Shown here: in pieces, positions 1 to 38,943 of the stretch | Position numbering within the stretch: the stretch's first letter is position 1 | How the letters are laid out: each line of letters opens with the position of its first letter | From: Pelomyxa schiedti | Lineage: Eukaryota > Protista > Evosea | Reading direction: 5' to 3' | Length of the DNA stretch: 38,943 bases | NCBI GenBank assembly: GCA_020536535.1 | Contig: JAHLWZ010000952.1 | Coordinates: 1 to 38,943 of the forward strand | Program-made: the position numbers and the translations under genes | Notes under the pieces: generated by a model | Seen by the model: only the letters and a program-made list of their open reading frames with translations | Databases searched by the model: none | What the model was told of the DNA's origin: nothing

Positions 1-2417
1 AGTTGAGATTGATCAGAATCTCCACTCTCGCTGCACAGCATGGTTTCACACGCTCAACATCAAATCGGGCAACTTCAGACTCACACAGACCAAACAAAAT
101 CAGTCCCAACAAACAGGTATTACAATTATTCCAACAGCAAAAAAGGATGGAACCAACAAAGTGGCAAGGAAATCGAGTGGTTTGGAGATCAGAGCAGGGA
201 ACTGGCGCTCATTTTTCTTTTGTTTGATTTAGGTCACAGAAAAAATTGGGGAAACCGATTTTTCTGCTTCTGAAAAGCTAGAATGGCTTTCCGATTCGCC
301 ACAGCTCTGAAGGAATAAATGCAGATGTCAAGCAACGTTTCTTGTCCTAGAGCTGGGGAAGCCACAGAATTGACATGTTGTTTATCATTCCCTCTATTGG
401 AGCACATTGGGTGTTACTGAGACCCTCAGTGCTCTCGGGCTGCTTTGCACAGCAGTCCAAGTCCAGATCCTGAGGCCTTGCCAAGGTTCCACCACACTAA
501 CATTAGCCTCGCCGGAGTTGCAAATGTTAAATGTTTCCCTTTAAAAAGAAAAGGCCACTTAAACATAAATCACAAAAAAAAAACAAACCCAACCAAAATC
601 GCACACGACAACTACAACTAGAGATCTACCACGAAAAATAGCAAAGCCAAACCAACCTTAACAGCGTGTGTTGTTCTTCCCTGTTTGTGTTTTGCAGTTT
701 TTGTCACGCATACCACACAAAATTTAAGACACAATACTAAAGCCTAACATAACCGTAAATACACCACTCGCTTTTATGAGGGAATCGACTTGGGAAAGCA
801 AAGCACGGCGGAAGCCAAGGTATGGCATATCCACTTTTATTTGACTTGGGTATCACTAACTGCTTTTCTACTGCAGGGGAACTATGCAGCTGTTAACTCG
901 CTAAAGAACGTATGATAGTGTCCTTAAGGGGGTTCTGTTATTCTCCTAACTTTACATTATTCCTTGGTTCCTGAGCCTGGGTGATGGTGACGTAACATCT
1001 ACTGTGGCTTGGTAGATATCCTCCCCAGGATCCCTCTCACAGCTCTTGAGGGATATAACACACTCCCGCCTCATCTTACATGCTTGGTGGTATGCTCTCC
1101 CAGGCACTTGCGTTCAATCGGGATGATATTCCCATTGGGGCCTTCCCTGCATGATGCACCATCGTCGGCATCAAGCCTTGTGTTCCCTGACGCCAGACAT
1201 CTGGTGCAGTAGTTCTCCTCCTACTGCCATGTGTTTTGTGCCTCATCCCTTCTCCTCCACCTCTTTCCCAGTGGGGCCTGGTCCAGTCGGTCTTTGTACT
1301 CCACCCTTTCACCCTTTCCCTTCCACTTAAGCAGGTACAATCTTTTCCACCCTACTCACATGTGCGCGGTATGTCCTTGGTACTCAGTTGTGCTGACTGC
1401 TAGCATGGGGCTCTTCCCCATTGTTTCTGTGGTTCTGGTTGTTGTAACTACATGCTCAGAATTGCAATCCCACAAGTAACAGTATGTAACCTGACGTATT
1501 CTTTCCTGTCATTTTAGGTTGCCTCGTTACTGTATCAGTGCGATGCCAGCAGTCAATTGCCACTGTTCACAGACTCAGCCGGCGAACGTAACCCCATAGA
1601 GGCCCAGTGTTGGTCGCGCTATCGCCTCGTGCAGGGCCCTTGTGCCCGTCGGTGAGACATCTGACCCTTAACATTGCCTCACAGTTGAAGTGGTATCTGT
1701 GTTACCGGTTATGTGGTACAGATTGCGGTGAGTATACGAGGTGACTCAAAACCTGAGCTGGTGCCCAAGTTGAATGAAAACTAAGCTACGACGAAGCTAC
1801 ATTGATGAACTACGAGGATAATATCCAATGGGGAGTGCACTTCTAGACCCCCCCCTCACCTTCGAAAAATTCGAAGTTTTAGAATGGAAAGAAAGTAGCG
1901 GGTTAGGTTACACTTTAGGGATCAGAGTTGATCAAACCGCGAAAAAAGCTGAGGCTGTCTTGGTTTGCAGGATTCCGGCAATGTGTCTTATTGTGCTCAT
2001 GAGGATGACAAATACACACCGACCCCTTTGGATGCAGCACTGCCTGACTTAGCCCCGAATAGAAAACCTACCAACACCAACCCTCTTGAACGGATTTTTT
2101 TCAAAGGGAGCAGATTTCTGAGAACCTCCAATCTCTGGAGGGTCAGCGCTTAGGGTGCATCCCAAGAGTAGGTTAGTTGTTTGAGACTGTGAGGGTACCC
2201 ATTGGATATGATGGGTAATCTTCTGGAGGGTTGCCAACGACGATAACAGTTGGCAATTTAGCTGCTGTTCAGTTCTGTCCTTTTGAACTGGCCTTGTTGG
2301 TTGGAGCCAGGTAAGAGATGTAGTCCTAGTTGGGGTAGCACTGAGGAGAAAAGTAAGGAAACCAACTTGGCACCGATTCGGCTCTGCAATCAAAATCGCA
2401 AAAGCGAGCCCCAAGGG

Positions 2418-3636
2418 ATGAACGCCGTTTCCGGAGTTGCCTCGCTTCACGTGCCAGAGTGCATGACGTCACCTGGTGGTCCCCCTTGTGCAATGGGCAT
2501 CGACGAAGCGGGGCGTGGTCCGGTTCTGGGTCAGCAGTTCTTTCATTGTTACTACTCTCACTTCTCCTCCTTATTACGGGGAAAAAGGGCCAATGGTGTA
2601 TGGGTCGTGCTTGTGCGCTCCTGAAATGTTACCAAAATTGAAGGCTTGCGGTGTAGCAGGTAGAATTCTACTATTAGAATTAATTACATGTTATTGAGAA
2701 TATGCAGACTCAAAGAAACTCTCTGCGGAAAAGCGCCAGGAAATATTCAATAGAATGCGGTCTACGGGATATATTGGGTGGATTCTTACTGTCATTTCCC
2801 CCGAGGAATTGTCAGCCAAGATGCTACAACAGTAGCCAGTTTGATCTCTTTTCGCAGCCTTGAGCCTCGATTGGATGTCGATCCTGACTGACATTTTTTG
2901 CAGATCCAGAATAAGTCTGAACACCATTTCTCACGAAACAGCCATTGATCTAGTGAGACAGGCACTTGCTAAAGGAGTCAATGTCACTGAAGTATTCTCT
3001 TTTTTCGTTCTTTCCGTCACCAAAACCTTTTGTACAGCTTTATGTTGATACTGTTGGAGATCCTCGCTGGTACCAAAATCATCTGAAGCATCATTTCCCA
3101 AACATAAATGTCCGAGTCGAAGTAAAAGCGGACTCTACTTTCCCTGTAGTTTCAGCTGCATCTATTTTTGCCAAAGTTGTGCGAGATACGTGTATGACAA
3201 CCTGGAGATTCAAAGAGCCAGGCTACGAAGGAAACTACCACCTTGGTTCCGGATATCCTGCTGGTATGCACTTCACTTATCCAAAGAGGAATCAAACAAC
3301 TCAAACTAACCAGAAAAAAGATCCAGACACGAAGAGATGGATGGAAGAAAATGTGAATACTGTATTTGGATATCCGTCAATTGTCCGCTTCAGTTGGAAG
3401 ACTTGTGCCACTCTGTTGGCAGACAGAGCTGCCGAAGTTTCCTGGTACAATCCCGCTCACAATCACAAACACAATCTAAATCCAACAAAAGGACGAACCC
3501 GGCAGAAGCCCCACTACCCAGTGACCTGTCCCAGACCACTCTGATGTGTTCATCCAGCCACAAAAACGAGCATGCCCCGCGGTACCGCTTCTTCTCCGAG
3601 AATCACCTGAACCACGCGAGGCCTGGTCTGCTCTGA
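2418..3636 (+). CDS. RNASEH2A: Ribonuclease H2 catalytic subunit A (multi-exon)
   Basis: Spliced translation gives the RNase HII motifs GIDEAGRGPVLGPMVY, DSKKLS, SLNTISHETA, YVDTVG, KADSTFPVVSAASIFAKVVRD, GSGYPAD and FGYPSIVRFSW. GT-AG introns (e.g. 2530-2587) restore the frame. Confidence 0.95.
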
Positions 3637-3894
3637 GTCCTACGATACCCCCATGGCCACCATTCTCACCGCTCTCGGAGTGTAATCCTGAGAAGATCAG
3701 ATCTCAGCCTTTCGCGAACTCGAAAAAAAATCACAAAAGTCGCACCTCAGGAGTTTTTGCTGCAAAACGCCAAGAAGAAAAAAGATAAGCCAATTAAACA
3801 AATCAAAAGGGAAAAAAAACCAGACGCAACGAGAGGAGCCGAGTTGGCCTAGTCTCCTGTTTTTATTACTTTTTGGTTGTTTATTGGGAGTGAA

Positions 3895-5020
3895 ATGGCA
3901 GCCACTGGCGGGAGAAGGGTTTTGAAAATCGTAATTTTGGGCGACGGTGGGTGAGTGGACAAATCATAACACAAAAAAGAACACCAAAATCAAATCTCCA
4001 AAAAACACGAAGAGTTCCAGCAGGGACACAACAAAAAAAAGAAGTCTCCAGAATACTAACACATGACACAAGTGGTTTGTTCTAAGTTAGTTTTTTCCCT
4101 CTATACAGAGTGGGGAAGACATCCTTGACGCAGCGGTATGTTCTGAACCAGTTCTCTGAGAAGTACAAAGCAACTATTGGTACTTAAAGAATTAGTTTCA
4201 AAATTTCCCCTCAACTGTACAAAGGTGCTGATTTTTTCTCTCGGGATCTTGACATTGGTACCACCCCTTTGACTCTTCAAATTTGGTTTGAGTTCCACTA
4301 CTGACAAATTCAATTTCTAACTTGTGTTTTTTTTCAGGGATACAGCAGGACAAGAAAGGTCCCGCTTCAACATTGTTTTTCCGAATTGTTGATTTTGTAC
4401 GAATAGGTTTCGCAGTCTGGGTTCTGCATATTACCGAGGATCAGAGTGCTGTGTGCTAGTCTTCGCGCTCAACATCCTCAAGTCATTTGAAAATCTGGAG
4501 ACTTGGTACACGGAGTTTGTCAATATCAGTGCACAGACAAATCCTACTGCATTCCCCTTCGTTTTGGTCGGAAATAAGTCCGATCTAGCCACCGAGAGAG
4601 CTGTATGAACCAACTTTCAGATTTTGGTTAAAAAGTATTCATTTTATCTCAATAGGTACCACAAAGTACTATAGATACTTGGCGTCGGGCAAAAGGGGGA
4701 ATTCCATACTTTGAAACAAGTGCAAAAAATGCTGATAATGTAATCAAAATTTTCGAAGCAGTAGCAAGAAGCGCAGTTGTAATGCCACCAGAGGAGGCAG
4801 AGGACAAGTGAGCACACAACATCTCTAGCTCCTCATCTTACCAAAAAAAAAGGTTTGACACTGCCCCTGTGGTCCTACAAACAAACAACCCAACGCCGCA
4901 GTATGAATGCTGTCTATCAGGTCAAATATTTCCGTTCTTCAACGCCTTTTTAACACCATCACAGGGATTACAGGTGGAATTTCCAAAGAACTAACGGCGT
5001 GGAAGAATATGCTTCCTTAA
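3895..5020 (+). CDS. Rab7-like small GTPase (multi-exon; 3' end uncertain, stop at 4994 or 5020)
   Basis: G1 KIVILGDGGVGKTS; Rab7-type effector region YKATIGADF; G3 WDTAGQERF (largely on a 21-nt micro-exon at 4338-4358); G4 GNKSD; G5 ETSAK. Confidence 0.9.
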
Positions 5021-5284
5021 TCACCTTCATACAAACCCACACCCACTTTATGTAACAATTAACCTTCACCGCACTTATGCAAGGAAAAGCCAAAGCTAAA
5101 TTTCCAGTTTATTCCTTGAGCATAAAGACAAATACCACCCAAAGGAGGGGTGAATTGAAAATTCAATTTTTTGTTATTTATACACGACTGTAACCCACTC
5201 ACTTTAGGGTGAGTTCAAGACATTAGTCGGTGCTTGTGTGTTTGTGTGGGTCATCAATTCAGTCATTCACTGTGATTGAGAATT

Positions 5285-8200
5285 CTAGCCAGAGTAAGGA
5301 GTCAGGTCGAGGGTGAAACTGAGTGAGCTTTGAGTCTCTTGGTCCTTAGCAACACCGAGAAGGGCATCCGCTCGGTCAAAAAATGCAGGCTGCAAGGCGT
5401 GAGTACAAACGGGAATTTTCGCGTGGAGAACTTTACCTTGAGGGAAATGACTATGCACTGGAACTCCCTGGATTTGTCCTTCAGGAACCTAGCGAGCTGT
5501 GACACGTTACTTGGATCGAGAGCAGCGTCAATCTCGTCAAGGAGGAAGAATGGTGCAGGTTGGAACCTTACTGGGGTAAGCAAATGTTCACAAGGTATTC
5601 CGAGGCACTACTTGTGAATGGCAAAAAGAAGTGCCAGTGCGGCCATTGTCTTCTCCCCTCCAGAAAGCTGCTCCAGATCATGGAAACGCTTTCTTGGGGG
5701 CATTGGATTGTAAGTAATACCTCCGAGATAGGGTTCATTCAAGTTTTCCAAGCTAACAGAGAAAATGTGTTGGACTTACAGTGATTCGGAATGGAAATCC
5801 AACCTGAGGAATGCGTTACCACCTTCCCGATTTTCAGCACTTGTAGTAAGTTGCTTGTAGATAGTTTCTATTGAATCTGAAACAGACTGAAATGCCTTCT
5901 TAAAAAGAGTTGTTCTACGTTGTTGTCAGTAGCCGTTACAGGCAGTGTATTTTTACCGTCGTTCTTGTACTTCCAAGAAATGGGTTGCTGCATCTTTTGA
6001 CTGTTGCACAGAGTGCTCCCAACCGTCATGTGCAGCTTTTAGTCGATCAGTAACACCATCCAAGTGTTCTATGGCTGAAACGGAACGTGAGGATTCTTCA
6101 GTGATATTGTGCGAGTTACCTTTCATGTTGGGGGCAAGGCGGCTTATTTCTGCTTCAACTTTTGTCAGTCGTTCCTCCAGAGTATGCTTGAGTGCCTCAT
6201 ATTGCTCGGCCCTATGTACCTGTCGAAATTGTGGGATCGGTGAGAGTTTCCTCTGTCTGTCAAGTCATACTTCATACTCGTCCGTTTCAATGGACGAAAA
6301 ATCGAACTCTATTTCATCTTCCCTTCTGTACAGTTCCTCTTTTGCTTCCGCTTGTGCTGCCTCTTTTCCTGATGTGTCCGCAACGCTTTGAGTTTCGTCA
6401 TTGTACTGAATGAAACTGAGAAAAACAAAAACGAGAAGCAGAATACAGACTGTTCCTATGTCTCCCTCGCCTATTGTTGGTAAAGTAATCTGCGTTACAC
6501 GACTGCGCTGAATTGTGTCGTGTCTCAAGGAACACAGTTTGTCAACACGAGTTTCCTGTTGGTTTAAGAGGAGGAAAAGCACTCTTAAAGTATGGAAAAA
6601 GGCAAGTGTTGTACTATATCACTGAGACTTTTCTCTGCCCGTCTTATATTGGCAGTTTCTTCGTCTACTTGCTTCTGGATTTGTCGTATTTCAATGTCCT
6701 TCTCATCAACCATGGCCTTTTGCACTGTTGTGATGAAAGTGGGTTTAGACTCATAAGGGGTAGCAACATTTGGGGGAATACCCTTTGATTTCTTCCTAAG
6801 AACGTCCACTTTTCTGCTGATGTTGTCTACTTCCACCTTAGATTTCTTTTCCTTTTCTTGGTGCTGCACAAGTTTTGCCTCTAGGTTTGCAATTGTCTCG
6901 CGGAATTTTTTTACTGCCCCGCGGATGTCTCTGTGCTGAGCAAAATCACGTCTGGTGAGAGTGTTGGTTGTAGTGTGTGTCCAGAGTCAGTTCCATTGCA
7001 GTTTTTAGAGTGCAACAAATTAACTGGTTGGTGAGTTTCGAGATTTGAGTGCTGCACTCAACAAGTTTATCGTTCAGTTCCGAGAGCCTCTTTTCCCTGT
7101 TTTCCTCATAATGGTGGATATCAGGTACGCCAACCTCCCGTCCAAAATCACTTTTTTTTTTGTGGAAATAATCATTTGGTGAGAACAAAGAATATCTCCT
7201 TTTCATACTCACGCAAATTGTTTCTCTGCAACTGTTGCAATTTCTTTTTCGTATTCCTTGATTTTAAGTGCTCTCTCTGCCATCTCCCGCTTAAGCTATG
7301 TGTAGCACTCAGACGTAAGTAGACACACGAGAGAAGAATCAAAAACCTCCTCTACAGCCGGAACGAGGGTCCTCTTGCCTTTATCTAATTCTTCAATCTG
7401 CACATTCAAGTGTTTGATTTTGTTTTCGGTGTCTTCCTGTTATAAGAAGTCAAACGTGACGAGGAGCGTGCAGACGTGCGCCACACCAAATCCTTTCTGG
7501 AATACATCAACTTTTCCTTCAAGCCACTCAACTGGACTTCATCTTGGGCAATGTCTCCCTCTTTCCTGAGTTTCCGTGTCAGGTCATCCATATCCTTAGT
7601 GTATTTTTCCTTTTGCTTTTTCAATGCTGGTTTGCAGTCAACCACGAGTAGAAAAATTGAGATGCAACAAACCATTTACTTCTTTTTCATCCCACCTGGC
7701 TGCTCTCCCCTCTACACCACTGAGACCTCCAGTCATCAAGCCAGATTTCTCGATTAAGGTGCCGTCAATAGTCACAGCTACAAAAGGTGAGCTAATTTGG
7801 AGGTCAAAAGATATAAGCGAGGTCAACCTCGGTATCGCTCCTTTCCAGAAAAACAAATTCTCCTTGCTTCTTCCACAGATTCAGTGACTAGAGTGTTTCC
7901 CAGAACAAACTGCAACGCTCTCTGTATCTCTGGATCAAACCTAAATAGAGTGAGGACATAAATAAATAACAGGGTCTCACTACTTTATTATGTCGATTGC
8001 CAGTTTCACATTTGGAGAAATGGAGCGCAGTTTTTCATTGATAGGCTTTGGAGTAATGGAGTCCAAAGGAAGAAATGTTGCCTGGCCAATTCTCCGTGCT
8101 TTCAGATACTAAAATTTGTCTCAGTGTGATGTGAAAAAGGGTTTTTTGGATGTGATGTGCTCTTTTTCGCGGACCTGTATGCACTCGCGGGCCACGTCTT

Positions 8201-11200
8201 GCTTGTCAACAATAATGGCGTCCATATACCTGCCCATTGCAACTGTTTCAAAGATTAAATTACTTCATACAGTTCGTGCTCATGAGAACCTGTCATAGCA
8301 GCATTGTACTTCCGTTTGATTGGAGAGCAGAGGTCAACGACCTGCCCCTTCACTGTAGGGAATAGGTCTTTCAGGTTTTTTAGAATTGCACCCATCTATG
8401 GAAGAAGTTCGTATCAAGTATTAAACAACAGCAGAGTAGGAACGCACACGCTGTGATCTCTCATGCTCGTGTTTATCCTGGCGCAGAGAGTTGAGACTTT
8501 CCTGAACTTTTTCTGTCAATCGAGTTAAGTGTTCCATACGCTCGCTGTGAGGTGTGGTTAAAAAGAATAAAGAAAGGCTTGACATACGTATCTTGCTGTC
8601 GTTGCTCCTTTGTTGTGGCCATTGATTGAGCCATAGTGTCAAGTTGTGAGGCTGTATCTTCTGAAATTGTGCGCACCTGTCATCAATAAGTTTAACACTT
8701 GAAGTAAAGGGAATTGTTGATACTTTCTCTCGCCACGCCATCAAGTTATCTCTGTTCTCAGCAAGTGGATTAATTTGGCTTTGTATGTCCTCAATTTTTA
8801 GCTGTTTTTTGTGTTGTGAACCAAGGGGTAATAAGTGGAAGTAAAGTACATTAATAGCTTTCACAGATTCTGCGTCCTGTCTCTGGAGATGATTTTCTCT
8901 CTCAAGTTTCGACTGCCACTCTGCTGTTTTCTTCTTTACTTGTTCTTGCCTGTAGTAGTAAGAAGAAGGGATGGAGCGGGAACAAAACACGCACAAGGCA
9001 ATATATCGCCTTCGATTTTCTGGGGAAAGTTTTACACTGTTTTTCACTTCTGTGGAGTATTGGCGTTCATATTCCTGACAATGTATTTGTTGCAATAGGA
9101 AATACTTGTGAGGATTACTTGTTTTGCTTGAGTGATTTGTTCCAAATGCGAAGATATCAATTTAATTTCTTTTTCTTGCTCCACTAGTTCATGCTCCGCC
9201 TAATTGATACGTTATTACTATTTCCTTTCAAAATGGTTGCATACTTTCAGAAGCCCATTTTTATTTTCCTTCAAGCTTGAGGTTGCACGAGTAATGGCTG
9301 TTTGTGAAGTAATTATTTCTGGTCTTAGATTGTCAGCTTGAACAAGAAGAGTCTTAATCTCAGACTCAATTTTGCGATGTTCTTTCACTTTATCTGCCTT
9401 GTTTTGTGTTAACCAATGCGAGAAGATATGGAGGAAAAACCTGCTCTTTTTTTTTTTGTGTAAGTTCCTTCTCACTCAACCTCACGCGAGAATTTAGCTC
9501 CTCCAACTTACTGTCCAAATCGGTCTTCTCTGGTGACAGTCTTTTAAGTTCCTTTGCTGAGCAAATTAAATCATCACTGAATGGAGTGGTTGGTATAACT
9601 TACCAATGTGGCGAAGTTGGCACAGCATCAGATTTTTTTGGAGTAAACCCTATAAGAGGTAGGTTTAGTTGCTTCCCCTTAAGAAAGGAGTCATACTTGC
9701 TGGGTTTTCAGTTCTTGAAAGTGTTCTGCCTCTTGCTTCATTTTTTTGTAATCCTTCTTCTCTGCGTTAAGGCCCTTCATTTTGTGGAAATTGAATATCT
9801 GTATTGAGGGAAAGAGAAAACTTAGAAACAAAAAAAGTTAACAATGGAAATCACCGTGGTATCTTCATTTTGCTCTTTTTGTTGCTTTGCTGTCTCATAC
9901 TCCTGAGCTAGTTCACCAGAACCTGAGATTAATTCAAACAACTGTGTGAGCTCTTTTCCTGATTTGGATGCTATCGATGCCACGTCACCCTGTCAGACTA
10001 GTTAAATAATCTCTGTGAAGAAGCAAATGGATGATACCTGGAAAACTAGAAAATTTCGTGCTTTAACAAGAATATTCAAGGATTTAAGTTGGTTTTGATA
10101 TTCCTTTTCACCCACAGATTTGTTTCCGATCTTGTAATCTGATGAACCAGAAGGGGTTATAGTCCTACTGAATGATATACTGTCCCCTGAGGCAGTCTTT
10201 TTTCCCCGCCCAATAATGCTCAAAACCACTTAAAAGTGCAGGTAATTTGTACTCACGATGAATGTTAGTTTCACACTGGCTTTTCCTCGTACTTTCTCCA
10301 CTCCTTGGTGGTATACTAGATCCTTTAAACGGGTGCCACGGAGATGAGATGCCTGAACTCCAAGTACAAAAGATATGGCATCCATAAGATTGGATTTTCC
10401 TATAGAAATTAAGGTGCATAAGGGAATAAGAATACACTGTACCACTCCCATTTGGTCCAATAATTGCGTGGAAGTCACGGAAAGGACCAATGCTATGATG
10501 TCCTCTGTAAGACTTGAAGTTGTCAATCTCAAGTGTATGAATCCTAGGCTTTCCCACAACACCAGCATCTTCCTCGTCAGGATTGTGGTCAGGTGCAAGC
10601 CCTTCCTCACAAGGCCTTGAATGTCCCAAAGCTGCACAAGATTGTAAAAAAAAAAGGAGTTCGAAATAAAAAAAAAAATAAAAAAAAAAAATTTGTGTGC
10701 AGCAGTAAGGATCTATAGGCACAAATAGAGCAATCACACACATTTCAACGGCGTTGCGGCCGGCTCCTTCCTCCTCCGTCGCGAAGATCGCGAAGCATGA
10801 CCGCCGGGGGCCGTTTTCGGCGCAAATCCAGTGTCGTCGCCCGCGTCCTTTTCCTTTGCCTTTGTCGTGGTGCTAGTCGTCGGCGTCGTGGTGGTGGTGG
10901 TTGTTGTGGTGGAAACAGCCGGCGATTTCGCCTCCTCCTCCTCGCCGCCGCCGCCGCTTGCCGTCGCCGCCTTCTTTTTGGTGGCCTTTTTGTGTGCCGC
11001 GGCGGGTTTAGGTTTCGGGGGCGCCGCTGCGCGAGACCCCGCCTCTTCGTCCGATGATGAGCTCGCCGAACCCCCTTCGCTCCCGCTCCTCCCTGCGCCG
11101 TCGCCTCCTTTTCCTTTGGGGGCAGGCGTTGTGGTAGGAGTAGTTGTTGTTGTGGTGGTTGTGGTCTTTGTTGTTGTGGATTTGTCGTGCTCGTCGTCCG

Positions 11201-11330
11201 AGGACGAGGGCGTGGCGGCAGGCAATTGCATCGGAATTGGAGTGAGTGGCGGTTGCAATTGGTCTCGGTCTCTTTCCCCTTCCCCCATCTGTTGGTCCTC
11301 GCCTTCTCCCTTCTCTTTATCCGCCATCAT
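5285..11330 (-). CDS. SMC1: Structural maintenance of chromosomes protein 1 (cohesin subunit), multi-exon
   Basis: N-lobe [30 protein letters not shown]; [12 protein letters not shown]; coiled coils; hinge [18 protein letters not shown]; C-lobe [30 protein letters not shown]. Ends TLDLTPYSG* at 5285. Confidence 0.93.
10860..11180 (-). repeat. Low-complexity trinucleotide tracts encoding poly-Thr/Ser/Gly/Glu in SMC1 exon 1
   Basis: Two Thr runs ([17 protein letters not shown] and [17 protein letters not shown]) and two acidic Ser patches (SSSDDE, SSSSDEE) in ORF 10734..11330. Confidence 0.8.
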
Positions 11331-12218
11331 CCACCGAGAAAAAAAAATGGTTCAAAAAAGGTTGTGCTTTCTAGTGATGCGTAGCAACTAGGAAGTGTCC
11401 CTTTGTGTACTTTCTTCCTTGCTCTGCAAGCTCGCAGTAAAGTGCTGATGCTCGTTTTGTGAGGGAATTTGCCCACTCCACAGGTTCTATTATTTCATCA
11501 CATTTGATCGTATTCTGCAAATTATCCTAATGATTATTTCCTGTCCAGAAAGAAGAACTACCAAAAAGAAGCAAAAAGGAACTGGGCCCCACCAAGTGAG
11601 GACCAGATTAAACCCTGTTTTGTTTGCCTTTTCCGAATCTGATGCTGATGCTGAGCTGAGGAGCCTGACGCGGACTGATCAGACGGACCAAGGCCGCCCC
11701 AGACACCACAAGAGAACCGCGGAAAGCACATGGGAACCCGGGCCCCATCACTCTCAACGCGCTCGATCTTGTTTGTCTGGGTGCCGCTGATCCTAGGCTT
11801 GATTCTACTTTTACCTCAAAAAATTCCCGTGGGGTAGGGATTATGGGTGATATCAACACACGATATCAAATCCATTCAACCTTCTTTCTCGTAAAATTAC
11901 AACGGTTGGCACCGCGAGATCACCTCTGGTACCTCTCAATTAAATCAGTGTTGCTAGGAATTGACAGTTCAAGGCAAATCATGAGTACTGTGTTTTCCTT
12001 GGAAACAAACGGGAGTGACAAGAAAACACACTCACAATATTGGTGGTAATTGTGGGATAGGCGCGAAGGTGGGGCTGCCTGGTGTTCAAATATTCTGGTG
12101 GTCTGCTGAGGTGCGTGTCACATTGTGACATGTGGCACGCCAAACACAGCTTCCCTGTGAGGAAAGGCCTGATTACTGTAACTGTCCAGATCCGGAGGGC
12201 AAACCAAAATCAGAAGAT

Positions 12219-14956
12219 ATGTTCATGATGTGGGGGATGGCACCGACGTGGCAGCAACAACAACAACAACAACAACAACAATTGCAGCCACCCCCGTTGT
12301 GATCCCATAATGGCGGTGTCTGGCCGGCGCTTCCGCTTCCCCTGTACGGGCAACATCCGCCGCCGTACTTGCACCCTCCGCAGCACCAGTCCCACAATGC
12401 CGGCTTTCAACCGATGCCTCCTTATCATTACTACTACGATCAGGCCCAACAACGGCAGCCAATCACGTTTGCTCCCTACCAAGTCCCTGATCAGCAACAG
12501 CAAGTCCCACAATCTTACTACAGCCAGCATCACCAGCCTCTGTTTTACCAGCCTGCAAATTACATGGCCACGCCCATTGCGCAACCCCCTTACGAGCCAG
12601 TCCAAGTCCCACCCCCGCAGGTGGCGTCCCATAATTTCGATGTTCTACGGGCGCCCCTCCCTACGTACAATGAGAATTACAACCAACAACCCTCCATTCA
12701 GTGGAACACTTACTATCCCGCCGTTCATCCTCAACCAGAGTGTTATTACCAGCAAATCCCGCAGCAGCAATGGGGATATGAACAGAGCGCCACATGCGGT
12801 ACTTCTACAACTACGTCATCAGCTACAATAAGTGGCACAACCTACAGTGATTCACCCGCAAGTTCCAGTGTTGAAATGGCTCAGCCTGAACAACAACCAA
12901 AGAAGAGGAGGAGGAGAAGAAGGAAGGCGCCTTTTCCTATATGAAGAACCAGAGCCCCAACCCACCCCTGCTAATGAGGACAATAGTGGATTTGATACTA
13001 GCCATGGTGTTAATGCCTACCCTAGTGCTGAATTTGAAGTTGATGCCAATGCCCATCTGGACCACTATGGTGACGGCGACATTATTCAGGAGGGATCCCA
13101 TCAAATTGATTCCCTGGCAACTGCTGTGCCTGGTACAGAAGCAGTACAAGAATACAATGTTGCCTGCGAAATCACTGATGTTCATCACGGTTGCTATGTT
13201 GAGGCTGACTATACAGTAGTCGATGACGCGCTTTCTAAACCTGCTGAAGAAATCCTTCCAGCCATGAAGACACACAAGATTCCAGCACTGCAAGCAACTC
13301 ATGAAGAGCATAAAGAACAGGGCACTCCTCAGGATGCAGCTGTAAAAGACGAGGCCCCCACTGAGCAACTACCACCCCCACAATTGACTGTCACTTCTTC
13401 ACCACATCATCAAACCTCAGCGTCGATCCACGGCATTGTGCTTATGGTTTCTTTGGCCTCGATAATGTTAGCAAAGACACCCTAACCTACAACAAAGAGG
13501 AGAACCTAGGGAAGGGAACTTATGGAAGAGTATTTGCAGGTATATTCATGTAGTGGTTATATTAACATTGAGTAACTATTACTGTTGTGGTTATATTTTC
13601 ATTAACAGCAAACAACTTGTATGACAAAGGCATGTATGGCACACAGCCGGCAGCTTACAAATTTTTGGACCATACAAACAATACAGCAGAGTCCATGAAA
13701 AAAGAGGTGGAAATGCTGCGCTATGTTGCATGTGGCTGCGTTGTAGCTGTTTTAGGTAGTCAGACTCTACACACCCCAACCTAATGTTTTATTGTAGTTT
13801 TATTCATCAATAATCAGGTGTCTGCATAGAGGAACAAGTCATTATCTTTGAGAGGTTGGCAACCGATCTGTTTAAGCTGCTGTACAGGGATGATCTCATT
13901 CCAGGTGATTTGCGGCGCAAAAAGCGTTTTGGTGGGCTCAGCCTCGAGGATATAAGCGTGATTATACATGGAGTGGTATTTTTCCTTTCCTTCCTTCCCC
14001 TGCACTAACCACCATTATTACTTCTCAAAGGCGTTAAGTGTATCATGGCTGCATGACAAGGGCATTATCCACAGGTCTGCTTTGCATCACATTTCAAGTC
14101 AAAACCTAATCGTTCTCGGCAGGGATATTAAATTGGCCAACTTCCTTGTTTCGAGTGAGCTGCACATCAAAGTAAGTTTGTGCCTGAAGAATAACAATTT
14201 AACCAAGAAATGAATAGATAGCTGATCTTGGTTTCGCAAAGCACTTCTCAGAGTTGAAGAACCTAAACACTGCAGTTGACACTGTGGGAACGTGTATGTT
14301 GTGAGATTACTCTCTTTATTGAATCTCATCGTTGTCCAGATTGTTACCTAGCGCCTGAGTTATTGCCATCAAATTCGGCAGAGATACACTTCACATTAAT
14401 GGACTCGCCAACACTAGACTCACTGGATTGGAATATCAAGAAAACCAGTTTCGCTTCTGATGTGTACGATAACCATTTCCTTCTCTTCCTCTCTTTTTTT
14501 CGTTCTGTTATTTGCACTGTTTTTTCATTCCCAAACGACAGTTTCGCACTGGGCTTGGTCATTCGTGAGATTCTGACAGGGAAGCCACGACACGGCACAC
14601 TAGGAGAACAGCTCCGCGAAACACAAAAAGGACACAACCTTCAAATCCCAGATATAATTGAAACTGGTGTGGATGCTAACAAGCAGACCCCAAAGAAGCT
14701 GGTGTGTTTATGAGTATTGAGGGATTATCATCCAACTAACCACAATCCAGATAAAGGTTATTACGAATTGCTTGGCAACGAATGTCGCTCAGGTCCGTAG
14801 TGGATAATAGTAGTTTTTGTTAAATATTGTGAATGAATTCTTACACTCACCTCTTCCCAGAGGTGTGAGATGAAGTGGGTCATGGAGGAACTGGACGAGT
14901 TCCGTGTTAAGCAAGAATTACTTAGAAATTCTGTTGCCTACGTCAACCACACTTGA
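12219..14956 (+). pseudogene. Ser/Thr protein kinase with a Gln/Pro/Tyr-rich N-terminus; reading frame apparently disrupted
   Basis: Kinase motifs LGKGTYGRV, AAYK, KKEVEML, HPNL, IIHRDIKLAN, IADLG, GTYCYLAPE, SDV..ALG. Upstream there is an in-frame TGA at 12300-12302 and two frame changes (~12935 and ~13370-13480). Kinase identity is secure; pseudogene status is less so. Confidence 0.6.
12252..12281 (+). repeat. (CAA)n microsatellite encoding poly-Gln
   Basis: cagcaacaacaacaacaacaacaacaacaa is visible directly. Confidence 0.9.
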
Positions 14957-15162
14957 ACCTGGAAAGAAGGAAATGAATAAACAAACAGCCTCGTGAGAGG
15001 CTTCCCCTCAATCATGCCCTAAATAGTATTGATTTTTGTCCGGTTAGCACTCAAAGGATAAGCTTTTTGATGCTAACCACCCACTGTTCTGGATCTATCT
15101 GAACATCAAAACTAGGTGTGCAGTGAAAGGTTATTTAGCAGAAATCAACAGGAAGTTAAAAA

Positions 15163-16046
15163 ATGGCGAGTAGCCGCAGCACCTCTTTCACGTTCAATGG
15201 ACCAACTGGCGACACGAGGCTCGTGAAACTGGAGGCAGGAACAACTCTACGAGGTGTGTTCTTATCTATGTGAAGTCTCTCCACTTGGGTTTTTTTTTCC
15301 CCCTGGTGTATTGTTGTTTGAACTTATTCGTGTTCGTGAATACGATCCTCCTTACTTTGGAATTCATTACCACAAAAAAAGGCTCGACGGCCAGGGCGCA
15401 CATACTGGGCGACGCCAAGAACTCTGGGCACAACGTGGAGCTCACCGAGGTGCGAGCCAGCATTGTGGGACTGAAAAAGGACGGCAGCTCGGACGGCGGC
15501 GACTCGTGGGTCGACGTCAACGACGACGACACCGATATCCTCGAGCCCTATTCCAAAGTCATAGCCATAGTAGTCAAGTGCAAGTACTGTGACAAGCCAG
15601 ACACTGCAACCACCTCGGCTTCTGTGTCCGTTGATGTATCCGGGTCTCCAGCCAAGTCCGAGGGGGTCCCTCACATAGAAAAAAGCCCCAGCCCTCCCCC
15701 TGCACCATCATCGACCCTCAAGGCTCACCATCACCACAGCAGCAACAAGAAGGACGTGCACGCCAAGTCGACGCCGCCGTCCGACGATTCCACGAACAAA
15801 CACTTCATATCCGTCGAGTCGCCAACCGACGAGGGCGATTCCGTCAAGGAGCACAAGACTGCCGCCGCACCTGCTGCTCCCGCGGCCGCGGCACCCGATG
15901 ATGGGACGGCGGCTGCGTCACCAAAGGCTGTTGCTGCCAGCGACGCGCACGACGGCGACGGCGCCAAGAAGGGGGGAAAAACACAGGACGGCACCGCTGT
16001 GGCGTGGCACATGTGGTTGTGCTGTGGAAATTGCAAGTTTTTTTAA
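15163..16046 (+). CDS. Hypothetical protein: possible PB1/ubiquitin-like N-terminal domain, Ala/Pro/Ser-rich linker, Cys-rich lipidation-like tail
   Basis: ATG at 15163; one intron (GT at 15254, AAG acceptor ~15381) joins MASSRSTSFTF.. in frame to ORF 15270..16046. Contains acidic DGGDSWVDVNDDD and ends WLCCGNCKFF*. Confidence 0.7.
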
Positions 16047-16096
16047 TACTTATCGGGTGTTACATTGCTCTCTATTAGTGTTGTTGGAGTTACTGT

Positions 16097-19000
16097 TCAG
16101 TGATGGTGATGGTGGCCTTTGTGCTTGGGGGTGTCTGCTGGTTTTGCCTGGAGATTTTTCGTTTATTACAATCATTATTTGGTAGAGTGGGTAACTAACC
16201 AGGAACTCTGCAAGAGCTTGAAGAGAGGAGTTGTAATATTCATCTGGAACGACAATTACCTCGATTTCACCCTCAGCATCTGTTGTGATATCATTATAAA
16301 ATCTTTTGTAAAGTTAGAGAGTTTGAGGTGAGAAGTAGGTGGGTTACTTAGTCATGCGAGTCGCGTTATCCTCCAACCAATCATTGAATTTCATCATGAA
16401 TTCCTCTTTTTTACCAAATTCAATGCCATTGGCCAAGTTTTGCAGCATTTTAGTAACGACAACCATCTGACGCCGAATGCTAGGGGGTGGTGCTTGTGGT
16501 AGCAGCCCATAACTAAGAAAATACAGGTGGTTAGGGAAAACTGAGAAATTTTCTAAGAACCTCTCCGGTACAGAGATTGCCGTGTTATAGAATCTTAAGA
16601 AAATGAATGCTCCAATTGAAGACATTACGTAAGTGGGTTCTTTTGCTTCGATCTGTTTACAGAATTAGTATGACACAAGACCACTTAATAGATTTTTTTA
16701 TTGTTTACCTCCTGTTTGATTTGCCTGCATATCTTCCTCAAAGAGAGCGGCAACTGATCAGCTGATCGGGAAATTTGGAGCAGGAACTTGGTGCATATTA
16801 ACTTGACGCCAATGGCATTCAGGTCTTCATCTACTTCATCATTCATTTGTTCAGGATTGACCTAATAAAATGGTTAGGTCTGAAATTTGTTTTGTTGAAG
16901 TGCCTCATAAGTGGTTGAAACCAAAGACACAGACCCCTCGTTCTTTTCCTGGTTTGTGTAAAAATGGAGACAAAGCCAAGGTCAATATACTTGTTGGTCT
17001 TCGGCCTCTTGCAATACATTTTCAAATAGCACAGCCAGTGTTTTGAATAGATATGCAAGTCCAACCATTTTGGAATAAAACTTTTCTTTATAAGGGCAAG
17101 AGAAAAGTGCGAGGGGTACAACTTTAAAAGCTTTTGTTGACGAACTGTTCAGCCGGAAAAGTACCGAAGCATCAGTGGAGTCACTTATTTCTCTGGAGAT
17201 CAAATGTAGTACCTATCAGAAAAGGTTATTGAAAAGCTGTGGTAAATTCAATAACCAGTTGCGCTCCTGCACCATGGCGCTCAAAGAAGTAGACCATTGC
17301 TTTACACACGTTCTCCGAGTCAGTGATATCAATAGACGACAAAAGTTTATCCACCGTCGCCCAAGATCCGTCTTCAACTTCTCGAAGCTGACTCATGTGA
17401 ATGGGTAGCAAGGACTTATTTTTCACATACCAAAAGTGCCTCTGTATCTTTCCGTTCTTGATCAGAAAGAAGAGACCCATTGGTCTTAACTTCAGAAAAC
17501 CTGATGGCAGTTACTTTGTTTTGAAACGTTGCAGGGATATAACTGATGCTTCAAAAGATCTGAAAAGCTCAGGCGTAGCTTTGCTTTTCTCCGTTTTTTA
17601 AGTATAACAAAGGCAAGAGCAGTAAAACATGGTACACAAACAAGAGGGATAGCAATCAAACCAATAAGACCCAAATTGTTTTTCGTATCCCCACCTTTTA
17701 TTTTGAGATAACAAAGGGAAGGGGTCTCTCGTACCAGATTCGCTTATTTCGGTGTCACAGTTAGGCCCTTGCCAATTAGCCCAACACTTGCAACCGACTG
17801 TCCCATTTGTGTATACAAGGCATTCTCCATGGACACAGGCAACGTTAGAACATGGACTGCGGGTGATGAAAAAGGAGAAGAAGGAGGGTAGGTATGTACT
17901 CATGGGTTGTTGAAAAGAATGCTTTTTTAGTAGTAACAGTTTCCCAACCATTGGTCACTTGCAAGAACCAGGAGTAATTTGTGTCAGATTGTAAGGCCAA
18001 TGATACACTTGTAGCTGTGGAAAGCAGTGTAATATTTTGATAAATTCTCCATGTACTATTGGTGCTATTGAAAATTTGCCCTAACAACTGTGAGGTCATT
18101 TTGAAGCCTCTATGTAAATACCAGTATCCTCGAGGAGTACAAGAACAAAACTGTTATCATATGAAGTACTTGGGCAAACATGGCCCCAAGTCGTCACGTT
18201 ACCCCATTGAAATAGAGTATTTGTCTTATAAGTGACATTGTGTACCCGAACTGGGAACAACAAGTCTGGGGCTATAGGAGACCAGTCGTAACAACACAAG
18301 AATCGTAAATAATCCGTGGTTGATTGAATTTGATCCTAATACATAAAGTTGATATGTGTGAAGTGAAAAAATCTGTCATACTGCATTGATTACTCTCACT
18401 CGCCAGTAATATCTAAATGCAAAGTTTAGGAATGAAGAAAGGTGAAGCAAAAAAGCGGTTCAAAGGAATAAGCAAACATTTGATCTAATTGCCAGTCGGA
18501 AGTATCAAACTGTAATGTGTCATTCTCGTTCGCCTTTTGGTAAATGACATCCACTGCCTCAGAAGGCCAAATGTCAGTTCGTAGAGAGACAAACAGGCTG
18601 TATGTTCTCGAACTTGAATTGATGCATTCTACACCCCAATCACTTAATGATGATATTTGAAGTTTTGCAGTAGGCTCAATATTCATCCCCTCGATGGGGT
18701 AGTTCAGGCTCGGATACCCTGGCTTAGATGAAATGCATACTGGTTCAAACGTTAGTTGGAACATCCGTTAATTGTTACTGGCAAGTATACTTGTAAATAG
18801 CATAGGCGTAGATTCAGGCGAATCGAGGTCGCCATTGGATGATGCTAACCACCAGGAGAATATCCCAGGTGTTAAAGTAAGTGCTATCTGATTTGAAGTC
18901 ACCGTCTTGGAGAAAGAGTACCCTGACCCAGTATTGAGAAGGCTGAAGGAAATTTCATTGTTTTGTGGAGTAAAGCAGCTGTGCCCATAATCTGGGGAAG

Positions 19001-22000
19001 ACCAGGTGAAGTTGACTAATGATTGAAGTATCTTTGCCCCCAGTCCAGGGTACATAGGAATTGGAGTGCTGGGCGCTGCTTGCTGACACAACTCAAAAGA
19101 ATAAGTTTCTGAGAATTTCTGGAGAAGAGTGAGGGAGCCAGAAAGTACTGGAGTTTGGGTACGGTTTCTTCGGTATTATTCACACTTAATCGCCAGCTCC
19201 AATTTCCAGGAACCAAGGGAAGTTCGGTGAGGTTGTATCTATGTAAGTATGAGCTTAACTCTTAACTAGGGGAAAGGTGGCATGCTTTACGTCATTTGTC
19301 ATAACAGAGAAGACTACAGTGGCATTATAGACAAATAACACCGTCGAACAAGGCTTGGTATAGGGGCAGGTCTCTCCACAGCTGGCTGGTGTCCACTTCA
19401 GGATAACAGGTTTGGTGAAGTCTGCTATCTCATTATTCGCCGGTTCTTGTAGAAGTGGAGCTATTGGAGATTTTCGAACACAGACAGTAAAAGAGCTTAT
19501 TGCCCACGGAGTGTAAACAGCACCATTAAAATATCTTATACTCCACTGGTATACTACTGAGGCTGGAGGGAAGGAGGTGGAGTTGTATACAGTAGTATTA
19601 AGATCAAAGTTTTTGGACAAATATACAAGATTTGTAGATGTATCAACAACAGAGAATGCAACAAATTGGGTTGCTGACAAACCACAGTTATCACCCAAAG
19701 GAGGTGCTATCCAGCGGAAAAAGATATCATCATATGACACACGAGAACCAAAGCCTGGATATGTGAGGTTGGGTGCCGTATATAACACATCAGGCACGCA
19801 ATAAGTGAAACTGGTGGAGATTGCTGCTGAACAAAGTCCCAGGGTACATGCAGCCAGTGAGGCAGCGTTTACAACACCGTCAGAGGCATATAGTAAGTAA
19901 TTCAGTTGCGACGTCGGGAGAGGATATGACCTAGAATTTAAGACCAAGATATAAGATCGAGCTTGATTGCATGTTGTTCTCCACGACACCGGCGGAGACC
20001 AGACAATATTGATTGATGGAGACCCGACTAATATTCCACTGGGGGTCATATTTTGTGGCGAGTCTGGTGCTTCAACAAGGCAAACATAAAAGTAACGCTC
20101 TTCCGATGTGGAGTTTAGTACGCCGTTGAACGCAGATACACGCCACCACCACATTCCTGGTGCGAACGAGTCTGTAAGTGTTTTTCCTGTTGTTTCAGAC
20201 TGATTCCAAGTGCTGTCTCCGTCATTTCGGTATTCAACAATAAAGAGCATCAAATTCGTGCCGTTGCACACTTTTCCAAATGACTTGAAGGCTTTCCCCC
20301 ACTCCAGTACAACATCAACAGACAAACTTGTGGCATTGTTAGCAGGTGAGCTCAGCAACGGGATATCAGGAGCTGTATCATTACAAGTGGCTGGCTGGAA
20401 TTCCACGCTTCCCACAGCCAAGCTGCTGCTATACTGGTTATCCACTAAAACGTACCACCAGGTAACACCTTCTGTGAGGTTGACAGATACACTCCCGGTT
20501 GCATTGGCCCCACTAATCAGTACAGACTCATTAAAGACCACTGTGATATTGCACAATGGAGTATGAATACACGCCTCCCCACAGGCAGGTACTTCCCACC
20601 CAAGGTCTACGGTGGTCACATTGGAAGTATAGGGAGACCCCACTGGGGAAAGAATGGGTTCATCAGGGTCCGATAAAATGCACATATTCAAAGTCTGTAT
20701 TGCTGATACAGGGTTGAGCATATCGTTTCGCACAGACAGAGCCCAATATAATTCTGGGGCACTTTGTTGAATTCCAACTGGCGTGACTTCAGTAGTAGTC
20801 AGTTGGGCAAGAGCTATCCAGCTTTCTGAATTGTTGAATGTGGTCAGATTATGTGAGTACCACAATAACAATGTAGGTTCCTCATAGTAACAGTTGAAGC
20901 CAAAGTTGACACTCTCCCACATGAGCTTACTCACTCCATAAATGAAATTTTCTCCATCCAAGGGAGAAACAAGAATCGGAGCACTCTCTGGATAAGAAGT
21001 GCACACAGTAAACACATTTACTGTAGTACTGTTTTGCTGAAGAACCGTGTTGTTCGCCATGACATACCATGAGTGATTGCCAACTCCAACTAGTACTGTC
21101 AAATACTTGTCCACTGTTGATCCAATTGCGTTACCATCAAGAAAAACTGTATAGAAGCCATCTTGTGCGAAGTCAATACTCAGAAAACTAGGGAAAAGGC
21201 CAACCTGTCCCTGGGCAGCTTGTACCCATGCTGGCCGTTCTTTGCCAGGAAAATGTCAGGTTGAAGGCAGTAGAATTCAGTAGGGGGAATAATGTATTAC
21301 TGGATGGGGTTTCCAAAGCAAAGGACCACGGAGATGAAGGTGTGCAGAAAGTGAAATTCCAATAGGAAGACTGGGAGGTGTATTCTTCGTTGCTTGAAAC
21401 AATGTACCAATAATAGGTTCCGTCACCGAGTGTGACGTTATGTTGATACCAGGGTACTTTAACGTGAGATGCAACTCTGCTTGGTGAACCTACTCCCATG
21501 TAGACATCATACCACTGATCAGCAGGATAATTCATGTTGAATCCTTTTCGAAGTTATTCTGCGGTGAAGTCGAAGGAGGATCCGACCTGATTGCTTACAA
21601 AGAAACCAATGAGTAGCCGTGCACACATCTGCCGTCCAGCCTGAAGTAGTTGCATAAACGCAATCTTTAGTTTCGGAATTGAGATTTATTTCCGAAGGTT
21701 TATAACTGAGACTTGCCCCATCCAACCAAGAAAATGTGCCTTCCGCTCTGAAAAAGGATATAAGGCTCTATTTCAGGAGTTCAATAATTACGTGATATCG
21801 TTAAGCCCAATCCAAAAAGGTGCACCAGTAAAAAGCGAATTGGTCACGTTAGTGGCTTCTTCAACAGACTGGAATGACGCCAGTGTCACATCAAGCCCAT
21901 ATGCTTGACATGCTTTTATCGCGGAATTGTAGGACTTGGCAGACTGAACGAGTTGATAACAAGCACTTGGGTTGGAGACATCAGGCCAAAACGTACCAAA

Positions 22001-23529
22001 CCCAGCAGGACAGGAACGACCTTACTTAGTGAGTTGGAAGTTGATGTAGAGTAAGCATACTGGGATATAGCCCCCACTTAAGCAGGGGAGGGTTTTCGGG
22101 TTGGTATGCACCCCGTCCTGGAGAATAATGAATAGGGACATTGGGATACTTTGCTGAGGTTATTCTGAAGGAAAATTGAGATGAAATGTTAGAGGCTTGA
22201 GCTTGCACAGAAGTTCCCTGAACTATTGCTGTAAGTACTGCTGTAACATTCTTTTTGTTGGTTAAACTCTTTGTGTAAATCTGGGTTGATACCCATGTGC
22301 AGGAAGCATCAGATGATAGAGATAGTAAGAAACTTGTTGTTGTGAGGCCACGCTCTAGTTTGGATACTGTGGTATCCCCCGTACAAGTGTAACCCAGGTC
22401 ATATGTGACTGTGGCGCCATTGCAGCTTGTCCCTGTGTTGACAGTACTCCAGCTCAGTGTTACAGTACGAGACTAAATACAATGGGATGAATGATGATAC
22501 TGAGCTATGAGCTCAATTGAAGAATTACATACATAGCCAACCCATAAATCTTCAGGGGATTGTAACACAGGAAATGCTGGTGGCCGTATAATGCAAAATC
22601 TTTGAACAGGTTCAGAGGCAGTTATTTGGAACTCTGAGCATCGCCAGTTGGCAAACATAATAACCATTTCGTTAGCTTCGCACTTGTTGTTTACATAAGG
22701 TAAAGTGTATGTGCACTGCGATAGGTTCTTGTTGTTGCCACAAAATTGATCAATTTTTGATGCCAGGTTCCCACAGTCTTATCCAAATGTTAAACCAAGT
22801 ACCAAGTTATTAACAAAAATTCAAAAGCCATACTGCCGGGACTGGACTGGCAGTTTTTGCTGGAGGAAGTCCATGCAAGAGCCCTTTCCACTTTACGTAT
22901 CACTGTAGGTGCAGTACAATTTATAGTGATTTTTGAATTATTAGGAATTATTCTGCGACAGAGGTTCCTAAGCCCAGATTGTGAACAAGATTTAGAGTTG
23001 GAAATGGGGTACCCATATTGTGGCAATGGTGCAGCTCTCCAATAATACTGACCTGGTCCAAAATTAACTGCTGAAAGATTGTGAGTTTCTAGTTTCCTTC
23101 CCAGAGGGCCCCTCCCCCGCATTTTTTTGGCATACTGGCAGTTCGGTCATTTGGGTTTGAGGCGGAAGTGCGCTGGTAACTGGAAACAGTGAATGGTGTC
23201 AGAGAGGAGCCCCATTCAATTTTAAACTGCGAAAGTAGCGACAGATCTGGCGTGTTGGGCTGGCAGTACTCGGTCCAGCCATTGTACGTCACCTTGAATG
23301 TGATGGGGAGATACGTCTCGGTCGATCCGAGAACGAAACGAGTGTTGGTGACAGATTGGACGTATCCGGGGCACGACAAGCACGATGTAGAACAGCTGGA
23401 TGCCTGTCCGCTGACCGCCGGCGTAAGTAGAGTACCTACATAAACTGCAACAAGCAATAAGATCTCGACTAATGATACAAGCACGGCGCTGTTGCTTCGC
23501 TTCAAGCCGGGAAAAAACGTCCCCGGCAT
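16097..23529 (-). CDS. Type I transmembrane receptor-like protein: signal peptide, ~14 Cys-containing FN3-like repeats, C-type lectin, EGF, TM helix, cytoplasmic RasGAP domain
   Basis: Hydrophobic N-terminus; recurring PxxPxLxxP...W...GxY/WxWxV...FxxC units; CTL motifs FWIGLND, WLDG, DCV, FLCK (~21590-22020); EGF CSNVACVHGEC..CKCWANWQGPNC (~17755-17860); TM LGLIGLIAIPLVCVPCFTALAFVIL followed by KKRRK; RasGAP motifs LFRLNS, FIFLRFY, KMLQNLAN. Confidence 0.85.
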
Positions 23530-23917
23530 CGTGGGTTGTGTGTTTGTTTGTTTTTTTTGTAGTTTGTGAGGGTTTTCTTGGTCCGGCCTTTTTTGGGAAA
23601 ACCGATTGTTAGCGGAAAAGTTCAGTTTCGCTAAAACGAGTTGAAAAATCTACATTTTTGAAATCAGATTCCCCATGAGGGTGCACTGGCCTTTCCATCA
23701 ATCATCCAAAATGTCCATCCCCCCGAAGTCCCGCAACGCAGAATAGAACTCGTCTGTTTTCAGCCTCCAAACTGTAACAAAACGCCCAAACAAAAAGGCT
23801 CCCGTCCTCCTGGTGTGGGTGTGGGAGTGGACTTAAAATGTTTGCTGTTTTGTGCAGAGGTAAAAGTTGATTACAGAAAACATCAACTTGGCGCGCATTA
23901 ATTGTGTCCGAGATCAA

Positions 23918-25392
23918 ATGACAACGGTTACATTGGCGGACTCATGTTCTATTTTGAGCTTGCCTCTTGTTCTCGTACAGTAGGTGCACCTGCAGTTGTA
24001 GTTTCTCCCATAACCCCACACCAAATATTGCAAATACTAAACACCCATTGAACTGTGAATTGAAAAGGGCAAATAAAGTAAAAGGCTTTTTCACAACCTA
24101 TACTCACTCAGCAAAGAGAAGTGGCACTTAGGTTGGATGCAAGGTCATTGTGTAGGTTCTCTCAGACATGCAGAGCATTGCACTCTGCATTAAGTGACAA
24201 TGCCTTGTGGAAACAGGTTTTTATCCAACATGATTGGGGCTGGTTTTTCCTGGCTGTACTGAGGGAAAAAGTTACATTGGATAAGTAAGAGATTACTCTG
24301 AAGAAGTTCAGGCACTTACTTTGAGAACTCCCAGGTATGATGGTGATTGGAAATCACTTTATGCCAAGGCCTATAAAAGGACTTCCCCTCTACAGAATGG
24401 TCGATTTTGTTCTAGCCCCATTGTTGGGTGTGGGAAAAAACCTGCATCTATCTTAATTAATCTTATTAAATTTCCACAGGAGAGTGGTGGATTGGGGTAC
24501 TTTCTACAAAGCAATTTCTTGGCTATTTCCCAAGAGAGAACAAAAGATTTTTATGTCTGGCTTAGGTGGTGCAGGTAAGCGTTGTTTTTCATCGAGTGTC
24601 ACAAATTTAAATATATTTAGGTAAGACAACATTTCTGTATAAACTTAGTAGAACCTACTGCCGTTCGGACGATCTTATTATCTCAATTCCCACAATTGGA
24701 TTTTGTTTGTTGAACCTTCATTAATTCTGCACTAACTGCGTTGTCAGGCATTGAGAATTTATCTATGCGGAACATAGATTTCACTTGCACAGTGAGGGTT
24801 TCTTCTCTTTTGCACTTGACCAAAACTCTCAGGACTGTGAAGATGGTCACTGCCACTGTACAAGCTGCCTCAGCTCTGCACTTAAAAACCACGACATTGC
24901 TCGCGCCAAGAAAAAATTTAGTGCTGCGTGGGCTCCAAGTACCTTCCAGTATCACGTCTCACTTGGGTTGCTAACGATTTTGCTAGTCTTTGAAAACTCC
25001 AAGGCCATAATTTTCGTTGTGGATTGTGCAGCAGAAGATGATTATCTCTATATAACAAGAGAGTACTTATATAGGGTATTTCATTATTTACACCCACCAC
25101 TCTTTTCATGCCTTCTCAGTTCTGCCTGGATGACCATTTTGCCTCTGTTCCACTTCTAATTTTGGGTACTACTCCCACTCCTTTTTTCTTTTTTTCCTGG
25201 ACTTACCAAAACAAAGCAAATAAAATTGACTTGCCAAACGCGCGGACTGAGGCAAACCTCTATTCCTTACTGGAACTATCACTGCTTAATTTACTTGCAC
25301 CCACAAGACCGTGGGTGTTGTTGCCCTGTTGTGCAACCTCTGGACAGGGCATTAAAGAAGCCTTGGAATGGCTAAGTGCCGTTTTGGATTAA
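23918..25392 (+). CDS. F-box domain fused to a divergent Arf/Arl-family GTPase
   Basis: Spliced SILSLPLVLVQEVALRLDARSLCRFSQTCR..DNALWK (F-box), then DWKSLY, then Arf-like KIFMSGLGGAGKTTFLYKL, IPTIGF, AIIFVVD, ANKIDL, CCATSGQGIKEALEWL. One junction near 24217-24290 is unresolved. Confidence 0.75.
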
Positions 25393-25444
25393 AAGATATT
25401 TGTTTGCATGGTGCATCCTTAGTTTCCGAATATAACTTTGTGTT

Positions 25445-28400
25445 TTACTGTTTGTCTGCCAAATAGGCATCATCAGTGTCAATGGTAAGTGGTTCCAGAG
25501 GTGAACCATGCTGTGACTCAACGAGAAGCTGGTCTTGCTGGTCATTAATGAAAAGTGCTTCTGAGCTTGTGCTTGTTGTGGTTGTCAGTGGCTCCTCAGA
25601 GAGCGGTATTAGTAATGGCTGAGCATCAGGCTCAGCCTCAGGGTCAGGGTCGCCATGGCTGTTGTGGTTGTTGAGTTCTTCGTTTTTGACAGCGTGGTAA
25701 GTGCTATTCTTGGAAGAGAACAGAGACTCCCCCTCGAGTAGGAGAGGCAGCAGAGCGGGCGTTTTTCTTCTCACCCTGAGGCGGTCTCTCTCCAGCCCAA
25801 GGCCCCGCTGCTTCTCCCTCTCCAGGTCCCGCCTCACGGTCTCCAGCTCGGCCCGGGTGGTCTCCAGCATCCTCTTGGCCAGCTCGGCCTCGGCTCTGGC
25901 CGCGGCGATGTCCAGCTGGGCCGCGGCCACTTCGAACTTGGAGACTTCCGCGACGTGGGTGGCGATGGTGACTTGGTGGCTGGCTAGGGCCGTGTAGTGC
26001 TTGAGGTCGAATTCGTGGTTGTTGGGGGTCACGGATATGGGAACTTCGCCGGGTTGAAGTGACTGTTGGACTTGGTGTTGGTAGAGTGATAGTTGCTTTT
26101 GTGGGTCCGGTTGTATCTGAATGATCATCGTGGGTTTAATTTGGTTTCTGGCTTTTTTGGTGTTGGGTTTTTAGGGGATAGTGTTAGGTTGGAAACAAGA
26201 TGGTAGGGTAGGTATTACTTACTGGATAGTGGTACAAATAGTTTTGTTGTGTCTTCGTAAATCAGGGCATTGGCTACTTTGTTATCCACTTTCAATATCT
26301 CACATAATTTATACACAAGCTCATTGACTGACGATATTGCCAAGTCAAATTTTCTTTTTACATTTCCACAGGATACTACACCCACAACGTATATGAGTTG
26401 TAGAAGTGATTCCATAAACTTTTTCCCTCCCAGCACATGCTCCACCCTCTCTCTCCAACATTCAGGGAACATTGCCCCAGCACTGAGTAAGAATCTTGCT
26501 ATCTCAAGAGCTTCATCATCAGGTTTCTTGGTAATCATCTTGTTTCTTTGCCGCACACAGCAGTCTGAACAAAGGAAAAAAGAAGGGCAAAGCACACAGG
26601 CCATAAATGGAGTTCCACTGGCTGCTCCCCACAAGCCGCAGCCTGCACACCATAAAGGGGGTGTGCAGGCTCTCTTCATCACGGTATTTAATTGAGTATG
26701 TGAGGTAAACACTGTAAGACCGTGCTCCCGTATGCACAGGAACTAGTTGACAGTGAACCATACACAACAAAGCGGAATTTTTACCTTATTCCTTTCCAAA
26801 AGAGCTATAATGAGCGGCGTTTTCCCATTCTCACATTGCGACATCATGAGGGGAGCAGTATTCATATCAATACCACTTTCCACCAAGGCATTAACAACAG
26901 CAAGAGAGCTGCATCTACAAGCAATACGGAGTGCTGTTTGTGCACCAGGTGTCCTCATACCCTTTCCCCCACACACCAAAAGCTGAACAACAACGTCTGT
27001 TGTTCCCCTTGCACAGGCAACATGCAGAGGTAAAGTTCCATCCACTATATTTGGCACTGCTGCACCTCCACCGACACATACAAGTACGTCAACAACAGCG
27101 GCACACCCCCTAACTGCAGCAACATGTAGTGGGGTCATCCCGCATGCTCCTATGCCACAGCTAGCACCACTCACCCCACTCTCCACCAACAGTGAAACCA
27201 CTCCCACATGGTTATTACAACTTGCAATAGCCACGGGAGATATGCCATCCTTTCTTGTCTTGCTCACATCTAAGCTGGGGTTCCCTTTTTTGAGTAGGAG
27301 GTCCACAATCTCAGTATAGCCTTTTTGACTGGCAACAAAAAGAGGGGAGGCACCATCCCGGAGGTTCCCAAGATTGACATCGACACAGGTGGATAGGAGT
27401 ACATCAACACACGCACAGTGACGGTTTTGGCAAGCAACGTAAAGAGGGCTAGTACCATTCTCTTTGCTTTGTGTATTATCATCTGTCGTAACGATGGCAT
27501 TTGGGTTCGCACCAGCGTTGATGAGTGATACTGCAACACTGGTGTGGCCATTTTGACAGGCAAAAAAGAGGGGAGTTGCATTATTGAGCTGAAGTGTACA
27601 ATTCGGATTTGCACGCCCTTTGGATAGTAAAATATCAACAATGTGTATGTAACCGTACCAGCTCGCTATATGCAGTGGTGTTGCGCCTTTACGTTCAGAT
27701 GTTGTTGGTGTGTTAGAATCGACTGTATTGGGAGGGGCACTGTTCTCAAGAATTTCTGAACTTCCGTCAGTGTGTACTTGGGATTCCAAGAGATCAATAA
27801 GGAAATCTACAATATTTGTATGACCTCCCTCACTAGCAGCAAATAGTAGTGTTGGAGACCCAGGGATTTTTGGGTGGCGTGAGTGCAAGAAGTTTGGATT
27901 TGATCCTAGTATGTGGCTAAGAGTAGAATAATCTCCGTCTCCTGCAGCTTGGAAAAGTTTGTCCATAACGGAGCCATTGTCTGTATAGGAAACTGGTTTG
28001 ACTGTATCCTCACTAGAACTAGGAACCAAAATTGCTCCATCATTAAGGTCATCTTGCTGCCCACTATCAATGCACCCGGTGATGGGTTCACTGCCATCAT
28101 CATTTTGCACTGGTGGATTCCCAGCTTCACGGACTCGAAATTTCTTCCTGCGCTCATGAGAAGCGGGAGCAGGCAGGGGAAGTGCCAAACTTGTGGGGTG
28201 CTCACAAGCAGTTACAGAGGTGGTAGTAGTGGTAGTTGTCGTGGTAGTCGTAGCGGTGAATGGTTGAGCGTCAGGGGATTTTGCAGGTTCCGCAGCGGAA
28301 TCGGGGGATGTCAATTCTGGTGTCCTTGGTGGAGAGACAGTTTGAGGTTGTGATGGAGGTGTGGATGTTATGGAAGTTGTTGCCTTTGTTGGTGTTGGGA

Positions 28401-29018
28401 GGTGGATTTTATGTGGTGAAGGTGACCTTGAAGGCGACCTTGAAGCTGGGGGTGAAGGCAAAGGTGATGGAAGGGGAGATACATTCAACATATTGGAAGC
28501 CAGGGTGGACTTACTCATGGGAACATATTTCGAAAAAGTAGGCATGGAGGGGTTGAAATTGAAGTTGTGGAAGTGGGTGGCTGTCGCCCTGTACGGAGAG
28601 AAAGGCATTGAGCCAGTCAGGAATCTCTTTGAGAATGGTGTGATATCTGAAGGTGATGCCGTGGGTGTCACGTCATCCTCCTGCTCTTTGTCACTGGGCT
28701 CCTCACTATCTGGAGGTAACTGAACAAACTTAGCAGAAGCAGCACTGCCAACTAATCATAAAAAAAAAAAAAAAAACAACAATATCAAATTAACAAAGAA
28801 GAAACGGAATAAGAATGGCGAGGAGAAGAGAGGAGGGGAGGGAAAAAGAAGAAGAAAAGAAAAGAAAAAAGAAAGACAGGGGGGAGACACAACGTGCTTG
28901 CAAGGCAGATCTGAAGAGACGAGCAGGGGGAGTGAGGGCCCTGTGGGGGTGTGGCGGTGACGGCGATTCCCTCTCCCTGGCAGCCGAGGGGCTCGCCACG
29001 ACGCGGTCCCTCAGCCAT
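25445..29018 (-). CDS. Ankyrin-repeat protein with Ser/Pro/Thr-rich N-terminus, ZZ-like zinc finger, possible PB1/Ubl-like domain and C-terminal coiled coil
   Basis: ATG at 29018 sits in a GCCACCATGG context. About 10 ankyrin repeats (TPLHIA, TPLFFAC, SPLYVAC, SPLFVAS, TPLHVAA). CAGC..CVLCPSFFLCSDC finger. Heptad-like AAQLDIAAARAEAELAKRMLETTRAELE. Checked splice phases are compatible. Confidence 0.85.
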
Positions 29019-29054
29019 GGTGGCAACTCAAACGGCTTGCCAAGGTGCCAAAGT

Positions 29055-29116
29055 GTTGTTTGTTAGTTTGAGTGAAAAGTTTGTTTGGTTGGGTGTTTGT
29101 TTGTTTGTTTGTTTGT
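29055..29116 (+). repeat. Imperfect (GTTT)n microsatellite between two divergent genes
   Basis: gtttgtttggttgggtgtttgtttgtttgtttgtttgt lies between the ATGs at 29018 (-) and 29312 (+). Confidence 0.75.
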
Positions 29117-29311
29117 GGTGCTTTGGTTGGGATTGTCGGTATTCGATACGTACTGTGGACGCGTCTTGATCCAGCTGTGTGGTGGGAAAAGCAAAAGAAG
29201 AAAGAAAAAAGCAAACGCGAACGCACTCGCTGCCGCAATAATAATCAACGACGAAATTGTTTCTTCGATCTCGGGGGATCTAGAAGACCGACCATCCAAT
29301 GGGATAAGATC

Positions 29312-32300
29312 ATGGAAACTTCAATAGGGTGCTCAAACATGCAAAACAGCGCCCCTAGTGGCTTGCCTTGGACCAGCTTGTTCCTCCCTTCATCAAATAT
29401 CTGTGATCGGGGATCTCTTCGGAAAATGGAACGAAACGAAAAATTAAAATTTAACAACAACAAAGAGAGAACCTTTGCGTTAATGTTGCCTGTTATTAGG
29501 GCCAAGCCCGGTGCACCACGGGCGGCATTACCGAAAACAAAACGCCGTAGAACGGGATCTGCGACATCGTCCAGGGTGAAGTCTAAGCCCATTCCGAAGG
29601 AGATTGCGCTGCCCCAACGTAAAACCGCGTCGGCGACTCCGCTCAAACTGACCCAGATCTTTCCGTTGCCACTTACATCGATCGAGAGATCTCCTACCGT
29701 AAAAGACAAGCTCGTGTCTCTGCGTGACTCGGAAAACGTCGCGCCCGAAGCAGCGACTGCAGAGACTTCGTTGACAAGACTTGTCACTCCCGGCCAAGAG
29801 CTTGAAGCAACTGGCGCAATTCCAGTTGGGAACAAAGTGGCATCAGGCCCGCTTTCTGGCCAAGTTTTCTGTTTCACGCCAGATGCTTTGTTTCTGAGGG
29901 AACTGAGGAATGCCGTGCGCGCTCAGGGTGGGGCAGTATCGTATTCACTCAGTAAGAAAACCACTCATGTGGTGGCCACGGAAGAAGAAGTGAAGGGATT
30001 TGAACTTGCTGAGGTCACAGATGTAAATGAGAGTGATCATACACCCCACTGTTCACCAAGTCCTAGTGATGTAAATAAAGCTCTCAATGATAGGAGCCAG
30101 ACAACTAGAGGTAACCTATGCAGAGGAAGCATTTTGGCAAGGGCAAAACTGATGAAAAATGTCTCCATTGTCACACCTGACTTTTTCACTGGCTCCAAAA
30201 CTGAGAAGACAGGCCAGCTAGCACCTCAGTCTGACAAAGATCCTGTAATCCCACATTTGAACCACAGCTCTGTTTCCTTGAACAGTACCGATGAGCCAAA
30301 GACTGTCTCAACTCCATGTGAAGAAATTGATCCCATAGTTGGAAAAGAAGTCACTGAGATACCACTTGAGGACACACTATTAAACGAGATAGACAAAATT
30401 GAAAGAAATCAAGTTGAAGTGAAACCCAACCAGCAGGAACCTAAATCTGTACATGTTTTTCTCTATGAGTTGCAGTTTTCATGTTGAGTACTCAATTCTT
30501 TTAGTCTGGCTCAGGACCACCTAACTACCGCAAGCCTGCTTACAGTGGGCTCACCCGTGTTTATAACTTTGAGGACCCAGGCCAACCAAGTTTTCCAGAA
30601 GAATATACAATCCTTAATCGCAAAGTTTTGCACGTTGTCACAAACTTAAATAATAACACACTAAAATCACTTTACAGTGTACTGACCTCTCTAATAACGA
30701 AAATAAATACTACTGCCTAGAGCTCCACTATGGTGGTTACTCCAATTACAGGCAAAAAAAATCACAGTAGCTTATAAACCCTTACTTCTATTCAAAAGAG
30801 TGTTTACACACTGGGGAAAGACAGATGAAATAGATTGGAGACGTTCATCTTCCTGTGGGCAGAAGCAATGCAGATATGTTCACACTGAGGTGCAGGCACA
30901 GGTACTCACAAGTTTGTGTTTCAAGGTCTCACATATCGTCTCTAGACTCTGTTCCAAATAATTCTGGATGAAAAATTATCCGAATACAAGCAATATAAGG
31001 TCTCCTTCTGATTTTTCAGTTTTCTTATCTGTATCTACAGATTGTGGACCTAAATGTCTCTACTATTGGGTCAGATAAGGTTTTCTTTCACAGGTCTTAA
31101 TTATTCCTCAATCTGTTATCACAGGGCATTGAATCCGGAAATGCCAAGGCACCAACAGTACCAACAGAATCTCACACACCAAGTTCCAGTATCAACTTAA
31201 CACCAAGTGTGGCCCACCTTGTTTCTTTGTTATTCTCTGAAGCAACTCAAAGTTTAATATCTCAGGTAAATATTTCGAGAAATACCTCCACCTCTCACAT
31301 TTTTCTGCAGTTGAATGTACTTATAACTGCACGCGGAATAGAAACTCCTTTGGGAGTTCTCACTTCCAATCAAGTGGCAAAAGGAAGAAGCATCCTCGAT
31401 AAAATTCAGAGTATCCTCTTGATGGTAGTTAAAATATCACACATAGACCCTCATTATTTCGTAGGCAGGACCTCCTGGAGATATCAAAAAGCTCTCTGGT
31501 GAATTCTATTCCCTAATTCCCCACAAAATTGGCCAGAGGTTTTTTGTAAAGTTTTGTTTTTCCATACTCACTTGTTTTAGCAAGTCACAAATAAGCTCTG
31601 CTCTAATCAACAATCTTTCCTTACTTCATCAAAAACAAGAATTACTGCAATTGATGGATGATGTCCTTAGAGTAGGTTTCTGTTGGATATTGTAATATTT
31701 GCTTATATATTCATGGAAAGGTTCTTAGTACCGGTGAAGCATCTGAATCTGCTCTTCTGACAAGTAAATATCGAGCTGTGTGTATTAATGCACAAATTTG
31801 CTTTGTATTCACACCAACAGCTCCACTGTACAATTACAGAAGTTGAGGAAGGGACTCCCGAATATCAGCGCCTTTTGGAATGTATGTGTGCTCCAAGTAA
31901 AAAAAGTACTGTGTCAGCACTTGGCTTGCATGTACTACACATTTGGCAAATTAGTCGAGAAGAAGACAGAGACACATTTACTTCAACTATTTTCAACACT
32001 AAACTTCTATTCCATGGTTCCAAAGCAGGTTTGAGAAATAAGATGCTTATTGGGGCTTACACTTCTGAAAGGTAACTGGCTGGGAATTCTATCACGTGGG
32101 TTTCTGGATCCAAAAACAGTTTTATCCATGGGTGTGTCCAGAACTGATGAGGGTCTTTTGGTAACTTTTTTTACTCTATGCCGCTCTTTGAGGAAAAAAT
32201 AGGGTACTGGACTATATTTCACTCCTGATCCTCTCACAGCAATCAAGTACACAACTGGTAACAAGACCTGAAAGACATTATGCCAAGTTCCAATTTAGGA

Positions 32301-35300
32301 TCGAACCGCATTATTGCAGCAGCTACCGTCGCTCTTGGGAATATAAAAGATTACTACACTCATATGCCAACACTTGTTTCACCTCCTCAGAATTACCATT
32401 CTTGTCATGGCGTTAAATCTCAACCTGAGCTCCACTCAGAATTTTCTGATGATGAGTTGAGTTTCTCGATTGCATTGAAATATTCTCTAATGTGGACACT
32501 AGATATGTCATATATGACAAAACTCAACAAAAACTTGAATACCTTGTCGAATTTACCTTGGAGAACGATTCAACAATGGTTACTGAAGAAAGTATTATAG
32601 CTGACAAGCCGACTCAAAATCTTCAAACTCTGGAATCAGAAAAACCAGCTCTAAGACCTTCAAACCCCACCTCCCAATCCCCTTCACCACCGAAGTCACT
32701 CTCACAACCTCCGTTAGCCGAGCCAATTCTGAAGGCTCCAAGAACAGTAGCTAGAGTTCCTACAGTACAGGAACCAACCACTAGTGTCAGGAAGACGCTT
32801 CCCCATTCATCCCAAGCCCCACTTCATTCCAATTTTCTACCTGTAGCCACAAGCAATGCCCCTCAAGCAAGCTCCAAACCAAAGTCTCCACATCCAATTA
32901 CTGTAGAATTCCTGACCACTGCCCTTCCACGATATGCTTCCTGGGTTGCAACTTTACGGGTTGATTATAAATCAGAACTCATGACATGGGAGAAAGCAGG
33001 GAAATCGGGCCAATTTTTTTATGTTGGTGTGTTCTTTTGAAATTTTTTTATCTGTGTTAACAGGAAACAGATCTGAGTGACTGGAAGGTTTTCCTAATTA
33101 CTTTTTCTCCACTCTAACTTCAAAAGCAACGCTCCATAAGAGCTACAGGGTTTGCTGACGTTGCTCATAAGTTATTTCCATTTTTTGAGGAAGGAAAGGT
33201 GTACAGTATCTCCCACTGCATCATCCAACCTTCTCGTGAGACCTATGGAGTGATTCACAACCCTAACCAACTGCTTTTTACTGCTGAAACAAGCGTTGAT
33301 TTATCTACTGGTTTTTTTTGATAATCTCTAAACGCAATGCTTACTCTACTAAAGACCACAATCCATTCCCTCCTGTTTTGGCTCATTATCTCCCTCTAAC
33401 TACTGCTCTAAAGAGGGGTCATCAAGCTGTTGTTGGTACGCGTTCCTGCTGTCTTCAGCCACCTAACATTCTGCTCAGACGTCGTGGGTTGTGTATCAAG
33501 TATTGGCGAGTTGAACTCTATTACAGCAGCCAGCACAGGGAACGCCATTCCTACAGTAAGCTGTACCTTATCATTATTTCTCCTAATATTTTAGCGACAA
33601 GTTCAACTTCGAGACAAATCTGGATCGGCTGTTCTGCAGGTGTGGTACGCTACAGCCACAGAATGCCCCTTCTCTGTCAACTCCATTATTGCCTTGAGAG
33701 GCGTTTTGGTAAATGACTTCCAAGGTATAAACCCGTTTGACCCTTTTCTTCTTACCAGAACTAGACGTAAAGACACTGTCAACAAAACATGCTTCCTTCC
33801 ACCTCTACATTGATAAGACCGATATTCCGGAAGTCGCAGATCTTAAAAAATGGTACCAACCAGGGGAATAATCTCCATTTAATAAAGCTGAGGATGGAGA
33901 AACAAGTGAGTCAAGAATCTCTTGTATTAAAAGTGCCACCAAGCCAGAGGTAGTTACGTTTTTTCCCCTTATTTGCAAACTTGTTTTTTTAGCACTATTG
34001 AACAAGACATCCCGTCCTTGCAAATCCCTGAAGTGAATTCTGTTGTGCAACGATGGATGGTACCCTCTGGTAAACTTGAAGTTCCCTCCATTCAACCAGA
34101 CTCAATCTCCAAATCCCTCTGCGGTATCAACAGAAATGCCACTTCATTTCCCTCATAATACTAGGGGAACACCTATCGTGGGACTCTGTTCAAGTGTGCC
34201 AATGGCTCGAGGACACTCTAAATCTTCCCCAATATTCTCCTTTATTCAAACAACAACAAATTACTGGAGCTATCCTGGAAACCCTTTCTGACAGTGACTT
34301 ATTGAACTATTTGGGTGTGAGTTCTTTGGGTCACAGGAAAGTTATTATCTCTGCCGTAGAAACATTAAGGCAAAAAACAAGGTTCTATCACACAACGTGG
34401 TTACAATTTCCAATCCTCTTAGGGACACTAGAGCACATCTCATAGAGACAATTGTTAAGGATCATGAAACAATCACCGAGTTCGCTCGTGAGTTGAGATT
34501 ACGTGTCCAGAAAGATGCTGCAGTGGATTGGGCTGGCTTTTCGTCCTTTTTATCTAACATGTGCTCGCCAGCACTTGCACAAATTGTCTTATCTCACCTC
34601 AGTCCACCTATTCTCAAGAGGTAACTAAGCCTCTAAGACCAACAAAAAAAGTTCTCTTTCCTTCCTTCATTTCTCTCAGACTTCAAGAGTTCGGCCTAAG
34701 AAACAATCTTATAACCAATGCAGTTATAAACCTCTCTTTGAATAATAACGAAGCAGTTTTGAAAGATTCACTGGCCAGTCGTATCTTCCCATTCAGAAAA
34801 AATAGTTCTATATAGAAGTGTAAATAAGAACATGACTGTGTTTGAAGGACCTTTTTCAATTACTTCGTATAGAGTCAAAAGAAGTAGAGGTCCCAAACCG
34901 GCTTTTACTTAATCCGTTTTCTCATCTTGATGACTTGTGTGCACGTAAGCTCGATTCCAGTGAAGAACTTGGACTTGAGCTGATATCAGCATCCCAGTTA
35001 CCACAAGACACCCTTGATGTGAGCATTCTGATTTAGCTGCAATTCACATTGAAACATTCAAAGCACTGTTTCAGATGGAAGATAGGACATTCCCCTATTG
35101 TCAGCCTTAAAGTATTTAAAGCTAACTTCAGCCTTTTCACACGCAACTTATTGAGGGACATTGATTGGAGGTATACACTCACTGCCATACGATTTTCTCC
35201 TTGACGCAGTAACAGGAATATTGCTCTCTGCGGGGGTTCTGTATTAGCCTCTCTTCTCCTAGCTCCGAAAACAATTCCCTTGGAAGATTGGTACTTTGGG

Positions 35301-37389
35301 GAACATAGTCTCTGGAAGAACTCCGATATTGACCTTTTTTTGATCGGATTAACTTCTGAATTGGCTTTGGAAAAAGTTCCTCCTCTGCTCACTAAACTGA
35401 AAGATGTAACATTTAACAGATAAAAAGTTTATATGCTAGCCTTAAAAAGGCTTCAGGTGTTGAACCTTGTATCATCCTGACAAAGAATGCTCTTACACTT
35501 GCCTTTGGATGGCCTTATCGCCACATTCAAATCATTCTGCACCTTTACAAGTAAGCTCTTAGACTTAAATGCACTTCTGAAAGAGATAGATCCATAGAAG
35601 ACGTTCTTTGTTCATTTGATTTAGACTGTGTTTGTTTTGCATTTGATGGATTGCAGGTTGATATCTTGGAACTCTTTAAAATTCATGCATCTGTTTTCAG
35701 GTTACCTGTATGCCCAGGGCGCTTCGTGCCCTTAATACACGTACCAACTTTGTTGATGTAAACTTATTTAAACATTTTCACTATGGACGCCATATTCGGT
35801 ACTTCTGCTCTAAATAGTCAAAAAAATAATGAGCACGTATCACTTCAGTGCTGTTAAATACTGGAAGAGAGGCTTTAACCTCAGACTACTTGCTCCAACT
35901 TTTTCCCTTTTATGCCCAGCACCTGAATTGGTAATATAGTTCGCCTCGGACAAAAAAAGCGCTTACTGCACATAGTATATTGACATTCCTGTTCTTGCTG
36001 GTGCCCTGTCAATCCAATATAAAGCGCAACGCGTCACCGAGTACGATTCAGCTTATATCCCAGTTGGGCCTTCCTATTCTGCAACTGCAATTTCGGAGCA
36101 CCTCAAGCGAAAATCTGACAAGATGGTAAAGCCAGCTGCTGTTCGTTTTATTGCCTTAGCCTCTTCAAGGTAACTGGTTTACTAAAATCTGGAAAATTGG
36201 CAAGTGCAAAGCTGTTCAGGCCTTTTTTTGTTGTGGGAGCACTCGACGAACTATTACAACATAACCTCTTTCAAAGCTCTGATTTAGGCACCAGTGGCAA
36301 GACAATACAGAGTCCCCCTCAGACATCCACAATACTCTCAGTCAGTTGCTCAATACCTCAAGGTGTCACCATACCGCCTGTTCTGCTACCAAGCACTAAG
36401 CCGTCCAGCTCACACAGTATTGTAGCAAAGATTCCAGCCTCACCCAATACAACTGTGCTGATGCTCAAATCGTTCTTAAAAGAACCTTCTTGGAGAGAGC
36501 TTTTGGGTGAACAGTTTATTCTACCATATTTTACCCAAATAGGTGGGTATCCAATGTAACAATAAGGGGGAACATAACCCTACACCAGAAGCGAAGATTT
36601 GGGACTTTCTTGCCGAGGGCAAAAGGATTTACCCCCCTCTGCCATCCGTATTCCGAGCATTTAATTGTACTCCTTTCTCCCAAGTCAAGGTTTTACCCTA
36701 AGTGTCCTAATACTCTATTCATACTCTGTATAGGTTATTCTCCTCGGCCAAGGTTTTCCAATTTATTTTTTCAAAATCTCACTAAAACCGAGTTTGCCCA
36801 CAGATCCCTACCACGGAGAAGGCCAGGCTGATGGATTGAGTTTCAGCGTACCCCCCAGCATCACTACTCCCCCTAGTCTTAAAAACATATTTCTGGAATT
36901 AAGAAGTGATATACCGGGCTTCAAGATGCCCACATGTGGTTGTCTTGACAGCTGGGCCAAACAGGTCCCTGAACTGATTCTCCAAAACCTCTGTTTTTTG
37001 AATATTAATTACCCCAACAGGGCGTACTCCTTCTCAACACCACATTGACAGTTGAAGCGGGAAAACCAAATTCACATAAGGACATTGGCTGGGCCAAATT
37101 CACAACCGCTGCGCTTCAAATGTTAGCCAAGGGAGGGAAACCTCTTGTCTTCATACTTCTTGGCAAGTTTGCTCAGGAATACTGCTCGGAGGTTTTTCCC
37201 TCAAAACTCTCACAGAAAGCACTCACAAACATCTCTCACCAGGTGACACTTGGTGCTAACACTCTCGTTTTGAAAGCGGCACACCCATCGCCCTTCTCTG
37301 CTCAAAAGTTCTTTGGCTGCCGCGTATTCAGCAAAGCCAACGCCTTCCTCCTCAGTCACCACCAATCCCCAATCAACTGGAATCTCTAA
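29312..37389 (+). CDS. Giant multidomain protein: BRCT - WGR - PARP regulatory - PARP catalytic (PARP4/vPARP-like) - OB - OB - SAM - nucleotidyltransferase-like - uracil-DNA glycosylase
   Basis: [33 protein letters not shown]; [20 protein letters not shown]; FYSLIPH; catalytic LLFHGS, GTGLYF, KYT, DDEYVIYD; RPA70-like [18 protein letters not shown] and [29 protein letters not shown]; [25 protein letters not shown]; NTase GGSVL..SDIDLFL..FDLDC; UNG GQDPYH, LLLN, HPSPFS. About 40 short introns give a continuous reading frame. Confidence 0.8.
36470..37389 (+). CDS. UNG: Uracil-DNA glycosylase family 1 domain (C-terminal part of the PARP fusion gene)
   Basis: [88 protein letters not shown]. Confidence 0.92.
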
Positions 37390-37488
37390 ACCCCCCGATC
37401 GCTGATTCACCGGCTCCAAATCTGGATTCACTGAACCCCACACAACTCAAAAAGCACGCCACCCGAAAAAACAAAGAGGAAAGAATTA

Positions 37489-38226
37489 ATGACAGCCTAC
37501 TCAGCAGACGAGTTTCCTTGGTGCCACGAGACCGTGTCGGCAACGCCAGCGGCTCAGCTCCTCCAGCACATCAAAGACCAGGTTTTGCCCCTCAGCCCGC
37601 GGGGCCGCGGCATCCTGCGCCTCGTGTGCCGTCGCCCCTCGGCGCAGACCACGGCCCGGGAGGTACTCGTGGGCTCCTCCTCCTCCTCCTCCGGGCCTGC
37701 GGGGTGGCTGGTGGAGGTGGGCAGGGGCCTGCAGGGAGACAGCTACATGCAGAGGGGGTCGAGGAAGACCGCGGACGGGTCCCCGCACCCCGACGCCCAG
37801 ATAGCCGCGATTAACTCGCGGGTGGCTGAGTTCCTCGTGAGGAACTCGCTGGGCGGCGGGGTGTATGATTCGATGGGGGAGGGGGACAGGCACAGGGCGT
37901 GGGGGGCACTGGGTGACCAGCTGTATCTCGACTTGGACATAACTGGGGCTGGGATCAGCCCAGGCACGCGGGTTCTCGTTGGAACTGACGCCGTTCTTGA
38001 GGTGACTACTAAGCCCCACACTGGGTGCCCAAAATTTGAGCAGAGGCTTGGAAGGTACAGTGGATTCTATTCTTGCCCCAGCCCTAACAAATAAAACAAA
38101 ACAAGCCACACTCTTGAACTGGTCAAAACAGAAGAAGGATTGAATTTAAGGCTAAGGGGCATATACTTCAGGGTGATTACCCCAGGAATCATCAAAAACG
38201 GAGACCCAGTTGTTATAATCGAGTGA
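37489..38226 (+). CDS. MOSC-domain protein of bacterial type (one intron)
   Basis: GLQGD, DGSPHPDAQ, GDQLYLDLD, GTRVLVG, VLEVTTKPHTGCPKF (conserved MOSC Cys). An intron at ~38055-38106 leads to LRLRGIYFRVITPGIIKNGD, with stop at 38226. Confidence 0.85.
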
Positions 38227-38943
38227 ATAAACAACGCTTTTTTGTAGACACGGCTGTTTACAAAAGAAGGAAAACTGCTCCAACAACGGAATTGCCGTAG
38301 TGGGGGTGAAACTGGTATTATAATAAATGGTTACAAACCTTTTCCTTTATTAGCATTCATGCAAAATACAAAATACTGTATGTAGAAACATCGCAGTTGG
38401 CTTTGTCTTTGATAAATCAGCTGATCTAGGTTTTTCCTTTTTAAGAGCTTCAGCTACACAGTGTGGTATGCCACGGGAGCAGGGTGGATGGTGGAATATC
38501 GTTTTAAGTGTTTTCAGCCTTAAAACTGCGGAAGTTTGTGTAACTAAAGGGTCATACATTAACCTCAAGTGCAACCAAGCTTACATCCAACAATAGTGAC
38601 GTACCTTGGAAGTCATGCAGTGCACTTTCTTAATTTTTTTCAATATCCAACCCCTATTCATTCTGGAACACTCCAGCACTTCAAGAGGATGAAATGGTAT
38701 CGGGATAAGTAGTTGGGGTAGCCACAGCACCATTACTTGGCGTAGCATCAAATTTTGACCACATGCGCCATCAAGGTTCGGACAGGTCCAACCTCCTAAA
38801 TGAGGTTTCTGTGCACCCCAACACCGACAATTGCAAGAAGGAATTCCCCAAATAAAGTACGCTGTCTCCCCATCTCCTACGGAAATAAATAGGAAACTCG
38901 TATTATTTCACAACATAATTAAATATTCCAGACAAACCAAACC

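Follow-up and report, generated by a model that had tools for sequence, protein, structure and literature searches.

A Pelomyxa schiedti gene predicted to encode a single-pass receptor with a neurofibromin-like RasGAP tail, and its conserved family

RESULTS

Gene structure of the locus

Pelomyxa schiedti is an anaerobic amoeba. The window analyzed here, that is, the whole 38,943-nt stretch of contig JAHLWZ010000952.1, carries one receptor-RasGAP gene on its minus strand, running from 23529 to 16097 as the first-pass annotation had it. Two models concur on this. First, GenBank model KAH3743948.1 (P0075; titled "GTPase-activator protein for Ras family GTPase", Pelomyxa schiedti), which is itself a prediction at a locus known here from gene models, maps with its ATG at 23529, its last codon ending at 16100, its stop at 16097-16099, and 29 introns. 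Second, our independent spliced alignment to the paralogue KAH3746119.1 (P0002) gave an open frame of about 2,047 aa with 26 introns, 23 of which are GenBank introns for KAH3743948.1. The models coincide at all junctions from the EGF exon via the transmembrane (TM) and juxtamembrane segments to the RasGAP exons. Whole-protein searches were done with P0075, and separate exons were searched individually. The features are as follows.

16097..23529 (-): whole receptor-RasGAP coding region (GenBank KAH3743948.1, P0075, 1,996 aa)
23407..23529 (-): N-terminal leader with a basic n-region and a hydrophobic core, then AVSG/Q; probable signal peptide (hydropathy)
17900..23406 (-): ectodomain, with a Cys-rich N-terminal part and 12-14 predicted FN3-fold repeats, introns, 43 sequons, and 54 Cys (repeat profile)
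21587..22020 (-): C-type lectin-like domain in two exons, intron 21748-21791 (Pfam Lectin_C)
19306..21161 (-): large exon with about six FN3-like repeats (open frame of 666 codons, 19258-21255)
17735..17856 (-): EGF-like exon, six Cys (EGF_2 and aligned Cys pattern)
17600..17674 (-): transmembrane helix LGLIGLIAIPLVCVPCFTALAFVIL (Kyte-Doolittle 2.61; long helix in AlphaFold2)
17585-17599 (-): KKRRK stop-transfer, directly after the TM helix
17388..17584 (-): juxtamembrane segment, made of the TM exon end and exon 17431-17500 (motif conserved in the family)
16097..17387 (-): RasGAP domain and C-terminus (PF00616, neurofibromin match, Foldseek)
17256-17387, 17123-17212, 16991-17080, 16904-16948, 16709-16861, 16561-16652, 16348-16512, 16200-16302, 16097-16147 (-): RasGAP exons
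17153..17155 (-): arginine-finger codon (LFRLNS), aligned with neurofibromin FRGNS
16593..16595 (-): Arg of the FLR motif (FIFLRFYN), aligned to neurofibromin
16428..16451 (-): KMLQNLAN motif, aligned to neurofibromin
16862..16903 (-): GC-AG intron, 42 nt, within the GAP domain (sole donor retaining VSTTYE)

The FN3-EGF, EGF-TM, and TM-cytoplasmic junctions, earlier read as phase consistent, proved to be canonical GT-AG introns of 40 to 43 nt that keep phase in both models. Two 43-nt introns belong to the juxtamembrane segment (17501-17543 and 17388-17430). The EGF exon is flanked by introns that match those of the P0002 gene in position and phase; each of the 10 introns in the C-terminal third of that gene has a counterpart of identical position and phase in the window gene, and the two genes are colinear from residue 33 to 2224. 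GC-AG introns make up 1.59% of P. schiedti introns (genome paper, PMC8887013); at the one within the GAP domain, VSTTYE is part of P0075 and has aligned counterparts in P0002 and P0003, and a GT donor at 16921 was rejected because these conserved residues would be lost. Also rejected from the gene model were an 81-nt aligner "intron" within the signal peptide and 32- to 36-nt "introns" inside the large ectodomain exon. A Pfam scan of the open reading frames just past the 3' end of the gene (15270-16046) gave no match, and a word search for spliced transcript fragments with a junction-spanning piece (P0075:1560-1810) found none.

FN3-like repeats with a nested lectin-like domain

A repeat profile built on the family detected 11 repeats in the GenBank model; in our own model, it found 12 with confidence and 2 more weakly, in agreement with the roughly 14 Cys-bearing FN3-like repeats first proposed. 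The AlphaFold2 model of one repeat (P0075:892-1004) had a pLDDT of 95.4, and among its listed Foldseek matches in the PDB, all those at E below 0.001 were FN3 or FN3-like, with TM-scores of 0.6-0.69. Judged by this model of one repeat, the ectodomain repeats share the seven-strand beta-sandwich fold of FN3, although Pfam FN3 (PF00041) had no match on the ectodomain exons (E 0.1) or on P0075. A word search with the 666-aa exon returned one weak bacterial match; full-length relatives lie outside the length window of that search.

The C-type lectin domain is present, as shown by Lectin_C (46.1 bits, P0075 residues 422-523) and by PDB sequence matches to domains of DEC-205, the mannose receptor, and DC-SIGN (E 5e-33 to 1e-11). 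The repeat profile is split around it, placing it within a single FN3-like repeat, unlike domains of the mannose-receptor/DEC-205 type. It keeps the Cys framework and WIGL core of the mannose-receptor/DEC-205 lectin domains, which are its best PDB sequence matches, but EIN replaces EPN/QPD, W-T-A replaces WND, and the Ca2+/sugar ligands are missing. The lectin-like domains of its paralogues also have neither EPN/QPD nor WND. Because these motifs are missing, the glycan sensing that the first-pass annotation envisaged is unsupported. The EGF domain matched weakly when its exon was searched alone (EGF_2, E 0.005); it is backed by a Cys pattern conserved across 14 of the 17 receptors aligned and by clear EGF matches in relatives.

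Membrane topology

In order, the protein comprises a leader, 12-14 FN3-fold repeats with the nested lectin-like domain, EGF, the TM helix, KKRRK, the juxtamembrane segment, and an unsplit RasGAP domain. Several features bear on its topology. First, leader residues 16-34 reach a Kyte-Doolittle value of 2.51, and relatives too have hydrophobic N-terminal leaders; on hydropathy alone, the leader is a probable signal peptide. Second, only one internal segment exceeds a Kyte-Doolittle value of 2, and KKRRK lies next to it on the cytoplasmic flank, which bears out a single TM helix (17600-17674) with a stop-transfer sequence. Third, 54 Cys lie outside compared to 3 inside, and the ectodomain is rich in N-x-S/T sites, as had been noticed: it holds 43 sequons compared to 23.3 expected from shuffling (0 of 2,000 shuffles reached 43), and the enrichment is confined to the ectodomain. 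EGF and C-type lectin modules are extracellular domain types. Finally, RasGAP is the sole intracellular domain recognized by Pfam on P0075, and about 100 juxtamembrane residues precede it. We regard this receptor-RasGAP architecture of the window gene with high confidence. The best overall explanation, which we hold to be probable, is a single gene for a type I single-pass plasma-membrane receptor-RasGAP of ~2,000-2,050 residues.

The RasGAP tail

PF00616 matched P0075 residues 1737-1919 with 81.7 bits compared to a cut-off of 28.3; exon pieces alone scored 27.7 and 26.9 bits. The best sequence match was the neurofibromin GAP-related domain (E 1e-27; IQGAP, E 2e-8), to which the domain aligns contiguously. 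Its AlphaFold2 model (pLDDT 84.5) matched the neurofibromin GAP in the KRAS complexes 6ob2/6ob3 by Foldseek (target TM-score 0.87-0.88, rmsd 2.5-3.1 A, E 9e-14, 28% identity) and gave a TM-score of 0.77 against 1wq1. The score, the contiguous alignment, and the fold match all point to an intact, unsplit, classical RasGAP domain. Read at the codon level and aligned to neurofibromin, the arginine finger LFR at ~17153, FLRF, and KxLQNLAN are intact, as the first-pass annotation stated, and none of the 17 aligned receptors departs from F-R, F-L-R, K-x-L-Q, or FG-x-KE. From the sequence, we infer that the tail is probably catalytically active on a Ras-family GTPase. A protein atlas search gave no usable match, and an atlas fold search of the GAP domain returned cytosolic RasGAP architectures only.

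A family of receptor-RasGAPs

A search for paralogues and for other TM-RasGAP architectures yielded at least eight loci in the P. schiedti genome and 11 strong relatives. The large ectodomain exon occurs at seven other genome loci, and at least eight loci show the same ectodomain-to-GAP order and spacing. In 8 of 8, the RasGAP exons lie ~3 kb downstream of the large ectodomain exon on the same strand, and each locus has an EGF end as well as a TM helix with basic residues behind it. Most catalytic motifs were seen at each of the eight; a regex search missed one each at three of them. An exhaustive search with the ectodomain exon as the only query produced 68 matches. Of the 13 best, 11 contain RasGAP, and the remaining two proteins are shorter and may be fragments. 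All 11 RasGAP-bearing relatives have a TM segment, ~100 residues ahead of the GAP. The strong relatives come from Mastigamoeba, Rigifila Trinity transcripts, and environmental contigs, and one 6,266-nt contig holds a complete 2,045-aa open reading frame with the same layout. Family members include the following.

Pelomyxa schiedti: KAH3746119.1 (P0002), KAH3757437.1, KAH3757384.1, KAH3756518.1
Mastigamoeba balamuthi: m51a1_g9537, g8516, g11603
Rigifila ramosa: TRINITY_DN176, DN372

Like the window protein, its paralogues and orthologues have an FN3-like repeat array, EGF, a TM helix, the juxtamembrane motif, and RasGAP. The number of repeats ranges from 7 to 21, and Rigifila members carry additional EGF or FG-GAP modules. 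Compared with KAH3746119.1, the window protein is 37% identical overall and, in the tail, 50% identical; contig C676 holds a closer paralogue, at an unannotated locus, with 54% identity over the large ectodomain exon. Among the members scanned with Pfam, only four Pelomyxa proteins have the C-type lectin-like insert, and their GAP domains form one clade (support 100/99) in a tree that informs relations among receptors only, its outgroup rows covering the C-terminal half of the domain. The window gene is thus not a one-off and belongs to a conserved, previously undescribed receptor-RasGAP family.

Comparison with classical RasGAPs and plexins

To our knowledge, the described RasGAPs of the neurofibromin/p120GAP class are all cytosolic and reach membranes via C2, PH, SH2, Sec14, or partners; neurofibromin and p120GAP are Ras-directed. 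The window protein shares with them a contiguous domain with the FRxNS arginine finger, FLRF, and K-x-LQ-x-AN, but its GAP, unlike theirs, forms the cytoplasmic part of a type I membrane protein that carries no further domain inside the cell. Plexins are the only receptor GAPs that we know to have been described. They, too, are single-pass receptors with a big modular ectodomain, a RasGAP-fold cytoplasmic domain, and a conserved juxtamembrane segment ahead of the GAP. The window protein is not a plexin, as first judged: Pfam gave no match on P0075 to Sema, PSI, or TIG/IPT at E 0.01 or to Plexin_cytopl (PF08337), its GAP has no Rho-binding insert, unlike plexins, and the plexin fold match in Foldseek was E 5e-4 or worse at 13% identity, compared to 9e-14 for neurofibromin. 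A literature search found no paper describing such a receptor-RasGAP layout outside animal plexins. The layout is confirmed here as real and undescribed; the protein itself is already in GenBank (KAH3743948.1).

The family occurs in Archamoebae and Rigifila, whereas plexins have been described as a synapomorphy of choanoflagellates and animals (PMC6374515). Independent evolution of the receptor, which the first-pass annotation had proposed, is tentative: the same tail was also found behind TIG/PSI (plexin-like) ectodomains, in the P. schiedti genome and elsewhere, and the receptor may therefore have a historical link to plexins.

DISCUSSION

RasGAPs are usually viewed as soluble enzymes that are controlled chiefly through their recruitment to the membrane. 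Single-pass receptors in which an ordinary neurofibromin-like GAP forms a GAP-only tail would link the cell surface to the inactivation of Ras within one protein, and they offer a simple system for how tethering and clustering control a GAP. The activity, substrate, and ligand of the receptor are given here as predictions. The extracellular part would be a stalk of 12-14 FN3-fold repeats, glycosylated and braced by disulfides, with a non-canonical lectin-like domain looping out of one repeat and the EGF module adjoining the membrane. The GAP domain would be held permanently at the membrane, the site of Ras-GTP. Binding of the ectodomain to a ligand, a surface, or prey may decide where the receptor accumulates or clusters, the position of the receptor would set where Ras-family GTP is hydrolyzed, and Ras patches behind pseudopods and feeding cups could in this way be shaped or extinguished. 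We propose such ligand-controlled local Ras switch-off tentatively, with prospects that are nearly even at best.

The host amoebae are free-living and feed by Ras-patterned cups and pseudopods. Coupling of the receptor to phagocytosis or macropinocytosis, as first suggested, is only an analogy with the Dictyostelium RasGAPs NF1 and RGBARG, which shape feeding cups (PMC4374526, PMC7416115). The diversified ectodomains, at least eight in one genome, may serve to recognize prey, surfaces, or other cells. The Ras/Rap effector motif YDPTIEDSY is found at a minimum of 31 loci in the P. schiedti genome, and all 10 Ras-like loci inspected are multi-exon.

The receptor could also act constitutively. 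Neurofibromin-type GAP domains act without dimerization, working as monomers once membrane-bound, and the structure therefore does not demand ligand control; the lectin-like domain has no intact recognizable ligand-binding motif, and Pfam found no regulatory domain in the tail. A ligand-independent, membrane-tethered GAP of this kind would have its ectodomain as an adhesion or glycocalyx element, and its tail would set basal Ras-GTP or be passively sorted. We consider this somewhat unlikely, since a juxtamembrane motif conserved across ectodomain types suggests a regulated element and since at least eight divergent ectodomains with conserved tails fit diversified recognition.

Because the domain is nearest, in sequence and in fold, to the Ras-directed neurofibromin and p120GAP, and the tail has no C2 domain of the sort used by dual-specificity GAPs, it is unlikely that Rap or some other Ras-family GTPase, and not Ras proper, is the substrate of the tail, with plexin-like control of adhesion and contractility. 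Nevertheless, plexins act on Rap (PMC6374515), dual Ras/Rap specificity is known from GAP1 and SynGAP family members (PMC12871552), the YDPTIEDSY motif is common to Ras and Rap, and the same tail stands behind TIG/PSI ectodomains. A catalytically silent scaffold, that is, an adhesion receptor binding Ras-GTP without stimulating hydrolysis, has a precedent in IQGAP family domains, which retain the fold but not the activity (PMC12871552); it is very unlikely here, given that the 17 receptors share an invariant arginine finger, FLR arginine, K-x-LQ, and FG-x-KE and that the IQGAP match is far weaker than that to neurofibromin.

An artefactual fusion of an ectodomain gene (secreted or membrane) with a distinct gene for a cytosolic RasGAP in head-to-tail arrangement, which some doubtful internal introns in the GenBank model and the failure of the P0075:1560-1810 word search to find a transcript fragment across the TM junction might suggest, is scarcely credible, as no stop or start is required between ectodomain and GAP, the phase-consistent 40- to 43-nt GT-AG introns are conserved in position with the paralogue gene, order and spacing are kept at all eight paralogous loci, the layout recurs in transcript-derived Rigifila proteins and in the complete open reading frame on the 6.3-kb contig, and the GAP tree mirrors ectodomain type.

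The receptor-RasGAP family may hold a clue to the origin of plexin-type signaling. It is conceivable, though quite doubtful, that an ancient receptor-RasGAP superfamily predates the Amoebozoa/CRuMs split and that plexins descend from its TIG/PSI branch, having acquired Sema and the Rho-binding insert. Equally doubtful is the other part of this reading, a conserved juxtamembrane-GAP tail joined to interchangeable ectodomains. Were it true, receptor-to-Ras switch-off would be an old eukaryotic signaling principle and not an invention of the animal lineage. Of the ectodomains concerned, the window protein has FN3/lectin/EGF, Rigifila has an FG-GAP propeller, and the TIG/PSI type occurs in Pelomyxa as well as in uncultured protists.

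Gene structure and the GenBank record

The gene on the minus strand of the window at 23529-16097 encodes a protein with a type I receptor layout in which an intact classical RasGAP makes up the entire cytoplasmic domain, and this combination is conserved as a unit. The contig belongs to a P. schiedti assembly of 52 Mb in 5,337 pieces and is intron-rich eukaryotic DNA. Within the gene, open frames whose phase shifts from one to the next encode, in order, a hydrophobic leader, Cys/Asn-rich repeats, a C-type lectin domain, EGF, a hydrophobic helix followed by KKRRK, and RasGAP blocks. Exon-by-exon Pfam searches matched two exons to RasGAP, two to Lectin_C, and, weakly, one to EGF_2; the repeat exons had no Pfam match. 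When the tail (juxtamembrane stretch plus RasGAP) of the P. schiedti paralogue P0002 (KAH3746119.1) was used as a query, it retrieved P0075 (KAH3743948.1; 1,996 aa, "GTPase-activator protein for Ras family GTPase"), which mapped on the window with its ATG at 23529, the end of its last codon at 16100, its stop at 16097-16099, and 29 introns. The gene is already deposited in GenBank, as a single protein with Lectin_C and RasGAP. The P. schiedti genome paper mentions neither Ras nor RasGAP (PMC8887013).

A second gene model was made independently of GenBank by spliced protein-to-DNA alignment against P0002. Its frame is uninterrupted, and its 26 introns (40 to 65 nt; 25 GT-AG and one GC-AG) include 23 that are exactly those of GenBank. 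All junctions that connect the last FN3 repeat and the EGF, transmembrane (TM), juxtamembrane, and GAP exons are shared by the two models. The three junctions that the first-pass annotation had read as phase-consistent are the same introns in both. Residues 33-2224 of P0002 are colinear with the window gene, and all intron positions and phases in the C-terminal third of the P0002 gene (10 out of 10) were found again in it.

Introns of the receptor-RasGAP gene
17857-17899, minus strand: FN3-EGF intron, phase 2
17695-17734, minus strand: EGF-TM intron, phase 1
17501-17543, minus strand: TM-cytoplasmic intron, phase 2
16862-16903, minus strand: GC-AG intron of 42 nt inside the GAP domain, extra relative to P0002, which has no intron there
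19931-20023, minus strand: intron only in GenBank KAH3743948.1, 93 bases, in-frame, stop-free
18943-19002, minus strand: intron only in GenBank KAH3743948.1, 60 bases, in-frame, stop-free

The intron inside the GAP domain must take a GC donor because the conserved VSTTYE residues, which are present in P0075, would otherwise be lost; GC-AG introns account for 1.59% of P. schiedti introns (PMC8887013). The removal of 19931-20023 and 18943-19002 in the GenBank model truncates in each case an FN3-like repeat that P0002 keeps whole, and the repeats concerned score better in the independent model. Either misannotation or alternative splicing would account for the look of these cuts, and a length of about 2,047 aa is probable for the true protein. 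No transcript-derived fragment across the TM-region junctions of the gene was found in the protein collection. Just past the 3′ end of the gene, 15270-16046 on the plus strand is a 258-codon open frame (GC 54%) with no Pfam match.

The cytoplasmic tail is a RasGAP of the neurofibromin/p120 kind

Residues 1649-1996 of P0075 comprise the juxtamembrane stretch and the GAP domain and nothing more, and domain tests place the product in the RasGAP family, with neurofibromin and p120. The best solved relative of the GAP is the neurofibromin GAP-related domain (E 1e-27), with p120GAP, SynGAP, and IQGAP behind. An AlphaFold2 model of the tail (pLDDT 84.5) fits the neurofibromin GAP domain in KRAS complexes with a target TM-score of 0.87-0.88; plexin tails reach E 5e-4 at best against this model. 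The arginine finger, noted at first reading near 17153, is intact (codon 17153-17155), and together with the FLR arginine, K-x-LQ, and FG-x-KE it is invariant in 17 receptors of all lineages. Such invariance of the catalytic motifs speaks for an active enzyme that selection maintains. A juxtamembrane motif of about L-x2-P-x4-L-x-F-x2-V-K-x-P is also kept in the 17 receptor-RasGAPs, which differ in ectodomain type (receptor alignment A2).

17544-17599 and 17431-17500, minus strand: juxtamembrane motif region (alignment A2)

The ectodomain consists of FN3-like repeats with a nested lectin-like domain

A repeat profile built from the family found 11 repeats in P0075 and 12 confident plus two weak ones in the independent model, which bears out the earlier estimate of about 14. 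The consensus (P..P.L..P, L.W, G..C, G.Y.W.V.A.NG, F.VC) has two invariant Cys and a third that is near-invariant. The AlphaFold2 model of the repeat at 892-1004 is a beta-sandwich (pLDDT 95) whose PDB neighbours are all FN3 domains. The C-type lectin-like domain resembles those of the mannose receptor and DEC-205, and it is nested within a repeat, since the repeat profile matches both of its flanks. It has EIN in place of EPN/QPD and W-T-A in place of WND, and the canonical motifs are missing from the paralogues' lectin-like domains too. Therefore, canonical Ca2+-dependent sugar binding is unlikely, and the glycan sensing proposed by the first-pass annotation is not supported. N-glycosylation sequons are in excess in the ectodomain, with 43 observed compared to 23 expected (none of 2,000 shuffles reached 43); the tail has four compared to two expected.

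Receptor and RasGAP occur together at other loci and in other lineages

The paralogue P0002 is encoded, exon by exon at 97 to 100% identity, on contig C846 of the same assembly. The large ectodomain exon of the window gene, a 666-aa open frame of FN3-like repeats, recurs at seven further loci at 30 to 54% identity (contigs C676, C605, C802, C846, C825, C386, and C803). At all seven, RasGAP exons are found on the same strand, ∼3 kb downstream, and the locus has an EGF end as well as a TM helix with basic residues behind it, so the paralogues that the first reading suggested looking for do exist. Most catalytic motifs are found at every paralogous locus; at each of three loci, the pattern search overlooked one motif. 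One paralogue, P0074 (KAH3757437.1; C802:61800-65300), has a tail 72% identical to that of P0002 and is evidently misnamed in GenBank, where it is labelled "succinate dehydrogenase".

With the 666-aa exon as sole query, an exhaustive search that used no profile returned 68 proteins. A C-terminal RasGAP was present in 11 of the 13 best, and the two without it are shorter and may be fragments. In each of the 11, a strong hydrophobic segment lies ∼100 residues ahead of the GAP, and an N-terminal leader is present in most. The 11 are from P. schiedti, Mastigamoeba balamuthi, Rigifila ramosa, and uncultured sources. The R. ramosa members are Trinity transcripts and therefore single messages, and a 6,266-nt contig from an uncultured source holds a complete member, a 2,045-aa open reading frame (ORF) between short flanks. 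The remaining, weaker matches have no RasGAP tail; the three inspected (P0015, P0017, and P0030) lack a C-terminal TM segment, have just a signal peptide at the N terminus, and look bacterial. Another family member, the intronless P0076 (1,691 aa), lies on a 73-kb contig from a Hadza human-gut metagenome (ENA ERZ4559773), whose source is taken for a gut archamoebid and not human DNA.

In a GAP-domain tree, which has partial outgroup rows and is read for relations among the receptors with rooting set aside, a supported clade (96/93) unites the 14 FN3-type receptors, and the four lectin-bearing Pelomyxa proteins, including that of the window, group at 100/99. This means that tail and ectodomain travelled together.

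Proposed working of the receptor

A soluble RasGAP is regulated at the step of reaching the membrane. The enzyme of a receptor-RasGAP would already be at the membrane, so it is most likely controlled in space: the predicted GAP would deplete Ras-GTP wherever the ectodomain is engaged or gathered into clusters. The conserved juxtamembrane motif may contribute autoinhibition or sorting. At least 31 loci in the P. schiedti genome carry the Ras/Rap effector motif YDPTIEDSY (reversed-pattern control, 0), with all 10 inspected being multi-exon, and the RasGAP matches listed fall at about 45 distinct places. These counts suggest that the Ras switch system of this amoeba is very large. By analogy only, the receptor may have its natural place in feeding, adhesion, or contact responses, because the Dictyostelium RasGAPs NF1 and RGBARG determine how large feeding cups become and what shape they take (PMC4374526, PMC7416115) and the Ras system here appears to be large.

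Comparison with plexins

A recent review sorts human RasGAPs into six groups, of which plexins are the transmembrane ones (PMC12871552), and a study of plexin evolution regards plexins as a synapomorphy of choanoflagellates and animals, built by domain shuffling (PMC6374515). Unlike plexins, P0075 has no Sema, PSI, or IPT domains, and its GAP is unsplit with no match to PF08337, in line with the first-pass view that this is not a plexin architecture. Full-text literature searches with transmembrane and receptor RasGAP phrases found no description of such receptors, the only phrase match being a Drosophila Plexin A paper, and the RasGAP surveys and genome papers examined do not mention them. 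The sequence is public and machine-named; the architecture is undescribed.

The same tail, an unsplit RasGAP with TM and juxtamembrane segments, also stands behind plexin-like ectodomains, which may be relevant to how plexins arose. P0079 of P. schiedti (C823:10468-13998) has a PSI ectodomain in an intronless 1,640-codon ORF, and P0077 and P0078, from two uncultured-protist contigs, have six TIG domains, PSI, and TIG_plexin. Finally, the R. ramosa transcript P0006 carries FG-GAP (integrin-alpha-type propeller) repeats at its N terminus (residues 93-275), followed by an FN3-like stalk, EGF, TM, and RasGAP, a propeller-on-stalk layout that parallels the plexin arrangement of Sema on PSI/IPT.

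Follow-up and report, generated by a model that had tools for sequence, protein, structure and literature searches.

Does a stretch of DNA from the free-living amoeba Pelomyxa schiedti that carries, in immediate succession, coding sequence for an ADP-ribosyltransferase (ART), RPA-like OB folds, a nucleotidyltransferase and a uracil-DNA glycosylase (UNG) encode a single polypeptide, and if so, what would such a protein do? In the 38,943-nt contig (hereafter the window), an earlier note had read one frame from ATG 29312 to TAA 37389 through about 40 short introns, and the corrected model bears this out: on the plus strand the path from ATG 29312 to the stop at 37387-37389 is free of stop codons once spliced, with 39 introns and 2,093 aa. 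Introns measure 39-59 nt in 38 of 39 cases and 95 nt in the other, donors are GT in 38 cases and GC in one, and acceptors are TAG (16), CAG (16), AAG (6) and GAG (1). The GC-AG intron (30752-30798, WGR region) is the best-scoring parse against five homologs, three alternatives having been rejected on such scores, and the single 95-nt intron (34778-34872, within 34680-34872) was set by homology in place of a two-intron parse of 34723-34847. The gene is single-copy in the Pelomyxa genome and the next gene begins 100 nt past its stop; an assembly chimera was rejected on the absence of N, the uniform intron style and the presence of the joins in homologs.

Database searches of the spliced model were run exon by exon, and the joined protein was compared locally with fetched sequences. 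The resulting domain order is BRCT–WGR–HD–PARP4-type ART (H-Y-E)–RPA70-like OB-A/OB-B–SAM–Gad2-family nucleotidyltransferase–family-1 UNG, which retains every module named in the earlier note (PARP4-like ART, OB folds, SAM, nucleotidyltransferase, UNG) and adds the BRCT and WGR/HD domains that it had overlooked. The features are as follows.

29312-29842, plus strand: low-complexity N-terminus, from sequence
29534-29551, plus strand: basic NLS-like run, aa 75-80, from sequence
29843-30190, plus strand: BRCT domain with internal insertion, aa 178-293 (Pfam PF00533, E 5.6e-7)
30505-31079, plus strand: pre-WGR strand and WGR domain, exons 2-6, collinear with Vermamoeba P0090
31125-31777, plus strand: helical regulatory domain (PARP_reg/HD; weak PF02877 match in exon 8, E 9e-3, and alignment to P0090)
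31821-32566, plus strand: PARP4-type (Clade 5) ADP-ribosyltransferase (Pfam PARP E 5e-4, PDB matches, tree)
32567-32893, plus strand: Pro/Ser/Thr-rich linker, sharing one exon with the ART end and the OB-A start
32894-33310, plus strand: RPA70 DBD-A-like OB fold (PDB match to RPA70 DBD-A, E 4e-5)
33355-33852, plus strand: RPA70 DBD-B-like OB fold (PF16900, REPA_OB_2, E 8e-6)
33853-33892, plus strand: 40-nt intron with GAG acceptor; inside it lie an AATAAA hexamer and, in frame, the TAA at 33869-33871
33893-34123, plus strand: linker exons 23-24
34165-34381, plus strand: SAM domain (PF07647, E 1.8e-17)
34423-34777, plus strand: helical segment ending in an F-box-like motif, common to L046 and P0002, its second half also to P0001
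34873-36270, plus strand: Gad2-family (PF26128) nucleotidyltransferase, tail motif in exon 36
36271-36455, plus strand: Pro/Ser-rich linker, sharing one exon with the nucleotidyltransferase tail and the first UNG helix
36456-37389, plus strand: family-1 uracil-DNA glycosylase (UDG domain match, E 1e-6)

Four start codons come into question (29312, 29339, 29426 and 29483), and we favour ATG 29483, which may be the real start and would give 2,036 aa, because a CpG peak and a TTA-ATG context begin there, as at the next gene. The BRCT domain matches that of PARP-Gad2 homologs, which also bear PF05406 (WGR), and the window WGR retains its W-G-K motif; a domain search of exon 1 matched no zinc finger. 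The ART carries the triad H736, Y775 and E841, lies mid-protein behind a BRCT domain, as is characteristic of Clade 5 PARPs, matches PARP4 and nothing else in the PDB through its exons 13 and 15 (E 0.02-0.07), and groups with PARP4-like enzymes in a quick, midpoint-rooted catalytic-domain tree (SH-aLRT 100 for the split from PARP1-like paralogs). The PARP1/2-type acceptor site is absent: T782, on an ungapped alignment, occupies the position of K903 and of PARP4 T484, and D839 that of PARP4 D545. From these acceptor-site residues the enzyme is predicted to mono-ADP-ribosylate, so the proposal of a break-signalling machine is only partly supported; the preserved W-G-K motif speaks for it, and against it human PARP4 binds vault RNA yet is not stimulated by it (PMC10711553).

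Clade 5 PARPs and major-vault-protein (MVP) repeats are expanded in the Pelomyxa genome, which holds at least four separate PARP4-VIT genes, the paralogs L017, L019, L021 and L031 having VIT after the ART. In the window protein a linker and OB folds come after the ART, with neither VIT nor vWA, and the passage from ART to OB requires no splicing, as had been claimed, since ORF 32492-33040 leads from the final PARP strand to where OB-A begins, all within one exon (the short OB piece giving a weak PDB match, E 0.18). OB-A keeps RPA70 F238 and F269, which stack on ssDNA, as F1030 and Y1061; in OB-B the stacking positions are occupied by W1152 and F1177, which we take to correspond to RPA70 W361 and F386. 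DBD-F and the zinc-binding DBD-C trimerisation core are absent, OB-B being followed by SAM and no further OB match.

At the other end of the protein, the UNG residues D1918, Y1920, F1931, N1977 and H2059 are in place, with a Phe at the Leu-wedge position, and the water-activating loop, Phe/Asn pocket and His loop are all present. As the catalytic residues and the OB stacking aromatics are intact, both uracil excision and ssDNA binding are predicted. Three other family-1 UNG loci and a dUTPase exist in the genome, which refutes the idea that this is its sole UNG; together with further RPA-like loci they indicate that the fusion protein is not needed for routine repair. The His loop is one residue shorter, a trait shared by other Pelomyxa UNGs and hence not special.

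Independent homologs attest to most of the inter-module joins. A Mastigella eilhardi transcript protein (P0001) carries the nucleotidyltransferase and UNG in a single ORF, collinear with aa 1415-2093 at 49% identity, and in the window one linker exon holds both ends. The Logan contig L046, another eukaryote's ortholog, joins the OB-B tail through the linker to SAM within a single ORF (OB-tail match p<5e-5; OB-SAM spacing 70 aa against 68 aa in the window) and reaches Gad2 over one further intron; its Gad2 is sister to those of the window and Mastigella (SH-aLRT 99). PARP occurs in 15 of 97 long Gad2 proteins and the pair is widespread in Amoebozoa, as in Q54HY5 of D. discoideum (Clade 5B) and in a further Pelomyxa gene, located on C865, that has 25 canonical introns. 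Among the homologs found, none covers every module: L046 begins within OB-B and has no UNG, P0001 begins only behind SAM, and the PARP-Gad2 proteins are all without OB, SAM and UNG. No outside homolog was found for the PARP-to-OB join. Three of the four joins behind the one-polypeptide claim are seen in independent homologs and the fourth lies inside an exon; the GAG intron at 33853-33892 is a probable one.

This intron is the weakest join of the gene model. Its acceptor is the best-scoring choice against L046; other acceptors for donor 33853 give stops, lose a Trp or score lower, and an alternative intron (33778-33817) would preserve the single gene at the cost of a conserved OB strand. Of the predicted acceptors about 1.4-5% are GAG, a convincing example lying in the PARP4 gene L019, and a gene finder refitted without the PARP-UNG gene picks the intron. 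Were it not spliced, the locus would hold two genes, perhaps through, for example, recent fission of an ancestral fusion: BRCT-WGR-PARP-OB-OB, with its stop at TAA 33871, and SAM-Gad2-UNG, with its start at ATG 33894, directly 3' of the intron, or at ATG 34057. Such an arrangement would account for the sole GAG acceptor in 64 hand-curated introns, an AATAAA found in this one alone of the 39 introns, an unspliced end (W-Y) like that of RPA70 OB-B, and the A at -3 and G at +4 of ATG 33894, and the one-gene parse leads the split at that codon by just 1.9 nats, the smallest margin of any join. Against two genes, the gap would be 22 nt, compared with 100 nt past the PARP-UNG stop and 206-640 nt in the majority of predicted tandem pairs (one 2-nt value being probably a mis-split gene), and the more realistic gap before ATG 34057 costs 9.6 nats. 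The spacer moreover is exactly as long as an intron, is bounded by GT and AG and has the phase needed to restore the Trp, and the L046 ortholog is continuous across the same point. No gene-start CpG peak surrounds 33894, with CpG counts of 8 and 6 near the candidate ATGs where 22 predicted starts have a median of 13; linker homology across the join is not significant alone (p 0.2). We consider two genes unlikely and predict with good confidence that a full-length, single-chain product of about 2,050 residues exists; beside it there may be a short BRCT-PARP-OB isoform that stops at TAA 33871.

The nucleotidyltransferase proposed earlier is confirmed as to class and can be refined to Gad2, on the basis of the Pfam label of ortholog P0001, an Atlas value of 0.97 and a profile of our own, which scores the window model at 218 bits. 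Family motifs are G1532-G1533, D1563-x-D1565, Q1616, F1632-D-x-D1635 and K1681-Y-x-x-R-G, and the modelled fold of the Mastigella ortholog is closest to the heads of class II CCA-adding/poly(A) polymerase enzymes (Z 9.0-10.2, rmsd 3.8-4.5 over 176-181 residues), with motif A present. The RRD, EDxxR and third carboxylate of those enzymes are absent, FDxD and a conserved Gln standing instead; the profile found no match among PDB sequences, and a single-sequence fold of P0001 was uninformative (pLDDT 32). The window copy shares motifs and predicted head fold with phage, eukaryotic and giant-virus members, and differs from them in sitting in a nuclear-encoded, intron-rich multidomain protein. Gad2 is fused mostly to protein-binding modules (ankyrin, BTB, F-box, TPR), with fusions to PNKP phosphatase/kinase (P0085) and WGR-PARP-HMG box (P0097) also found. 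The latter two, and the intact OB and UNG residues, favour a DNA-directed role; the mostly protein-binding partners and the RNA enzymes among the nearest solved folds speak against a lesion sensor.

How these modules might work together is a question on which we judge the chances evenly balanced for the following reading: that a single gene encodes a lesion sensor, nuclear and directed at ssDNA, with two writer enzymes, built on a Clade 5B PARP scaffold. An amoebozoan BRCT-WGR-HD-ART-Gad2-ankyrin protein would have gained an RPA70 DBD-A/B pair and SAM by insertion, with UNG substituted for the ankyrins. The OB pair would grip ssDNA, along which SAM would oligomerise the protein, and the tethered UNG would excise uracil to leave abasic sites. 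In mammals, where the RPA-UNG2 partnership is known, a family-1 UNG is likewise coupled to RPA-type ssDNA binding; here the partnership would act in cis. The ART, gated by BRCT-WGR-HD, could then mono-ADP-ribosylate itself or neighbouring proteins as a mark, and Gad2, in the least certain step, might add NMP to the 3'-OH of nucleic-acid ends near the lesion. That uracil excision on the RPA-like-bound ssDNA switches on both mono-ADP-ribosylation and nucleotidyl transfer onto DNA ends is a more doubtful, tentative proposal; if true, the Gad2 enzymes as a family, among them the anti-Gabija enzyme of phages and the giant-virus and fungal homologs, would have DNA ends as their class of substrate.

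The same modules could instead serve foreign-DNA defence, with OB and UNG detecting or damaging viral or symbiont ssDNA or uracil-DNA and a SAM-polymerised ART and Gad2 acting as immune writers. Gad2 was discovered as a phage anti-Gabija protein, activity being known for phage members only (10.1101/2023.05.01.538930), many Gad2-like proteins occur in giant viruses, and the expanded Clade 5 PARPs and MVP repeats, as well as what appears to be rapid domain shuffling around Gad2, typical of conflict systems, would fit. The gene is nonetheless single-copy, its Gad2-UNG half is conserved with Mastigella and an NLS-like signal is present; the genome yielded no convincing AID/APOBEC or SNAD deaminase that could supply uracil, these being weak negatives. 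The antiviral sensor of uracil-containing DNA once suggested found no positive support, and we regard defence as improbable. We know of no uracil-DNA virus of amoebae. Scans of viral contigs gave no match and were uninformative.

Decidedly improbable, in our estimate, is a loose accretion within one chain, in which Gad2 acts on protein or on an RNA 3' end (tRNA or vault RNA), like its ankyrin, BTB and F-box relatives, and UNG and OB merely localise the protein or work independently. The modelled similarity to class II heads (Z 9-10), the tRNA maturation proposed for a Pandoravirus relative (10.1101/2023.12.02.569716), the vault RNA bound by the BRCT of human PARP4 (PMC10711553) and the lack of UNG in L046 all point that way, set against the missing RRD and EDxxR motifs and the recurrence of DNA-handling partners (PNKP, HMG, WGR, OB, UNG) around Gad2.

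Returning to the sensor reading and its scaffold, the window protein is a variant of the Clade 5B PARPs. Like Dictyostelium Q54HY5, to which it is about 36% identical across aa 396-860 and with which it falls into one Clade 5 group in the tree, it has BRCT-WGR-HD and a central ART without VIT/vWA, followed by the Gad2 nucleotidyltransferase, which would be on the same chain if, as is probable, intron 33853-33892 is spliced; unlike the Clade 5B PARPs, it has OB-OB-SAM between ART and Gad2, and UNG in place of ankyrin repeats (also absent from P0097). With human PARP4 (vault PARP, Clade 5A) it shares the BRCT-WGR-HD-ART order, H-Y-E triad, D-loop and the T484 and D545 acceptor-site signature, and differs in lacking VIT, vWA and the MVP-binding region, in having Leu rather than Asn at position 471, and in keeping W-G-K. 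The mammalian UNG2-RPA complex differs in turn, the association here being covalent, limited to DBD-A/B-like folds and joined to two transferases. No homolog and no report of the full architecture, or of a covalent UNG-RPA-PARP combination, was found in the literature searched (subscription papers lay outside its coverage), so its presumed novelty is not contradicted, whereas the PARP-nucleotidyltransferase core is already in databases across Amoebozoa. Gad2 is known from phages and giant viruses as well as from fungi and amoebae, with no substrate reported in the accessible literature, and its fusions with OB and UNG here and with PNKP, HMG and WGR-PARP elsewhere make action at nucleic-acid ends directly testable. 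Clade 5B had been described as having "long C terminal extensions" only, the nucleotidyltransferase being unnamed (Citarelli 2010, PMC2964712); that extension can now be named, making Q54HY5 a PARP-nucleotidyltransferase double enzyme in a genetic model, an identification that bears on the role of PARP4-type enzymes.

Reading the three forward frames by hand yields a path without stops from ATG 29312 to TAA 37389, in agreement with the continuous frame proposed in the earlier note, whose estimate of some 40 introns and 2,000 residues becomes 39 introns and 2,093 aa after homology correction. The window sequence is free of N, and the P. schiedti assembly (52.4 Mb, 5,337 scaffolds) has 98.41% GT-AG and 1.59% GC-AG introns (PMC8887013). 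Homology decided for a single intron at 34778-34872 in place of two guessed ones; all other introns of the gene span 39-59 nt. The acceptors of all 39 introns are TAG (16), CAG (16), AAG (6) and GAG (1), and ATG 29483 may be the true start instead. In the predictions for the window and the fetched loci, roughly one in four Pelomyxa 3' splice sites is AAG, an apparently high share for a eukaryote. The fusion gene lies between two others:

25445-29000, - strand: ankyrin-repeat gene, divergently transcribed and sharing its upstream region with the fusion gene
29312-37389, + strand: fusion gene
37489-38226, + strand: next gene, MOSC-like by eye

The latter begins only 100 nt past the UNG stop, and no Pfam match was found for its first exon.

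Database searches with individual exons returned BRCT, PARP, REPA_OB_2, SAM and UDG matches, a weak PARP_reg match and an RPA70 DBD-A match, and the WGR, HD and ART exons are confirmed by a Vermamoeba transcript protein collinear with residues 384-864. PARP4 is the sole, though weak, PDB match of exons 13 and 15, and the catalytic domain groups with the sequences of Clade 5, four PARP4-VIT paralogs from P. schiedti among them. The ART residues H736, Y775 and E841 are intact, and T782 and D839 correspond to PARP4 T484 and D545, two residues that Frigon and Pascal (PMC10711553) associate with mono-ADP-ribosylation and a non-functional acceptor site. In the OB fold, RPA70 F238 and F269 are conserved as Phe and Tyr, respectively, and the UNG domain retains the full set of catalytic motifs. 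At least four PARP4-VIT genes (L017, L019, L021, L031), together with major-vault-protein repeats on six contigs, constitute an expanded vault system in Pelomyxa. Elsewhere in this intron-rich genome, PARP-like domains in intronless open frames of 1,800-2,560 aa (L022, L023, L028 and L029, on C800, C797, C346 and C1157) possibly represent mobile or viral elements.

The nucleotidyltransferase belongs to Pfam Gad2 (PF26128), a family that takes its name from an anti-Gabija protein of phages, itself a predicted nucleotidyltransferase (10.1101/2023.05.01.538930); no mechanism beyond that prediction is given in a 2026 review. An AlphaFold model of the domain from Mastigella eilhardi (pLDDT 81.5) resembles class II CCA-adding and poly(A) polymerase heads (Z 9-10), as well as many giant-virus proteins. 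In the fusion protein the GG and DxD motifs are present, and a Gln and FDxD stand where the third carboxylate and RRD are expected, the same substitution as described for a Pandoravirus relative; the domain is predicted to act like a class II nucleotidyltransferase, not as a CCA-adding enzyme. Four further Gad2-family loci occur in P. schiedti (L038, L039, L041 and L045, on C1041, C602, C1136 and C177).

The joins proposed in the earlier note are largely upheld by homologs. Among 1.84 billion representatives searched, the sole strong match is a Mastigella Trinity transcript protein (P0001), which carries Gad2, a proline linker and UNG within a single ORF, 49% identical to residues 1415-2093, and bears out the NTase-UNG join; its N-terminal end falls mid-helix, and its.p3 numbering implies further ORFs on the transcript. 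A second database match led to a eukaryotic Logan contig (L046) that opens inside OB-B, lacks UNG and encodes, in an unbroken ORF, the tail of OB-B followed by a linker and SAM; further on lie an F-box-like helix and then Gad2. Its OB tail matches that of the fusion protein significantly (p<5e-5) and stands 70 aa from SAM, against 68 aa in the fusion protein. One intron position is common to both, and in a quick tree the L046 Gad2 is sister to those of the window and Mastigella (support 99). The PARP-to-OB join, which by the earlier note needs no splicing assumption, sits within exon 16; no outside homolog of it was found. PARP domains occur in 15 of 97 long Gad2 proteins, mostly alongside BRCT, WGR, PARP_reg and ankyrins, with named examples from Dictyostelium, Tieghemostelium, Synstelium, Physarum, Vermamoeba and Flabellula. 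One is Dictyostelium Q54HY5, a Clade 5B PARP whose published description (PMC2964712) goes no further than a long C-terminal extension; its probable ortholog is a second P. schiedti gene combining PARP4-like, Gad2 and ankyrin modules (L036/L043, G000:C865:30452-34086; 832 aa without stop, 25 canonical introns). None of these 15 proteins, nor the C865 gene in the stretch covered, which lies downstream of its 5' part, contains OB, SAM or UNG.

The weakest join depends on intron 33853-33892, which has a GAG acceptor and holds an in-frame TAA and AATAAA, features that could instead end a separate upstream gene. Among all acceptors downstream of donor 33853, the GAG scores highest against L046, and its use retains a conserved Trp. 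A self-written gene finder, self-trained on ~100 kb of Pelomyxa DNA, puts GAG at 1.4-5% of acceptors, and a convincing GAG intron is present in a Pelomyxa PARP4-VIT gene. Refitted without the fusion gene, this program, which misses six hand-curated introns and exon 1, predicts one gene through the intron. Forcing a split at ATG 33894 costs only 1.9 nats, with a 22-nt gap that the model does not penalize, and at ATG 34057 9.6 nats; the other stop-containing introns cost 3-19 nats. A CpG peak typical of gene starts was not seen at the join, which is weak evidence. We consider a full-length product likely, possibly beside a short PARP-OB isoform.

Beyond the observed anatomy, motifs and joins in homologs, we infer a most likely mode of action in which the OB pair would bind ssDNA, SAM would oligomerize the protein, UNG would excise uracil in cis, the ART would write mono-ADP-ribose and Gad2 might add NMP to nucleic-acid ends nearby. 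Action at DNA ends is suggested by recurring Gad2 partners: WGR-PARP, an HMG box in P0097 (L060:6001-10899), whose gene on a Logan contig has no introns and the domain order WGR-PARP_reg-PARP-Gad2-HMG box, and PNKP phosphatase and kinase in P0085 (L061:99-3167), a 1,022-aa protein from a JGI contig with its Gad2 between a phosphatase of PNKP type and a kinase domain of AAA_33 type. Against it count the ankyrin, BTB or F-box partners of most Gad2 proteins and the closest solved folds, which act on RNA. The P0097 gene is possibly viral or mobile, and a DnaB-like helicase gene lies near it.

The PARP-Gad2 core is already in sequence databases; word-limited searches of the open-access literature found no paper on it, and neither a protein nor a paper with the full architecture. 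Searches turned up no convincing APOBEC or SNAD deaminase that would favor the suggested antiviral sensor of uracil-containing DNA (weak negatives). Other loci in this genome encode three family-1 UNGs, further RPA-like proteins and a dUTPase, which argues that the fusion protein is a specialist. Two UNG paralogs (L004 and L009, on C914 and C852) have altered loops, with Ile in place of the His that follows the catalytic DPY and Gln at the wedge position, and are of uncertain activity. An intron-containing, bacterial-type UDG-like gene (L002, G000:C291:35790-36407) was probably acquired by lateral transfer.
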